In this document: piece after piece, positions 1-64,000 of the stretch
How the letters are laid out: the number at the start of each line of letters is the position of its first letter
Position numbering within the stretch: the stretch's first letter is position 1
Assembly: GCF_014698145.1 (NCBI RefSeq)
Contig: NZ_JACJSM010000001.1
Span: 280,633-344,632 of the forward strand
Direction of reading: 5' to 3'
DNA: 64,000 nucleotides
DNA from: Oscillatoria sp. FACHB-1406
GTDB taxonomy: Bacteria > Cyanobacteriota > Cyanobacteriia > Cyanobacteriales > Spirulinaceae
Position numbers and translations under genes: made by a program
Notes under the pieces: model-generated
What the model saw: only the letters and a program-made list of their open reading frames with translations
Database searches by the model: none
Told to the model about the DNA's origin: nothing

Positions 1-353
1 CTTGAAATTTTCGTTTATGACGGAAGTGCCGCCACCACTCCATTTGATGTCTAGCTATACGTCTTGAATAATCTAATATTATTTCAACTTCAGTCAATTT
101 GTTATTAACTCGATCGTAAAACTGCATTTCTCGATCGCTATGACCCGCTTCTTGGGCTAAGCTTGCTCGATCGGCTAATTGATAGGCTTCACTAATTAAC
201 TGACCTGCGGTTTGAGCTTGTTCTTCACCATAACCAAGTTTTTGATAAATTTGAGCAGCGGCTAAGGCTAATTCTGAAAAATTTTCAGCATCATGTAGCC
301 AATAGATTTGTGATTGTAGTTCCCCTAATGTGGCAGCTAAATTTTCGCTCATG
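1..353 (-). CDS. hypothetical protein, 5' part only; gene continues past the left edge of the window
   Basis: Reverse strand reads MSENLAATLGELQSQIYWLHDAENFSELALAAAQIYQKLGYGEEQ... from an ATG near 353 with no stop before position 1. It is absent from the ORF track because it is incomplete. Confidence 0.3.
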
Positions 354-674
354 GTTTCAAAAAGACCTCATGTATTAATTCCTCTGCCTTTCTGAACTTT
401 TAAGACAACGATCGAGATGCGGAAGACCAAAGATATAGGGCTTTAATTGAAATTGAGGAAGATAAAAGTATCAATGCTTGGATTGATAAAGTGCTAGTTA
501 AGGCAGCGAAAGAGGCGATTCAAAATTAACCTTGGCTCTCCCTATCTTGTAGGAAAAGCGTATAAATACAGAATTCAATCTATCCCTCTTCCATAGGCTC
601 TACTGTTTAGGCAATGCAACTTCATCTCAGTTTGGTAGGAATTAGAGATGATTCGCAAAGCGACAGAAGAAGGG

Positions 675-780
675 TATAGCATTTTTCGTTGGCGTGAGGT
701 ACACCGCGCGGGCGAATGGCATTCGCCCCTACTCATCTAATTTCAATTTTTGTACCTCATTCCTTTGAAAAACGCTATAT
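675..780. repeat. MITE family A copy 1. TIRs are TATAGC(A/G)TTTTTC...GTGAGGTACA and TGTACCTCA...GAAAAACGCTATAT, with an internal GGGCGAATGGCATTCGCCCCTAC hairpin module
   Basis: Inverted termini are visible in the sequence. The same architecture recurs at 55399-55580 and 60113-60265. Confidence 0.6.
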
Positions 781-846
781 TTCAGACATGAAAAATCGGT
801 TTTGCTTGGCTTAAATGAGCCAATGACGAGTCCAACTTTTTAATGA

Positions 847-1767
847 TTAAGGAGCCACTGCGCGCGGGCGCGGGAAAGGCGAATCGACAAACCCTAACTC
901 ATACAATTGCTGGAAGGCTTTTTTCCCTAAATCTGTCGTTGGATTTTGCGATTTGATGATTTGAATTAAGAGGGGAACGGCGAGTTCGGGGCGATTTTGG
1001 GCGCGATGGACGAGGGCGAGTTGGTAGGTGGCGCGATCGCGCATTTCTGCGGTATTCAAGGCATTCGTGCGTTGTGTTTCAGAAATGCGGTTGTCGATTC
1101 CGGAAAAAGTATCGGCGAGTTGCCCGTATAATCCAGAGAGTTGATTGTAAACTTGGCGAGCTTCCTGGAGTTTTTGCACGGCGAGGGAGTAGTTCTGCGA
1201 ACCGATCGCGCTGCTGGCATCTTCCATCAACCGCTGTCCGCCTTGCAAGCTTAACAAGTTATTGGACTGGGAGAGGGAGCGCAAATTATTCGGATCGCTA
1301 GGCGGGGGCGCGGGAATGCTTTCTGGAGTCGGCAGTACGAAGGGTGCATCGGGCGCGGGAGTCGCTGCCGGTACCATATTATCAGTGGGGGGCTGTTCGC
1401 CTTCTTCAATGACTCGAGTGCGGTATTGAGCGGAAACTGGCGTTGTCAAGCCTAAGCTACAAGCAATGACGAGGAGCAGACCGAAGCGCAAGTTAGGAAA
1501 ATGGTTATGCTTAGCGACTAACATTAAATTTTGCAGTTTGAAATAATAACACAGCGTTGAATTTGTCTGGAGGTATCTTAGCATTTGTTTTATTTCAACG
1601 AACGCGAGCCATTGTTTATTTATCATGGGAACTAATCCTGACGAATGAGGGTTGTTGACGTTGAATCCCGAGTTTGAAGTTCCCGCTAGCTCGGAAATGG
1701 CGGGCGTAGCGGAAGAGAATATCGGTGCGATCTTACAGCGCGGCGGTGGGGAATTGCCTTTAACCAA
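847..1767 (-). CDS. secreted hypothetical protein with a Pro-rich linker and TPR-like helical C-terminal region
   Basis: Signal-peptide-like segment LRFGLLLVIACSLGLTTPVSAQ, suggesting the true start is at an internal Met near 1510. The C-terminal half has TPR-like helices. No catalytic motif recognised. Confidence 0.45.
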   Translation of the reverse strand: MVKGNSPPPRCKIAPIFSSATPAISELAGTSNSGFNVNNPHSSGLVPMINKQWLAFVEIKQMLRYLQTNSTLCYYFKLQNLMLVAKHNHFPNLRFGLLLVIACSLGLTTPVSAQYRTRVIEEGEQPPTDNMVPAATPAPDAPFVLPTPESIPAPPPSDPNNLRSLSQSNNLLSLQGGQRLMEDASSAIGSQNYSLAVQKLQEARQVYNQLSGLYGQLADTFSGIDNRISETQRTNALNTAEMRDRATYQLALVHRAQNRPELAVPLLIQIIKSQNPTTDLGKKAFQQLYELGFVDSPFPRPRAVAP

Positions 1768-3757
1768 GGCGCGCGATCGCTTTACCGTGAAGTTGCGCGC
1801 GCCGCAAACCGCCGTTCCAGAAGCGATTGGCGCGATCGCAACACGCCCAATTCCCCAAACCGAACTCTTTATCGTTCGCGTTGCCTCAGAACGCCTCGAG
1901 GAGGCAATGGCGATCGCGCGCCGCCTCGATAGTATCGCCTTTGCCAGTCACGTCTACCGCATGGCTAACAGCGCCGATACCTACGTTTACCTAACTGACG
2001 AACTGACGCTCCAATTTACCCCAGATCTCGCTGCTGACGCGATCGCAGCCTTAGTTGCGCCCTGGCAACTCCAACGTCAACAAGCCATTGAAGGCATCCC
2101 CAACGCTTTCGTCTATCGCCTCACCACCCAAACCGCCGAAAACCCGCTCAAAATCGCCAATCGACTCAGCGGACAACCGGAAATTTTGACCGCAGAAGCT
2201 AACATTATCGTCCGTCGCGATCGCTTTTATCGCCCCAAAGATTCTCTCTATCCCAAACAATGGTATCTCTACAATCAAGGCGGTTCTCAACTTGCTGCCA
2301 ATTCTCACATCGAAGTCGAGAAAGCGTGGGATATAACGCGCGGCGAACGAACGGTAGTCGTAGCGATTGCCGACGATTCCATCGATCTCAACCATCCCGA
2401 CTTTCAGGGTAAAGGTAAGATCGTTAGCCCTCGCGATCTTCGCGATAATGATTTTTTGCCCCTCCCCGAATCCGACGACGACAATCATGGAACCGCTTGT
2501 GCGGGCGTTGCTGTTGCTGAGGAAAATGGGAAAGGGATTGTGGGGGTTGCGCCCGGTTGTGCGTTGATGCCAATTCGCACCACGGGCTATTTAGATGACA
2601 GTTCGATTGAAGATTTGTGCGATTGGGCGATCGCAAAAGGTGCAAGCGTGCTGTCTTGCAGTTGGGGGGCGGCAACGATTAACTTTCCCCTGTCTCTGCG
2701 CCAGCGCGCCGCCCTCCACCGCGTCACGACGCAAGGACGCAACGGTAAAGGTTGCGTGGTTCTGTTTGCGGCGGGCAATTCCAATCGTCCGGTGAATGGT
2801 AAGATTTTCGAGCGCGAGTGGCCGCAAAATGTTTTGCAAGGGCCGACGCAATGGTTGTGCGGATTTGCTGCCCATCCTGACGTTATCGCGGTTGCGGCGA
2901 GTACCAGCCTCTCTCATAAAGCCGCTTACAGCAATTGGGGCGCAGAAATTGCCTTGTGCGCGCCGAGTAATAACGCGCCACCGGGGATTTGGTTCGAGCA
3001 AACGGGGTATATTTATACGGCTCCTGCGATCGCGGCGAATTTGCCGGGACAGGGCATTTTTACAAGCGATCGCGTCGGTAACGCCGGATATGATGTCAGC
3101 GATTTTACGGGCGATTTTGGCGGCACATCTAGTGCAACTCCAGTTGTTGCTGGCGTTGCAGCCCTCGTTCTTTCGGCAAATCCCGAACTGAACGCCGTGC
3201 AAGTCAAGCAAATTTTGCAACAAAGTGCTGATAAAATCATCGATCCGAATTCCGATCCGCAGTTGGGAATGAGGCTCGGAACCTACGACCAAAATGGTCG
3301 TTCTCAGTGGTTTGGAGCCGGTCGCGTTAATGCTTTCAAAGCGGTGAAATTGGCGCGGGAACAGCTTCAAACCCTGCCTTCCGCATCCTCCCCCATTAGT
3401 GCCGTCAGTCGCCCCTCTCTCGCCATTCCCGATGGAAATGAAGCAGGGATTCTCAGCCGCATTGCGGTGAGTGGTGCGGGAACGGTGGGGGATATTCAAG
3501 TTAGCGTTGCGATCGATCACGAATTTCTAGGCGATTTGGAGATTTATTTGCGTCCGCCTTCGGGAGGTGCGATCTTGCTGCAAGGTCGGACTCTTGGTGC
3601 AAACACCCTACTGCGTCGAACGTATACGGCCCTCTCGACTCCGGCGCTGCAACAGGCTTTGGGACAAGCAAGGGCGGGAAATTGGGACTTATGGATCGTG
3701 GATTGCGCGATCGGCGATACGGGAATTTTGCAAAGTTGGGAATTACAATTGGGTTAA
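1652..3757 (+). CDS. S8 family subtilisin-like serine peptidase with a C-terminal proprotein-convertase P-domain
   Basis: Asp/His/Ser triad motifs: VAIADDSIDLNHPDF, DNHGTACAGVAVA and GTSSATPVVAGVAALV. The C-terminal roughly 110 aa resembles a P/Homo-B domain. The true start is uncertain. Confidence 0.85.
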   Translation: MLTLNPEFEVPASSEMAGVAEENIGAILQRGGGELPLTKARDRFTVKLRAPQTAVPEAIGAIATRPIPQTELFIVRVASERLEEAMAIARRLDSIAFASHVYRMANSADTYVYLTDELTLQFTPDLAADAIAALVAPWQLQRQQAIEGIPNAFVYRLTTQTAENPLKIANRLSGQPEILTAEANIIVRRDRFYRPKDSLYPKQWYLYNQGGSQLAANSHIEVEKAWDITRGERTVVVAIADDSIDLNHPDFQGKGKIVSPRDLRDNDFLPLPESDDDNHGTACAGVAVAEENGKGIVGVAPGCALMPIRTTGYLDDSSIEDLCDWAIAKGASVLSCSWGAATINFPLSLRQRAALHRVTTQGRNGKGCVVLFAAGNSNRPVNGKIFEREWPQNVLQGPTQWLCGFAAHPDVIAVAASTSLSHKAAYSNWGAEIALCAPSNNAPPGIWFEQTGYIYTAPAIAANLPGQGIFTSDRVGNAGYDVSDFTGDFGGTSSATPVVAGVAALVLSANPELNAVQVKQILQQSADKIIDPNSDPQLGMRLGTYDQNGRSQWFGAGRVNAFKAVKLAREQLQTLPSASSPISAVSRPSLAIPDGNEAGILSRIAVSGAGTVGDIQVSVAIDHEFLGDLEIYLRPPSGGAILLQGRTLGANTLLRRTYTALSTPALQQALGQARAGNWDLWIVDCAIGDTGILQSWELQLG

Positions 3758-3803
3758 TTGTTAATTGTTAATTGACAATTGATAATTGATAATGGACAAT
3801 TAA
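3755..3803. repeat. tandem heptamer array (TAATTGT/TAATTGA variants), STRR-like
   Basis: taattgttaattgttaattgacaattgataattgataatggacaatt, starting immediately after the protease stop codon. Confidence 0.55.
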
Positions 3804-4046
3804 AAATGATTGAAGGCTTTAAATAGGTATAAATATCTAATCAACAATTAGACTGGAATATTAGGATTAAAGTTTAAAGCGTAAACAATCCTATTATTAC
3901 GGCAATGGCTCTATTATTAAGATTTCCGTTGTCAATTTCGATCGCTCGATTTTAACGCAGGATAGCAGCGGGAAAATTAAATTCACAAGTCTCTCAGACT
4001 CATGATAAATTATCCATTGTCCATTATCAATTAGTCATTATTTTCA

Positions 4047-5552
4047 ATGTTATTGAAACGAAGCAGCGGAATTCTTCTTCATCCTACTTCTTTTCCCGGA
4101 CGGTTTGGCGTGGGCGATCTCGGCGAATCGGCCTATCGCTTCATTGACTTCCTGGCAGAAAGCGGCCAGCAAGTTTGGCAAATTTTACCCCTCGGTCCAA
4201 CGGGGTACGGAAATTCACCCTATTTATGCTATTCAGCATTTGCCGGAAATCCACTGTTAATTAATTTAGAGTGGTTGGCTTCAGAAGGCTTACTTTCAGA
4301 AGAAGATTTTGCCAATTTGCCCGACTTTTCCCCCGAACGGGTGGATTACGATCGCGCCATTGCCCTAAAAATGCCCCTGCTGCAAAAAGCCTGCGATAAT
4401 TTTCGTGCGGGAGGTTCGCCGGAACGCCACGAAGAATTCGAGGCTTTTCGTACAACTCATGCCTATTGGTTGCAAGATTATGCTTTATTTATGACGCTCA
4501 AAGAAGCGCATAATGGAGCGAGTTGGCAGGATTGGGAACCGGCGTTGCGCGATCGCGATCGCGATACCCTAAAAGAGTGGAGCGATCGCTTAGAAGATCG
4601 CGTCTACTTCCACGAGTACGTTCAATCCGAATTCTTCCGGCAGTGGCAAACCTTAAAGCGTTACGCGAACGACAAAGGCGTGCAAATCTTCGGCGATGTT
4701 CCCATTTATGTCGCTGCCGATAGTGCTGATGTTTGGTCGGATCCGAAAATTTTCGTTCTCAACGTTAAAACTGGCAAACCCGCAATGATGGCGGGGGTTC
4801 CCCCCGATTATTTCAGCGAAACGGGACAACTTTGGGGAAATCCAGTTTATAACTGGCAATACCTCGAACGGACACACTTTAAATGGTGGATTCAACGCGT
4901 TGAAGGAATGCTCGATTACGTTGATATTATCCGCATCGATCATTTTCGCGGGCTAGAAGCATTTTGGGCAGTTCCCGGTTGGGCTAAAGTGGCGACAAAA
5001 GGACAATGGGTTAAGGCAAAAGGCGACGCATTTTTTGAAGCGTTGGAAGCGGAACTCGGAAAGTTGCCAATTGTCGCGGAAGATTTAGGGGTAATTACGC
5101 CAGAAGTCGATGCGCTGCGGGAGAAATACGAGATTCCGGGGATGAAAGTCTTGCAATTTGCCTTCGATTCCGATAGCGGTAATGGCTTCTTGCCTTTTAA
5201 TTATTTCGATCGCAACTGCATCGTTTATACGGGAACTCACGATAACGATACGACAGTCGGGTGGTTTTACGCGCGATCGCACGACCAACAGCAGCGCGTC
5301 ATCGATTACCTCGGTTGTCTGTGCGAAGATGGCATTCACTGGAGTTTAATTCGTCTTGCCCTCTCCTGCGTTGCCAATTGCGCCATCATTCCCCTGCAAG
5401 ATGTCTTGGGATTCGGTAACGACGCGCGGATGAACTTACCCGGAACGGCGCAAGGGAACTGGAGTTGGCGCTATCGCGCAGAAGACTTAAAACCCGAATG
5501 GTGCGATCGCTTAAAATATCTGACAAGCATTTACGGTCGCGCCCCTTATTAA
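4047..5552 (+). CDS. malQ: 4-alpha-glucanotransferase (amylomaltase)
   Basis: N-terminus RSSGILLHPTSFPGRFGVGDLG and GH77-family features throughout, about 500 aa. Confidence 0.9.
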   Translation: MLLKRSSGILLHPTSFPGRFGVGDLGESAYRFIDFLAESGQQVWQILPLGPTGYGNSPYLCYSAFAGNPLLINLEWLASEGLLSEEDFANLPDFSPERVDYDRAIALKMPLLQKACDNFRAGGSPERHEEFEAFRTTHAYWLQDYALFMTLKEAHNGASWQDWEPALRDRDRDTLKEWSDRLEDRVYFHEYVQSEFFRQWQTLKRYANDKGVQIFGDVPIYVAADSADVWSDPKIFVLNVKTGKPAMMAGVPPDYFSETGQLWGNPVYNWQYLERTHFKWWIQRVEGMLDYVDIIRIDHFRGLEAFWAVPGWAKVATKGQWVKAKGDAFFEALEAELGKLPIVAEDLGVITPEVDALREKYEIPGMKVLQFAFDSDSGNGFLPFNYFDRNCIVYTGTHDNDTTVGWFYARSHDQQQRVIDYLGCLCEDGIHWSLIRLALSCVANCAIIPLQDVLGFGNDARMNLPGTAQGNWSWRYRAEDLKPEWCDRLKYLTSIYGRAPY

Positions 5553-5558
5553 TTGCAC

Positions 5559-5593
5559 AAAAAAAATCGCGCTTTCCTGCTTGAAAGCGCGAT
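5559..5593 (-). terminator. intrinsic terminator for the phycobiliprotein gene, lying between convergent genes
   Basis: Stem TCGCGCTTTC / GAAAGCGCGA with a 6-nt loop. The reverse complement is followed by a T8 run. Confidence 0.5.
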
Positions 5594-5619
5594 ACATTGC
5601 TCGATCTGAGTTCTTAACC

Positions 5620-6129
5620 CTAAACGTCCCGTTCGCTGAGTTCGCGAGTCAGATGATCGAACGGTTCGTCTACAAAACCCGTCTTCTCGATACCAGCATC
5701 GAAAGCCATATCCTTGATCGCGTCTTTCATCAACTGAATCCCAACAACGGTTGGACCGATGGGTACGCCCAAAGAATTATAGGTTTCCCGCAATCCTTGC
5801 AGTACGCGCTCGTCGAGAACATTAGTATCAGCAGCAACCAGCGCATAACTGGCATAGCGCAGATAGTAATCCATGTCTCGCAGACAAGCCGAATAGCGAC
5901 GAGTGGTGTAAGCATATCCGCCGGGAAGAAGCAGTTCGGGAACTTCCTCGAACAATTTTGCCCCAGCCTGCCTAACAATCGTCGCTGCATTGGCTGTAAT
6001 CATCGACGCGACGGCGATCCGATCCGTACCGGACTGGAAGTAAGATTTGAGACTGTCGATCGCGTTGCGATCTAGGTAACGACCTGCAATATCGTAGTTT
6101 TTAATCAGGTTTGTAATCGCATCTCTCAT
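5620..6129 (-). CDS. phycobiliprotein of the allophycocyanin family (orphan ApcD/ApcF-like paralog)
   Basis: Chromophore-cysteine motif ...YSACLRDMDYYLRYASYALVA... and globin-like phycobilisome-protein length. The likely start is MRDAITNL. The upstream extension to 6183 in the ORF track is probably not translated. Confidence 0.7.
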   Translation of the reverse strand: MRDAITNLIKNYDIAGRYLDRNAIDSLKSYFQSGTDRIAVASMITANAATIVRQAGAKLFEEVPELLLPGGYAYTTRRYSACLRDMDYYLRYASYALVAADTNVLDERVLQGLRETYNSLGVPIGPTVVGIQLMKDAIKDMAFDAGIEKTGFVDEPFDHLTRELSERDV

Positions 6130-6418
6130 AAAATAGCGCTCCCAAACAACTTTTTTTTGCGATCGGCTTTTACACAAAGCCATTCCGACTGTTTAGCTTT
6201 AACTAACCATCATCCCACAGCGTTGGCTGCTCGCGATCGCTTCCCCGCTGCAACCCTCTCATTCCCCTAATTTTGATACATTTCTTTACATAAAGTTGGC
6301 AATCTTTAGTTTAATCCCTCGCTGCCCGCCCATTAACCCAGTAAGCGATCGCACTTCCATAAACCCTGCTTTCCAATCGTTTTCCAAACCATTAACAAAA
6401 TCTGCACAATAGAATTTT

Positions 6419-6461
6419 GTAGCGATATATACAAAACTATGGGCGACACTCTTCCTAGGAT
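6419..6461 (+). promoter_or_regulatory. NtcA-activated promoter of glnA: NtcA box GTA-N8-TAC at 6419-6432 and -10 hexamer TAGGAT (TAN3T) at 6456-6461
   Basis: tGTAgcgatataTACa lies 23 nt upstream of TAGGAT and about 70 nt upstream of the glnA ATG. This is the canonical arrangement at cyanobacterial glnA. Confidence 0.6.
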
Positions 6462-6502
6462 CGTCCGAGACTCAAAATAGGAAAAACGGAAGGAGCCATC
6501 CT

Positions 6503-7930
6503 ATGTCGAAGACCCCGGCAGACATTCTCAAGATGATTAAGGATGAAGACATCAAAATCATCGACCTTAAATTCATCGATATGCCAGGAATCTGGCAGCA
6601 CTGTTCGTTCTACTACGATCAGATTGACGAAAGCTCCTTTGAAGACGGCGTAGCCTTTGATGGCTCCAGTATTCGGGGTTGGAAGGCCATCAACGAATCC
6701 GATATGTCGATGGTTCCCGATCCTAGCACCGCTTGGATCGACCCCTTCTATCAAGAAAAAACCCTGAGCATGATCTGCTCGATCAAAGAACCCCGTACCG
6801 GCGAATGGTACAGCCGCGATCCGCGCAGCATCGCTCAAAAAGCCCTTGATTTCCTCGCGTCTACCGGCATTGGCGACACCGCCTTCTTCGGCCCGGAAGC
6901 CGAATTCTTCGTCTTCGACGACGTGCGTTTTGACCAAACCGAAAACAAAGGCTTTTATTACGTCGATAGCGTTGAGGGACGCTGGAACTCCGGACGCGAA
7001 GAAGCAGGCGGAAACCTAGGCTACAAACCGGGTTACAAACAAGGTTACTTCCCCGTCGCTCCCACCGACACCATCCAAGATATGCGCACTGAAATGCTGC
7101 TGACGATGGGAGAAAAGTGCGGCGTTCCGATCGAAAAGCATCACCACGAAGTCGCGACGGGCGGACAAAACGAACTCGGCATTAAATTCGCCACCCTCGT
7201 TGAAGCAGCAGACTACTTAATGACCTATAAATACGTCATTAAAAACGTCGCTAAGAAATACGGCAAAACCGTCACCTTCATGCCCAAACCCCTGTTCAAC
7301 GATAACGGGTCTGGGATGCACACGCACCAATCGATCTGGAAAGACGGGCAACCTCTATTCTGGGGTGACGAAGGTTATGCAAACTTGAGCAAAATGGCGC
7401 TGAACTACATCGGCGGTATCCTCAAGCACGCGCCTGCACTGCTTGCCTTCACCAACCCGACAACCAACTCCTACAAGCGTTTGGTTCCGGGTTTTGAAGC
7501 GCCGGTGAACCTCGCTTACTCCCAAGGAAACCGTTCGGCTTCGGTTCGCATTCCCCTTTCCGGTACGAATCCTAAAGCCAAGCGCTTAGAATTCCGCTGC
7601 CCCGATGCAACTGCCAACCCTTACCTCGCTTTCGCAGCGATGCTGTGTGCCGGTATCGACGGAATTAAGAACGAAATCGACCCGGGCGAACCCCTCGATG
7701 TCGATATCTACGAATTAACACCCGAAGAGTTGAGCAAGATTCCTAGCACGCCGGGTTCTCTCGAAGATGCCCTCGAATGCTTGCAAAACGATCGCGCATT
7801 CTTAACCAATAGCGGTGTCTTTACCGAAGACTTCATCGATAACTGGATTTCCTACAAACTCGACAATGAAGTTAACCCGATGCGCCTGCGCCCGCATCCC
7901 TACGAGTTCGCACTCTACTACGACTGCTAA
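6503..7930 (+). CDS. glnA: glutamine synthetase type I
   Basis: [35 protein letters not shown]..., full-length GSI, with the NtcA box upstream. Confidence 0.95.
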
Positions 7931-7942
7931 ACCAATCTGCTA

Positions 7943-8063
7943 ATACCAATTTAAGATTGCGCTGCCTAGAATCAACTCTCCTAAATTCTTAGGATAACGG
8001 TGCGTTACGCTTCGCTAACACACCCTACTTTTCATTCTATGCAGCTTCATATCAATCTGGTAT
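7943..8063. repeat. MITE family B copy 1 (about 121 bp, termini ATACCAAT...ATCTGGTAT) carrying an internal hairpin GGTGCGTTACGCTTCGCTAACACACCC
   Basis: Near-identical to 15788-15908. It lies 13 nt after the glnA stop. Confidence 0.6.
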
Positions 8064-8216
8064 AAGCAGATAATCGCCTCCCTATTGAGGAGGCGATTTT
8101 TTTCGAGCGTTCGGGGCTGAAGAAAAATCAGTTTAAGACCTCAGCTAAAGCGATACAAATTCCCCAATAATGGCTAAAATGTATCGGGCGGCAAGCAACC
8201 TGCTGGGGCGATTACC

Positions 8217-9857
8217 ATGAATGAGTACGATCTCGCACTGTTAAAACTAAGACTTCGACGCATATTGAGTTCGCGGGCCGGAGCAATCGCGGTAGCGACG
8301 TTAGGGACGTTTACTACAGTTGCGTTTGCCATCCAAGGTTCCTCTCCTCCACCGCGCGCCTCTCTCTCCGACGAGGCGAACAGCCCGGAAGCGATCGCGC
8401 CGAGCGACGAACGACCGAGTATTTTCGATGTTCCGGCGAAATACCGCGATAAGCTTTTAGCCATTCGGGACCCTTCTCCTCTTCCCAATTCCTTATCTTC
8501 TGGCGATCGCAACGATAAAGAGTTTGGGCGAAGCAACTCGACAATAGGTTTTAACCCAAAACCTCTTTTCCCCCTCACTGGGTTTGGGAGTTTCGCCAGA
8601 TCTCGAACTTCCCCAACAGGCGAGAGTCAACCTCGTTTCAATACCCCTTCAAAACGTCAGGCCAAGTTTCGCATTCCGCCCGATAACGCCGCGCAACCGC
8701 TGCCCTCTCCTGCTTCACCTCTGCAATCTCCCCAACAAGAACTACCACTCTCCCTAACCGATGCGATCGCCCTCGCCCTAGTTCGGGATTCCGATAGCGC
8801 TCGCAGTTACTTAGCGTCGCGATCTCAGCCTGCTAATGCAGAAGCAAGCGATCGCCAACCCGTCGCCACAACCTTAAAACTCGGGGAAAACCTCGCCCTA
8901 AAAATTCCTGCTGCTGCGGGTATCAATTACGCTCCGGGGGCGTTACCGGGCGAAGCGGAATCCAATCCCCAGTTTCCCTCCCTCAGCCAGCAAATTATTA
9001 CTCAATTACTGCAACCCCTACCGCCGGATGCAGGCGATAATCTTGCAGCACTGCAAACCGCTCGATTAACGGAACAGTCGAATCGGTTAGCCGCGCGACA
9101 AATGTTAGAAGAGACGATTGCAGAGGTGGGGATGAACTACCGCAAACTCTTGCAAGCGCAAGCGAGAGTCGCCATTGAAGCATCAGCCCTCGATCGCGCT
9201 CGCAGCCAATCGCTTCAGCCTTCAGACGCGCGCTGGCAGCAGGCTAAGGCTGATTTGGAGAACATCCGGGCGGAACTGAGCAACCGCCTCAAGCTCGATC
9301 GCGCCTTACCCGTGGCCACTGTCGTTCCGAACGCGATCGAACCCTTTCCCCTTGACGAGAGCGCCTTGCAGCAATTTATGCTTGCCAATCGTCCCGATTA
9401 CCTGCAAAGTCAACTCGAAGTCGAACGCGCTAAAGTTGCCCTCCAGCAAGCTGAAACCCTCGCGGTTGCAGCCGATAATAAGCAAGGGGATGAGAAAGGA
9501 GGTTCGCCTTCAGAAGTCGATCTCGAATCCTATCGCCAAGCCCTTGCGCAAGCAAACCATTCTCGGGAAGTGTTGGCGAATCGCCTGCAACTGGAACTGA
9601 GCGATCGCGTTCGGGAGTTAGATTTAAGTTTCAAACAACTTCAACTCGCCCGTAAAGTCCGGCAGGAAGCCCAAACCACCCCGAATCAAGGCAGCGATGG
9701 GCGTGCGTTGGAGGGCTGGTATAGCGAGCTTGTTAACGCCCAGCAAGACGAATTGAATGCTACGATCGCCTGCCTCAATGCGATCGCGCGGCTAGATTTA
9801 GCGACGGGCAATACGCTCAATCGTTGGGGGATTGAAGTTAACGCTAGTTCGGGCTAA
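8217..9857 (+). CDS. TolC-like outer-membrane efflux protein (OEP family) with a long low-complexity Pro/Ser-rich N-terminal region
   Basis: Two OEP-like repeats (LPLSLTDAIALAL..., NRPDYLQSQLEVERAKVALQQAE..., LELSDRVRELDLSFKQLQLARK). The assignment is tentative. Confidence 0.45.
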   Translation: MNEYDLALLKLRLRRILSSRAGAIAVATLGTFTTVAFAIQGSSPPPRASLSDEANSPEAIAPSDERPSIFDVPAKYRDKLLAIRDPSPLPNSLSSGDRNDKEFGRSNSTIGFNPKPLFPLTGFGSFARSRTSPTGESQPRFNTPSKRQAKFRIPPDNAAQPLPSPASPLQSPQQELPLSLTDAIALALVRDSDSARSYLASRSQPANAEASDRQPVATTLKLGENLALKIPAAAGINYAPGALPGEAESNPQFPSLSQQIITQLLQPLPPDAGDNLAALQTARLTEQSNRLAARQMLEETIAEVGMNYRKLLQAQARVAIEASALDRARSQSLQPSDARWQQAKADLENIRAELSNRLKLDRALPVATVVPNAIEPFPLDESALQQFMLANRPDYLQSQLEVERAKVALQQAETLAVAADNKQGDEKGGSPSEVDLESYRQALAQANHSREVLANRLQLELSDRVRELDLSFKQLQLARKVRQEAQTTPNQGSDGRALEGWYSELVNAQQDELNATIACLNAIARLDLATGNTLNRWGIEVNASSG

Positions 9858-9888
9858 GTAGAACGACGGTTGCTGAGTTTAAGCGAGT

Positions 9889-11148
9889 TCAAGCTTTCGG
9901 TAATAACACCTTAAACGTCGAACCGCGATCGACTTGACTGGATACTGCGATCGAACCACCATACCGCAGCAGGATTTGCCGAACGCGAGTTAAACCCAGC
10001 CCTACACCCGCTTCGCTGTTATCGGAATTACCGCGCCCGCGATAGAAGCAGTCAAAAATTTTCCCGACTTCCTGGGGTGCAATCCCAATACCGGTATCTT
10101 CAAAAGCAAGTTGTACGAAGTCGCCCGATTCCGAAGCGCGAACGCTAACGCTCCCGTTCTGTGGCGTGAAGCGCAAGCTGTTGTTGAGGATGTCGAGGAT
10201 AATTTGCCGTAAGGAGTTGGGAGGAAAGCGAACGGGTGGCAGTTTGGCGGGAATGGTATAACCGAGTTTAATTCCTTTTTCCATTGCTAGGGGCTGGTAC
10301 GTGCTGACGATACTGGGGACAAAATCGCCTAGGGGTAATCGTTCTGCGGTTTCGGTTTCGTCCTCGAGTTCGACGAGAGCCTGCATTCCGCCGATGAGGG
10401 CGTTTTGGCGATCGCACTCTTGTTGGAGGAGGGCAACATAGCGCTGGCGTTGCACTAATTTGAGAGCGGGAGAGCTTAATAAACTGAGGGCGGTTTTCAT
10501 GCGCGTTAGCGTGTTGCTCAACTCTTGCAATCCCCGCGCCACGAAAAGCGAGCTAATGGTTTCGGGGGTTTGTTGCCGGGTGAGGGACTCTAAGCGAGAG
10601 AGTAAGATCTGGCTGAGGCGCACCGGATCGGGTACGGGATATAACAGTTGTTGGCTTGCCAAGATGCGCGCGTTCCCGATGGGATGGGCTTCGCGGAGCG
10701 CAGCTTCTACTGGCGCGATCGTCTTTGCATCTGCGCTCCAGATCAAAGAATACCGTTCCTCGTTCCTTTGTTGAGCGCGCGCGACAATTAGGAGGGATAG
10801 CTGCGGCGATCGCGCGAAGAAAAGCCATTCTTCCGGGATTTCGCTCGGCCATGATAGCGCGATCGCGGGGAGTAACAGTTCTCTGGCGCGATCGAGCGCT
10901 CCTTCCCCCAGCAGGTAAATCGACTCTGCCGTTCCTTTTTGCGTCCAATAATGCGCGATTTCCTGCCAACATTGGCTTGTTGGCGGCAATTTCAACCATA
11001 ACGTTACCGTAATTTCGGTTTCCAGCAACAGATCGAGACAAGACGCGATCGCGCTCTCCAGCACCGCACGCGATACTATCGGCGCTCGTACTGACTCGCC
11101 TAATGCCAGTTCGTACAACGAAAATACTGAACTCGATCGCCCGTTCAT
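9889..11148 (-). CDS. sensor histidine kinase
   Basis: C-terminal HATPase_c G-boxes: FEDTGIGIAPQEVGKIFDCFYRG and GVGLGLTRV. Confidence 0.8.
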   Translation of the reverse strand: MNGRSSSVFSLYELALGESVRAPIVSRAVLESAIASCLDLLLETEITVTLWLKLPPTSQCWQEIAHYWTQKGTAESIYLLGEGALDRARELLLPAIALSWPSEIPEEWLFFARSPQLSLLIVARAQQRNEERYSLIWSADAKTIAPVEAALREAHPIGNARILASQQLLYPVPDPVRLSQILLSRLESLTRQQTPETISSLFVARGLQELSNTLTRMKTALSLLSSPALKLVQRQRYVALLQQECDRQNALIGGMQALVELEDETETAERLPLGDFVPSIVSTYQPLAMEKGIKLGYTIPAKLPPVRFPPNSLRQIILDILNNSLRFTPQNGSVSVRASESGDFVQLAFEDTGIGIAPQEVGKIFDCFYRGRGNSDNSEAGVGLGLTRVRQILLRYGGSIAVSSQVDRGSTFKVLLPKA

Positions 11149-11334
11149 TTATTGCTCACCCGTACTTTTACCCATTGTTGGTTAATATTTATTATATTTC
11201 TGTTACCTTCTGAAATAATTTTTAGAACTAAAAACCAGTAAGCCGCCTTTCTTGCAATAATAATTTACGTTTTTTGACGCTTTTACTCTCAAAAACTGGT
11301 TAAACTAGAAAAAGTTAAATCGAGGAAGAAAAGC

Positions 11335-11844
11335 ATGAATTCTCTTGCTAGCAACCGCTCCGAACGAATCAACTGGCAAACCATCGTTTTATTTTCCTTG
11401 GGATTTTGGATGAGTGGTAGCTTACTCTTAGATTTTGTCATTGTTCCTGGTTTATTTGCGACCGGAATGATGTCGGATTCTGGGTTCGCAAGCGCGGGTT
11501 ATACAATCTTTGGTCTATTCAATCGTATCGAACTCCTGTGCGGCGCATTAGTTCTCACGGGTATCTTAACCCTGCGGAATCGCCAACTTCTCCCTTCCCA
11601 CTCGCAACGCTGGGCAGTTCCCCTATCTGTCCTCTTGCTAACCATTGCCATTATCTATACCTACATTTTTACCCCGCAACTGAGCAGCTTGGGACTGCAA
11701 CTCAACTTATTTGAAACCAGTAGCGGAATGTCTCCTGCAATGGCAGGAATGCACGGCGCTTACTGGGTAGCAGAATTGGTGAAGTTAGTCGTTGGGGCAA
11801 CTTTATTGCGCTGGTGTTACCGCAGTTCTTGTTCGTTAGTGTAG
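11335..11844 (+). CDS. small polytopic membrane protein (DUF4149/TMEM205-like)
   Basis: Four predicted TM helices. No other motif. Confidence 0.45.
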   Translation: MNSLASNRSERINWQTIVLFSLGFWMSGSLLLDFVIVPGLFATGMMSDSGFASAGYTIFGLFNRIELLCGALVLTGILTLRNRQLLPSHSQRWAVPLSVLLLTIAIIYTYIFTPQLSSLGLQLNLFETSSGMSPAMAGMHGAYWVAELVKLVVGATLLRWCYRSSCSLV

Positions 11845-11918
11845 CAATTTGAGTTTAAATTGCACTAACTTTTTAGGAATGTCTTAGCGGGAATATAAAC
11901 CCCTTAAAAGCTTTCATC

Positions 11919-11952
11919 AAAACCCCTCTTTCAGATCTGGAAGAGGGGTTTT
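11919..11952. terminator. bidirectional intrinsic terminator between convergent genes
   Basis: AAAA-CCCCTCTT-(10 nt loop)-AAGAGGGG-TTTT. The hairpin has a U-run in both orientations. Confidence 0.55.
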
Positions 11953-11970
11953 AGGTTCCCTTCCAAATCT

Positions 11971-13431
11971 TTACTCCCGATGCCACAAGGTCACGCCGCC
12001 CGGTTTATCAATTAATAATACGCCCTGCGCCTTTAATTCGTCGCGGATGCGATCGGCTTCTGCGAAATTCTTAGCCCCCTTAGCAGCAGTACGACGCGCG
12101 ATCGCGTCCTCAATTTCTGCCTCGCCCAACCCAGATTTTACCTCGGTTTCTGCTTCTAATTCCGCTGCCAATCCCAACACCGACGACAACTCAACTAACG
12201 TTCGCCACTGCCCTTCCAAAACTTCGGCGGGCGTTTCCGTTTTACCTTCATGGACGAGTAAATTCCCTTCTTTTCGCAACTCCTTCGCAACTTCAAATAA
12301 GACCGCGAGGCCGCCCGCAAAATTTAAATCGTCATCCGTCGCTTCGGCAAAACGTTCCTGTAAAGCTTCGTTCGTTTTATCGCCGTTCCAGCCCAACTTT
12401 TCCCCATACCGCTGTCCGAATAACAATCCCTCTCGCAGCGTGTGCCAGCCATTTGTTGCCGCTTCCAACGCTTCGGGCGTGAAATCTAAAGGATTGCGAT
12501 AGTGAGTTTGTAAGATAAATAAACGCACTGCCATCGGATCGACAATTTCGGAAATTACCGAACCTTTACCATCGAGTAAATCGCGAATCGTGGTGAAATT
12601 TCCCAACGATTTAGACATTTTTTCGCCACCAACGCGCACCATACCGCTGTGCATCCAATACCGGGCTAAAGGTTTGCCCGTCGCCGCTTCCGATTGGGCG
12701 ATTTCGTTTTCGTGGTGGGGGAAAATTAAATCGCTACCGCCGACGTGAATATCGATCGTTTCGCCGAGGCGATCGCGTACCATAGCAGAACATTCGATAT
12801 GCCATCCCGGACGGCCCGCCCCCCAAGGCGACTCCCAAGACGGTTCGCCCGGTTTTGAACCCTTCCAGAGGGCGAAATCAAAGGGATCCTGCTTCTTTGC
12901 TTCCTCGGGATCTTGCACTTCCACTCTCCCGCTTGCCCCGGCTTGCATTTCCTCGAACTTGCGCCCGGATAGCTTGCCGTAGTCGGCAAATTTCCGCACC
13001 GAGTAGTAAACGTCGCCACCGGAAGGATAGGCGTAACCCTTCGCTTCTAACTCCGTTACCAAGCGTTTAATTCCGTTGAGGGTATGCGTAGCGCGCGGGT
13101 AAGCATCCGCCTTACCAATCTGCAAGCGTTCTAAATCTTCAAAATAGGCGGCGATGAAACGTTCGGCTACTGCTTCCATCGACGTTTCTTCGGTGCGCGC
13201 GCGCTTGAGAATTTTATCGTCGATATCGGTAAAATTTTGAATGTATGTCACCTCAAACCCGCGCCATTGAAGGTAGCGGCGCGCTACATCCCACACCAAG
13301 CACGTCCGCGCATGACCGAGATGGCAGTAATCGTAGGCGGTAATCCCGCAGCAGTACATTCGCACCTTATTCGATTCGAGCGGTTGAAAGGCTTCTTTGC
13401 GACGAGTGAGGGTGTTGTAGAGGGCGATCAT
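11971..13431 (-). CDS. cysS: cysteine--tRNA ligase
   Basis: HIGH-type motif [17 protein letters not shown] and KMSKSLGN. Confidence 0.95.
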
Positions 13432-13591
13432 TTCAATTATTAGTTATTAGTTATAGGGCGCTGTTATCGCGATCGCGTCTGTCAAGATAAGATAATGTCA
13501 CCAAAAATTTGGGTTTAGAGCTACATCCTTCTAGGACGGCTTTTTCAATATCTGTGATAGAATAGCATACGTCAGACCAAGCGACGTAACC

Positions 13592-14575
13592 ATGTTGGTA
13601 CTTGAGGCAAAACTTGAGGGATTGAAAGAGCAGTATGGCAAGCTTGATGAAGCTATTCGCACTGCTCGTTTTGTCCGCAATTCTTGCCTGAGATACTGGA
13701 TGGATAACCGCGATATCGGACGATACGATTTGAGTGCATATTGTGCTGTTTTAGCGAAAGAATTTGCTTGGGCAGGTCAACTCAACTCTCAAGCTAGACA
13801 AGCTTCGGCTGAAAAAGCATGGTCGGCAATTGCCAGATTCTTTAATAACTGCAAAAAGAACAAACCAGGGAAAAAGGGCTATCCAAAATTCAAAAAAGAA
13901 CAGACTCATGGTTCTGTTGAGTACAAAGCCACGGGCTGGAAACTTTCTGAAGACAGAAGATACATCACTTTTACTGATGGGTTTGGTGCAGGTATTTTCA
14001 AGATGTGGGGTAGTCGCGATTTGCATTTCTATCAGTTGAAGCAAATCAAACGAGTCAGAGTGGTTCATCGTGCAGATGGCTACTATGTTCAGTTTTGCAT
14101 CAACCAAGAAAGGCTTGAGAAAAAAGAACCAACCTTTAAAACTATTGGTCTTGATGTTGGACTGACTAATTTTTACGCCGATAGTAATGGGCAAACAGTT
14201 GAAAACCCAAAGCATCTGAGAAAGAGCGAGAAGTTGCTTAAACGTCTTTCTCGTCGTCTGTCTAAGACCCAAAAAGGGTCGAAAAATCGAGCTAAGTTTA
14301 GAAATAGACTGGCAAGAAAGTGCCTCAAAGTAAGCACCATCCAACGTAAAGATTTTGCTGTGAAGTTGGCAAGATGCGTAGTCCAGTCTAACGACTTGGT
14401 GGCTTATGAAGATCTGAGGGTGAGGAATATGATTAAAAATCGGCATTTGGCTAAATCTATTAGCGATGCCGCCGGGACAACTTTCCGTACTTGGACTGCA
14501 AGCGAAATCTACGCGATCGCTACTCCCAATCAACGATCGACAAGATCGACGGTACTTGCCCAAAGCGCTTAAATA
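13592..14575 (+). mobile_element. tnpB: IS200/IS605-family TnpB (OrfB, RNA-guided-nuclease family) that is 3'-degraded, with no TnpA partner
   Basis: RuvC-I region IGLDVGLTNF and RuvC-II region VAYEDLRVRNMIKNRHLAKSISDA. The ORF ends at 326 aa without the CxxC zinc finger or RuvC-III. A +2 frame continues RDRYSQSTIDK... (dPryTSQ-like) and then stops, indicating a frameshift plus truncation. Confidence 0.7.
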
Positions 14576-14686
14576 AGGACTTAGGTCATTAGCGCGAAGG
14601 TTACTTTCATCGAATGTTGGAGATTCTTCCCCTAATTTCAGCAACTTTCAGCATTCACTCTATTCTTTATTCACTATTCACTCACT

Positions 14687-15799
14687 ATGTCATCTGTTGA
14701 ATCTCGCGCTGCCGCTACAGAAATGGATTCTTCCAAGCACGGTTTACCCGTAACCATTATTACGGGATTTTTGGGAAGCGGTAAAACCACATTGCTCAAT
14801 CATATTTTATCCAATCAAGAGGGTTTAAAAACGGCAGTTCTCGTCAATGAGTTCGGAGAAATTGGCATCGATAACGAACTGATTGTCACCACCGATGAAA
14901 ATATGGTGGAGTTGAGCAATGGCTGTATTTGTTGCACGATTAACGAAGATTTAGTTGATGCCGTTTATCGCGTTCTCGAACGGGAAGATAAGATCGATTA
15001 TTTAGTGGTAGAAACGACGGGGCTGGCGGATCCGTTGCCGGTGGCGCTGACATTTTTAGGCACGGAGTTGCGCGATATGACGCGCTTGGACTCGATCGTT
15101 ACAGTCGTCGATTCAGAAAATTTTAGCTTAGATTTATTTAATAGCGAAGCTGCCTACAGTCAAATCGCCTACGGCGATGCGATTATTTTAAATAAGATCG
15201 ACTTGGTGGATGAAGGCGATGTCGATTCTTTAGAAATTAGAATTCGCAGCATTAAATCCGATGCCAGAATTCTGCGATCGAAAAATGCGGAAGTGCCGCT
15301 GCCGTTAATTTTAAGTGTGGGTTTGTTTGATTCCGATCGCTATTTTAATGAAGAAGCAGAGGATGCGCACGGACATCATCACGACCATCATCACGACCAC
15401 GACCACGACCACGATTGCCACGATCCTCATTGCGAGAATCCGGAACATCATCATCACGACCATGACCATGACCACCACCACCACCATCATCACTCCAATC
15501 ATTTAGAGAATGATGGGTTTACCTCCATATCTTTCAGAAGCGATAAGCCTTTAGATATTCGGAAGTTTCAAAGTTTTCTTGACAATCAATTGCCGAGTAA
15601 TGTGTTCCGGGCAAAAGGAATTCTTTGGTTCCAAGAAAGCCCGAACCGTCATATTTTCCATTTAAGTGGCAAGCGTTTTTCGATTGATGATGATGATTGG
15701 GGAAATAAGCCTCGGAACAATCAACTCGTTCTCATCGGGCAGGACTTAGACCATCAGAAGTTACGCGAGCAATTAGAAGCTTGCGTTATACCAATTTAA
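14687..15799 (+). CDS. COG0523-family GTPase (CobW/ZigA-like putative zinc metallochaperone) with an extreme His/Asp-rich insert
   Basis: P-loop GFLGSGKTTLLNHIL, the CxCC motif SNGCICC, and HGHHHDHHHDHDHDHDCHDPHCENPEHHHHDHDHDHHHHHHH. Confidence 0.85.
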   Translation: MSSVESRAAATEMDSSKHGLPVTIITGFLGSGKTTLLNHILSNQEGLKTAVLVNEFGEIGIDNELIVTTDENMVELSNGCICCTINEDLVDAVYRVLEREDKIDYLVVETTGLADPLPVALTFLGTELRDMTRLDSIVTVVDSENFSLDLFNSEAAYSQIAYGDAIILNKIDLVDEGDVDSLEIRIRSIKSDARILRSKNAEVPLPLILSVGLFDSDRYFNEEAEDAHGHHHDHHHDHDHDHDCHDPHCENPEHHHHDHDHDHHHHHHHSNHLENDGFTSISFRSDKPLDIRKFQSFLDNQLPSNVFRAKGILWFQESPNRHIFHLSGKRFSIDDDDWGNKPRNNQLVLIGQDLDHQKLREQLEACVIPI

Positions 15800-15908
15800 G
15801 ATAACTTTGCCTAGAATTAACTCTCCTAAATTTTTAGGATAACGGTGCGTTACGCTTCGCTAATACACTCTGCTTTTTATTCTATGCAGCTTCACATCAA
15901 TCTGGTAT
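15788..15908. repeat. MITE family B copy 2. Its first 12 nt (ATACCAATTTAA) provide the last three codons and the stop codon of the COG0523 gene.
   Basis: Same termini and internal hairpin as 7943-8063. Confidence 0.6.
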
Positions 15909-16074
15909 TAGATCGAATTCAAGCTAGTTTGGGAAGCTTAATAGACTGCAAGAAAGCAACTTGCTTGCTAATTCTTGCTTATTTAAGAGTTAGCATTCTA
16001 CGAAGGTTTAAGGCATAGTTGAATTGCATTAACTTAAGGCTGGTGGGCGCTGCCCACTCTACGAAGAATGATTA

Positions 16075-16302
16075 GGGCATAGCAGTGCTCATGGGTGTCA
16101 ACTTAGGGTGAAACCCCCCTCAGAAAGTTGAATCGCCCTCACCCCCAGCCCCTCTCCCAACCCTGGGAGAGGGGAGCACAAGAGAGAATTCTTCTCCCCC
16201 CTCGCCCAAAATTGGGAGAGGGGGGTCGGGGGGGTGAGGGCTGGGATGACGCTATAACAATCACTCGTGCTTAAGTTGACACCCATGAGCAGTGCTATGC
16301 CC
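16075..16302. repeat. MITE family C (about 228 bp) with 28-bp TIRs GGGCATAGCAGTGCTCATGGGTGTCAAC / GTTGACACCCATGAGCAGTGCTATGCCC. The interior is rich in GGGAGAGGGG/CCCCTCTCCC palindromes.
   Basis: Perfect TIRs visible. An inverted degenerate copy lies at 50752-50965. Confidence 0.65.
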
Positions 16303-16323
16303 AGGCGATTCTAATTGACTTTT

Positions 16324-17361
16324 TTACGGGGTTGGATTGGGATATTTTGCATGAATGGCATTAATTGCGGTTAACATTTCCTCCGTTAAATTGACCTCAA
16401 GACTGCCTAAATTTTCTTCTAGCTGGGGGATGTTCGTCGCACCAATAATGGTACTGGTGACAAACCAGCGCGATCGCACGAAAGCTAAAGCCATTTGTGC
16501 CGGACTTAAGTTAAACTGGCGCGCCACCTCGACATACGCCCGCACTGCTTCGCTCGCATTTTTCTTATCGTAGCGCTGTCCGAATCCTTGGAACAGAGCG
16601 AGGCGGGAATTTTCGGGAATTTCTTCGAGATATTTCCCCGTTAGCAAGCCGAAACCGAGGGGACTATAAGCGAGTAAGCCGACATTTTGGAAGCGACAGG
16701 TTTCGGAAAGGTGAATCTCAAAGATGCGATTGGTGAGATTGTAGGCATTTTGAATCGAGACGATTTTCGGTAAGCCCAACTGTTCGGCGAGGCGGCAAAA
16801 TTCGCAGACTCCCCAGGGTGTTTCGTTGCTTAACCCCAAGTAGCGGATTTTTCCGGCGGCAATCAGGGGCGCAAAGGCTTCAAGTTGTTCGGCGATGGGT
16901 ACGGTATCGCGCTCGTTTTTGGGGTCGTAGGGTGGCGCGCCGAAGAGGGGAACGTAGCGATCGGGCCAATGAATTTGGTAGAGGTCGATATAGTCGGTTT
17001 GAAGGCGTTTGAGGCTGGTTTCGACGGCTTGTTCGATGTTGGCGCGATCGAGGCGATTTTTTTCGCCCCGAATCCATTTTATATGGGGGGCGGGGCCGGC
17101 AATTTTGGTGGCGAGAATAATACGATCGCGCGGTTGCCGGACTAACCACTCGCCGATATATTCCTCCGTTTTTCCCTGCGTTTCCGCCCGTCCGGGAACG
17201 GGGTACATTTCGGCCGTATCGATAAAGTTTACCCCGCCCGCGATCGCGCGATCGAGTTGTTCGGCGGCATCCTCGACGGTGTTCTGCTGTCCGAAGGTCA
17301 TCGTTCCCAAACAGATTTCTGACACCTGGAGGTCGCTGTCACCTAGTTTGTTGTATTTCAT
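16324..17361 (-). CDS. aldo/keto reductase (Tas/YajO-like NADP-dependent oxidoreductase)
   Basis: MKYNKLGDSDLQVSEICLGTMTFG..., AKR fold length. Confidence 0.85.
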   Translation of the reverse strand: MKYNKLGDSDLQVSEICLGTMTFGQQNTVEDAAEQLDRAIAGGVNFIDTAEMYPVPGRAETQGKTEEYIGEWLVRQPRDRIILATKIAGPAPHIKWIRGEKNRLDRANIEQAVETSLKRLQTDYIDLYQIHWPDRYVPLFGAPPYDPKNERDTVPIAEQLEAFAPLIAAGKIRYLGLSNETPWGVCEFCRLAEQLGLPKIVSIQNAYNLTNRIFEIHLSETCRFQNVGLLAYSPLGFGLLTGKYLEEIPENSRLALFQGFGQRYDKKNASEAVRAYVEVARQFNLSPAQMALAFVRSRWFVTSTIIGATNIPQLEENLGSLEVNLTEEMLTAINAIHAKYPNPTP

Positions 17362-17461
17362 TTGTTTTCGGCTCTCGCGAACTTTGCTTGTTAAAATCTT
17401 AAAGGTTGATTGCTCGGTCTAATCCTTCCGAAAAGATTGCGATCTCAAAAATCCGAAGATT

Positions 17462-18082
17462 ATGACGAAAATTTTGCACCTCGATTCAAGTCCTCGCGGT
17501 CAGCATTCTGTCTCTGGTCGCCTTGCAGGGGAGTTTATTGGCGCTTGGCAAGCAGCCCATCCCGACGATGAAGTGGTTTACCGCAATCTTGGGCGCAATC
17601 CGATTTCCCACATTGACGAATCCTGGATTATGGCAGCTTTTACGCCGCCCGCCCAACACACGCCCGACCTGACCGCAGCGATTCAACTGTCGAATGTGTT
17701 GATTGAGGAATTGTTGGAGTGCGATCGCTACGTCTTTAGCATTCCCATGTACAACTTAAGTGTTCCCTCCGTTTTCAAAGCTTATATCGACCAAATCGTG
17801 CGCGTGAACTGCACCTTTAAAGTTACCGAGAACGGTTACGAAGGCTTGGTCAACGGCAAGAAAATGTTAGTTATTACGGCGCGGGGCGGAATCTATGCCG
17901 ATAACTCACCGATGGCCGATTTTGATTTCCAAGCCCCCTACCTCCGGGCAATCTTTAACTTAATCGGCGTGACCGATATTAGCTTTATTCATGCCGATGG
18001 CTTATCGATGGGAGAGGAAGCGCGCGATCGCAGGTTGAATCGAGTGCAGGATGAGATCTCAGCGCTGCTGGAAAGCTGGTAA
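17462..18082 (+). CDS. azoR: FMN-dependent NADH-azoreductase
   Basis: MTKILHLDSSPRG...SVSGRLAGEF, flavodoxin-like fold, about 200 aa. Confidence 0.8.
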   Translation: MTKILHLDSSPRGQHSVSGRLAGEFIGAWQAAHPDDEVVYRNLGRNPISHIDESWIMAAFTPPAQHTPDLTAAIQLSNVLIEELLECDRYVFSIPMYNLSVPSVFKAYIDQIVRVNCTFKVTENGYEGLVNGKKMLVITARGGIYADNSPMADFDFQAPYLRAIFNLIGVTDISFIHADGLSMGEEARDRRLNRVQDEISALLESW

Positions 18083-18259
18083 GCCTTTCGGAAAACTCGC
18101 TTCGGGGTTTCCTCCCCAAGACTGTAGCAAGCGGCGCGACGGCGAGGCATAATCGAAAAGAGTATCTCGTTGGGTTCAGCACTACAATTCAATTAGTATA
18201 GGATCGTTGTAGCCGCACAATAGTTCTAACCTTCGAGGAGTTCGATTGGTAGAAGCTCT

Positions 18260-19681
18260 ATGGAACAGCAACTCTCGATGAATCGCGAACAAGCTTACCA
18301 GGGTTGCTTGGAGAAAGTCAGTTGGGCTGCTTGTCAGCTTGAAGTCGAAATCACACTGGAAGCGCTCGCCGAAATCGCCGACCTTATCGTTCGACCGATG
18401 ATGGGGCCTTGGCGCTATTTTCACACGCCCGAACATATCTTTGAAGTCGGCGGTACTGAGGATGCAATCGAAGTCCTCGCAGCACTTTTTCACGATGTTG
18501 TTTACGTTCAAGTCGATCGCAGCATCAACTTTAACCTCAGTTACTACATTGCCCCCTTTAGCAAGGAAACTGAGGGACAACTAGAGATTCGCAAAGCACA
18601 CGAACTGCCGCCAGATCCCTGCTTTGAAATGACAGCAAACGTCTTTGGATTTGTCCCCGGACAAGCGCTCAATCCCTTTGCCGGACAAAATGAATTCCTC
18701 AGCGCGCTGGTGGCGGCAAAAGCACTCCAGCCACTCTTGCGCCCGCAGCATTTACTACAAATTATTGCTTGCATCGAAGCGACGATTCCCTTCAGAAGCC
18801 CGAGAGAAGATGGGAAAACGGTAAGCGAACTACTCTTCGCACGCTTAAAAACAGCAAACTGCGAACTCGAAGAACCGTTAAGCGAGGAGGAATTGGTCGA
18901 GACGGTCAAAAAAGCCGTGCGCGTCGCCAATCGCGATGTGATCAGTTTTGCTTACCCCCAAGCGGGAGACTTTCTCGACAATACTTGGAACTTGCTGCCG
19001 GAAACTAACCATCATTTGATGGCTCCAGGTTCTTATACGGTGCGCCAGTACCGCATTGCATTACAAAAGATGGAAGGGTTTCTCTGTTTTCTCAATCCCG
19101 ATGTCGTGTTTCGACAATTTCAGGGAGAACCTGACGAAGCCACGTATCAGTCTTGGCGGGCAACGGCTCGGGAAAATATTGAGGTGGCGCGAATTTATTT
19201 AAGTTGTAAATTGCTCTCGATCGCGCTGTTAGAATGTCTCTCCTTACGTTTGGGAGAAGATATTTCTCTGGCAACGTTAGTCGGAGAATTGCCCGGACCG
19301 GGTTCGGAAATGTACCATTTCGAGAGTTTTCTGCCCGCAGTTCCCAATCCCTATCAACCGAAAACGACTCGCGAGCGAGAAGCGCTGAAGGTTTTAGAAA
19401 AAGGTCGCGCTAGTACCTCTGCTTACGACTTGAAGCATTCGCCCTTGGCAACCTTTATTGTCAAGTCGGTTGGTTTTAAAGAAGCGCAACGATTGTGCGA
19501 TCGCGCGAAGGATTTCTTTAAGAATCAATGTTCTTCCGAGGAGTTCATCGCCGAGTTCGATCCCCAACTCTTCCAAGTTGCGATCGATGGAACGATCTCC
19601 TTATTCGAGAGTCGTAAAGCTGCCCTCTGCGGTCAACAACCTTCCCATCCTAACTGGCTGACTTCCGATCTTTTGAGTTGA
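18260..19681 (+). CDS. hypothetical protein, possible HD-domain phosphohydrolase superfamily
   Basis: H...HD spacing: WRYFHTPEH ... LAALFHDVVYVQVD. No other recognisable domain. Confidence 0.4.
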   Translation: MEQQLSMNREQAYQGCLEKVSWAACQLEVEITLEALAEIADLIVRPMMGPWRYFHTPEHIFEVGGTEDAIEVLAALFHDVVYVQVDRSINFNLSYYIAPFSKETEGQLEIRKAHELPPDPCFEMTANVFGFVPGQALNPFAGQNEFLSALVAAKALQPLLRPQHLLQIIACIEATIPFRSPREDGKTVSELLFARLKTANCELEEPLSEEELVETVKKAVRVANRDVISFAYPQAGDFLDNTWNLLPETNHHLMAPGSYTVRQYRIALQKMEGFLCFLNPDVVFRQFQGEPDEATYQSWRATARENIEVARIYLSCKLLSIALLECLSLRLGEDISLATLVGELPGPGSEMYHFESFLPAVPNPYQPKTTREREALKVLEKGRASTSAYDLKHSPLATFIVKSVGFKEAQRLCDRAKDFFKNQCSSEEFIAEFDPQLFQVAIDGTISLFESRKAALCGQQPSHPNWLTSDLLS

Positions 19682-19715
19682 ATTTAGCTTGCTGTTGGGA
19701 TGTATTGCCGAGATT

Positions 19716-20642
19716 TTATAATCGCTGGCGCAGAAAAGTCAGCAGTTTAATGAAACTTTCGGGAAGCGGTGCAATGGCTTCAATCCATTCCTCCGTGACA
19801 GGATGCTGCAAGCCGAGTTTGTGGGCGTGGAGTGCTTGTCCGGGAAGGTTTACCCCCGAAAAACGCGCCGAACTATAAACGAGATCGCCCACAATAGGAT
19901 GCCCCATTTGCGCCGAATGAACCCGAATTTGATGGGTGCGCCCGGTTTCGAGGCGAAATCGCATTAGGGTGTAGTTGCTGAGGCGTTCTTCGATTTGCCA
20001 GTGGGTGACGGCAGTACGTCCGCCTTTTTCGAGCGGGACGATCGCCATTTTTTTGCGATCGCGCGGATGCCTCCCGATCGGTAGGTCAATCGTGCCGTTA
20101 GTGCTACCGGGAACGCCATAGACAACCCCTAAATACTCTCGGCGGGCAGTTTTGACCTTAAGTTGTGCTTGTAGGTGTTGATGGGCGAAATCGGTTTTGG
20201 CGATCGCGATCGCGCCGGTGGTATCTTTATCCAACCGATGCACGATTCCCGGACGCTGCACGCCGCCAATTCCGGCTAAATCGGGGCAATGCGCCAGGAG
20301 TGCATTAACCAGAGTGCCGTTTTCGTGTCCGGGGGCGGGATGCACGACTAAACCGGCGGGTTTGTTGAGAATAATCAAAGCATTGTCTTCGTAGAGGATG
20401 TCGAGGGGAATGGCTTCGGCTTCGACTTCTAGGGGAACGGCTTCGGGAATTGTGACAACGACGCGATCGCCATTTTGTACGCTCGCCTTTTTCGAGGTGC
20501 AGGTTTCGCCGTTAATGCAGACGCAACCGCCTTCAATCAGTTTTTGCAAGCGAGAACGCGATAGATCCGGCAATTGTTCCGCCAGCCAGCGATCGAGGCG
20601 TTCTTTGGTATCTTTAACTTCTAGGGGACGATATTCGCTCAT
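19716..20642 (-). CDS. rluD: RluA-family 23S rRNA pseudouridine synthase (RluD-like) with an N-terminal S4 domain
   Basis: Catalytic motif HRLDKDTTGAI. Confidence 0.85.
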   Translation of the reverse strand: MSEYRPLEVKDTKERLDRWLAEQLPDLSRSRLQKLIEGGCVCINGETCTSKKASVQNGDRVVVTIPEAVPLEVEAEAIPLDILYEDNALIILNKPAGLVVHPAPGHENGTLVNALLAHCPDLAGIGGVQRPGIVHRLDKDTTGAIAIAKTDFAHQHLQAQLKVKTARREYLGVVYGVPGSTNGTIDLPIGRHPRDRKKMAIVPLEKGGRTAVTHWQIEERLSNYTLMRFRLETGRTHQIRVHSAQMGHPIVGDLVYSSARFSGVNLPGQALHAHKLGLQHPVTEEWIEAIAPLPESFIKLLTFLRQRL

Positions 20643-20672
20643 TCAAACGATCGGGGATGTGTAGAGGTATCA

Positions 20673-21647
20673 TTGCAGAGTCTCGACTTTAATCACTCTC
20701 CCACCTCAAAAAACTCAAAAATTCCAATGTCTGCGATCGCAACGGTGATAGTTCCGGGTACAACAGCCAATCTAGGCTCTGGTTTCGATTGTATCGGCGC
20801 TGCCCTCACTCTGTACAACCAATTCCGATTTACCGCCGCCACCGATACCGCCGTCCCCCTAAAAATTTCCGTGCAAGGCGAGGAAGCTAAAGGGTTGCAG
20901 GCTGATAAAAGTAACTTAGTCTATCGCGCCTTTTGCAAGCTGTACGATCGCATCGGACAGCCCGCGCCCCCTGTCGAAATTGAAATTAAGTTAGGCGTTC
21001 CCCTCTCGCGAGGGTTGGGCAGTTCGGCGACTGCCATTATCGGCGGGTTAGTGGGAGCCAATCGCTTAGCGGGCAATGCTTTGAGCGTCGCGGAAATTAT
21101 GGAAATTGCGATCGCGATGGAAGGACACCCCGATAATGTCGTCCCCACCTTATTGGGTAATTGTCAACTTTCTGTAAAAACACTTGACAAATGGGAAGTT
21201 TGTGCAGTCCCCTGGCATCAGGCGATCGTCCCCATCGTTGCCATCCCCGACTTTGAACTTTCCACCGAAGCGGCGCGCGCCGTACTCCCCACCAGCGTCA
21301 GCCGCGCCGATGCCATCTTCAACATCTCGCGCATGGGAATGCTGGTGCGCGGTTTGGGCGAACACCATCCCGACTGGTTGCGCGCTGCCCTCGACGATGC
21401 CCTCCATCAACCTTACCGCCAAAGCTTAATTCGCGGCTACGAAGAAGTACAAGCAGCAGCCATTGCAGCGGGGGCTTACGGGATGGCGATTAGCGGTGCT
21501 GGGCCCGCTTTACTCGCCTTGGCTGACAGCGCGAAGGCGAAAACCGTTGCCGAAGCGATGCAGACAGCGTGGGAACGAGAAGGCGTTCGAGCCGAAGCGC
21601 TGCTGCTGGCCTTAGATGCGGAAGGAGCAAGGATAATTGATAATTGA
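20673..21647 (+). CDS. thrB: homoserine kinase
   Basis: GHMP kinase motif VPGTTANLGSGFDCIGAAL. The likely start is the internal MSAIATV near 20727. Confidence 0.85.
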   Translation: MQSLDFNHSPTSKNSKIPMSAIATVIVPGTTANLGSGFDCIGAALTLYNQFRFTAATDTAVPLKISVQGEEAKGLQADKSNLVYRAFCKLYDRIGQPAPPVEIEIKLGVPLSRGLGSSATAIIGGLVGANRLAGNALSVAEIMEIAIAMEGHPDNVVPTLLGNCQLSVKTLDKWEVCAVPWHQAIVPIVAIPDFELSTEAARAVLPTSVSRADAIFNISRMGMLVRGLGEHHPDWLRAALDDALHQPYRQSLIRGYEEVQAAAIAAGAYGMAISGAGPALLALADSAKAKTVAEAMQTAWEREGVRAEALLLALDAEGARIIDN

Positions 21648-22267
21648 TGAATGGCGCTGAAATAAGAGTTGAAAAATCGCCGTAGAGACGTTGTATACAA
21701 CGTCGTTATTGATATTTCGTAGGTTGGACAGCGCCCACCAGCCTTAAGTTAGTGCCATTCGGTAATTGATAATTGCATAATTGGGAGAGTCCGAGCAAAG
21801 TCTCCCGATGGGGAAAATGAAATCATGGCAATAGAAGCTGTTCCAACTCAGTTTCGAGTTCTCGTGCAGTCTTTTTGCGAACAAATGTATTTTAATCAAA
21901 TACATTAAAAATTATTATTATTGCACATATGTATTATATTTTATTTTTAACATAAATATTAAAAGCTAAAGTTTGTACTCGATGTTACAATTTTATTAAG
22001 AAATATTTACTGTTGCCTGGGGAACGCGCAACAGGGATTTTCTCTAAACGAAACGACAACCAAACAACATCGTAAAGCCAGCTATTCCTCTAGCTGGTTT
22101 TTTATCAGAAGAATGGGTCTAAAGCTCCGTCTTTCTAGTAGGGCTTTCTGGTTTTTGTGTTAGCCTAGCAAAGGTAGTACGAAATAGATCGGTTTTCCCG
22201 ATTTCAAGAATTGTAATCACTGCTTGCATCGTTAGCAGTGTCAAATTTTTAGTCAAGGGCAATCTTC

Positions 22268-23887
22268 ATGCTGTGGCTGGTTGCTGTTTTCGTCAGTTTG
22301 GGGTGGGTGCTGTCTCTGTGTTTCCATGAGTTCGGACACGCCTTAATCGCTTATTGGGGTGGGGATACATCCGTTAAAGAGAAGGGATATTTAACCTTCA
22401 ATCCGCTCAAATATACCGATCCAGGGTTAAGTTTGGTGTTGCCGATATTTTTTCTGTTGTTGGGGGGAATAGCACTACCAGGAGGGGCGGTTTATATCAA
22501 TCAAAAGTTACTGCGCGATCGCAAGTGGCAAAGTGCCGTCTCTGCTGCCGGTCCGCTGGCTAATATTTTAGTCGTTTTATTTTTTTCAATTCCCTTTCAA
22601 TTGGGCTGGAATCAAGTCACTTTGGATCGCAATAACGTTCTCAACAGTGCGATACTTTCCGCAAGTCTTGCTTTCCTGATTCTCATTAATACTTACGTCG
22701 TTATTCTCAATCTTTTACCGCTTCCTTCCCTCGACGGCTACGGCATTATCGAACCGTGGCTGCCTCCGGCTTGGCAGCGACAATTCCGTCAGTTCGGTCA
22801 ATATGGGATTTGGGTTTTAATTGCTTTGTTATGGTTTGTCCAACCCTTCAATCAATTACTGTGGAATGTAGCGCGGGCAATTACGGAGTCTTTAGGTGTT
22901 CCCTTAGAAACAGCTTTAGTTGGGGGCGAAATTTTTAGGCAGTATTCTTTTCTCTTAGTCGGAGTCTTGATATTAGGTTTATGGATTTTTGGGAGCAAGG
23001 AGAAGCGCTGGTATGGGAAGGGGAATAATTGGGCAGGAATGAAACGGTATGCAAAAGCATTAGATTGTTACGAAAAAGCACTAGCAATTAATGCAAATTT
23101 TGCAGAAGCTTGGCAGGCAAAAGGTTACGTTTTGACGCAATTGCAACGCTATGAAGAGGCGATCGCGGCTTACGATCGCGCGATTTCCTTACAACCGCAA
23201 AATACCAGCCTTTTGATGGCGCGCGGCGAGATTTTGCAGGCTTTGCAGCGACAGGAGGAGGCGATCGCGTCTTTCGATCGCGCGGTAGAATTACAACCGG
23301 AGAATGCGGAAGTATGGTTTTATCGCGGTTCTCTGCTGCTCGATTTACAGCAATGGGAAAACGCGCTCTTATCGTTCGATCGCGCTTTAGCTTTATCGTT
23401 ACCGCGCGATAAAACCGCGATGACTTGGTACTCCCGCAGCTACGCCCTCGCACAATTAAAACAAGATAAAGCTGCCTTAGAAGCGTGCGATCGCGCCCTA
23501 AAACTCGATCCCAATTCCTATACCTATTTAATCTGGCGCGGCGATCTTTTAGCGAGTTTAAATCGTTCTGAAGAACGCCTAGCCGCCTACAATCGCGCCC
23601 TAAAATTTAAACCCAACCTCGCCCAACTGTGGCTGAAACGCGGCGAGGTTTTGCGGCAATTGCAACGATACGAAGAAGCGATCGCATCTTGCGCGCGCGC
23701 CCTCGCTTTAGAGCCAAAAACCGCAGAAATTTGGTACGAACAAGCACGATGTTATTGCTTGCAGGGGAATATCGAGCGGGCGATCGAGTCCTTAAAGAGT
23801 GCGATTGCGATCGACTCTCGCTACCGAGAACTCGCGATCGCCAATCCCGATTTCACCGCAGCGCGTCAGAAGAATAGCTTTCCTTAA
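22268..23887 (+). CDS. M50-family (site-2 protease-like) membrane metalloprotease fused to C-terminal TPR repeats
   Basis: HEFGH zinc motif and NLLPLPSLDG motif in the TM region. Multiple 34-aa TPR units in the C-terminal half. Confidence 0.65.
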   Translation: MLWLVAVFVSLGWVLSLCFHEFGHALIAYWGGDTSVKEKGYLTFNPLKYTDPGLSLVLPIFFLLLGGIALPGGAVYINQKLLRDRKWQSAVSAAGPLANILVVLFFSIPFQLGWNQVTLDRNNVLNSAILSASLAFLILINTYVVILNLLPLPSLDGYGIIEPWLPPAWQRQFRQFGQYGIWVLIALLWFVQPFNQLLWNVARAITESLGVPLETALVGGEIFRQYSFLLVGVLILGLWIFGSKEKRWYGKGNNWAGMKRYAKALDCYEKALAINANFAEAWQAKGYVLTQLQRYEEAIAAYDRAISLQPQNTSLLMARGEILQALQRQEEAIASFDRAVELQPENAEVWFYRGSLLLDLQQWENALLSFDRALALSLPRDKTAMTWYSRSYALAQLKQDKAALEACDRALKLDPNSYTYLIWRGDLLASLNRSEERLAAYNRALKFKPNLAQLWLKRGEVLRQLQRYEEAIASCARALALEPKTAEIWYEQARCYCLQGNIERAIESLKSAIAIDSRYRELAIANPDFTAARQKNSFP

Positions 23888-24480
23888 GCACGCGGCACGA
23901 TTAAAGTAATTAAACTTTCAACAATTCGCTCGGGATCCATCGGCATAACTTCCTTACCGTACAGCGCTTCTTGCACCATTAACCAATGAATGAGCGAGCC
24001 AACAAAAATTCTTGCTGTGGCTTCGGGATCGCTCGAGTTTAAATCGGGGCGCGTTTTGAAATAATCGCTTACCACATTAACGGCGGGCTGAACGAGATTT
24101 TTTAAAAAGATTTGTGCTAAGTCCGGGCGTACTTCCGATTCCCCAAAAATCAAGCGGCAAAATCGCAGGTAGTCGGTATCGCCGATATGTTCGGTGAGGA
24201 TGCGGCGCGCTAAGTCTCGCAGCACGGTTTCGGGTTCGCCTTGCAGCGGTTTTGCCCAAACGAGTTGGAATTCTTCGATCGCGATGCGCTCTACTAAGGC
24301 AGTAAACAGCCCGTCTTTGTCGCTGAAGTGGCTATAAAGCGTTTGTTTGGACACGCCCGCAACTTTTGCTACCCGATCCATACTGGTGCGCGCGTAACCG
24401 TGGGCGAGAAATTCGGGAACGGCGGCGCGGAGGATTTGCTCGGCTTTTTCGGGTAAGGGGCTAGTTGCCATTGTTGCCAA
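23884..24480 (-). CDS. TetR/AcrR family transcriptional regulator
   Basis: HTH TSMDRVAKVAGVSKQTLYSHFSDKDGLF. It is divergent from the devBCA-like operon. Confidence 0.85.
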   Translation of the reverse strand: MATMATSPLPEKAEQILRAAVPEFLAHGYARTSMDRVAKVAGVSKQTLYSHFSDKDGLFTALVERIAIEEFQLVWAKPLQGEPETVLRDLARRILTEHIGDTDYLRFCRLIFGESEVRPDLAQIFLKNLVQPAVNVVSDYFKTRPDLNSSDPEATARIFVGSLIHWLMVQEALYGKEVMPMDPERIVESLITLIVPRA

Positions 24481-24534
24481 TCCTAAACAATTTTCCCTCG
24501 AGCATCATCAATGGATGTTGGTAAAACCGATTAT

Positions 24535-24550
24535 GTTAAAATAGTTTAAC
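24535..24550. promoter_or_regulatory. candidate TetR operator palindrome GTTAAA-atag-TTTAAC in the TetR/devB intergenic region
   Basis: Perfect 6-4-6 inverted repeat lying between divergent promoters. Confidence 0.25.
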
Positions 24551-24613
24551 GAAACTGTACTGTACGGTCTAACGGCAAAGATCGTCAAGCTTGAAACTTA
24601 TCGAGCAATCAAT

Positions 24614-25837
24614 ATGGTTCTAAAAATCAAGGGCGCGGAATCTAGGTGGAAGAATTTGCCGATGTCGAAGTCCGGCAGTCGAATCGCGATCGCGCTATGT
24701 GTTCTCGGACTCGCGACCGTCGGTGGGGGGCTATTCTACAGCCTGAAAATGAGTCGTAAAGAGCCGACAGCAGCGCCAACGCCCGTTGCTTCGCCCGTTG
24801 TCACCGCCGTTACCGCCCTCGGTCGCCTTGAACCACAAGGAGAAACGATCGTGGTTGCGCCGCCACCGACGTTAGGGGCAGCAAAAATCGCCCAACTGTT
24901 AGTGAAACAGGGCGATCGCGTGGCAGCCCAACAAACCATTGCAATCTTAGACGATCGCGATCGCCTTGCGGCAGCTTTAGATCGGGCTAACAGCGACGTT
25001 GAAGTTGCGATCGCCAACCTGCAAATCGTGCAAGCGGGGGCAAAAACGGGCGATGTCAATGCCGCCCGCGCCAACATCGCCCGCTTAGAAGCGCAACTGC
25101 AAGGCGAAATGACCAGCCAACAAGCGACGATCGATCGCGTCGCTGCCGAAGTTCGTAACGCTGAAAGCGAGTACCAGCGCTACCAGCAACTCGCATCCGG
25201 GGGCGCAATCGCAGCCATCGAAGTCGATCGCCGCCGCCTAGAACGCGACACCGCCCGCGAAAGTCTCAACGAAGCGATCGCCAAACGCAACCAAACCCAA
25301 AATACCTTACAACAACAAATTAAAGAAGCGCGCTCCACCCTCAATAGTGTCGCCGAAGTCCGTCCCGTCGATCTCGTTAAAGCCAGCGCAGAAGTCGAGC
25401 GCGCCCGCGCCGCCGTCAAACAAGCCCAAGCCGAGTTAGCCCAAGCTTACGTTAAAGCACCCGTCAGCGGACAAATCCTTAAAATCAATACCCGTCCCGG
25501 TGAAAGTGTCGGACAAACGGGGGGAATCATCGAAATCGGGCAAACCGATCGCATGGTTGCAGTCGCCGAAGTTTACGAAAGCGATATCGGTAAAGTTAAA
25601 GAAGGCCAAAGCGCGATCGTTAAAAGCGAAAACGGTTCCTTTAGGCAATCCTTAAAAGGTGTTGTTTCTGAAATCGGCTTGCAAATCGGCAAACGCAGCG
25701 TCCTCGAAACCAATCCTGCTGCCGATGTTGATGTTCGCGTTGTCGAAGTCAAAATTTTGCTCGACCCCGCCGATAGCCAGCGCGTTTCTAGTTTAACCAA
25801 TGCCAAAGTCTTAGTTGAAATCCAGCTTAATTTGTAA
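24614..25837 (+). CDS. devB: HlyD-family membrane fusion protein of a DevBCA-type ABC exporter
   Basis: N-terminal TM segment, long coiled coil, and barrel-sandwich hybrid motifs. Confidence 0.8.
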   Translation: MVLKIKGAESRWKNLPMSKSGSRIAIALCVLGLATVGGGLFYSLKMSRKEPTAAPTPVASPVVTAVTALGRLEPQGETIVVAPPPTLGAAKIAQLLVKQGDRVAAQQTIAILDDRDRLAAALDRANSDVEVAIANLQIVQAGAKTGDVNAARANIARLEAQLQGEMTSQQATIDRVAAEVRNAESEYQRYQQLASGGAIAAIEVDRRRLERDTARESLNEAIAKRNQTQNTLQQQIKEARSTLNSVAEVRPVDLVKASAEVERARAAVKQAQAELAQAYVKAPVSGQILKINTRPGESVGQTGGIIEIGQTDRMVAVAEVYESDIGKVKEGQSAIVKSENGSFRQSLKGVVSEIGLQIGKRSVLETNPAADVDVRVVEVKILLDPADSQRVSSLTNAKVLVEIQLNL

Positions 25838-25980
25838 TTCGTAATTCGTAATTCGTAATTCGTAGTTCGTAATTCGTAATTCGTAATTCGTAATTCACCA
25901 TTCATCACTCGTAATTCGTAATTCACCATTCATCACTCATAATTCATAATTCCCCCATTCATAATTCATCATTCATAATT
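25838..25980. repeat. tandem heptamer array (AATTCGT)n with decayed distal units, STRR-like
   Basis: About 9 perfect units that overlap the devB stop codon, degenerating into aattcat/cattcat units before the devC start. Confidence 0.7.
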
Positions 25981-25983
25981 TAT

Positions 25984-27132
25984 ATGAAAATCCCTCTCGC
26001 TTGGTTACAACTAACTCGCGAAAAAATCAGACTTATAATCGCTCTAGCGGGAATTGGATTTGCAGACATTCTCATGTTCATGCAACTTGGCTTTCAAGAT
26101 GCACTCTTTGAAAGCTCAGTGGTCTTACATAAAAGAATTGAAGGTGACATCTTTTTGCTCAGTCCCAAATCCACCGCGATAATCGCAATGTCGCAGTTTT
26201 CACAACGAAGATTGTATCAAGCATTGGCGCTTAAAGGCGTGCGAGAAGTTCATCCAATTTACCTAGACTTTGTGATTTGGAAAAATCCCGTCACCGCAGA
26301 ACCGCGCGGGATTATGTTGTTAGGGATTAACCCCGAAGATGATTTTATCGACGTACCGGGATTGCGCGAAAATTTGGATCGCGTCAAATTAGAAGATACG
26401 ATTTTATTCGACAAACTCTCCCGTCCTGAATTCGGCCCTATCGCTGAATTATTTGACGAAGGAAAGACGGTTACAACCGAAGCAGGGGGGAAACAGCTTA
26501 AAGTTGGTGGTTTATTTTCTTTGGGGGCTTCTTTCGGGGCAGATGGGAATATTCTCACCAGCGATATTAACTTTTTAAGATTATTTCCGAATCGAAATAA
26601 AGGTTTAATTGATATCGGTGTAATTAGTTTAGAACCCGGAGTAGATGTTGAAAGTATTAAACAATCCCTTACTACTATCTTACCCCAAGATGTTAATATT
26701 TTTACTCGCAAAGAGTTTATCGACTTTGAAGTTAATTATTGGAAAACAAGTACAGCAATTGGTTTTATTTTTACCCTGGGTGTTGGCATGGGGTTTATTG
26801 TTGGGATTGTCATTGTTTATCAAATTCTTTATACCGATGTTTCCGACCACTTGCCGGAGTATGCAACCCTGAAAGCGATGGGTTATACAGATTTTTACTT
26901 ATTGGGAGTTGTCTTTCAAGAAGCTCTTATTCTTGCATTTTTAGGCTACATCCCTGGATTTTTGATTTCTAATATTCTGTACGCAGTCACAGCACAAGCG
27001 ACGAGTTTGCCGCTCGCAATGACTGTGGCAAAAGCAACTCAGGTGATAATTTTGACTGTGATTATGTGTACGGCTTCCGGTGCGATCGCGGTGCGAAAAT
27101 TGAGTGCAGCAGATCCGGCTGATATTTTTTAG
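25984..27132 (+). CDS. devC: ABC exporter permease, FtsX/DevC family
   Basis: One N-terminal TM segment, a large periplasmic loop, and three C-terminal TM helices. Follows devB. Confidence 0.8.
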   Translation: MKIPLAWLQLTREKIRLIIALAGIGFADILMFMQLGFQDALFESSVVLHKRIEGDIFLLSPKSTAIIAMSQFSQRRLYQALALKGVREVHPIYLDFVIWKNPVTAEPRGIMLLGINPEDDFIDVPGLRENLDRVKLEDTILFDKLSRPEFGPIAELFDEGKTVTTEAGGKQLKVGGLFSLGASFGADGNILTSDINFLRLFPNRNKGLIDIGVISLEPGVDVESIKQSLTTILPQDVNIFTRKEFIDFEVNYWKTSTAIGFIFTLGVGMGFIVGIVIVYQILYTDVSDHLPEYATLKAMGYTDFYLLGVVFQEALILAFLGYIPGFLISNILYAVTAQATSLPLAMTVAKATQVIILTVIMCTASGAIAVRKLSAADPADIF

Positions 27133-27871
27133 AAATTATTGGGGTTTTATGAATACTGAAAAAGTGGTTGAAATTTCCAATTTAGACTTTGCTTACGGTC
27201 ACGGAAACTTACGAAAACAAATCCTATTTGATATCAACTTAACCCTAGAAGCGGGAGAAGTTTCGATAATGAAAGGGCCTTCTGGTTCTGGGAAAACAAC
27301 CTTACTAACTTTGATGGGTGCGTTGCGATCGCCGCAATCGGGCAGTCTGAAAGTTTTAGGGCAGGAATTAGTCGGCGCGAACAAATCTAAACTGGTGCAA
27401 GTTCGCCGCAATATCGGTTATATTTTCCAAGCGCATAACTTGTTGCGATCGCTTACCGCGCGGCAGAACGTCCAAATGTCGATCGAACTGCAAAACGGAA
27501 TCTCAGCAGCAACAGCTAAACGGAAAGCCATTGAAATCCTAGAAGCGGTAGGATTAGGAGAACGAATTGAGTATTACACCGACCAACTCTCCGGCGGTCA
27601 AAAACAACGAGTCGCGATCGCGCGTGCCTTGGTCAGTCATCCTAAAATGGTTTTAGCCGACGAACCCACCGCCGCCCTCGACAGTAAATCCGGGCGCGCC
27701 GTCGTCGAACTCATGCGCCAACTCGCAAAAGAACAAGGTTGTACCATCCTCCTCGTCACCCACGATAACCGCATTCTCGACGTAGCCGATCGCCTCCTGC
27801 ATATGGAAGACGGATACTTATCCCAAGAAAGCCTTTCAACACCAAAAAGAACGATTTCCACGCCCGTTTAG
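27104..27871 (+). CDS. devA: ABC transporter ATP-binding protein (DevA/MacB-type)
   Basis: Walker A GPSGSGKTT, signature LSGGQKQRVAIARAL, and Walker B VLADEPTAALD. The likely start is MNTEKV near 27150. Confidence 0.85.
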   Translation: MQQIRLIFFRNYWGFMNTEKVVEISNLDFAYGHGNLRKQILFDINLTLEAGEVSIMKGPSGSGKTTLLTLMGALRSPQSGSLKVLGQELVGANKSKLVQVRRNIGYIFQAHNLLRSLTARQNVQMSIELQNGISAATAKRKAIEILEAVGLGERIEYYTDQLSGGQKQRVAIARALVSHPKMVLADEPTAALDSKSGRAVVELMRQLAKEQGCTILLVTHDNRILDVADRLLHMEDGYLSQESLSTPKRTISTPV

Positions 27872-28785
27872 CGGAGTGTTTTCGACTTCGGAGACTTAAC
27901 GTTCGATTTCGGAGCTTTAGACGCGGGCGGGGGCGGTGGGGGTGCGGGGTGCGAGGCGACTTGGCGTTTATTGGGATTGGTGCGGAAGCTGACATTCACC
28001 CCTTCGCCCGACTGTTCTAAGACTAAAAGTGGTGTTGGCTTCGCTTTTTGGTCCCAACTAATTAAAACCACTCGTCCTTGAATTGTCGGTTGCCAATTTT
28101 CGTGATCTTCAGCCGGAGAAAGAAACTTTTCGATACAGTCAATAATTTGGGCGATTGTCGAAGAAGTCGATTGCGTCGGCAACTTCATCAATCGAATTTG
28201 AACCCGAAATAATACTCCCGTCGTTCGCTTGCCTGCCGTATCGGTTTCATAGGTCACATCAAACATTTCATCAACCTGACGGCCGGTTGCCGCCACCCCC
28301 ACTTGCTGGTGAGCGGTATTAGGACGTAGCGCTACGCTAATAATTTGTTTAACCCGAATTTTAATTTGGTTGATGATTGCATAGTGAAAAACTTCCTCAT
28401 CCATTCGCAGGCGCAAATAGTCAAGATTGAACTCTCGCGAATGAATGAGATCGGGGTTCTTCTCCATTTTGTCGATCGTTTTTAGCGCTAGCTTCAAACG
28501 CTTCTGTAAATCTTGGGATTTGTACTGCTCGAACTTAATTTCCTTATTCTTCTTATCCAAAATCATTAATTTGGCATAAGCAGCAATTCCCGCCGCAATT
28601 AAAGTCATTAACAGCGTGCTATACAGCCCGATCGAACCAAATAAAGAATCACCTTTTGCAGCGGGGGCTGGGGGCGGTGGAGAAGGTTTGAGGGCAATAA
28701 TCGATTGGGTTAGGGGAAATTGAGAAACCATAGATTGTGTTCGGATCGGGGAAACTGACCTGTATGCCCTTAGAGTTCCCAACAA
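27868..28785 (-). CDS. hypothetical protein with a single TM segment and Pro-rich N- and C-termini
   Basis: PPPPAPAAK ... LYSTLLMTLIAAGIAAYAKLMI ... PAPPPPPPASK. No recognisable domain. Confidence 0.35.
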   Translation of the reverse strand: MLGTLRAYRSVSPIRTQSMVSQFPLTQSIIALKPSPPPPAPAAKGDSLFGSIGLYSTLLMTLIAAGIAAYAKLMILDKKNKEIKFEQYKSQDLQKRLKLALKTIDKMEKNPDLIHSREFNLDYLRLRMDEEVFHYAIINQIKIRVKQIISVALRPNTAHQQVGVAATGRQVDEMFDVTYETDTAGKRTTGVLFRVQIRLMKLPTQSTSSTIAQIIDCIEKFLSPAEDHENWQPTIQGRVVLISWDQKAKPTPLLVLEQSGEGVNVSFRTNPNKRQVASHPAPPPPPPASKAPKSNVKSPKSKTLR

Positions 28786-29110
28786 CCAGGTCTAATCGTT
28801 GAGCGATCGACCGAGCGATAGAAGATACCTAGATTGTCTGCAATGCCACAATCGCACAACGGCGATCGTATCGATAGAGGGAATTTAGATAGATCCACCT
28901 CAACTATACCAGTCCTCGATGAAGAGGATTATCGAGTTGTAAGGAAATTTTCCCAATATCTACTCTAAGTTAGCAATTTTTGATTTTTTTCGAGCAAAGG
29001 AAAAAATATGTAAAGATTAACCTCAGTTTTATCGCCCAATTTTCCCGATTCCAGGGCGGTTGCTGCTAAATCGGGTAATCGCCCTTCCAACTCGTGTCCT
29101 GCGCCCAGTT

Positions 29111-30766
29111 TTAAGCGGTTGTACTTAAATTCGATGGATCCTTCTCTTTGAGAAACTCTGACATCTGGCGAGATTCAGTTTTATTACCGTTCTTAGGACG
29201 AGAAGCCGCATCAAGAGGCAACTGGACGATAAATTCCGTGCCGCCTTCTCTTCTCGAACCGTAGAGCAATCGACCGCCATGTTCTCTGACTACAATTTGA
29301 TGGCAGACTGTTAAACCCAGCCCAGTCCCTTTACCAACAGGTTTAGTCGTAAAAAAAGGATCGAATATTTTTTGGGACACTGCATCTGGTATTCCCTCTC
29401 CATTATCAACAATTCTGATGACCACAAAAGGAGAAGGAGATGCAAGAATTTCAGTTTGAATCGCGATCGTTGGTCTGTCTTGTATATTCTCTAAAGCATC
29501 GATCGCGTTATTAAAAAGATGCAGAAAAACCTGATTGATTTGAGCGGGAGAACAATGCACTAAAGGCACTCGCTCGTCATAATTTTTTTGAACGTCAATC
29601 TTCGGTCGTCTCTGCGTAGCTTCCAAACGATTCTGTAGCATAAACAATGTATTATCAATGCCGTTCTGAAGGTTGATTTCCTTCGCTCCCGACTCATCGA
29701 GGTGGGCAAAAGTCCGCAGTGAAGTAACAATTTGGCGAATGCGATTGCTTCCCGATCGCATCGATTTTAAGAGCTTGAACCAATCTTGCTTAACGAATTC
29801 TAAATCGAAAGATTCTAGGGAATCTTGAATAGCGGCAGGAGAATCGGGGTAATGCTGTTGATAAAGGTCTATCAGTTCGAGGGCATCAGCCGCGTATTGC
29901 TCTGCTGGCACTAAGTTGCCATAAATAAAACTAATGGGATTATTAATTTCGTGGGCTACGCCTGCTACCATTTGACCGAGACCCGCCATTTTTTCGCTGT
30001 GAATTAGTTGAGTTTGAGTTTCTTGAAGCTGGTGGAGAGTTTGCTCGAGTTCGAGTGCTTGCCTTTTTGCTAAAGCTTCAGACTTGCGAAGTTCTGAGTG
30101 CTGTCGAATGAGAATACGCTCGGCATGGCGGACAATTGCAAACAGCAGAGAATAGAGAGAACCTAAAATTAAGACGATCGCAATAATAATCTGTTTTTGC
30201 GTTCGATCGAGTTGGCGCAAGAAGGGCGTAACGTTGTTATAAATTTCAAAAACCGCCACCACTTTTTTCGGGTTTCCTTTGTCGTATAAGGGAATATAGC
30301 TCGATAGTAAGTGGTCGCCATCCTTCCCCGTATCGAGTGTAAGATGGCGATGGTCGAGTCGCGTTACCGTGTTTCCCGCGCGCGCTCGAAGGTAATTTTC
30401 ACTGTTACTCTCTTTACCAATTTGGCTGAGATCGGTTGAAAAAATAGCCCGTCCGTTCAAGTCAAAAATTTTAACTCGAACAATCGATAAACCCTCAATT
30501 TGTTCGAGAAGGGAGCGTCGTAATTCGTAAATTTGCTGATTTGTCATTAACTCCGTATTAGTTGATTCGGGGGCTATCGTCAGCAATGGCTCGAATTTTT
30601 CCCACAAGACGTTGACAAAAAAATGACTCAGCGTTACATTTTGATATTCCTCAATGTGGATGAGGTCTCGATTTGCTTGGCTATGGTAGTAGCCGCTTAA
30701 AAGCACAGTTGCTCCCACAAATGCAAGCAAACTGGCTGCGGAAAAGTAGCGTAATAGTTTGAACAT
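29111..30766 (-). CDS. sensor histidine kinase with an N-terminal periplasmic sensing domain bounded by two TM helices
   Basis: H-box [14 protein letters not shown] and HATPase motifs [14 protein letters not shown]. Confidence 0.8.
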
Positions 30767-30985
30767 TTCTTCATTAAGCGATCGGTCGCTCTATCTTCCT
30801 CTGTTGATTGTCTTGCGCAAAGGTGACTTCCCCTTGTTATGATGCCCCGATCGCATAAAAAACAGCGATACAACTCATTAATTACGAGCTATGCAGTGAA
30901 TTTAGGATAATTCCCCACTACACCGCAACATTACTTAGTTTTTTTGAGGAGCAGCTTAAAGGAGATGAAGTTTTGCAGATGAAGA

Positions 30986-31555
30986 GTGATGGAACCGAAT
31001 TTTAAGGCAGAATTGCGCCGCCAGTTGTTAAAGCAACGCCGTTCGCTTTCCGCTCGGGTGTGGCAGACTCGGAGCAAACAATTGTGCGATCGCCTGCAAG
31101 AATTCCCGATTTTTGCGCGATCGACTACCATTTTAGCTTATTGGAGTTGTCATCAAGAACCCGATCTCAGCCCGTTATTAAGCCGCAGCGATAAGGTTTG
31201 GGGGCTACCGAGATGCGTCGATAAATCTTTGTGCTGGCATCACTGGAAGCCCGGAGAAGCACTGGAAAGAGGCAGTTATGGCATTTTTGAACCTCACGCC
31301 GATTCTCCTCGTTTGCAGGCAGAAAGCATCGATTTAATTTTAGTGCCGGCTGTGGCTTGCGATCGCGCCGGTTATCGTTTAGGGTACGGTGGCGGATTTT
31401 ACGATCGCCTCCTCAGTTTGCCCCAATGGTCGTCTATCCCAACTCTTGGTATTGTCTTTGAGTTTGCCTTGCTCGAATCTTTGCCTGTCGAACCGTGGGA
31501 TATTGCCCTGAACGGCGTTTGTACGGAGGAACAGATATTAAAAATTGCGCTTTGA
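30986..31555 (+). CDS. 5-formyltetrahydrofolate cyclo-ligase
   Basis: LILVPAVACDRAGYRLGYGGGFYDR. Confidence 0.8.
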   Translation: MMEPNFKAELRRQLLKQRRSLSARVWQTRSKQLCDRLQEFPIFARSTTILAYWSCHQEPDLSPLLSRSDKVWGLPRCVDKSLCWHHWKPGEALERGSYGIFEPHADSPRLQAESIDLILVPAVACDRAGYRLGYGGGFYDRLLSLPQWSSIPTLGIVFEFALLESLPVEPWDIALNGVCTEEQILKIAL

Positions 31556-31670
31556 GGGGAATGTTTGAAACCGAAAGATTTGTTCTTGGTTTAAAACAGG
31601 CGTACTTTTTGCAATAGAGTAGAGTGTCTAGCGATCGCTGAAGCACCAACTTTAAATTTTTAACTTAAAG

Positions 31671-32519
31671 ATGACTCGTTTAACAGCACAAATCCGAAAG
31701 AAAAAATTGCAACAACTCGGACTATATATAGTTCTTAGCATTCTCGCCCTCGCCATGCTATTTCCCTTGCTGTGGCTATTGAGTACCGCTTTAAAATCTC
31801 CGAGCGAGAACGTTTTTGGATTTCCGCCGCAACTCCTACCGCGACAACCGACGCTTGCTAATTTCGCGATCGCGTGGAAAACTGCCCCCTTTGCTCGCTA
31901 TCTTTTCAATAGCACCTTTGTTGCCATTGTTACCGTCGTCTTAAACGTTCTCTTCTGCGCTCTCGCTGCCTATCCCCTCGCGAGAATGACCTTTCCAGGA
32001 CGCGATTTCATCTTCGCCCTAATCGTCTCTACGATTATGATTCCCTTTCAAATTGTGATGATTCCCCTCTACGTTCTTACCGTTCAGTTAGGCTTAAAAA
32101 ATAGCTATCTCGGTTTGATTTTACCAGCATTAGCTTCAGCTTTTGGCATATTTTTATTGCGCCAAGCCTTCCAAGATGTCCCCAAAGAATTAGAGGAAGC
32201 CGGTCGTTTAGATGGCTGTACGGAAACCGGTTTATGGTGGCATATTATGATTCCCGCCGTGCGTCCTGCTTTGGTAACGCTTGCCATTTTTGTATTCATT
32301 GGTTCCTGGAGTGATTTTCTTTGGCCGTTGCTCGTTCTCGACCGTCCGGAATCCTATACGCTCCCAATCGGCGTTGCTACTTTAGCCGGAACCTTTTCCC
32401 TCGATTGGCGATTGATTGCTGCCGGTTCGGTAATTTCTATTCTGCCCGTTTTAGTCCTATTTTTGTTCGTCCAACGCTATATTATTCCGACGGATGCTGG
32501 GAGTGGAGTGAAAGGGTAA
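31671..32519 (+). CDS. carbohydrate ABC transporter permease (MalG/UgpE-like)
   Basis: EAA-like loop LEEAGRLDGCTETGLWWHIMIPAVRPAL and 6 TM helices. Confidence 0.8.
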   Translation: MTRLTAQIRKKKLQQLGLYIVLSILALAMLFPLLWLLSTALKSPSENVFGFPPQLLPRQPTLANFAIAWKTAPFARYLFNSTFVAIVTVVLNVLFCALAAYPLARMTFPGRDFIFALIVSTIMIPFQIVMIPLYVLTVQLGLKNSYLGLILPALASAFGIFLLRQAFQDVPKELEEAGRLDGCTETGLWWHIMIPAVRPALVTLAIFVFIGSWSDFLWPLLVLDRPESYTLPIGVATLAGTFSLDWRLIAAGSVISILPVLVLFLFVQRYIIPTDAGSGVKG

Positions 32520-32565
32520 ATTTAAATTAAAAATTAAAGATTAAAAATTTAAAAATAAGTAGAAC

Positions 32566-34203
32566 GTGATAGCAATCATTAAAACCTTTCTGGCTTCCAA
32601 AAATCTTTACCCAAAACTTGCCTTGGCGCTCGGCGGCGGTATGTTGATGGGGCTAACTCCCGCACCTGTCGAAGCGTTTCCCCTCGCCTGGATTGCACTG
32701 GTTCCCTTGTGGCTTCTCCTAGCAGATTGTACGCTGAAACAATCGGTTATTTTTGCCTTAATTTGGGGCTTAGCTTACCACGGTTTAGCGCTGTTCTGGA
32801 TAACGGGAATTCATCCCATGACTTGGCTGGGTGTTCCTTGGTTGGCGAGTCTCGCGATCGCGGCTTTTTGTTGGCTCTTTATTAGCTTATGGGGTGCAGC
32901 TTTAGTTATTGCTTGGGCGCTAGGGATGTTCTCCTTGCGGAAACTAAAACTCAAGGCACGCTCTAAAAAGTTTCTTCTTCAAAAAGGCTTTTTCGCTCCC
33001 TTTCAGCGCGTCTTAATTGGCGTTGCTTGGTGGTGCTTGCTCGAAGCAATTTGGAGTTCTGGGGTATTATGGTGGACTTCCCTTTCTTATACCCAAAGTC
33101 CTCACAATCTCCTCATTTTACAACTCGCTCGCTTTTCTGGGCCGACGACTGTAACCGCAGCGATTGTTGCAGTCAATGGTTTAATTGCTGAATTTATTTA
33201 TCAAAAGGTCAAACATTTGAGAGATACCTCTCCTTTAAGTGGGAGAGAGGAATTGAAGGAAAGGGCGGCAAATTCTATACTTGCTGCTGCCCTAAGCTTA
33301 CTACTCAGCAGTCACGCGATCGGATGGGCGATATACGCGCGCCCAATAACTCAGGAAAATCCGATTAAAATTGGGATTGTTCAGGGCAATATTCCTAATA
33401 ATATTAAACTTTTTACTGATGGTTTTCAGCGAGCAATGCAGCGCTATACTAGCGGGTATGAAGCTTTAGCCGATCGCGGCGTAGATGCAGTCTTAACCCC
33501 AGAAGGCGCATTGCCGGTTTTTATCGATCGATTGCAGGATACGCCGATTTACGCAGCCATTTTAAAACATAAAACCCTCGCTTGGTTGGGCGCTTACGGG
33601 AGAGAACCCGACAACCCTACGGCTTTGAGTTATACCAATAGTCTTTTTACCGTAACTGGACAGGGAAACGCTGTCAGTCGCTTCGATAAAATTAAACTCG
33701 TTCCTTTAGGAGAATATATTCCCTTCGAGCCAATTGTAGGAAAATTTATCGATCGCCTTTCTCCGTTGGAAGCGCACATGATTCCCGGCAAAACTTCCCA
33801 AGTTTTCGAGACTCCCCTAGGGAAAGCGAGCGTTGGAATTTGCTACGAATCGGCGTTTGCAGAACACTTTCGCCGTCAAACCGCGCGCGGCGGCGAATTC
33901 ATTTTAACCGCTTCTAATAACGCCCATTATGCCAAATCCATGCCCGCTCAGCACCACGCCCAAGATGTGATGCGCGCGATTGAAAACGATCGCTGGGCCG
34001 CCCGCGCCACCAATACCGGCTATTCTGGTATTGTCAATCCGCACGGCAGCACGATTTGGCGATCGGGAATTAAGACTTATGAAGTCCACGCCGACACGAT
34101 TTATCGGCGAAAAACTCGAACGCTTTACGTGCGCTTTGGAGACTGGTTATTAGGCGTTTTGATTATTTTGGCAGTTCTGAGTTTATTGGGCTTTTCAATG
34201 TAG
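32566..34203 (+). CDS. lnt: apolipoprotein N-acyltransferase
   Basis: N-terminal polytopic region plus a CN-hydrolase domain (IGIVQGNIP..., GICYESAF). Confidence 0.8.
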   Translation: MIAIIKTFLASKNLYPKLALALGGGMLMGLTPAPVEAFPLAWIALVPLWLLLADCTLKQSVIFALIWGLAYHGLALFWITGIHPMTWLGVPWLASLAIAAFCWLFISLWGAALVIAWALGMFSLRKLKLKARSKKFLLQKGFFAPFQRVLIGVAWWCLLEAIWSSGVLWWTSLSYTQSPHNLLILQLARFSGPTTVTAAIVAVNGLIAEFIYQKVKHLRDTSPLSGREELKERAANSILAAALSLLLSSHAIGWAIYARPITQENPIKIGIVQGNIPNNIKLFTDGFQRAMQRYTSGYEALADRGVDAVLTPEGALPVFIDRLQDTPIYAAILKHKTLAWLGAYGREPDNPTALSYTNSLFTVTGQGNAVSRFDKIKLVPLGEYIPFEPIVGKFIDRLSPLEAHMIPGKTSQVFETPLGKASVGICYESAFAEHFRRQTARGGEFILTASNNAHYAKSMPAQHHAQDVMRAIENDRWAARATNTGYSGIVNPHGSTIWRSGIKTYEVHADTIYRRKTRTLYVRFGDWLLGVLIILAVLSLLGFSM

Positions 34204-34237
34204 ATATTTCGTAGTCCGGTGTTGCCACCATTCAGCA

Positions 34238-34267
34238 GTAGGGTGCGTTAGCAAAGCGTAACGCACC
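34238..34267. repeat. short hairpin repeat GTAGGGTGCGTTAGCAAAGCGTAACGCACC, followed at 34301-34323 by a solo GGGCGAATGCAATTCGCCCCTAC module
   Basis: The same hairpin is found at 45548-45577 and inside MITE-B copies. The second module is the internal unit of MITE-A. Confidence 0.5.
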
Positions 34268-34456
34268 GAGCCAAGTCATGTTGAATGAAGTCCCCAAGAA
34301 GGGCGAATGCAATTCGCCCCTACCTTCCTAACCGCAATACTATCCACAATCCGATATGAATTTTGTAGACTTTTATAATGATAAAGTTGAAGAACTCAGA
34401 ATTGAAGGGGATTGGGGAGCCATCTATCTTTAAAGACTCCCCATCTCCCTTTCAAC

Positions 34457-35905
34457 TTACAACTGCCCGAAACCCTTCTTCTTCTTTCCGGGTTTCTTAT
34501 TCTTTTTAGGACTGCCGCCGCCGGGATAGCCGCGAAATCCTGCTTGGGGCGCGCCGCCACCGCCGCCGAACATTCCCCCCATTTCCGGAAATCCCATTCC
34601 ACCCATTTCGCCGCGTCCCATCTTCCGCATCATCGCCCGCATCCGCGTAAACTTCGTCACTAAATCGGATACATCCCGTTCGCTGTGTCCGGAACCCTTC
34701 GCAACCCGGCGGCGACGACTGGGCGACTGGGCTAGCAGATCGGGATCTTGGCGTTCTGCTTTCGTCATCGAACTAATCATTGCTTCGGTGCGCTTCAGTT
34801 CTGCCTCACCTTTCTCGAGATCCGCACCGCTAATCTTACCCATCCCCGGAATCAGCTTCAGTACGCCGCCCAAAGATCCCATATTTTTAAGCAAGCGCAT
34901 TTGCTTGATAAAGTCATTGAAATCGAACCGCGCCTCTAGGATTTTCTCCTGCATTTTGACGGCATCGGCGAGATCGATTTCTTCTTGGGCTTTTTCGACT
35001 AGCGTCACTACGTCGCCCATCCCCAAAATCCGAGAGGCGATGCGATCGGGATAAAATGGCTCGAGGGCTTCGACTTTTTCCCCAACCCCCACGAATTTAA
35101 TCGGTTGGCCGGAAATTTTTCGCACTGAAAGCGCTGCCCCGCCGCGACTGTCGCCGTCCATTTTGGTGAGGATTGCGCCGGTAATGCCGATTTCGTCGTG
35201 GAAGGTGCGGGTAAGGTTAGCCGCTTCTTGTCCCGTCATCGAGTCCACCACCAGCAGGGTATCGTCGGGTTGCGTCGCTTCCTTAATGCGCGCTAACTCT
35301 GCCATCATTTCCGGGTCGATCTGCAAGCGTCCGGCGGTGTCGATGATGACGGTATCAATGTTTTCGGCTTTGGCGCGTTCCACACCTTGACGGGCAATTT
35401 CTACGGGGTTTTCGCCCGTTCCCAGTTCAAATACGGGAACCTTGATTTGTTCGCCCAAAGTTTTCAATTGATCGATCGCGGCGGGGCGGTATACGTCGGT
35501 TGCAACCATTAAGCAATTGCGCTTTTGCTTGCGGAGATAGAGCGCTAATTTGGCGGTAGCCGTCGTTTTCCCGGTTCCTTGCAATCCCGCCATTAAAATC
35601 ACTGTTGGCGGTTTATCGGCTTGGGCGAGGGGCGCGTTGGTTTCGCCCATCACGGCGATCAGTTCGTCGCGGACAATTTTAATAAACTGCTGGTCGGGAC
35701 GCACGCCGGAAATGACTTCCGCGCCAATGGCTTTGGTTTCAACGTCTTTGATGAATTCTCGGACGACTTGCAGGTTGACATCCGCCTTTAAAAGTGCATC
35801 GCGAACGACTTTGAGGGCATCCTGAATGTTGGATTGGGAGATTTTATCTTGACCGCGTAGCTTTTTCCACGCATCTTCTAATTTTTCGGCGAGAGCATCA
35901 AACAT
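34457..35905 (-). CDS. ffh: signal recognition particle protein
   Basis: GLQGTGKTTATAKLALYL, DTAGRL, and the C-terminal Met-rich M domain. Confidence 0.95.
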   Translation of the reverse strand: MFDALAEKLEDAWKKLRGQDKISQSNIQDALKVVRDALLKADVNLQVVREFIKDVETKAIGAEVISGVRPDQQFIKIVRDELIAVMGETNAPLAQADKPPTVILMAGLQGTGKTTATAKLALYLRKQKRNCLMVATDVYRPAAIDQLKTLGEQIKVPVFELGTGENPVEIARQGVERAKAENIDTVIIDTAGRLQIDPEMMAELARIKEATQPDDTLLVVDSMTGQEAANLTRTFHDEIGITGAILTKMDGDSRGGAALSVRKISGQPIKFVGVGEKVEALEPFYPDRIASRILGMGDVVTLVEKAQEEIDLADAVKMQEKILEARFDFNDFIKQMRLLKNMGSLGGVLKLIPGMGKISGADLEKGEAELKRTEAMISSMTKAERQDPDLLAQSPSRRRRVAKGSGHSERDVSDLVTKFTRMRAMMRKMGRGEMGGMGFPEMGGMFGGGGGAPQAGFRGYPGGGSPKKNKKPGKKKKGFGQL

Positions 35906-36297
35906 TGTTTCGATTTGGGTTCTGGGATTTTAGTATTTTAGATTGAGCGATCGCGAAACTAAAGTCATACGCGGGGAGGAATAATCGAACGGCTGCTGGA
36001 GTTCGCTCATCGCTCGCTCGGCGGGGATTCCTCGAGCGCGATCGCGCTTTGCGCGTATCGGGGGCATTGATACTCTGAGTATAACGAAAGCGCGATCGCA
36101 CTTATCCCCTCGGAGCGGTCTTGAAGTCTCCAATTCGAGCAATTGCGGTTCGGGGCGAACCTAAAATAAGCTTGGAGCGAGCGGGGAACGTTTACTTTGA
36201 GTTTAGAGCGACGTGGATCAGATGAAATAAGGTCAATTATGCACGATTTATATACGCCGATCGGCAAAATCAAAAAAGCTCCTTCTACTATATATAA

Positions 36298-37221
36298 TTA
36301 CTCAGGTAAGTCGCCAAATTGTCGGCGATAGCGTTCGAGTGTTTGTTGCAATTGTTCGCGCAATTGTCGCTCTGTTTCTGCTCGTTGTCGTTCTGCTTCT
36401 GCTCGCTGTTTAGCAATATCCAATTCCTGACGCATCTCCACTAATTGCATCCGAGCCTGCTGTTCGGCTTCTTCAGTACCGATATAGCGATTTCCTTCCT
36501 CATCAAACCAGTATAAAACCTCTCGTTCCACTCCCCCGTAATTGCGAATTCCCCGACCGATTCCTAAACCAATTTCTGGCATCCACACCGGTTCTTTTGT
36601 TTGCCAGCTATACCGTCCTTTAACTAATTTATACACTTCTAATTCTTGATGGCTGCCTCGTCCGAATTGTTGGGGATTGTAAATAACGTAGTACAACACG
36701 CCCAACCGAGCATAGATTTCTTCCTTGCTGCTATATTCGCCCCCCGGAGCTTGAGACACCACTTCGAGCGCTAAAATCGGCACGACATTGTTTTCTTCCC
36801 ACGTTACATAGCTGCTGCGCGATTGTCCGCCTTTACGCCGTTCGACATTGAGGGCTAAAAATCCATCGGGAATAATCGGAATGCGAGGGTTATCTCCAGT
36901 GGTGTGATAGACTGCCATATCCACACCGAAGAACCAGTTTTGGCGGTTTCCCCAAAGATATTCGAGCAAGAATAACAGGAAGTTAGGGATAAAGTTTTGT
37001 TCTTCGTTATCCACGGGGGTATCGTCCGAACAGGGGAGTTCGGCGCTGCTGGGGAGATTCTGGATTTCCGATTTTAGCATTGACCATACCCTTTTTTTCC
37101 TTGAATTGAGTTTAGTATACCAACTCAATTCAAAGAGAAGCACGTACTGGATCGCGCCCTGGCTTTTATTGAAAAAAGACTGTCTTAAATTGACATTTTT
37201 TTGACGCGCGCTGATAACCAA
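36298..37221 (-). CDS. Uma2-family (DUF820) putative restriction-endonuclease-like protein with a C-terminal coiled-coil extension
   Basis: Core ...FFGVDMAVYH...PDGFLALNVERRKG... The likely real start is MLKSEIQ near 37080. The C-terminal segment is EAEQQARMQLVEMRQELDIAKQRAEAERQRAETERQLREQLQQ. Confidence 0.7.
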   Translation of the reverse strand: MVISARQKNVNLRQSFFNKSQGAIQYVLLFELSWYTKLNSRKKRVWSMLKSEIQNLPSSAELPCSDDTPVDNEEQNFIPNFLLFLLEYLWGNRQNWFFGVDMAVYHTTGDNPRIPIIPDGFLALNVERRKGGQSRSSYVTWEENNVVPILALEVVSQAPGGEYSSKEEIYARLGVLYYVIYNPQQFGRGSHQELEVYKLVKGRYSWQTKEPVWMPEIGLGIGRGIRNYGGVEREVLYWFDEEGNRYIGTEEAEQQARMQLVEMRQELDIAKQRAEAERQRAETERQLREQLQQTLERYRRQFGDLPE

Positions 37222-37502
37222 CGTTCAAAAGATTTCTGACTTTCTCCGCTGCGCCTACCGGCTAACAGTCCTTCAATACCAATATGTTCGTCAAGATCGG
37301 GCCATTCAATCGCGCAACCATCGCCTAGCAATTGCCATCTTTGTCGTTCCGCGATCGCAGCGTGGAGTAAACGGGGATACCAAGTTAAAGGAATACTGAG
37401 ACTGCGACCGTCAATGAGGTCTACAATCAATTTTTCATCCGTAATGCTGACTTGAGTGGCGATCGGTTCTGTTTCAAGTATCAAAGTAGTCATGCCAAGC
37501 AT
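37185..37502 (-). CDS. DUF2442-family small protein
   Basis: ...GCAIEWPDLDEHIGIEGLLAG... Overlaps the stop of the upstream DUF4160 gene. Confidence 0.5.
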   Translation of the reverse strand: MLGMTTLILETEPIATQVSITDEKLIVDLIDGRSLSIPLTWYPRLLHAAIAERQRWQLLGDGCAIEWPDLDEHIGIEGLLAGRRSGESQKSFERWLSARVKKMSI

Positions 37503-37710
37503 TCAGTAACAATGTTTGATGTTCCTCTACCAGTTTAACAATCAGATTCAATTCATGTTCTTTAAAGCCTCGGTTTTTTTCTAAGGCGATCGGAACGAGC
37601 CAATATTTTGCAAGTTGCCGATCGCGCTTCACATGAATATGAGGCGGTTCGCCGCGATCGGAACTAAAAAAGATGAAGGCGTAAGGCCCAGCTTGTAAAA
37701 CTGTTGGCAT
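37474..37710 (-). CDS. DUF4160-family small protein
   Basis: MPTVLQAGPYAFIFFSSDRGEPPHIHVKRD... Translationally coupled to the DUF2442 ORF. Confidence 0.5.
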   Translation of the reverse strand: MPTVLQAGPYAFIFFSSDRGEPPHIHVKRDRQLAKYWLVPIALEKNRGFKEHELNLIVKLVEEHQTLLLNAWHDYFDT

Positions 37711-37827
37711 ACTGTTTTTTGTTGCAAAGCATAATTTAATATGAGAATTAGGCTTTTATTCAAGCGAGTTTCTATAATTATTTTACCTGATTTATCTCAC
37801 TCTATTCTATAAAAAATGCGTTTAGGG

Positions 37828-38688
37828 CTAAAGATTGACGAACCAATCGCGATCGACTTTTACCGATTCAACTAAAGTTATTTTTATGCCTAAGCCCAAT
37901 TCTTTCAATCGGCGCACTAACTGTTCGCCATCAATTAAATCGATGGGAGGTGCGCCATCTCTTTGAGCTTCTGCAATAGCGCTCTGCGTAAAAGTTCCTG
38001 TTGTAATCAGCAATCCTTTATCGGTACGTCCTTGCATTGCACCGCGAAAATCCCTAACTTGAGAAGCACTCACCGCCCCAGAATAGCGCTTGCATTGAAA
38101 AAGAACTTGAAAGCTCAAAAAACCATTGATGCGAGCAATCCCAATGCCATCAATCCCGCCATCGCCGGACTTTCCCGTCACTCGGACTTGAATAAAACCG
38201 GATTCTCGTAATAATTTCTGTACCAAGCGCTCGAACGCAGAGGGTTCTAACTTAAGGAGCGCTTGGTGTAATTCTTGCTCCCAAGTTATCTCGCTTAAAG
38301 ATTCACTAACCTCGCTAATTTCTTCGGCAACTTCTGAATCTTTCTGTTTATTTTTTTGTCGATCGCGCACGACCTTGACAATTTCTTTAGGATCGAGCGT
38401 GTTAACTTTTATTTCAGGATCGAGTAAAGACCAAATCCCCCGTTTGGAGTTCTCTAACAGCCCGTAATATTTAAGGTAGCTCAGACTCCAACTCAAGCGG
38501 CATTTAATCGCACTCTGAGAGGTATTTCCCTGCATAATTTCTAACACTTCTTCTGACAGATTAAGAAGCTGTACGACTCCTTCGTAAATTTCTTCTCGGG
38601 TTCCAGAACCGCCCAAGTCGAGCAAGACTCGAACAATAGGCAGTAGCATTTGGTCGAAGGTGGGAAAAAAAGGTGTCGATTCAGCCAT
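37828..38688 (-). CDS. mrr: Mrr-family type IV restriction endonuclease (Mrr_N winged helix plus Mrr_cat)
   Basis: ...GKSGDGGIDGIGIARINGFLSFQVLFQCKRYSGAVSASQVRDFRGAM... Confidence 0.8.
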   Translation of the reverse strand: MAESTPFFPTFDQMLLPIVRVLLDLGGSGTREEIYEGVVQLLNLSEEVLEIMQGNTSQSAIKCRLSWSLSYLKYYGLLENSKRGIWSLLDPEIKVNTLDPKEIVKVVRDRQKNKQKDSEVAEEISEVSESLSEITWEQELHQALLKLEPSAFERLVQKLLRESGFIQVRVTGKSGDGGIDGIGIARINGFLSFQVLFQCKRYSGAVSASQVRDFRGAMQGRTDKGLLITTGTFTQSAIAEAQRDGAPPIDLIDGEQLVRRLKELGLGIKITLVESVKVDRDWFVNL

Positions 38689-38712
38689 TGTGGGATTCAG
38701 TTATATTTAAAG

Positions 38713-40077
38713 TCAAACTTTATCTTTTTCTCTCGCCCATAACATCACATCATCTTGTTGATATTTCAGTTGAAAGTGTGACGTTTTTTCAATGCGATCG
38801 CGCAATCCTTCCACTGTTCCCAGCGAACTGTTCCAACCGGGATGTCTGATGTTTAGCAGCACGTAATCGAAGGGTTCGAGCGGAATATTGCGATTCTCAT
38901 CGAGTGCGAGTTTAAGCAGGGGACGATGGGCGAGATGGGGGGCGATTTGCGAGGCGGTGAGTACGCCGCCTTGAGTATTAATTTGTGCGATCGCGCCCCG
39001 CGTGGCTTGCCAAGTGTCGATACTTTCGAGGTATTGCGTCCAAAACAGACCGAATTTTGCTAAAGCAAGAAAACAGATTGCCGCCCAAACAACGATCCAG
39101 TGCGGACGTTTTAGCCAACTTTTTTCCGATGAAAGTGAGGCTATAACTGCGAATAATAAAAAGGGCAAAGCGGGTAGCGAATATTGATGCACTAAGTCTT
39201 TTTGGGCGGGACTGGCACTCAATAAATTTAAGCCTACAGTGGGGATAATCCCCCATAATGGTGTTAAATTTTGCCAAGAAAGTCCCCAAATTATGGGGAT
39301 AAATAAAAGAATAAGATAAAATAGATTGGGAAGGGTAAAGATTTGCTGTAGAACTAATCCCGGTTCGAGCAAGAGATTGAGGATAATCTCTGAAACCGAG
39401 TTGCCCAAAACACTATAACGATTGACGGCGGCAGCTTCGCGACCGCTGAAGGCAGGAATAATCAGTTGAGTTGAAACAATAAACCAGACAATTCCGATCG
39501 CGATCGCAATTCCCCCGTAACTTCGCTTCTTCTCAAACAATAACAGCCAAATTCCCATCGCCGCTACCGTTAGCGATAGCACCGCCTTGGTACTTAAGAT
39601 TAAAAGAACGCAAGCGCAATACAAAACTATTTTTCCTGCCCTCGCCGCCCATACTGCCCCAAAAATCGCCGGAATCGCCAACACTTCTGGGTGAAAATCG
39701 AACAAGTTGACGTTAAAAACGACCGGATAGAGCCAATAAACCCCTGCGATCGCGAGCGATTGAGAGCGAGTTAACCCCGCTTGCAGCGCGACTTTTTCCG
39801 TCAGCCAACCGCCCGAAGCGAGGGCGATCGCTTGCAGCAAAAATAACCAATAAACGCTGGGATAAATCTTGTAGAGGAGCGCAATCGGATACAGGATAAA
39901 GGCAGCATGATCGCCGAGGAGATGATGTCCGATAAGAGTAACAATCGGGACTCGGTTAACGCTCAGTAAATAAATGCCTTGGTCGAAGATTGATAAATCG
40001 AAGGCACTGGATTGAAACAGGAGATGGCGCAAGCTGCTGCATAAAAATAGAACCGCAGCGCTAACGGCGGTCAACAT
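38713..40077 (-). CDS. polytopic integral membrane protein (possible DUF2079/glycosyltransferase-39-like)
   Basis: At least 10 predicted TM helices and a C-terminal soluble domain. No catalytic motif identified. Confidence 0.4.
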   Translation of the reverse strand: MLTAVSAAVLFLCSSLRHLLFQSSAFDLSIFDQGIYLLSVNRVPIVTLIGHHLLGDHAAFILYPIALLYKIYPSVYWLFLLQAIALASGGWLTEKVALQAGLTRSQSLAIAGVYWLYPVVFNVNLFDFHPEVLAIPAIFGAVWAARAGKIVLYCACVLLILSTKAVLSLTVAAMGIWLLLFEKKRSYGGIAIAIGIVWFIVSTQLIIPAFSGREAAAVNRYSVLGNSVSEIILNLLLEPGLVLQQIFTLPNLFYLILLFIPIIWGLSWQNLTPLWGIIPTVGLNLLSASPAQKDLVHQYSLPALPFLLFAVIASLSSEKSWLKRPHWIVVWAAICFLALAKFGLFWTQYLESIDTWQATRGAIAQINTQGGVLTASQIAPHLAHRPLLKLALDENRNIPLEPFDYVLLNIRHPGWNSSLGTVEGLRDRIEKTSHFQLKYQQDDVMLWAREKDKV

Positions 40078-40200
40078 AATTCGTAATTCGTAATTCGTAA
40101 TTCGTAATTATTCCCCCACGATTGAAGTCAACATAATTCGTAATTCGTAATTCGTAATTCGTAATTCGTAATTCGTAATTATTCCCCCACGATTGAAGTC
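40078..40200. repeat. tandem duplication of two units, each (AATTCGT)n plus ATTATTCCCCCACGATTGAAG. The second unit re-copies the first 8 nt of the upstream gene start (tcaacATaatt).
   Basis: Unit 1 carries 3 heptamers and unit 2 carries 6. The duplicated ATG-containing octamer is visible. Confidence 0.6.
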
Positions 40201-40343
40201 GTGGGTTTGTGACCTAAAATTATGAATTACATTTCAGAATTTCGGCAAGCTCAATGACCAGAGGCTCAATGACCGCGAATTACGAATTAATAATTATTCG
40301 ATCATTTTTGCAATCGGCTCGAACTTTGGGAAACCCGACGAGT

Positions 40344-41276
40344 TCAAAGCACTTGCGCTCTCAACCAAGCTACGGGAAGATACAACATTTTTTCGCTTTT
40401 GGGGACGAAAGCGCGTTTGGTAAAGACGTTGTAATCGTTGCGTTCGATGACATCGAGGATGCCTTGATACAACATTAACGCCGCCCAAACCGGCCAGCGC
40501 GCGTCGGGAGAGAGGGCGCGAATACCGCGCTCTGCATCGACGTAAAACTGGCGGGCGCGTTGGATTTGGAACCGCATGAAGTTGCGCCAGCGATCGTCTA
40601 CGATGCCTTTAAAGAGGTCGTCTTCGGTGTAGTTGAAGCGGGCGAGATCTTCGAGGGGAAGATAAATTCGCCCTCGTTGCGCGTCTTCGCCAACATCGCG
40701 CAGGATGTTGGTGAGTTGGTTGGCGATACCGAGCGCGATCGCTTCTTTTTCGGGAACGGCACTGGAGGCTGCGGGACGATACCAAGGGGCAGTTCCGTTG
40801 CCGCGATCGTAGCCCAATACGGGGCTGGTCATTAGCCCTACCGTTCCGGCTACCCGATAGCAGTACAACTCGAGTTCCTCGAAGGTTTCGTAACGGCTGC
40901 GATAGAGATCCATGCGCTGTCCGTCGATCATGTCCCGAAAGGGCTGAATCTCGATGGGGTAGCGCTCGATGCTATCGATTAGCGCGACATCGGCAGCTTC
41001 TAGGGGTTTCCCGGAAAAGACCGATTCGAGGTGTTCTTCCCAACGGTCTAGCGTTTCTGGAGTCGTTGAAGCTGCTTCGGGGCCATCGACTAACTCGTCG
41101 GTGCGCCGACACCAGTTATAAATGGCCCAGATCGCCCGACGTTTTTCCAGCGGCATCAAGAGTGTGCCTAGGTAGAACGTTTTGGAGTATTTCGCCGTGA
41201 TCTGACGGCAGTATTCGTAAGCCTCGTCTTTGGAGGCTAGTATGCTCATACGTTGAGTTTTAGGCAGTTGCAGCAT
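40344..41276 (-). CDS. crtB: 15-cis-phytoene synthase
   Basis: YEYCRQITAKYSKTFYLGTLLMPLEKRRAIWAIYNWCRRTDELVDG. The likely start is MSILAS. Confidence 0.9.
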   Translation of the reverse strand: MLQLPKTQRMSILASKDEAYEYCRQITAKYSKTFYLGTLLMPLEKRRAIWAIYNWCRRTDELVDGPEAASTTPETLDRWEEHLESVFSGKPLEAADVALIDSIERYPIEIQPFRDMIDGQRMDLYRSRYETFEELELYCYRVAGTVGLMTSPVLGYDRGNGTAPWYRPAASSAVPEKEAIALGIANQLTNILRDVGEDAQRGRIYLPLEDLARFNYTEDDLFKGIVDDRWRNFMRFQIQRARQFYVDAERGIRALSPDARWPVWAALMLYQGILDVIERNDYNVFTKRAFVPKSEKMLYLPVAWLRAQVL

Positions 41277-41526
41277 TCATCCACAGGCTCGTAAGTGGGT
41301 CTACTGGAGTCGCACGGTTTACGACCGTACCTCTAGATGTAGCCGTTAACCAAATAGAATTGTCTCATTTGATTCCAATTTTTGGGAATAATTACTTTGG
41401 CTTTTGCTAACGGCGGTTTACATCGTACCGCTACGCGGCATTCAAAATTCACGCTTTCAAAATTTAAAATGCTGTTTGGGAGAGCATTACAGCGATTTTG
41501 AAGCAGGAGTTTGAGTTGGGCGCGCG

Positions 41527-43002
<1,476 letters not shown>

Positions 43003-43086
43003 TTATTATACGTTGCATTTTGTTACATTCGGGGGGATGGGAGAGAAATTTAGCTTGCATCTTGAGTGCATAGGGAGACTTTAAGA

Positions 43087-43302
43087 ATGGAATGCTTATG
43101 CTGTAGAGCTAAGATGCGGCGCGGAACAGCCCCCTTTACAATTGACCGAAATGGCTACCATATTTCTTGGGATAATATTCCGGCATGGGTGTGCGACCAA
43201 TGTGGCGAAGTGATGTTTGAGGCACGCGAGGTCGATCTCATACAAGGAGCGCTTGCTAGTTTAGACCGCGAGACAGCTACACTAATTCGTAAATCCGCTT
43301 GA
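43087..43302 (+). CDS. YgiT/MqsA-type zinc-finger small protein (orphan antitoxin-like)
   Basis: CxxC...CxxC: MECLCCRAKMRRG...WVCDQCGEVMFEAREVD. Confidence 0.45.
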   Translation: MECLCCRAKMRRGTAPFTIDRNGYHISWDNIPAWVCDQCGEVMFEAREVDLIQGALASLDRETATLIRKSA

Positions 43303-43600
43303 ATAGCCCAAATCAAACAGACGACCACCCGATTGGCAAAATGCGATCGCTGTTCTGTTTTTAGCCGAACTGCAAGACTAGCAACAATGGGACACCCGTT
43401 TTGCTGCCATGACGGACAAGTAAGGCGATCGGATAGCTGCAATGGTACGTCACGAAATCGCAGCCGGTGAAACTTTAAAAAGCTTGCTGGAAGTCGTTTC
43501 TGCGTTTCCTCATCTATTCCTTCCTAACAACTAGACAATTGTTTTTAATAGCTTTTTTATTGCGAAAATCTACCTTTCCCTTCACACCAGCAATTGAAGC

Positions 43601-44299
43601 TTATGAAGATTGCTTTGCACTCTTAAAGTTCAATTCGGTCGCAAACAGTTGTGCAACCATTTCTGTACGCGACGAAACTTTAAGTTTACGAAACATTCGC
43701 TTTAAGGCCTGCTTGACAGAATTCTCGGTAATCCAAAGTTCGTTTCCAATCTCTGCGTTGGTTCTCCCCGAAGCAACCAAGTCGGCAATTTGTAATTCGC
43801 GCGGCGTTAAGCGATCGCGACTCAACGGTGGCTGCAAAGGTTTTAAAGTGGCGCTGCGTGCCGTCCAAGCGGATAAATGCAAGCAAATCGCACTTAGATC
43901 GGCTAAATCTTGGCTATTAAAGGCAGGCATCGATTTTTCGCGGGTACATCCCACAGAACCGACGATTTGACCGCGATCGACGATGGGCCCTGCCATAACG
44001 TGCCAATGATCCGGACGCGGACAGATTAATTTCCAACTTTTGTGTGTCGTTACCAATTCTTCGTGGACGGGAGTATGACGTTCGGCAATGTAACGCGCCA
44101 CGGGATTATGTTCTAGAGATAGGGCAAGGTTGAGAATGGGCTGAAACTTGCGATCGCCGAGTAGCCGATCGAAGAAAAAGACTCCCGATCGCTTAGCCGC
44201 GAAGTATTCCCCAATTTTTGGCGCAAGGTGCGATCGCAAATCATTTTCATCCTTCGCCTGATGGATTTCTTCAAATAAAAGCTTTAAGGAAATGGTCAT
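43601..44299 (-). CDS. LuxR-family transcriptional regulator with an N-terminal GAF-like sensor domain
   Basis: C-terminal HTH LTPRELQIADLVASGRTNAEIGNELWITENSVKQALKRMFRKLKV. Confidence 0.75.
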   Translation of the reverse strand: MTISLKLLFEEIHQAKDENDLRSHLAPKIGEYFAAKRSGVFFFDRLLGDRKFQPILNLALSLEHNPVARYIAERHTPVHEELVTTHKSWKLICPRPDHWHVMAGPIVDRGQIVGSVGCTREKSMPAFNSQDLADLSAICLHLSAWTARSATLKPLQPPLSRDRLTPRELQIADLVASGRTNAEIGNELWITENSVKQALKRMFRKLKVSSRTEMVAQLFATELNFKSAKQSS

Positions 44300-44344
44300 G
44301 GTGATGAAAAGAGTACCCGATCGAGGACTATGCGGGCTAGGCTG

Positions 44345-44366
44345 CTATCCCTAATATCAAGGATAG
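44345..44366. promoter_or_regulatory. palindrome CTATCC-N10-GGATAG in the divergent LuxR/DJ-1 intergenic region (candidate LuxR-type box)
   Basis: gCTATCCctaatatcaaGGATAGt. Confidence 0.3.
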
Positions 44367-44395
44367 TTCATTCGCGATGCTCGCAAGGAAATTAA

Positions 44396-45076
44396 TTGAT
44401 GACTCACTCACAAAAACACATCATTGGTTTAGTTTTTTATCCCGGCATGACTTCACTGGATATCGTGGGGCCGCAACAAGTTTTTAGTGCGCTGCCCGGT
44501 GTCCAAATTCATCGGATCTGGAAAACACTAGACCCTATTAAAACTGATGATGGCATGATAGTTTTGCCGGATACCACCTTTGAAAATTGCCCCTCTTTAG
44601 ATGTAGTTTGTATCGGCGGCGGCTTAAAACAGCAGGCAATTGTAGACGATCCAGAGGTGCTTGAATTTTTCCAAAAACAAGGCAAGACTGCAAAGTTTAT
44701 CACCTCGGTCTGTGGCGGGTCGGAATTTTTGGCGAAAGCGGGTTTGCTGGAGGGATATCGAGCGGCAACGCACTGGGCAATGCGTCAACAATTGATGTCA
44801 CATTTAGGCGTTGAAGTTGGAACCGAGCGCGTTGTTGTCGATCGCAATCGCATTACGGGGGGAGGTGTAACCGCCGGGATTGACTTCGGTTTAACGATCG
44901 CGAGTATCCTTTACGGTGAGGACACCGCCAAGATTATTCAATTATTACTAGAATACAATCCCGCCCCTCCCTTCGATGCCGGTTCGCCGGAAAAAGCGGG
45001 TTCTGAGTTGGTGAACAAAGCCATGTTATTTATACAGGAAATGTCTGATTTAGAACTTGCAAGCTCGGTAGCCTGA
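44396..45076 (+). CDS. DJ-1/PfpI (ThiJ) family protein
   Basis: Nucleophile elbow SVCGGSEFLA, class-I glutamine-amidotransferase-like fold. Confidence 0.85.
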   Translation: MMTHSQKHIIGLVFYPGMTSLDIVGPQQVFSALPGVQIHRIWKTLDPIKTDDGMIVLPDTTFENCPSLDVVCIGGGLKQQAIVDDPEVLEFFQKQGKTAKFITSVCGGSEFLAKAGLLEGYRAATHWAMRQQLMSHLGVEVGTERVVVDRNRITGGGVTAGIDFGLTIASILYGEDTAKIIQLLLEYNPAPPFDAGSPEKAGSELVNKAMLFIQEMSDLELASSVA

Positions 45077-45180
45077 CACAACAACAATTTCGGGGGGATG
45101 TTTCTTACAACTTGGTTCGCGCTGTATCGCGTGAGGGGCTTACAAAGTCAACTACTATTGCTCGATATTAGGAGAAACTT

Positions 45181-45498
45181 ATGACAATTTCAACTCAAAA
45201 AGATATTCGCGTCAAAATCATTTCTAGAATTTGGGCTTATGCAACCGTAATGTTCTTTATCGATTTCGCATTCCTCGGTCAGGTACAAGAGCGGAAGATG
45301 CTCTTTTTACCCGCAACCATTGTATTCGGTGCAGCAACTAGCACAATTGTTGTTTTGAGAAAGTTGCGCGATCGCCCAGATAACATTCTATTCCCATCCG
45401 AAACCTTAAAGGAACTTCAACAACGCATAGAGAATTTAGAGGCGATCGCTGTAAGTGACGCTTCTCCGTCAAAGTTGTATGAGTTGCACGATTGCTAG
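45181..45498 (+). CDS. hypothetical small membrane protein
   Basis: Two hydrophobic helices. Followed by the hairpin repeat at 45548-45577 plus a T-rich tract, which looks terminator-like. Confidence 0.3.
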   Translation: MTISTQKDIRVKIISRIWAYATVMFFIDFAFLGQVQERKMLFLPATIVFGAATSTIVVLRKLRDRPDNILFPSETLKELQQRIENLEAIAVSDASPSKLYELHDC

Positions 45499-45612
45499 AA
45501 GATTTACTAGCTAAACATCATTAATGTGAAATTGTATAGAATCAAAAGTAGGGTGCGTTAGCGAAGCGTAACGCACCATTATTTTAACCTAAAATTGAGG
45601 GGAGTCGATGCT

Positions 45613-45756
45613 GTGAAACGTAATATTCAAGCGGAGGGTAGCGAATTTTTACCGCAAGAGAAGTATAAAAGAGCTAAAATCTTACAGTGGCAGTTTTTTG
45701 AACAGTATAGCCATGAACCTTATCGAAAAATTGGGTTTAAAACCCCGTGCTTCTAG
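45613..45756 (+). pseudogene. remnant of the C-terminal end of a glutathione S-transferase gene
   Basis: Translation ...LPQEKYKRAKILQWQFFEQYSHEPY... matches the GST C-terminal helix pattern. There is no N-terminal thioredoxin-like domain in any frame. Confidence 0.3.
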
Positions 45757-45943
45757 CACGGCTTTTTGCAACAGCGAGGTACATCAATAAATACTTAGGA
45801 TTGCCGAAAATAAAGATGGCAAGAGAAAACGCATAACAAGCGCGATGCACCGGAAAATAGGAATACATCGATACTATTGATGCGGGTGGGGGAGCGATGC
45901 GTTGATTTTGTTAGATTCCGAGAGCGGGAGCCGATAAATTTGC

Positions 45944-46669
45944 TTGACTGCCGCGAAGATATCGTCTGTAACGCGATCGCGGTCATCAATGCGCTACACT
46001 CAATGCAGGATGTCAGCCCGAATGAAGTGCGAGGCGAGAAGTGGATTCAAGTCCCCCATGTTCCAATTGTCCATCGCTGAAATGACCCAAACCTTAGATA
46101 AGCCTAAAGATCAACGACTGATTCATGTTGGTCTTAACTGGGAACAATTTAAATTCATCCAGAAAGGGTTTTCGGCTTCCCCAGGAATCCATTTGTTTTA
46201 TTACGAAGGAGAAGTCGAAATTTTGTCGGTTTCACAAGACCATGAATTTTTCAGTCGGCTACTGTCGGCATTGCTTTTTATTTATTGTCTCGAAAAAAGA
46301 ATTCCCTTCGCACCAACCGGTAGTTTCAGCCAAGAAAAAGAAGGTGTCGCGTCCGTCCAAGCGGATGAATCCTACTTTATTGGCAGAAATCGAACGGCAG
46401 ACTCGCCCCCAAATCTCTCCATCGAAGTTGTTTTTAGTAGTGGTAATGAAAAGAAGCTTTCTCGCTATCAAGCGCTAGAAGTTCCTGAAGTCTGGTTTTG
46501 GGAAGATGGGTTATTTAGCTTCTATCATCTCCGCGAATTCGGTTATCAACGAATTGCGCGTTCCGAAGTTTTACCCGAACTAAATATTAATCTTTTGACT
46601 CGCTGCTTGTTAATGAGTGATACCCTCGAAGCAGCTTCAGCTTTCCGACAAGGAATTTTAGAAAATTAA
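45944..46669 (+). CDS. Uma2-family (DUF820) putative endonuclease, second copy
   Basis: ...IHLFYYEGEVEILSVSQDHEF...SIEVVFSSGNEKKLSRYQALEVPEVWFWE... The likely start is MTQTLDK near 46085. Confidence 0.65.
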   Translation: MTAAKISSVTRSRSSMRYTQCRMSARMKCEARSGFKSPMFQLSIAEMTQTLDKPKDQRLIHVGLNWEQFKFIQKGFSASPGIHLFYYEGEVEILSVSQDHEFFSRLLSALLFIYCLEKRIPFAPTGSFSQEKEGVASVQADESYFIGRNRTADSPPNLSIEVVFSSGNEKKLSRYQALEVPEVWFWEDGLFSFYHLREFGYQRIARSEVLPELNINLLTRCLLMSDTLEAASAFRQGILEN

Positions 46670-46728
46670 AGCATTTGGGCGCAACCTTATTGCTTCGATA
46701 ACTATTCACGATTCACGATTCACTAAAC

Positions 46729-48447
46729 ATGGTATTACGCCTCGAACATATCAGTAAAATTTATCCCACTGGCGAAGTTCTCAAAGATGTTACTTGGGAA
46801 GTAAAAACCGGCGATCGCATCGGCTTAGTCGGTGCGAATGGTGCTGGAAAAACAACCCAACTGAAAATGATTATGGGGGAAGAAGAACCGACCAGCGGTG
46901 AAATTGTTCGCCCTTCTAACCTTCATATTGGCTACCTCACGCAAGAATTTGATGTCGAACCTACTCGCATCGTTCGTGAAGAATTTTGGACGGCATTTGA
47001 AGAAGCGAACGCCGTCCATCAAAACATCCTAAAAATCTCCCACGAGATGGGAACAGTTGAAGGGGAAAAGCTCGATCGCTTAATTGAAAAACTGGATCGC
47101 CTACAACGCAAATTTGAAGCCCTAGACGGCTATACCCTCGAATCGCAAATCGAGAAAATCCTCCCCGAAGTTGGCTTTAAACCGGAAGACGGCGATCGCC
47201 TCGTCAGTTCCTTTAGTGGCGGCTGGCAAATGCGAATGAGTTTGGGCAAAATTCTGCTTAAAGAACCCGATATTCTCCTGCTCGACGAACCGACGAACCA
47301 TCTCGATCTCGAAACGATTGAATGGCTCGAAAATTACCTTAAAAACTTGAAAACGCCGATGGTCATTATCTCGCACGATCGCGAGTTTCTCGACCGCCTC
47401 TGCACTCAAATCGTCGAAACCGAACGCGGCATTTCTACGACCTATCTCGGCAACTATTCTGCCTACCTCGAACAAAAAGCTGAAGGTAAAGACGCGCAAC
47501 TCGCCGCCTACGAACGGCAACAAAAAGAACTCGAAAAACAGCAAGCTTTTGTCGAGCGGTTCCGCGCCAGCGCTACCCGCAGCACCCAAGCTAAAAGCCG
47601 CGAAAAACAACTCGAAAAAATCGAACGCATTGAAGCACCGATTAGCGATTTAAGAGGTCTGCGTTTTGAATTTCCTCCCTGTCCGCGCGGCGGTCGAGAA
47701 GTTGTTATCATCGAAGATTTAGTTCATACTTATAACGAAGAGATTTTGTTTTTAGGTGCGAATCTTTTCATCGAACGCGGCGATCGCGTGGCATTTCTCG
47801 GCCCCAACGGTTGCGGTAAATCAACCTTATTGCGCCTTATTCTCGGTACTGAAAAACCTGATGAAGGGATTGCAAAATTCGGCGACCATAACATCTTACC
47901 TGGTTATTTCGAGCAAAACCAAGCCGAAGCTCTCGACCTCGATAAAACCGTTTTTGAAACCATTCAAGGCGACGTACCCGAATGGACAAATGAAGAAATT
48001 CGCAATCTTTTAGGGCGCTTTCTCTTTAGCGGCGATACAGTTTTTAAGAAAGTCGAAGCGCTCAGCGGCGGCGAAAAAGCACGGCTTGCTCTCGCTCATT
48101 TCTTGCTACATCCCACCAACGTTTTACTGCTAGACGAACCGACTAATCACCTCGATATTCCCGCAAAAGAAATGTTGGAAGAAGCTTTAAATCGTTACGA
48201 AGGAACCCTTTTGCTTGTCTCCCACGATCGCTACTTTATCTCTAAAGTTGCGAATAAAATTGTTGAGGTTCGCAATGGAGAACTCATTCTCTATCGCGGT
48301 GATTATCACTACTATTTAAGCAAGCTGGAGGAAGAAAAGGAGAAAGAACGGCAGCGGATTGAAGCGGCGAAGAAAGCGGCGAAGCAAGCGGAGAAAGCTG
48401 CTAAACAAAAGGAGAAGCAGAAGCAAAAGAAAACAAAAGTCAAGTAA
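46729..48447 (+). CDS. ABC-F family ATPase (EttA/Uup-like translation factor) with a Lys-rich C-terminal tail
   Basis: Two ABC domains (GANGAGKTT / LSGGWQMR, GPNGCGKST / LSGGEKARL), no TM domain, and a C-terminal KKAAKQAEKAAKQKEKQKQKK. Confidence 0.9.
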   Translation: MVLRLEHISKIYPTGEVLKDVTWEVKTGDRIGLVGANGAGKTTQLKMIMGEEEPTSGEIVRPSNLHIGYLTQEFDVEPTRIVREEFWTAFEEANAVHQNILKISHEMGTVEGEKLDRLIEKLDRLQRKFEALDGYTLESQIEKILPEVGFKPEDGDRLVSSFSGGWQMRMSLGKILLKEPDILLLDEPTNHLDLETIEWLENYLKNLKTPMVIISHDREFLDRLCTQIVETERGISTTYLGNYSAYLEQKAEGKDAQLAAYERQQKELEKQQAFVERFRASATRSTQAKSREKQLEKIERIEAPISDLRGLRFEFPPCPRGGREVVIIEDLVHTYNEEILFLGANLFIERGDRVAFLGPNGCGKSTLLRLILGTEKPDEGIAKFGDHNILPGYFEQNQAEALDLDKTVFETIQGDVPEWTNEEIRNLLGRFLFSGDTVFKKVEALSGGEKARLALAHFLLHPTNVLLLDEPTNHLDIPAKEMLEEALNRYEGTLLLVSHDRYFISKVANKIVEVRNGELILYRGDYHYYLSKLEEEKEKERQRIEAAKKAAKQAEKAAKQKEKQKQKKTKVK

Positions 48448-48553
48448 TGACTTATTCAAAGAGATCGGGTAGGGTGGGCAGCGCCCACCAGCCAGGACTT
48501 CGGGGCATTTAGAAACGGATGTTCGCGTTTCGAGTAGGGCTATCCTCTACAAA

Positions 48554-49537
48554 CTACGATCGCGCCATTTCCGATCGCGCCGCATAAACCGCTCGTACAT
48601 TGTACCAGTTCAGAAAGATGCGCGCGACTTCGAGGGCAAGTTGGGGTTTTCCGCGATCGATTAACCATTGTAAAAAGGGCGCAAGCGTCCGTTCGTTCAA
48701 CGTTCCCCCGAGGGAAAGAACGCCCCACAAAACCCGATGAATCCAAGTCATTTGAATCATCATTCGCACGTCCCAAGTTGGGTGTTTTTGATAAAATAAA
48801 ATACCCATTCGTCCCCGTTCTTCCTCTTTTTTAACGAGGGAAGGAAGTTGATCGAGGCGGAAGGGAGGATGCCAATGATAGCCGACAGCTTCGGGACATT
48901 TAATCAGTTTTAATCCCAATTGTTTGAGGCGAACGCCGAGTTCTAAGTCTTCCCAACCGTAGAGTTGAAAGCGCGTATCGAATAGTCCCGCTTCTAATAG
49001 CCAGTGGCGCGCGATCGCAACATTTCCCGTAGCAAAATACGCGGCTGAAAAATCGGTAATTTTGTAGGGTTCCGAAGTCGGATTCTCGAAGTTACAAGTA
49101 TTAATAACCGCACCGTAAGTAAAGATGCGATTATTGCCTTGTTCGCGTTCTCCTTTAACCAAAGCATCGGTATGAGCTTGCAGGAAATTTTCAGTAACAA
49201 CGAGGTCGCTATCAATAAAAATAATGGTATCTCCCGTTGCTCGTTCGACCCCTAAATTTCTCGCTGCCGCAGGGCCGCAATGTTCCTGCTCGAACAGTTT
49301 TAGGTGAGGAAATCGTTCGGGATTTGCCTTTAACCAATCTAAGGTTCCATCGGTCGAACCATCATCAACAACGATGATTTCATAGCCCTCTAAAGCGCTA
49401 TTTTGGGCGAGCCGTTGAGTTTCGAGCGCATCGAGGCACTTTTCTAAAATTGGCTTGCGGTTATAGGTAGGAATGACAATACTAAAAAACACGATTAAAT
49501 TATGAATTATGAGTTTGGTAGGGTGGGCATCGCCCAC
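48554..49537 (-). CDS. family 2 glycosyltransferase
   Basis: SIVIPTYNRKPILEKCLDAL ... VVDDGSTDGT ... DSD motif. Confidence 0.8.
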   Translation of the reverse strand: MGDAHPTKLIIHNLIVFFSIVIPTYNRKPILEKCLDALETQRLAQNSALEGYEIIVVDDGSTDGTLDWLKANPERFPHLKLFEQEHCGPAAARNLGVERATGDTIIFIDSDLVVTENFLQAHTDALVKGEREQGNNRIFTYGAVINTCNFENPTSEPYKITDFSAAYFATGNVAIARHWLLEAGLFDTRFQLYGWEDLELGVRLKQLGLKLIKCPEAVGYHWHPPFRLDQLPSLVKKEEERGRMGILFYQKHPTWDVRMMIQMTWIHRVLWGVLSLGGTLNERTLAPFLQWLIDRGKPQLALEVARIFLNWYNVRAVYAARSEMARS

Positions 49538-49690
49538 CAGTTAAGACTTTCAGCTTTTAGCACCGCTCCTTATCGGGCAAGTAATGCTATACACAAGGGA
49601 CACAAAGTTTTTTATGTAAGATTTATTTGCCAGATTTCATCCGATCGAGAATCAAAATGGCGGGCAATGCCCGCCCTACTCTGCAAACTT

Positions 49691-50671
49691 TTATCGAACG
49701 AGGGAAGAATGACCGAGGGCTAAACCGGCGACTAACATTCCTAATACGAGGAAAGGTTGAGCGCTGGCTTGATATTTCACGTCATTTTTAAGCGGATCGC
49801 GTAGGAAATACATATCTTGGAAGGTGATTTGCGGGATAATCAGCAATAACAAAATAGTGGCGTAGAGATTTTGTTTGATGCTAATTAAATAACCGGCAAC
49901 GCCAGCTTGAAATAAATCGATCGCGAGAACGCAAATCCAAGCCGCTGTCGTAATCCCAAACATCACCGGCAACGATTTTAATCCCAATTGGCGATCGCCT
50001 TCCACGCTCTTAAAGTCATTGACGATCGCAATTCCCAAACCAGCAAAGCTATAAAAGAGCGTCAGCACCACAATCGTCCAGTTTAACTGCCCGAACAGCG
50101 CATGGCCCGCCCACCACGGCAACGCGATATAACTAGCACCAAGCGCATAATTACCCAACCAACCGTTTTGTTTCAACTTCAGCGGTGGCGCGGAATAAAT
50201 ATAAGCGATGAACGTTCCGCCCAACGTCAGCGCTAACATCATCGGAAAATCGTGACCCGCCCAAACATCTAAAAGATAGGAAATTCCCAAACCCGCAAAT
50301 AGAAGAACGAGGATTTGAGAGACAACTTGGGGGACGGAAATTGCACCGGAGGGAATGGGACGATAAGGTTCGTTAATTGCGTCGATTTCGCGATCGTAGA
50401 AGTCATTTAAAGTTTGAGTATATCCCGTCATTAACGGCCCGGAAAGAAGCATACAAGTTGCCGCTTTGAGGATATCTTCGAGCGTCCAACTGTAACCGCC
50501 AGAAGAAGCCGCACCGCACACTACGCCCCAAATTAAGGGAATCCAAGTAATCGGCTTCATCAATTGCAGCCGGATTTTCCAAATATTGCTTTCTCCGCTC
50601 GCAGCCCCTTTCATCCCTAAGAGTTGTCGGGTTTTGGAACTGTTTGATGTGGGTTCGAGTTCTTGAGTCAT
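49691..50671 (-). CDS. chlG: chlorophyll a synthase (UbiA prenyltransferase family)
   Basis: IWKIRLQLMKPITWIPLIWGVVCGAASSG ... NDFYDREIDAINEPYRPIPSGAIS. Confidence 0.85.
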   Translation of the reverse strand: MTQELEPTSNSSKTRQLLGMKGAASGESNIWKIRLQLMKPITWIPLIWGVVCGAASSGGYSWTLEDILKAATCMLLSGPLMTGYTQTLNDFYDREIDAINEPYRPIPSGAISVPQVVSQILVLLFAGLGISYLLDVWAGHDFPMMLALTLGGTFIAYIYSAPPLKLKQNGWLGNYALGASYIALPWWAGHALFGQLNWTIVVLTLFYSFAGLGIAIVNDFKSVEGDRQLGLKSLPVMFGITTAAWICVLAIDLFQAGVAGYLISIKQNLYATILLLLIIPQITFQDMYFLRDPLKNDVKYQASAQPFLVLGMLVAGLALGHSSLVR

Positions 50672-50751
50672 TGATGATTTTTAATTTTAAACTTTGGATT
50701 ATAACGGGTGCTGTGCTGTTAAATTTGGCACGCCAACATTGAATTTTGTAG

Positions 50752-50965
50752 AAGCATAGCACTGTTCATTGGTGTCAACTTAAGCACGAGTGTTTGTTAT
50801 AGCGTCATCCCAGCCCTCACCCCCCCGACCCCCCTCTCCCAATTTTGGGCGAGGGGGGAGAAGAATTCTCTGTTGCTCCCCTCTCCCACCGGTTGGGAGA
50901 GGGGCTGGGGGTGAGGGCGATTCCGCTTTCTGAGTGGGTTTCACGTTAAGTTGACACTAATGCCC
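50752..50965. repeat. MITE family C copy 2 (inverted relative to 16075-16302, with degenerate termini)
   Basis: Interior is the near-exact reverse complement of the 16100-16290 copy. The left TIR has 3 mismatches and the right TIR is truncated. Confidence 0.55.
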
Positions 50966-50974
50966 CCTATTAAT

Positions 50975-52063
50975 CTAGAACGAAATAATCAAATATCCCT
51001 CTTGGAATTTTGCGCCTTTAACGGTTTGTCCGCGCAGTTGGGGCGGAAGGTCGATATTGCGCCGTTGGTCGCCAACTTCGATGGTGACATCAGGGCCGTT
51101 TTGGGTCAGTTTAACTTGCTTTTTGTCGAAGCCGGGAAGAAAAACTTTGACTTGACGTGCTGCCACATCTACACTGATAGGTCTCGGAGCATCGCCGACG
51201 GCGCGCAAGTTGGGGAGGGCATCGATTAAGGGCTGCCAGTCGTTGTCGCGATACTCGGGCAGGACGGTTAGGGGAAGGGGAGAGAAGGGGGTGCTATCGA
51301 TCGCGCCGCGATTCCCCAGAACGCCAGCAACGGTTAAATCGACTTGTTGAGCGCTACCCCAGAGGAATTTAGCCGTCGCCAAAGCGAGGGGATCGGGGGT
51401 AGTGACGAGGTAAGCAACGATACGATTGGGATCGGCGAGTGCATCTTTCCCCGCTTGCAGGAGATTATTCGCTTCTCGCGTCGGTTGGTCTGTGAGGTCG
51501 TCGAAAGACCAGGAAGTATTGAGAATAGCGGCGGTAACGGGGGCGACGAAGGGGGAAATGCTGCGTCCTAAATCCGAATCGAGGAAGACTTGGCGGAAGC
51601 GACGCAGATACCAACTGGCGTTTTCCGGTACGCCGACAGCGCGCAACATAGCGAGGTCGCCAGTCCCGTCGTAGATAATGACATCGTAGATTTTAGCCGC
51701 ATCGTACTCGCGCAGGGCATAAAAATCGAGGGCTGCGTCCATTCCCGGCAGTAGGGCGAGTTCTTGCCCGTAGACGTTGCGCAGCGTGGGAGAACGGAGG
51801 TATTTCGCCTCGAGTTGTTTGACCTCTTCCCAGCTTTTATCGATTAGCGTTGTGGCTTGTAGTTGCACGGCGGTTAGGTTTGCGCCGATCGCTTGCGGTT
51901 CTGCCGTTAGCGGTACGCCGAGGAGTAAACTCGTGGCGGGAGTGCGATCGCTACTCGCAAAGAGAACGCGCGTTCCTTGTTGGGCTAATTGCTTGGCAGC
52001 CGCGATCGCGATTGTCGTGCGTCCCGTGCCGCCTTTACCGAGAAAGGTAATAATTTGAGACAT
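50975..52063 (-). CDS. ArsA/GET3-family P-loop ATPase with a C-terminal Hsp20-like domain
   Basis: Deviant Walker A FLGKGGTGRTTIAIAAA. Confidence 0.7.
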   Translation of the reverse strand: MSQIITFLGKGGTGRTTIAIAAAKQLAQQGTRVLFASSDRTPATSLLLGVPLTAEPQAIGANLTAVQLQATTLIDKSWEEVKQLEAKYLRSPTLRNVYGQELALLPGMDAALDFYALREYDAAKIYDVIIYDGTGDLAMLRAVGVPENASWYLRRFRQVFLDSDLGRSISPFVAPVTAAILNTSWSFDDLTDQPTREANNLLQAGKDALADPNRIVAYLVTTPDPLALATAKFLWGSAQQVDLTVAGVLGNRGAIDSTPFSPLPLTVLPEYRDNDWQPLIDALPNLRAVGDAPRPISVDVAARQVKVFLPGFDKKQVKLTQNGPDVTIEVGDQRRNIDLPPQLRGQTVKGAKFQEGYLIISF

Positions 52064-52141
52064 GATTTTCTTTTAACAAAGGAGAGGGCAGGTTTTCTGC
52101 ACTCGCTCCGACCTGCCCTTCAAGTTTATCGTTGATTATTC

Positions 52142-52360
52142 TTAAGCGGGTTTGAGTTCGTCCTCAAAAAACCAGTTTTCGCTCTTGTCGTCAAATTTAA
52201 CGATCGCGCCAACCCCGCTCCCGTCGGTCATTTTGTATTCTTTGATCGTGCCGACTTTGCCCAGTTTTGCTGCCACTTCTGTCGGAACGCGGTCCCTAAA
52301 GCGGTACACTTTCACTCTTTGCCCGATTTCCATTCTTCTTTCACTAAAAAAACAGACCAA
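52142..52360 (-). CDS. small conserved protein, possibly NdhS-like (SH3/KOW-like fold)
   Basis: GQRVKVYRF...GAIVKFDDKSENWFFEDELK resembles the NdhS pattern V.V....gkaAVlFe.gNWdklvtF.lsELE. This is a weak assignment. Confidence 0.3.
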   Translation of the reverse strand: MVCFFSERRMEIGQRVKVYRFRDRVPTEVAAKLGKVGTIKEYKMTDGSGVGAIVKFDDKSENWFFEDELKPA

Positions 52361-52404
52361 TACACAGTTTAAGCCAAAAGGACTCTGGGAGCGAGGGGGA
52401 GATT

Positions 52405-52720
52405 GGGGGAGGGGGTGAATAATGAATAATGAATGATGAATAATGAATAGGGGGAGACGAGGAGACGGGGTGAATAATGAATGATGAATAATGAATAGGG
52501 GGAAACGAGGAGACGGGGTGAATAATGAATGATGAATAATGAATAATGAATAGGGGGTGAGGGGGTGAGGGGGTGACGGGGTGAATAATGAATGATGAAT
52601 AATGAATAGGGGGAGACGAGGAGACGGGGGGACTGGGAGACGGCGCTTCGACTTCGCTCAGCGCACCGGGAGACTGGGTTACAAATTACGAATTACGAAT
52701 TACGAATTACGAATTACGAA
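52405..52720. repeat. complex tandem array: about four 48-bp units (TGAATAATGAATGATGAATAATGAATAGGGGGAGACGAGGAGACGGGG) followed by (GAATTAC)5
   Basis: Visible periodicity. The array ends at the pyk stop codon. Confidence 0.65.
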
Positions 52721-54139
52721 TTAGATCGTGTGAATTTTGAGGAAGTTTGTTCCCCTGACCTGCTGGACTGGACTGCCGCCCAAGATTAATATCTTATCGT
52801 TCGCTTGCACCATTCCGCGCTGTTGCAAGCACTCCTCGATCGCGATGACGAGAGATTCCACCGAGGCGATATCTTGCTCCAACAGAATCGGGATCGCGCC
52901 CCATACTAAATTGAGGCGATGATAGACGCGGGAATCGGGAGTGAAAGCCACGACGGGAACTTTCGGGCGCTCGGCGGCGGCGAGTTTGGCGCTGTATCCC
53001 GTGGTCGTGTAAGCGCAGATATAGCGCAAATCGAGGATTTTGTCAAGGGTTGTAATCGCTTCGCTTAAGGCGTGGGGATCGGTGATTTCGTCCGGTGGCA
53101 GATTGTCGAACTGAAGTTCCGGTTCGATGGTTGCGGCGATGCGTCCCATCATTTTTACCGCTTCAACCGGGAATTTCCCCACGGCAGATTCTCCCGACAG
53201 CATCACCGCATCCGTCCCATCCAAGATCGCATTGGCGACATCGCTGGCTTCCGCGCGCGTCGGACGGGCATTTTCTATCATGCTTTCGAGCATTTGCGTG
53301 GCAGTAATGACGGGAATTCCGGCTTGATTGCAAGCGCGAATAATTTTCTTTTGCAGGAGGGGGACGCTTTCGGGTTTGAGTTCTACGCCTAAATCGCCTC
53401 GGGCAACCATAATGCCATCGCACACCTTCACCAGTTCCTCGAGATGATTAATGGCTTGGGGTTTTTCGATCTTGGCAATGACGGGCGTATCGAATGCGCC
53501 TCTTTCCTGCAAAAAGTCTTTGAGAATGCGGATATCGTCGGCACTACGCACGAAGCTTAACGCCACCCAGTCGATTCCTTGTTCGAGACCGAATTCTAAA
53601 TCTCGGCAATCTTTTTCGGTCATTGAAGGCAGACGCAGGTTTAAGCTGGGGAAATTGACTCCCTTACGACTTTTCAGCAAACCGCCGCGAACCACTTTAC
53701 AGACGACGTTGGGGGGTTCAACCGCGATCGCTTGCAACTCCAATTGTCCGTCATCAAGGAGAATCGGCATTCCCGCATAGGCTTCTTCCGCGACGAAGGG
53801 ATAATCGATGGGGATAACTCCGGGATCGCCGTCAAACTGTTCGAGGGGAACGAGGGCAATTTCCGAACCTTCTTCCAACGCGATCGCGCCGTTCGGAAAC
53901 TGCCCCACCCGCACTTTCGGCCCCTGCAAATCTTGCAGCAGCGTCACTGGCGCATCTAATTCTTCTGAAATCTCTCTAAGCAGTTTAACGGTTTTGGCGT
54001 GGTCTTCGTAGCTGCCGTGGGAAAAGTTCAGCCGCGCCACTGCCATTCCCGCTTCAATCAGTTGGCGTATCACTTCTGGACTATTGCTAGCTGGGCCGAT
54101 GGTAGCGACGACTTTGGTGCGATGGGATAAGGGCAACAT
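52721..54139 (-). CDS. pyk: pyruvate kinase
   Basis: [36 protein letters not shown] ... [10 protein letters not shown]. Confidence 0.9.
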
Positions 54140-54494
54140 TCGTGAAGAGTGAGGGGCGAATCGGTAAATCTGTGTTTCGCCACTCTAGCAAATGCGACCT
54201 AATTTGTCTGTGTTAATGCTTACTGAAAAGGTGGGAGTTGACACCAACGATCGCATTCGCCCGCGCCGTATACTTCACGCCGACACAAAATGCTATATCG
54301 CTGTTTTTGAGGGGATGAAGTATACCAGATAGGCGCAAGCCGCCGCGCCTCTAACCGTTGTGTTTTTGAAGGTGTATTCGATCCCAATTCTCAATCGCGA
54401 TCGCTATTCAATCGAGATTGACTTTCGTTAGAAGATATTTTTAAGTCGAAAAATTAAGAGGGCATAGCAGTGCTATGCCCCTACGTTTTTATTT

Positions 54495-54822
54495 GATTCC
54501 ATTCAATTGGTTTCTCCAGCGAGTGGAGAAGACACAAAATGTATTTGATTCCAATTACTCCAGTTCCGTTTCCATTCAATTGGTTTCTCCAGCGAGTGGA
54601 GAAAAATAGCGGGCGCGCCACAGGATGCTGAGATTGCAGTTTCCATTCAATTGGTTTCTCCAGCGAGTGGAGAAAGTACAAGCCTACTTGCTAGCAAAAG
54701 ACTATCGACAGGTTTCCATTCAATTGGTTTCTCCAGCGAGTGGAGAACCTCGTTGTTCCGTTTGCCAACAATGTTGCCCTTGTTGTGTTTCCATTCAATT
54801 GGTTTCTCCAGCGAGTGGAGAA
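54495..54822 (-). CRISPR. orphan CRISPR mini-array of 5 repeats and 4 spacers. The repeat is GTTTCCATTCAATTGGTTTCTCCAGCGAGTGGAGAA (36 bp); spacers are 37, 35, 37 and 39 bp. The first repeat (54495-54530) is degenerate. No cas genes lie within the window.
   Basis: Four identical repeats at 54568, 54639, 54712 and 54787, plus one degenerate copy. Internal hairpin TTCTCCA-gcgag-TGGAGAA. Strand is inferred from the degenerate distal repeat and from the reverse complement ending ...ATTGAATGGAAAC. Confidence 0.85.
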
Positions 54823-55398
54823 GGCTACCCTTTCAAAGCCTCACCCAGAGCAAGTTCCAGATGCGGTTTTCGAGGGGGTGCTTCTATCATACCCTGAAAC
54901 CTCAAAAAAGACTCGCGTAAAACGGCTGAAAGCTTTACTGGGAGGAATATCGAGGGGGTCAACGAAAGAATGCGGGTTTCAGCGATTTTCCGACTCCCTC
55001 GCAAACTGATGATACAAAATCGATCGCGAGGAAAAAGGCGCGGCGGGCTGTAACGTTGACTCCCCAGTTGTTTCGCGGCGGTTGGTGCGTTTTGGGCGCG
55101 CACCCCACGGCGACGGCGCAATGCCACTCTGTGCGGTACAAAGGGCGCTTTTTCGTGGCAATCTGTTATTTGTCTCAATAAGCCAATATCCAAAATATCT
55201 ATCTAAATCGGTTATATCCTTTAAATGAAGGGCATCTTAGTGGCTGGGTTACAAGATTCAAGATATTGTCTTTTTAGAGAATCTCTCAAAAGTAGGCGAA
55301 ATGAGGAGGCTAGGGATTTTGGATTCCCCAAATCCTGCGACGAACTTTCGAGCCACCTATCCCGACTCTATTGTTAAAATGAATCGGACTCCGGCTTC

Positions 55399-55580
55399 TA
55401 TAGCAGTTTTTACGTGAGTGAGGTACAACCAATGGGCGCAAGCCTTGCGCCCCTAACGATTTGATTTACAAAAGATTCAGGGAAAATCTCTCCTCTTTGT
55501 ACAACCAATGGGCGCAAGCCTTGCGCCCCTACCGATTTGATTTTGGAATCTGTACCTCACGCATAGGAAAAACGCTATAT
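55399..55580. repeat. MITE family A copy 2, with the internal hairpin module duplicated
   Basis: TATAGCAGTTTTTACGTGAGTGAGGTACA ... 2x CAATGGGCGCAAGCCTTGCGCCCCTA(A/C)CGATTTGATTT ... TGTACCTCACGCATAGGAAAAACGCTATAT. Confidence 0.6.
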
Positions 55581-55600
55581 CCGTAAGGAATCTTAAAAAA

Positions 55601-55720
55601 CCTCTCCCCGTCCCCCCGTCCCCCAGTCTCCCCGTCCCCCCGTCCCCCCGTCCCCCAGTCCCCCCGTCTCCCCAGTCCCCCAGTCCCCCAGTCCCCCCTC
55701 ACCCCCTCTCCCCACCCCTC
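55601..55720. repeat. STRR1-like heptamer array (CCCCAGT/CCCCCGT/CTCCCCGT) immediately upstream of the 1274-aa ORF
   Basis: About 14 consecutive C-rich heptamers. They explain the spurious Gly-rich reverse-strand ORFs at 55529-55934. Confidence 0.7.
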
Positions 55721-55722
55721 CC

Positions 55723-58700
55723 ATGCAACGAAAGTTAAAACTTTTCCTGGGATTATTTGCACTAACAGCCCTTATGATTGGTTGTATTGGTCGAATTGAC
55801 CATACGGAGGCTGTTGCGTTGTGTCCCTCAGTTGCAATTAGCAGCAGTCCTCCCTTAACAACTATTGCGCCCAATCCCCAACGAGAACGCCTCAACCTCA
55901 ACGGGATTTGGCAATTTATCCCGGTGACGGGCAAACGGACGGAACAAGCACCAGCCCAAGACTGGGGAACGATTCGCGTTCCGGGGGATTGGCAGCAGGA
56001 AGGAAACGATAGCGTTCCGGGCGTTATCGATCGCGGTAAGGGAGAAGCTTGGGCGAATTTTGCCGGCCGCAGTTTGGAGAAAGCGTGGTATCGTCAGAAA
56101 CTCAGCATTCCCGCCAATTGGCAAGGGCGCGCGATCGCGTTGAATGTTAAGCGCCTCAGCACCGATGCTAAGGTGTATGTGAATGGGAAAAGCTGCGGCG
56201 ATATTAGTTGGCCGGACGGCGCGATCGATATTAGTTCCCTCGCAGAACCGGGCAAAGAAAATACCCTCGATCTTTTTGTCGCTGCGATCGCGGATGAAAA
56301 GGATAAACTCGTCGTCATGAGTCCCAACGAAATTCGCACGGAAAAAGCGGATAAATCGATGGATTCGCGCGGACTGATCGGCGAAGTTGAATTATTAAGT
56401 TTTCCGAACAATGGGCGCATTAATGACGTTTTTGTGCAGCCTTCGGTTCGCCAAAAACAGTTAAAAATTGCGGTAGAACTGGAAAAAATCGCGCGGGCGG
56501 GAACGGTAAATTTTACCGCCCAAATCTTTAACGAACAAGGGCAAATCGAGAAAGAATTTAGCAGTTCTGCCCCCGTTAAAGCGGAAGAGGTGCAAACGGT
56601 CAATTTATCCTGGAATTGGGAGAATCCGCGCTTGTGGGATGTCGGACAGCCCAACCTTTATACGGTGCGATTGCAAGCCAAAGGCGAAGGAATTGCGGAC
56701 GAGTACGACCAATCCTTCGGTTTTCGGGAATTTTGGATTGAAGGGAAAAAGTTTTTTTTGAACGGGACGGAAATTCGCCTGCGTCCGACTTTACACGAGG
56801 ATATATGGCGGGGCTGGGCGGTGGGACTGCCGCAAGTGGCGGAGGCAGCGATCGCGGGTTATGTTAAAACCGGCTACAATATCGCCGAACTCTGGCCCTG
56901 GAATTATCGAGAACGCGGACGCTGGCATTTTCGCGAGATTTTCCTCGATCGCGCCGACGCAAAAGGCTTCCCGGTTATCGCCCCCGCCCTCGATGCGATC
57001 CCCTACGCCGATGATTGGAAAAATAAACAGGCGAGTTGGGAACCGGAAATGGCCGCCGAACTGCGACGCGATCGCAACCATCCCGCCATTCTGATGTGGG
57101 CGAACAGTCCCAACTACTTCGGCCATAGCGACGACCAAAACCCGCGCCGCATCGGGATTAAAGACTTTGCAGGCGGCTTGAGTGAAAACGAAAACAGCCG
57201 CGTCGCCCAAATTAAACCCGTCGGCGAGGACGCGATCGCAACCATCAAAAAATACGACCCCACGCGCCCCGCCTTCCTGCACCAAGGCGCTTTCATTGGC
57301 GACGTTTACGCCCTCAACTCCTACCTCAACTTCACCCCCCTCCAAGAACGCGAAGAGTGGCTGTCTAATTGGCAGCAAAAGGGTCAAATGCCTTATACGA
57401 TCGTCGAACTCGGTACGCCCTTACATACCTCCGCCATGCGCGGACGCAACGGTTTTGGAGGCGCGATCGTCAGCGAACCCCTGATGACGGAATTTAGCGC
57501 CATTTACCTCGGAAAAGAAGCCTATAACCTCGAAACGCCAGCCTATCGCCAAAAAATCCGCGATTTCTTCGTCAAAGACCAAGAATACAAAAACTGGCAT
57601 AACCAAGGCGAACTCGACTTTGCCCCCGCCTTCCAAAAAATCCAAAATCTTTTTAGTACCAATACTTGGCGCAGTTGGCGCACTTGGGGCATCACCGGCG
57701 GTATGATTCCCTGGAATGAAGGCCACGGTTGGGAAATTACCTCCACCGGACGGGAAAAAATCGCCCCTCCTCCGACACCCCTAGAATCCCGAGGCCCTCA
57801 CCTCCGTAAAGTCGATCGCTATCTCCTCAATCCGCTGCAACCGCCCGCCCAAAAGATTCATCCCGGCGGCGAAGCCATCATCGCCAACGACGGATCGATT
57901 CTCGCTTGGATTGCCGGTAGCACTAAAGCTTTTGTTGAAAAAGACCACAATTACAACAGCGGCGATCCGTTGGAAAAGCAAGCCGTCCTGCTTAACGATA
58001 CGCGCCAAACGCAAAGTTTTTCTTTGAATTGGCAAGTCAATATCGGCGGAAGAAGCATCGCCACGGGCAAAGAAGCGGGCAACATTGAGGCTGCAAAAAC
58101 CCTCTTTTTCCCCATTAACGCCACCTTACCAAAGGTTAGCGCTAAAAGTAACGGCGAGATTATTTTAACGGCAAAGATTGGCAATTTTCCCGAACGGAGC
58201 GATCGCTTTCCTTTCCGCGTTTTCGCCAATCCTCCCGCCGCCGATCGAACCCTCACCGTTTTCGATCCCGTCGGCAAAACCAGCAAAATGCTGCAACAGT
58301 TGGGTTATACGGTTAAAGCGTGGAACGGGGGGACTGCCGATGCTCCCATTATTATCGGACGCGAAGCACTCTCGCAAGCCTCCGCCGCCGCCACCTTGCA
58401 AAACCTAAAATCTCAAGTTGCAAGCGGTGCAAAAGCCGTTATTTTCTTGCAAAAGCGCGAATGGTTGCAAGATAAACTCGGTTTGCGCGTTGCCCACCCC
58501 CTCAGCCGCCGCGCTTTCCCCGTTAACGCCGATCATCCCGCGATTCAAGGCTTGGATGCGGAAGATTGGCGCGACTGGCGGGGCGAAAGTACCCTCATTG
58601 AAGCCTATCCCGATACGACTAAAAATCCGGTGAAAGCTAGCCCGCAAGGATTGCCTTGGTATGGGTGGCATTGGGGCAATCGCGGGGCAGTTAGCAGTGC

Positions 58701-59547
58701 TGCGATCGAAAAACCCCACTATAGCGGCTGGCGATCGATTTTGGAAGCAGAATTCGACCTCGCTTACAGTCCTTTAATGGAGTTGAATTACGGCAAGGGG
58801 CGCTTGATTTTCTGTATGTTAGATGTGGAAGATCGTTTGCAAGATGGGGCAGCGCGTCAATTTGTCGGTCAATTGCTCGATTATGCGGCGACTGCACCCG
58901 AATTTTCTCGCGCTCAAAATGTTGTTTTGATTGGCAGCGAAAATGATGCAAAGTTCCTCAACAATTTTGGCGTTGTTTATCAATCAGCAACAACGCTAAA
59001 GGATGCCAATCTAGCGATTATTGGGGCAGAGGCAACGGTTAGCGATGCCGATTTGCAAGCTTATTTAGAACGCGGCGGTAAGGCTTATTTCTTGCCGAGA
59101 AAAACGGCGATCGCGGGAATTAGTTTTAAGGAAGTCGAGCAATTCAACGGTTCTCTAAACGTTCCCCAATGGCAAGAATTAGCCGGAATCAGTGCCTCGG
59201 ATTTACGCGCCCGCAGTTCCTATAAAACAACTTTAATTGCTTCCGGTGGCGAAGTCGGTGCCGATGGGTTATTGAGTCGAATTCAAAACGGAAAAGGAGT
59301 CGCGATTTTCTCGCAACTGAACCCCGACGGATTGAACGCCGACGCACAAACCTACCTTCGTTATACTCGCTGGCGGCACAGTCGCGCGATCGCGCAAATT
59401 CTCGCCAATCTCGGCGCAACCTTTAATACCGATGCAAAAATCTTTGATGCGATCGCCGGTACGCCATCCACCCAACCTTTTTATCATTCCGACTATCGCA
59501 CGGATTTTGAGTTAGGCGACGATCCCTATCGGTATTATCGATGGTAG
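55723..59547 (+). CDS. large lipoprotein with a GH2-like (beta-galactosidase/mannosidase-type) N-terminal sugar-binding domain and a TIM-barrel region
   Basis: Lipobox LTALMIGC. GH2-like LNGIWQF...DWGTIRVPGDWQ...ALNVKRLSTDAKVYVNGKSCGD, FGFREFWIEGKKFFLNGTEIRLR, RRDRNHPAILMWAN. Confidence 0.55.
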   Translation: MQRKLKLFLGLFALTALMIGCIGRIDHTEAVALCPSVAISSSPPLTTIAPNPQRERLNLNGIWQFIPVTGKRTEQAPAQDWGTIRVPGDWQQEGNDSVPGVIDRGKGEAWANFAGRSLEKAWYRQKLSIPANWQGRAIALNVKRLSTDAKVYVNGKSCGDISWPDGAIDISSLAEPGKENTLDLFVAAIADEKDKLVVMSPNEIRTEKADKSMDSRGLIGEVELLSFPNNGRINDVFVQPSVRQKQLKIAVELEKIARAGTVNFTAQIFNEQGQIEKEFSSSAPVKAEEVQTVNLSWNWENPRLWDVGQPNLYTVRLQAKGEGIADEYDQSFGFREFWIEGKKFFLNGTEIRLRPTLHEDIWRGWAVGLPQVAEAAIAGYVKTGYNIAELWPWNYRERGRWHFREIFLDRADAKGFPVIAPALDAIPYADDWKNKQASWEPEMAAELRRDRNHPAILMWANSPNYFGHSDDQNPRRIGIKDFAGGLSENENSRVAQIKPVGEDAIATIKKYDPTRPAFLHQGAFIGDVYALNSYLNFTPLQEREEWLSNWQQKGQMPYTIVELGTPLHTSAMRGRNGFGGAIVSEPLMTEFSAIYLGKEAYNLETPAYRQKIRDFFVKDQEYKNWHNQGELDFAPAFQKIQNLFSTNTWRSWRTWGITGGMIPWNEGHGWEITSTGREKIAPPPTPLESRGPHLRKVDRYLLNPLQPPAQKIHPGGEAIIANDGSILAWIAGSTKAFVEKDHNYNSGDPLEKQAVLLNDTRQTQSFSLNWQVNIGGRSIATGKEAGNIEAAKTLFFPINATLPKVSAKSNGEIILTAKIGNFPERSDRFPFRVFANPPAADRTLTVFDPVGKTSKMLQQLGYTVKAWNGGTADAPIIIGREALSQASAAATLQNLKSQVASGAKAVIFLQKREWLQDKLGLRVAHPLSRRAFPVNADHPAIQGLDAEDWRDWRGESTLIEAYPDTTKNPVKASPQGLPWYGWHWGNRGAVSSAAIEKPHYSGWRSILEAEFDLAYSPLMELNYGKGRLIFCMLDVEDRLQDGAARQFVGQLLDYAATAPEFSRAQNVVLIGSENDAKFLNNFGVVYQSATTLKDANLAIIGAEATVSDADLQAYLERGGKAYFLPRKTAIAGISFKEVEQFNGSLNVPQWQELAGISASDLRARSSYKTTLIASGGEVGADGLLSRIQNGKGVAIFSQLNPDGLNADAQTYLRYTRWRHSRAIAQILANLGATFNTDAKIFDAIAGTPSTQPFYHSDYRTDFELGDDPYRYYRW

Positions 59548-59625
59548 GCGCGATCGACAGCCAAAAAGTTACGCTTTCTGGCAGACAGTTAAGACAATAA
59601 AGCGATCGCGCCACCATTTAACGCG

Positions 59626-59693
59626 CTGTGGTGGGCAAAGGCAGATATTGTAATAAAAAACTCATATTCACTTCCTTTGCCCACCCTACAAGG
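59626..59693. repeat. 68-bp hairpin repeat copy A (stem GGTGGGCAAAGG / CCTTTGCCCACC, about 32-nt loop), about 80 bp after the lipoprotein gene stop
   Basis: 94 percent identical to 60542-60609. Confidence 0.6.
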
Positions 59694-59746
59694 TTACTTA
59701 TTCATTGTCACTCCACTCCTTAAGAAGTAAAATAGGTTTAGAGAAA

Positions 59747-60105
59747 ATGTATTCGATTGAGTACACGAGATCGGCATTAGCAGATTTGAAGGTGTTTCGT
59801 AAAAACGAGCAAAGATTGATTCTAGATGAAATCGATCGACAATTCGTTAACGAACCGAAGCTAGAAACAGCTAAGTAGGAGGGTGTAAAAAAAGTGCGAT
59901 CGGATTCGTAGGGGCGGGTTTAGATAAAACCCTTGCTATGAGGTAAATTTAGCAGTCAAAACCCGCCCTCTTCAAGTTAAGGTTATTTTCGTCAACCTAC
60001 TTAAAAATTGATAAGTTTCGAGTATTTTATGATGTTTTTGATAATTTCAACCCTGAAGTCATTCAAATTGTAAAAATCGAAGCAGTGGGTTATAAAAAGC
60101 ATAAT
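59747..60105 (+). pseudogene. RelE/ParE-family toxin gene disrupted by a frameshift or indel and by MITE-A insertion at its 3' end
   Basis: N-terminal part MYSIEYTRSALADLKVFRKNEQRLILDEIDRQFVNEPKLETAK then stop (59747-59878). The C-terminal part lies in another frame: ...KIDKFRVFYDVFDNFNPEVIQIVKIEAVGYKKHN (about 59990-60100) and runs directly into the MITE. Confidence 0.45.
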
Positions 60106-60112
60106 CCACTTT

Positions 60113-60265
60113 ATATAGCGTTTTTCTTTTGTGTGAGGTACGGATCCAAAAATGAAATCGGTAGGGGCGCGGATTTCGAGGTCGCCTCGAAATTAAACGC
60201 CGCCCCGTAGGGGCGAATGGTATTCGCCCGCTGGGTGTACCTCATTCATGTGAAAACCGCTATAT
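60113..60265. repeat. MITE family A copy 3 (full-length TIRs ATATAGCGTTTTTCTTTTGTGTGAGGTAC / GTACCTCATTCATGTGAAAACCGCTATAT)
   Basis: Longest TIR match of the three copies. The internal module is GGGGCGAATGGTATTCGCCC. Confidence 0.6.
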
Positions 60266-60286
60266 TCGAGGTCAGGAGTTCGAGTT

Positions 60287-60532
60287 ATGAAAATTATCAA
60301 TATTTCCCTAGATTCTAGCGATTTAATGACTTTATTAGCCGAAGCTAAAGAAGACAATCTCCTGTTAAGAACTGCCGATGGCTCGGAATTTATTCTCGCC
60401 GAAGTCGATAACTTTGACCGAGAACTCGAACTGACGCGCCAAAATCTAGAGTTGATGGCATTCTTAGACGAACGGGCTAAAGAACAATCCACTCTTTCTG
60501 CCGCAGAAGTTCGTGCGGAACTTGGATTGTAG
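60287..60532 (+). CDS. small acidic protein, possibly a Phd/YefM-like antitoxin partner of the decayed toxin
   Basis: 81 aa with antitoxin-like size and acidic C-terminal half. Followed immediately by hairpin repeat copy B. The assignment is weak. Confidence 0.3.
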   Translation: MKIINISLDSSDLMTLLAEAKEDNLLLRTADGSEFILAEVDNFDRELELTRQNLELMAFLDERAKEQSTLSAAEVRAELGL

Positions 60533-60541
60533 GAGTTCTGA

Positions 60542-60609
60542 CTGTGGTGGGCAAAGGCAGATATTGTAATAAAAAACTTATATTCACCTCCTTTGCCCAC
60601 CCTACAAGG
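60542..60609. repeat. 68-bp hairpin repeat copy B, starting 10 bp after the stop of the 81-aa ORF
   Basis: Direct repeat of 59626-59693. Confidence 0.6.
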
Positions 60610-60676
60610 CTCATTTATATACAGTACGCGAGCCAATAAATAGACTGAAGGTACAGTTCAAAAACTTTCAGCTTAG

Positions 60677-61717
60677 CTAACGATATAACCCCATAACTTC
60701 CGTTAAATTTAAGCGCGATCGCACCTCCAACGTTAGCGGCGAAATATGACCGCGATTTAGATGTTCGGATGCCGCACAAGCAATCATTGCTGCATTATCG
60801 GTACACCATTTCAACGGGGGAAAATAAACTTGTAAATCGTGCTGTTTCGCTGCCGCTTGTAAATGTTCTCTCAAGCCGCTATTTGCCGCTACGCCGCCGC
60901 CGATCGCGATTTTACTCAATCCATAATCCAACGCGCAATTTATCGCCCTACGAGTTAGCGATCGCGCTACAGTATCCTGAAAACTCGCCGCAATATCCGC
61001 AACGGGCAATTCTTCCTCTTCCCCTTCCAACTTCTGCACCAACCGCAGTACCGCCGTCTTTAAGCCGCTGAAACTCGAATCGTAGCGATGATATCCGCCC
61101 TCCGGCAGCGATACCCTCCCTTCCGGCAGCGGAAACGTGCGAGAATTGCCGATTTTGGCTAATTTGTCAATCACCGGGCCGCCGGGATAGCTTAAATTTA
61201 ACAATCGCGCCACCTTATCGAAGGCTTCCCCCGCCGCATCGTCGCGGGTACTCCCCAAGGTTTCGTACTCCCCGCAGCCGAGAACGCGAATTAAGCTGGT
61301 ATGTCCTCCCGATACCAACAGGCACAGAAACGGCGGTTGTAGTTCCGGTTCGCTGAGGTAGGAGGCATAAATATGCCCTTCGAGGTGATGCACCCCTAGG
61401 AAGGGTTTCTCGCGTACCATTGCCAGCGTTTTTGCTGCCGTTACGCCCACCAGCAGCGCCCCCACCAATCCCGGCGCGCAAGTTGCCGCTACGCCGTCAA
61501 TTGCGTCCCAACCCCCGCCAAATTCTGTTAAAGCGCGATCGATGCAATCATTTAACATCTCTACATGATGCCGAGAAGCCACCTCGGGAACGACACCGCC
61601 ATAAGGCCGATGAATCGCAATTTGAGAAGAAACAATACTACTTAAAACTTCACGATTTTTAACAATTGCAACCGCCGTTTCATCACAACTGGTTTCAATA
61701 GCAAGAACGATAGACAT
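60677..61717 (-). CDS. tsaD: tRNA N6-adenosine threonylcarbamoyltransferase
   Basis: [19 protein letters not shown]... Kae1/YgjD family. Confidence 0.9.
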
Positions 61718-61863
61718 TCTTTTCCCTATCCTTAATAATTTTAAGTCTCAAACCTTTACGGGATCGACCCGTCAGAGTAATATTGCGTCTAGCGTGCAAA
61801 AGAGTTCCTCATCTTTTGTCCCGATAACTTATACTTTTGTAACAGAAGGAAAACACTTTTGCT

Positions 61864-62364
61864 ATGAAAAAGCTATTCGCTTTTATCTTAGTCGTAACCC
61901 TCTGGTTTAACTTTGCTCCCCCCGCCCAAGCTGCGGATGGAACGTCTGGGTTAACACCTTGCGCTGAATCGACTGCTTTTCAGCAGCGCGCTAAGAACTT
62001 CCGCAACACCACCAACGATCCTCAATCCGGTCAAAAACGCGCAGAACGTTATTCCCAAGCACTCTGCGGTCCTGAAGGTTTACCTCACCTGATTGTAGAC
62101 GGTCGTCTTTCCCACGCAGGCGATTTCATCATCCCTAGCATTCTCTTCCTGTACATCGCAGGTTGGATTGGTTGGGTCGGTCGTTCTTACCTGATTGCGA
62201 TTAAAGAAGGTAAGGATACTGAAATGAAAGAGGTGGTCATTGATGTCCCTCTCGCTATCAGCAAGATGCTTACCGGTTTTGCTTGGCCTGCTGCTGCGTT
62301 AGCAGAGTTTGCTTCGGGTAAATTGGTCATTGCTGACAATGATGTGCCGATTTCGCCTCGCTAA
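61864..62364 (+). CDS. psaF: photosystem I reaction centre subunit III
   Basis: Signal peptide plus ...[32 protein letters not shown]... Confidence 0.9.
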
Positions 62365-62423
62365 TCCCAGCAGTCAAGATCGAGCGACGAAATTCAGTTA
62401 TTTAGGATTTGGAGAATAGATTC

Positions 62424-62549
62424 ATGGAAGGTTTGACGAAGTTTCTTTCGACCGCGCCGGTATTGTTCATGCTTTTAATGACGGTTACAGCCGGGATTTT
62501 GATTGAATTCAATCGTTTTTATCCCGATTTGCTCTTCCATCCGATGTAA
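62424..62549 (+). CDS. psaJ: photosystem I reaction centre subunit IX (41 aa, so missing from the ORF track)
   Basis: [41 protein letters not shown], in the canonical position downstream of psaF. Confidence 0.8.
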
Positions 62550-62557
62550 TCGGCCCT

Positions 62558-62581
62558 CGCTTCCGGCAGGAAGCGTTTATT
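62558..62581 (+). terminator. intrinsic terminator after psaF-psaJ
   Basis: CGCTTCC-ggca-GGAAGCG followed by TTTATT. Confidence 0.5.
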
Positions 62582-62907
62582 AAGCTAAGTTTTTGAGTGT
62601 TGGCAACAATCGCGATCGCGTTACTCGGAGATTTTTATCCCTTAGTACCGCGATCGCAAATTTTTTGGGCTTCCTTCCCGGAATTTTGCTGGGGGGGGAC
62701 AAACCCCTCACTGTTGTTATCCGCAAATAAGCCTTAAATTTCTTCCAAAATCCCCGGTTGAGAATTGGCGATTTATACCGAAGACAATTTAGCTCCTAGT
62801 TTTTACGATTGGAGTGTTCCCACTTCATGAAAATTTCATGAACCCTTTCGGGGAAATCTAAGGCGTTTGGTGAAAATCAAAAATTTAAGCTTATCGGGAG
62901 AATATTT

Positions 62908-63111
62908 ATGTTGTGGGAAGTCAGAGTGACGAACTCCAAGGGCCAAGCTAAACCTTTAGTGATGTACAAAAATCGAGAAACGGCCTTGCGTTGCGTCGAT
63001 GCTCTTTACTCTAAGTACGGCTATCCCATGCACTTAGCCTACAAAGTCTTTCCAGTTTCAGAAAGCGAAGTTCCCTTTTGGCCGCCCTATCCTAACGCCT
63101 ATTCCCTATAA
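62908..63111 (+). CDS. hypothetical small protein (67 aa)
   Basis: ORF only. Codon usage is consistent with its neighbours. No motif recognised. Confidence 0.3.
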   Translation: MLWEVRVTNSKGQAKPLVMYKNRETALRCVDALYSKYGYPMHLAYKVFPVSESEVPFWPPYPNAYSL

Positions 63112-63142
63112 AGCACTTGAGTTGCCAAAACTGCCCCCAAAG

Positions 63143-63571
63143 TTAACGCAGCACCAAAACCGGACAATGGGCGAATCGCACGATGCGTTCCGCCACTGAA
63201 CCCAATAAAAAGCGATCGCTTTGCGAGCGACTGCGAGCGTGAAGCGCGATTAATTCTGCTTCCACAGCTTTTGCATAATCCAAAATTTCCGAACTCGGAT
63301 CGCCAATTTCCACATAAATGTGGATTCCTCGATGCTCGGGTTCGCTGAGTTGCCCGCGTAAAGCTAACGCTGCATGGTATTTGCGCGTGCGGTCGTCAAC
63401 ATTATTCCAAATAATGCCCGGTTCTGCGGCCGGAAAGCGCGTGAGGACGCATATAACATAAACGCAAGACGCATCTCCTCCAGTAATTTCCAACGCAAGC
63501 TTTAAAGCTTGGAAAGATTCAGTCGAAAAATCAATTGGAACGACTACACACTTTTTTCGCAGCCAACTCAT
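63143..63571 (-). CDS. universal stress protein (UspA family)
   Basis: VVPIDFSTESFQAL ... GSVAERIVRFAHCPVLVL. Confidence 0.8.
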   Translation of the reverse strand: MSWLRKKCVVVPIDFSTESFQALKLALEITGGDASCVYVICVLTRFPAAEPGIIWNNVDDRTRKYHAALALRGQLSEPEHRGIHIYVEIGDPSSEILDYAKAVEAELIALHARSRSQSDRFLLGSVAERIVRFAHCPVLVLR

Positions 63572-63595
63572 ACATTAGAGTCTCTCAAACGGAGT

Positions 63596-64000
63596 TTAGC
63601 TGTTGATATCCACAATACGAGAGGACATAAAGCGATTCATCCAATTTTCCAAATACTTGCGGTTTGCCTGCTGCTCGGAAAGATCGCTCGTCTTCATCGG
63701 ATAAGGCGCTAATCCCAGAATTGCAGCCGTGGTAACACAATACATCGATTTCTGGAACGTTTCGCAAATCTTGACGCGCAAGTCATCGTCGCCGCGCTGA
63801 CTGTCTCGATAAAAAGCGTGCAAATAATCGGGTAAATAGTGGCGCATATCCTGCATCAGCAATGTGGGGGGAATACCGGAACTGCCTACAGGAAGGGGAT
63901 CGGCGTAGAGCGCGCCGTAAGTAAAATCGCCTTGGAAAAAGGGAATTTGATACGCTTGAGCGTTGTAGGAAACCGTACCGGGAAAGGGCGTTCCTCGGAA
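63596..64000 (-). CDS. hypothetical protein, 3' part only; gene continues past the right edge of the window
   Basis: The reading frame stays open upstream of the annotated Met through position 64000 (...FRGTPFPGTVSYNAQAYQIPFFQGDFTYGALYADPLPVGSSGIPPTLLMQDMRHYL...). Confidence 0.4.
   Translation of the reverse strand, partial: FRGTPFPGTVSYNAQAYQIPFFQGDFTYGALYADPLPVGSSGIPPTLLMQDMRHYLPDYLHAFYRDSQRGDDDLRVKICETFQKSMYCVTTAAILGLAPYPMKTSDLSEQQANRKYLENWMNRFMSSRIVDINS

Follow-up and report, generated by a model that had tools for sequence, protein, structure and literature searches.

In a 64-kb stretch of Oscillatoria sp. FACHB-1406 DNA (hereafter the window), a small CRISPR array lies among MITEs with no cas genes in the surrounding sequence, raising the question of which system the array belongs to and whether it could still be served by one. 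The original prediction placed five 36-bp repeats, four identical and one degenerate, together with four unique spacers at 54495-54822, and regarded the array as an orphan of Cas6-type (class 1) origin that was read from the minus strand.

An array with a full-length leader

A plus-strand repeat scan recovered the predicted five 36-nt repeats and four spacers at these coordinates (five matches, against none in 100 shuffles). The plus-strand repeat is GTTTCCATTCAATTGGTTTCTCCAGCGAGTGGAGAA, with exact copies starting at 54568, 54639, 54712 and 54787 (Table 1), while the leftmost repeat, at 54495, carries a single mismatch (GaTTCC) and is the sole mutated copy and the one farthest from the leader, amounting to one substitution across 180 nt of array repeats. 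From left to right the spacers measure 37, 35, 37 and 39 nt. The locus displays the generic hallmarks of CRISPR: three or more direct repeats of 23-47 nt that are nearly identical, unique spacers of comparable length between them, and a leader on one side opposite a degenerate terminal repeat. Elsewhere in the 64-kb window there was no second CRISPR-like array, and no further copy of the repeat or the leader was found.

Table 1. Coordinates of the array, its leader and neighbouring elements within the window.
Feature	Position	Strand	Remark
Pyruvate kinase, left neighbour	52721-54139	-	Downstream of array on same strand
Perfect palindrome GGGCATAGCAGTGCTATGCCC	54460..54480	.	14 nt beyond terminal repeat; terminator-like on both strands
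Terminal (trailer-end) repeat, 1 mismatch to consensus	54495..54530	-	Farthest from leader, as expected for oldest repeat
Spacer 1 (oldest), 37 nt, local-sequence mosaic	54531..54567	-	Shared 12-mer and 11-mer
Repeat 2, exact consensus	54568..54603	-	Repeat scan
Spacer 2, 35 nt	54604..54638	-	Unique; no protospacer found
Repeat 3, exact consensus	54639..54674	-	Repeat scan
Spacer 3, 37 nt	54675..54711	-	Unique; no protospacer found
Repeat 4, exact consensus	54712..54747	-	Repeat scan
Spacer 4 (leader-proximal, newest), 39 nt	54748..54786	-	Unique; no protospacer found
Repeat 5, leader-proximal = first repeat	54787..54822	-	Repeat scan
Full-length family leader, about 185 nt	54823..55007	-	HMM match and conserved columns
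-10 TTGAAA, non-canonical	54831-54836	-	Repeat-proximal block of leader; without TANNNT
-35-like CTGGAA	54855-54860	-	Repeat-proximal block of leader
Three CGAGGGGGT-type motifs in leader	54870-54879, 54950-54959, inverted at 54993-55001		
MITE-A copy, leader-side border of locus, outside CRISPR module	55399..55580	.	29-nt inverted ends

The trailer-most spacer, counted among the four unique ones in the original prediction, is not clean foreign sequence. Spacer 1 contains an exact 12-mer, TATTTGATTCCA, identical to 54490-54501, where the trailer flank meets the terminal repeat, as well as an 11-mer, GACACAAAATG, that recurs at 54282-54292. Its composition suggests that it is probably a decayed or rearranged unit, and, given that it is a mosaic of neighbouring sequence, just three spacers look like clean acquisitions. 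Searches for protospacers yielded no match to the array spacers among INPHARED phages, and the matches of the array to plasmids in PLSDB were driven by the repeat only. Six exact half-spacer scans of IMG/VR with spacers 2-4 returned three matches, none of which extended past the seed; with identities of 26/35, 21/37 and 26/39, these were rejected as chance. No self-target of the array spacers was present in the 64-kb window.

To the right of the array lies a leader that is recognizable across a wider family of arrays. A leader HMM of 190 positions, built from 24 cas2-adjacent leaders located between cas2 and the array, matched the window at 54825-55007 over positions 3-184 (89.9 bits, E 1e-27), and similarity of the window to other loci ends at about 55005-55021. 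In 62 other family leaders, 36 alignment columns reach a conservation of 90% or more, and the window leader keeps 35 of them (family median 36, 5th percentile 30). In cas-linked relatives, cas2 always lies on the side equivalent to the window array's right flank, with 187-232 nt between its stop codon and the first repeat. The position of the leader and of the cas2 side to the right of the array thus indicates that the array is read on the minus strand, placing the newest spacer at 54748-54786 and the mutated terminal repeat at 54495. This is the orientation that had been predicted, and the right-side leader, the degenerate repeat on the left and the arrangement of the cas2-adjacent relatives all concur with it. 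TANNNT is found at the -10 position of 51 of 64 family leaders, compared to TTGAAA in the window leader. Boxes of the TTCAAT/TTGAAT kind stand in front of large cas-linked arrays with 18, 58 and about 91 repeats (loci L071, L100 and L134), so the non-canonical -10 is not decisive and is not read as a sign of promoter death.

Repeat family and RNA hairpin

Sequence comparison assigns the array to the type III-Bv family, which resembles CRISPR3 of Synechocystis PCC 6803 and combines Cmr2-6 with Csx18-Cas1-Cas2, without Cas6. In crRNA sense the window repeat reads TTCTCCACTCGCTGGAGAAACCAATTGAATGGAAAC and is identical at 30/36 positions to the Synechocystis CRISPR3 repeat, GTCTCCACTCGTAGGAGAAATTAATTGATTGGAAAC (PMC3575380), and at 34/36 positions to those of several Nostoc arrays and an array from a Chroococcales MAG, together with one solo repeat of Almyronema. 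It fits the III-Bv repeat pattern in crRNA sense, GTCNCCACTCG..GG.GAAA..AATTGA.TGGAAAC, and carries the same base at all 19 columns that are invariant in an alignment of 31 variants, the window's own included. A sensitive DNA search of PLSDB with the array detected arrays on 17 cyanobacterial plasmids, including pSYSA, where the match coincides with the position of CRISPR3 and adjoins cas2-cas1-csx18 and cas10/cmr3/cmr4/RAMP genes. An array on a Nostoc plasmid is accompanied by the same gene set, and cmr6 is likewise among the genes beside the plasmid arrays; in window orientation the pSYSA and Nostoc plasmid repeats read GTTTCCAATCAATTAATTTCTCCTACGAGTGGAGAC and GTTTCCATTCAATTAGTATCCCCAGCGAGTGGGAAT, respectively. 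The degenerate family pattern occurs at a minimum of 120 stretches (>= 120) in cyanobacterial species-representative genomes, with repeats differing from that of the window by 2-7 mismatches, and the near-exact repeat (33-nt core) was found on three metagenome contigs. In Rfam, no family reached its gathering score, and only noise was returned at E<=10.

One of the three metagenome contigs, an environmental III-B locus (L123, Ga0105044_10070234), has a 35/36-identical repeat directly downstream of cas2, along with a truncated cas1 and a CARF-HEPN gene. A second environmental III-B locus (L134, ERZ26165376 contig) has a 33/36-identical repeat in about 91 copies, is preceded by a TTCAAT-type -10 box resembling that of the window, and encodes Cmr3, Cmr4, Cmr5, Cmr6, Csx1, a Csm6-like protein, Csx18, Cas1 and Cas2, with no Cas6. 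Both differ from the window array in being cas-linked, and neither has a spacer in common with it.

The counterpart from the model system, CRISPR3 of pSYSA, shares with the window array a 36-nt repeat of the same family, with a hairpin at the 5' end and a tail without pairing that ends ...AUUGAnUGGAAAC (12/13 identical in the tag region). Its leader flanks the array on the corresponding side and contains the -35-like CTGGA block as well, and its spacers span 35-47 nt, a range that includes the 35-39 nt of the window array. In contrast, CRISPR3 has 38 spacers rather than 4, its -10 box is TAAAAT rather than TTGAAA, and it is located on a plasmid directly beside csx18-cas1-cas2 and cmr2-6, whereas the window array is chromosomal and lies between pyk and a GH2 gene.

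[quoted passage not shown] Across the family this hairpin is upheld by a compensatory change from C4-G16 to U4-A16, present in 7 of the 31 repeat variants; 98.9% of cells are paired, and none of 500 shuffles reached the observed covariation score. The exchange is informative because the scan pattern admitted all four base combinations at this pair. Type III-Bv repeats have been defined by a 5' hairpin (nt 2-18) and, downstream of it, an A/U-rich 3' half without base pairing that contains the RNase E site and the 13/14-nt tag (PMC12464536). The window repeat shares this layout of hairpin and tail, with a tail, ACCAAUUGAAUGGAAAC, that is less A/U-rich than the Synechocystis tail. The end of the tail, ...ATTGAATGGAAAC, is the counterpart of the 13-nt Synechocystis CRISPR3 crRNA tag AUUGAUUGGAAAC, with agreement at 12/13 positions (PMC3575380).

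Previous work on Synechocystis has reported that CRISPR3 transcription starts 1 nt upstream of the first repeat, that its crRNAs carry this unusual 13-nt tag and accumulate at 48 and 42 nt, and that they are unchanged in knock-outs of all three cas6 genes and lost in a cmr2 mutant (PMC3575380). PMC12464536, citing Behler et al. 2018, describes the 5' hairpin at nt 2-18 as the element through which RNase E identifies its substrate, with cleavage taking place in the single-stranded tail, 13/14 nt from the 3' end, and gives RNase J a share in maturation. A Cas6 substrate would instead have its hairpin right before an 8-nt handle, and Cas6 would be encoded in linked loci. The window repeat lacks this layout, and none of the cas-linked relatives L001, L002 and L134 encodes Cas6. 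The attribution to class 1 in the original prediction is therefore upheld, while its Cas6-type component is not supported, given the 5' hairpin with 17 nt downstream, the cognate loci without Cas6, and the maturation by RNase E and RNase J in Synechocystis.

Cas genes, neighbourhood and satellite arrays

The cas-linked arrangement of type III-Bv, in which the array adjoins csx18-cas1-cas2 and cmr2-cmr6, does not occur in the 64-kb window. Cas10, Cmr3, Cmr4, a Cmr5-like protein, Cmr6, Csx18, Cas1, Cas2 and a WYL protein from two cas-linked relatives were used as tblastn queries against the whole window; the best match had an E value of about 0.2, with none below 0.1 and nothing beside the array, and no remnant of cas2 or cas1 adjoining the leader was found. 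PADLOC analysis of 51 window ORFs returned a single Cas-like match, to Cas12f models at 5e-86, for the ORF at 13592-14572. Its candidacy as a Cas12f/Csx1 cas gene was rejected, as Pfam identifies it as OrfB_IS605, a truncated IS605 TnpB located 40 kb from the array. The earlier statement that no cas-like ORF lies in the 64 kb is accordingly true of genuine cas genes. The plus-strand repeat has a Cas12a-like 3' hairpin, and the right neighbour of the array, a 1274-aa protein, was considered as a hidden effector of Cas12 size; this too was rejected, since Pfam detects GH2 domains in the protein. Beyond the window, neither the closest Cas2, that of L123, nor the closest Cas1, that of L134, retrieved a FACHB-1406 protein among the best 120 of 225 and of 856 matches, respectively, while other FACHB strains were listed; this constitutes weak negative evidence.

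Pyruvate kinase and a GH2-like protein had been named as the neighbours of the array, in agreement with our annotation. In the nearest available relatives (pyk 74-75% identity), the array is absent upstream of pyk and the upstream genes are unrelated, implying that the insertion is specific to the window lineage. The palindrome preceding the array does exist, at 54460-54480 rather than at the predicted 54464-54484, and it corresponds, as had been proposed, to the fused tips of the inverted repeats of MITE-C, copies of which are located at 16075-16302 and 50754-50957. On the minus strand it forms a 10-bp stem followed by CTTAATTTTT. The predicted MITE-A copy near the array was likewise found (Table 1), with relatives at 60113-60268 and 672-780, and in the pyk-side flank positions 54254-54297 match a MITE-A end. 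The MITE statements of the original prediction are correct; any tie between these elements and the array would be conjectural.

To place the isolation of the array in context, we considered a sample of 54 family arrays from cyanobacterial genomes, each with an identifiable leader and no less than 700 nt of flanking sequence. A full cas2 adjoins 24 of these, only a cas2 fragment (a 33-73-aa 3' piece) adjoins 8, and 22 have none. With 30/54 lacking an intact adjacent cas2, cas-less satellites are normal in this family; they range from 1 to 41 repeats. In two complete genomes, the chromosomes of Egbenema sp. (L039/L071) and Microcoleus sp. GLPB (L054/L095), one cas-linked and one remote family array coexist. 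More generally, filamentous cyanobacteria typically carry multiple orphan arrays, which have been ascribed to array fragmentation and shown to undergo processing by Cas enzymes encoded at a distance (bioRxiv 10.1101/2020.04.14.041012). The free-standing arrays CR_1, CR_5-8 and CR_10-11 of Anabaena sp. PCC 7120 (bioRxiv 10.1101/2020.04.14.041012, and Hou et al. 2019 as cited there) are comparable in that their repeats are common to cas-linked arrays elsewhere; they belong to the Cas6-dependent I-D and III-D groups, whereas the window array is of the Cas6-less III-Bv group. The window array is an ordinary, well-preserved satellite of a known family, in a setting where cas-distal arrays have already been described, and taken alone it is one more such array in a phylum where they are frequent. 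Its modest value is as an example that fragmentation into satellites extends to the III-Bv family, which lacks Cas6, and that such satellites can retain the whole, strongly conserved 190-nt leader.

Possible service in trans and alternative explanations

Based on the data presented above, we favor, with a probability of roughly 0.55, the explanation that the array is a cas-distal III-Bv satellite with a complete leader that is served in trans by Cmr and Cas1-2 encoded elsewhere. Minus-strand transcription would be driven by a promoter in the repeat-proximal leader, with a start site near 54823, about 1 nt ahead of the first repeat, and the transcript would pass the four spacers and reach the hairpin at 54481-54459. 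Each repeat RNA, UUCUCCACUCGCUGGAGAAACCAAUUGAAUGGAAAC, would fold its 5' hairpin (nt 1/2-18/19), and the precursor would be processed by the host's RNase J and RNase E instead of a Cas6, with a predicted RNase E cut in the unpaired 3' half leaving the 13-nt 5' tag AUUGAAUGGAAAC. A Cmr (Cas10-Cmr3-4-5-6) complex would then take up the crRNAs, and Csx18-Cas1-Cas2 would add new spacers, with the genes for both located on a plasmid or in another part of the genome. Since housekeeping RNases carry out maturation in this family, the Cmr complex and Cas1-Cas2 would be all that a satellite requires in trans. For Oscillatoria sp. FACHB-1406 itself, we infer transcription, RNase E processing and a cognate Cmr/Cas1-2 locus by homology with Synechocystis CRISPR3.

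Several observations count against service in trans: there is no cas gene within 64 kb, the -10 is non-canonical, no protospacer was found, the oldest spacer is a mosaic, the best 120 Cas1 and Cas2 matches include no FACHB-1406 protein, and the array is absent at the pyk of relatives. A less probable alternative is a recently orphaned relic, in which the leader-array module was copied or left behind, the III-Bv cas genes are gone, and the array is silent or its RNA useless; the intact look would then reflect too little time for decay. This explanation draws on the lack of cas genes in 64 kb, the absence of FACHB-1406 from the best 120 of 225 Cas2 and 856 Cas1 matches, the non-canonical -10 hexamer, an array reduced to three clean spacers plus one mosaic, and the lack of conservation upstream of pyk in relatives, and also on the state of the locus with the closest repeat, L123, which is itself decaying, with cas1 down to a 56-aa ORF. 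However, a leader and repeats so close to perfect speak against an old relic, and 35/36 invariant leader positions with one substitution per 180 nt of repeat fit either selection or a very recent origin. Furthermore, complete genomes carrying this family contain cas-less satellites side by side with cas-linked arrays, and published work disfavours the non-functionality of cyanobacterial orphan arrays (bioRxiv 10.1101/2020.04.14.041012).

It is very unlikely that, in place of a III-Bv Cmr complex, some other effector in the genome uses the array, for instance a further type III or type I-D system equipped with its own Cas6, or a CRISPR-associated transposon. Both type III complexes and such transposons are known to borrow crRNAs from other arrays (see also PMC11300857), and several CRISPR systems are often present in one cyanobacterium, but the repeat and leader are specific to III-Bv, every cas-linked example is accompanied by Cmr genes and csx18-cas1-cas2, and the window repeat has no Cas6-type hairpin directly before an 8-nt handle. 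The MITE copies and the MITE-derived palindrome around the locus, together with a first spacer made of local sequence, might also suggest that this is not CRISPR at all, but rather a MITE-derived or otherwise structured tandem repeat whose regular spacing arose by chance. Homology of the repeat and leader effectively refutes this interpretation: the repeat is 30-35/36 identical to those of bona fide cas-linked arrays, and the adjoining sequence corresponds to the 190-nt leader of the family (E 1e-27). In addition, neither repeat nor leader recurs in the window, and Tandem Repeats Finder reports no simple tandem array.

Among the family arrays we also noticed copies that retain a 3' cas2 fragment, as well as units composed of a leader and a single repeat. 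These could be taken to mean that III-Bv leader-repeat modules duplicate and seed new chromosomal arrays, with the satellites serving as memory for plasmid-borne Cmr systems that are easily lost and regained, a speculative scenario that we consider unlikely. The flanking MITEs might have helped to place the leader-repeat module at this site. Finally, the three CGAGGGGGT-type motifs of the leader may be candidate protein-binding or integration signals, and the family-wide conservation of the leader, these motifs included, is possibly worth a study of its own.

Leader and possible origin of satellite arrays

In the III-Bv repeat family, the leader (approximately 190 nt) is conserved between cyanobacterial orders, as seen for the window array (54823-55007) and the leaders at L003-L125 (sampled loci of the family, mostly from cyanobacterial genomes). 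Sequences from Symploca sp. SIO1C2 (L006) are 100% identical to the window leader over a 30-nt stretch. Within the leader, a CGAGGGGGT-type motif occurs three times, twice in direct and once in inverted orientation, and the conserved leader bearing these motifs could represent a protein-binding or integration signal.

In the family sample, cas2 survives beside the leader of some arrays (L016, L023, L060, L074, L090, L093, L097, L115, and L120) as no more than a 33-73-aa 3' fragment, and at five loci (L014, L058, L064, L109, and L112) the entire array consists of the leader and one repeat. The occurrence of both arrangements suggests that satellites, the family arrays lacking adjoining cas genes, originate by duplication of a segment spanning the 3' end of cas2, the leader, and the first repeats. 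It also suggests that family arrays are able to collapse to a single repeat.

Decay at related loci and a possibly phage-borne mini-array

L123, the metagenomic locus whose repeat is closest (35/36), retains an intact cas2, but its cas1 is reduced to a 56-aa C-terminal ORF (3153-3323); the adaptation module is decaying next to an intact CARF-HEPN gene. A mini-array of the family, comprising 3-4 repeats with the family leader, was also identified on an IMG/VR contig classed as viral (L133, IMGVR_UViG_3300021392_000005), and no Cas homologue was detected on this 12-kb contig. This mini-array could be phage-borne, or it could lie on a piece of host DNA at the edge of a prophage.

Repeats and mobile elements in the window

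The trailer end of the window array appears to be rearranged. The oldest "spacer" (54531-54567) contains an exact 12-mer, TATTTGATTCCA, that copies the junction between the trailer flank and the terminal repeat (54490-54501), as well as an 11-mer, GACACAAAATG, also found at 54282-54292 within a MITE-A end remnant.

Two MITE-like families are present in the window: family C (about 228 bp, inverted ends GGGCATAGCAGTGCT..., two copies, 93% identity) and family A (about 180 bp, two internal GGGCGCAAGCCTTGCGCCC palindromes, three copies or fragments). The short tandem repeats flanking the array locus are of a typical cyanobacterial kind, and those downstream of pyk mirror the C-rich repeats of the GH2 side.

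Positions of motifs, repeats, and MITE-like elements
Feature	Position
CGAGGGGGT-type motifs, window leader	54870-54879; 54950-54959; 54993-55001
MITE-like family C	16075-16302; 50754-50957
MITE-like family A, copies/fragments	55399-55580; 60113-60268; 672-780
Tandem heptamers (TAATTCG)n, two sites	25828-25950; 40077-40200
C-rich 8-nt repeats CCCCCAGT/CCCCCCGT, upstream of GH2 gene	55595-55707
G-rich/AATGAAT repeats, downstream of pyk	52394-52643
L133 mini-array (reverse-complement coordinates)	about 620-1100

An ORF at 13592-14572 (+), encoding 326 aa, matched PADLOC Cas12f/Cas14c models at 5e-86 and also Pfam OrfB_IS605. Profile coverage limited to positions 15-296 of 389 and the lack of a zinc-ribbon match identify this ORF as a truncated TnpB from an element of the IS200/IS605 type. 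A CobW-family GTPase gene (14687-15799) contains an internal 12-nt periodic coding repeat (15347-15510) that is CAT/CAC/GAC-rich, corresponding to a His/Asp-rich stretch.
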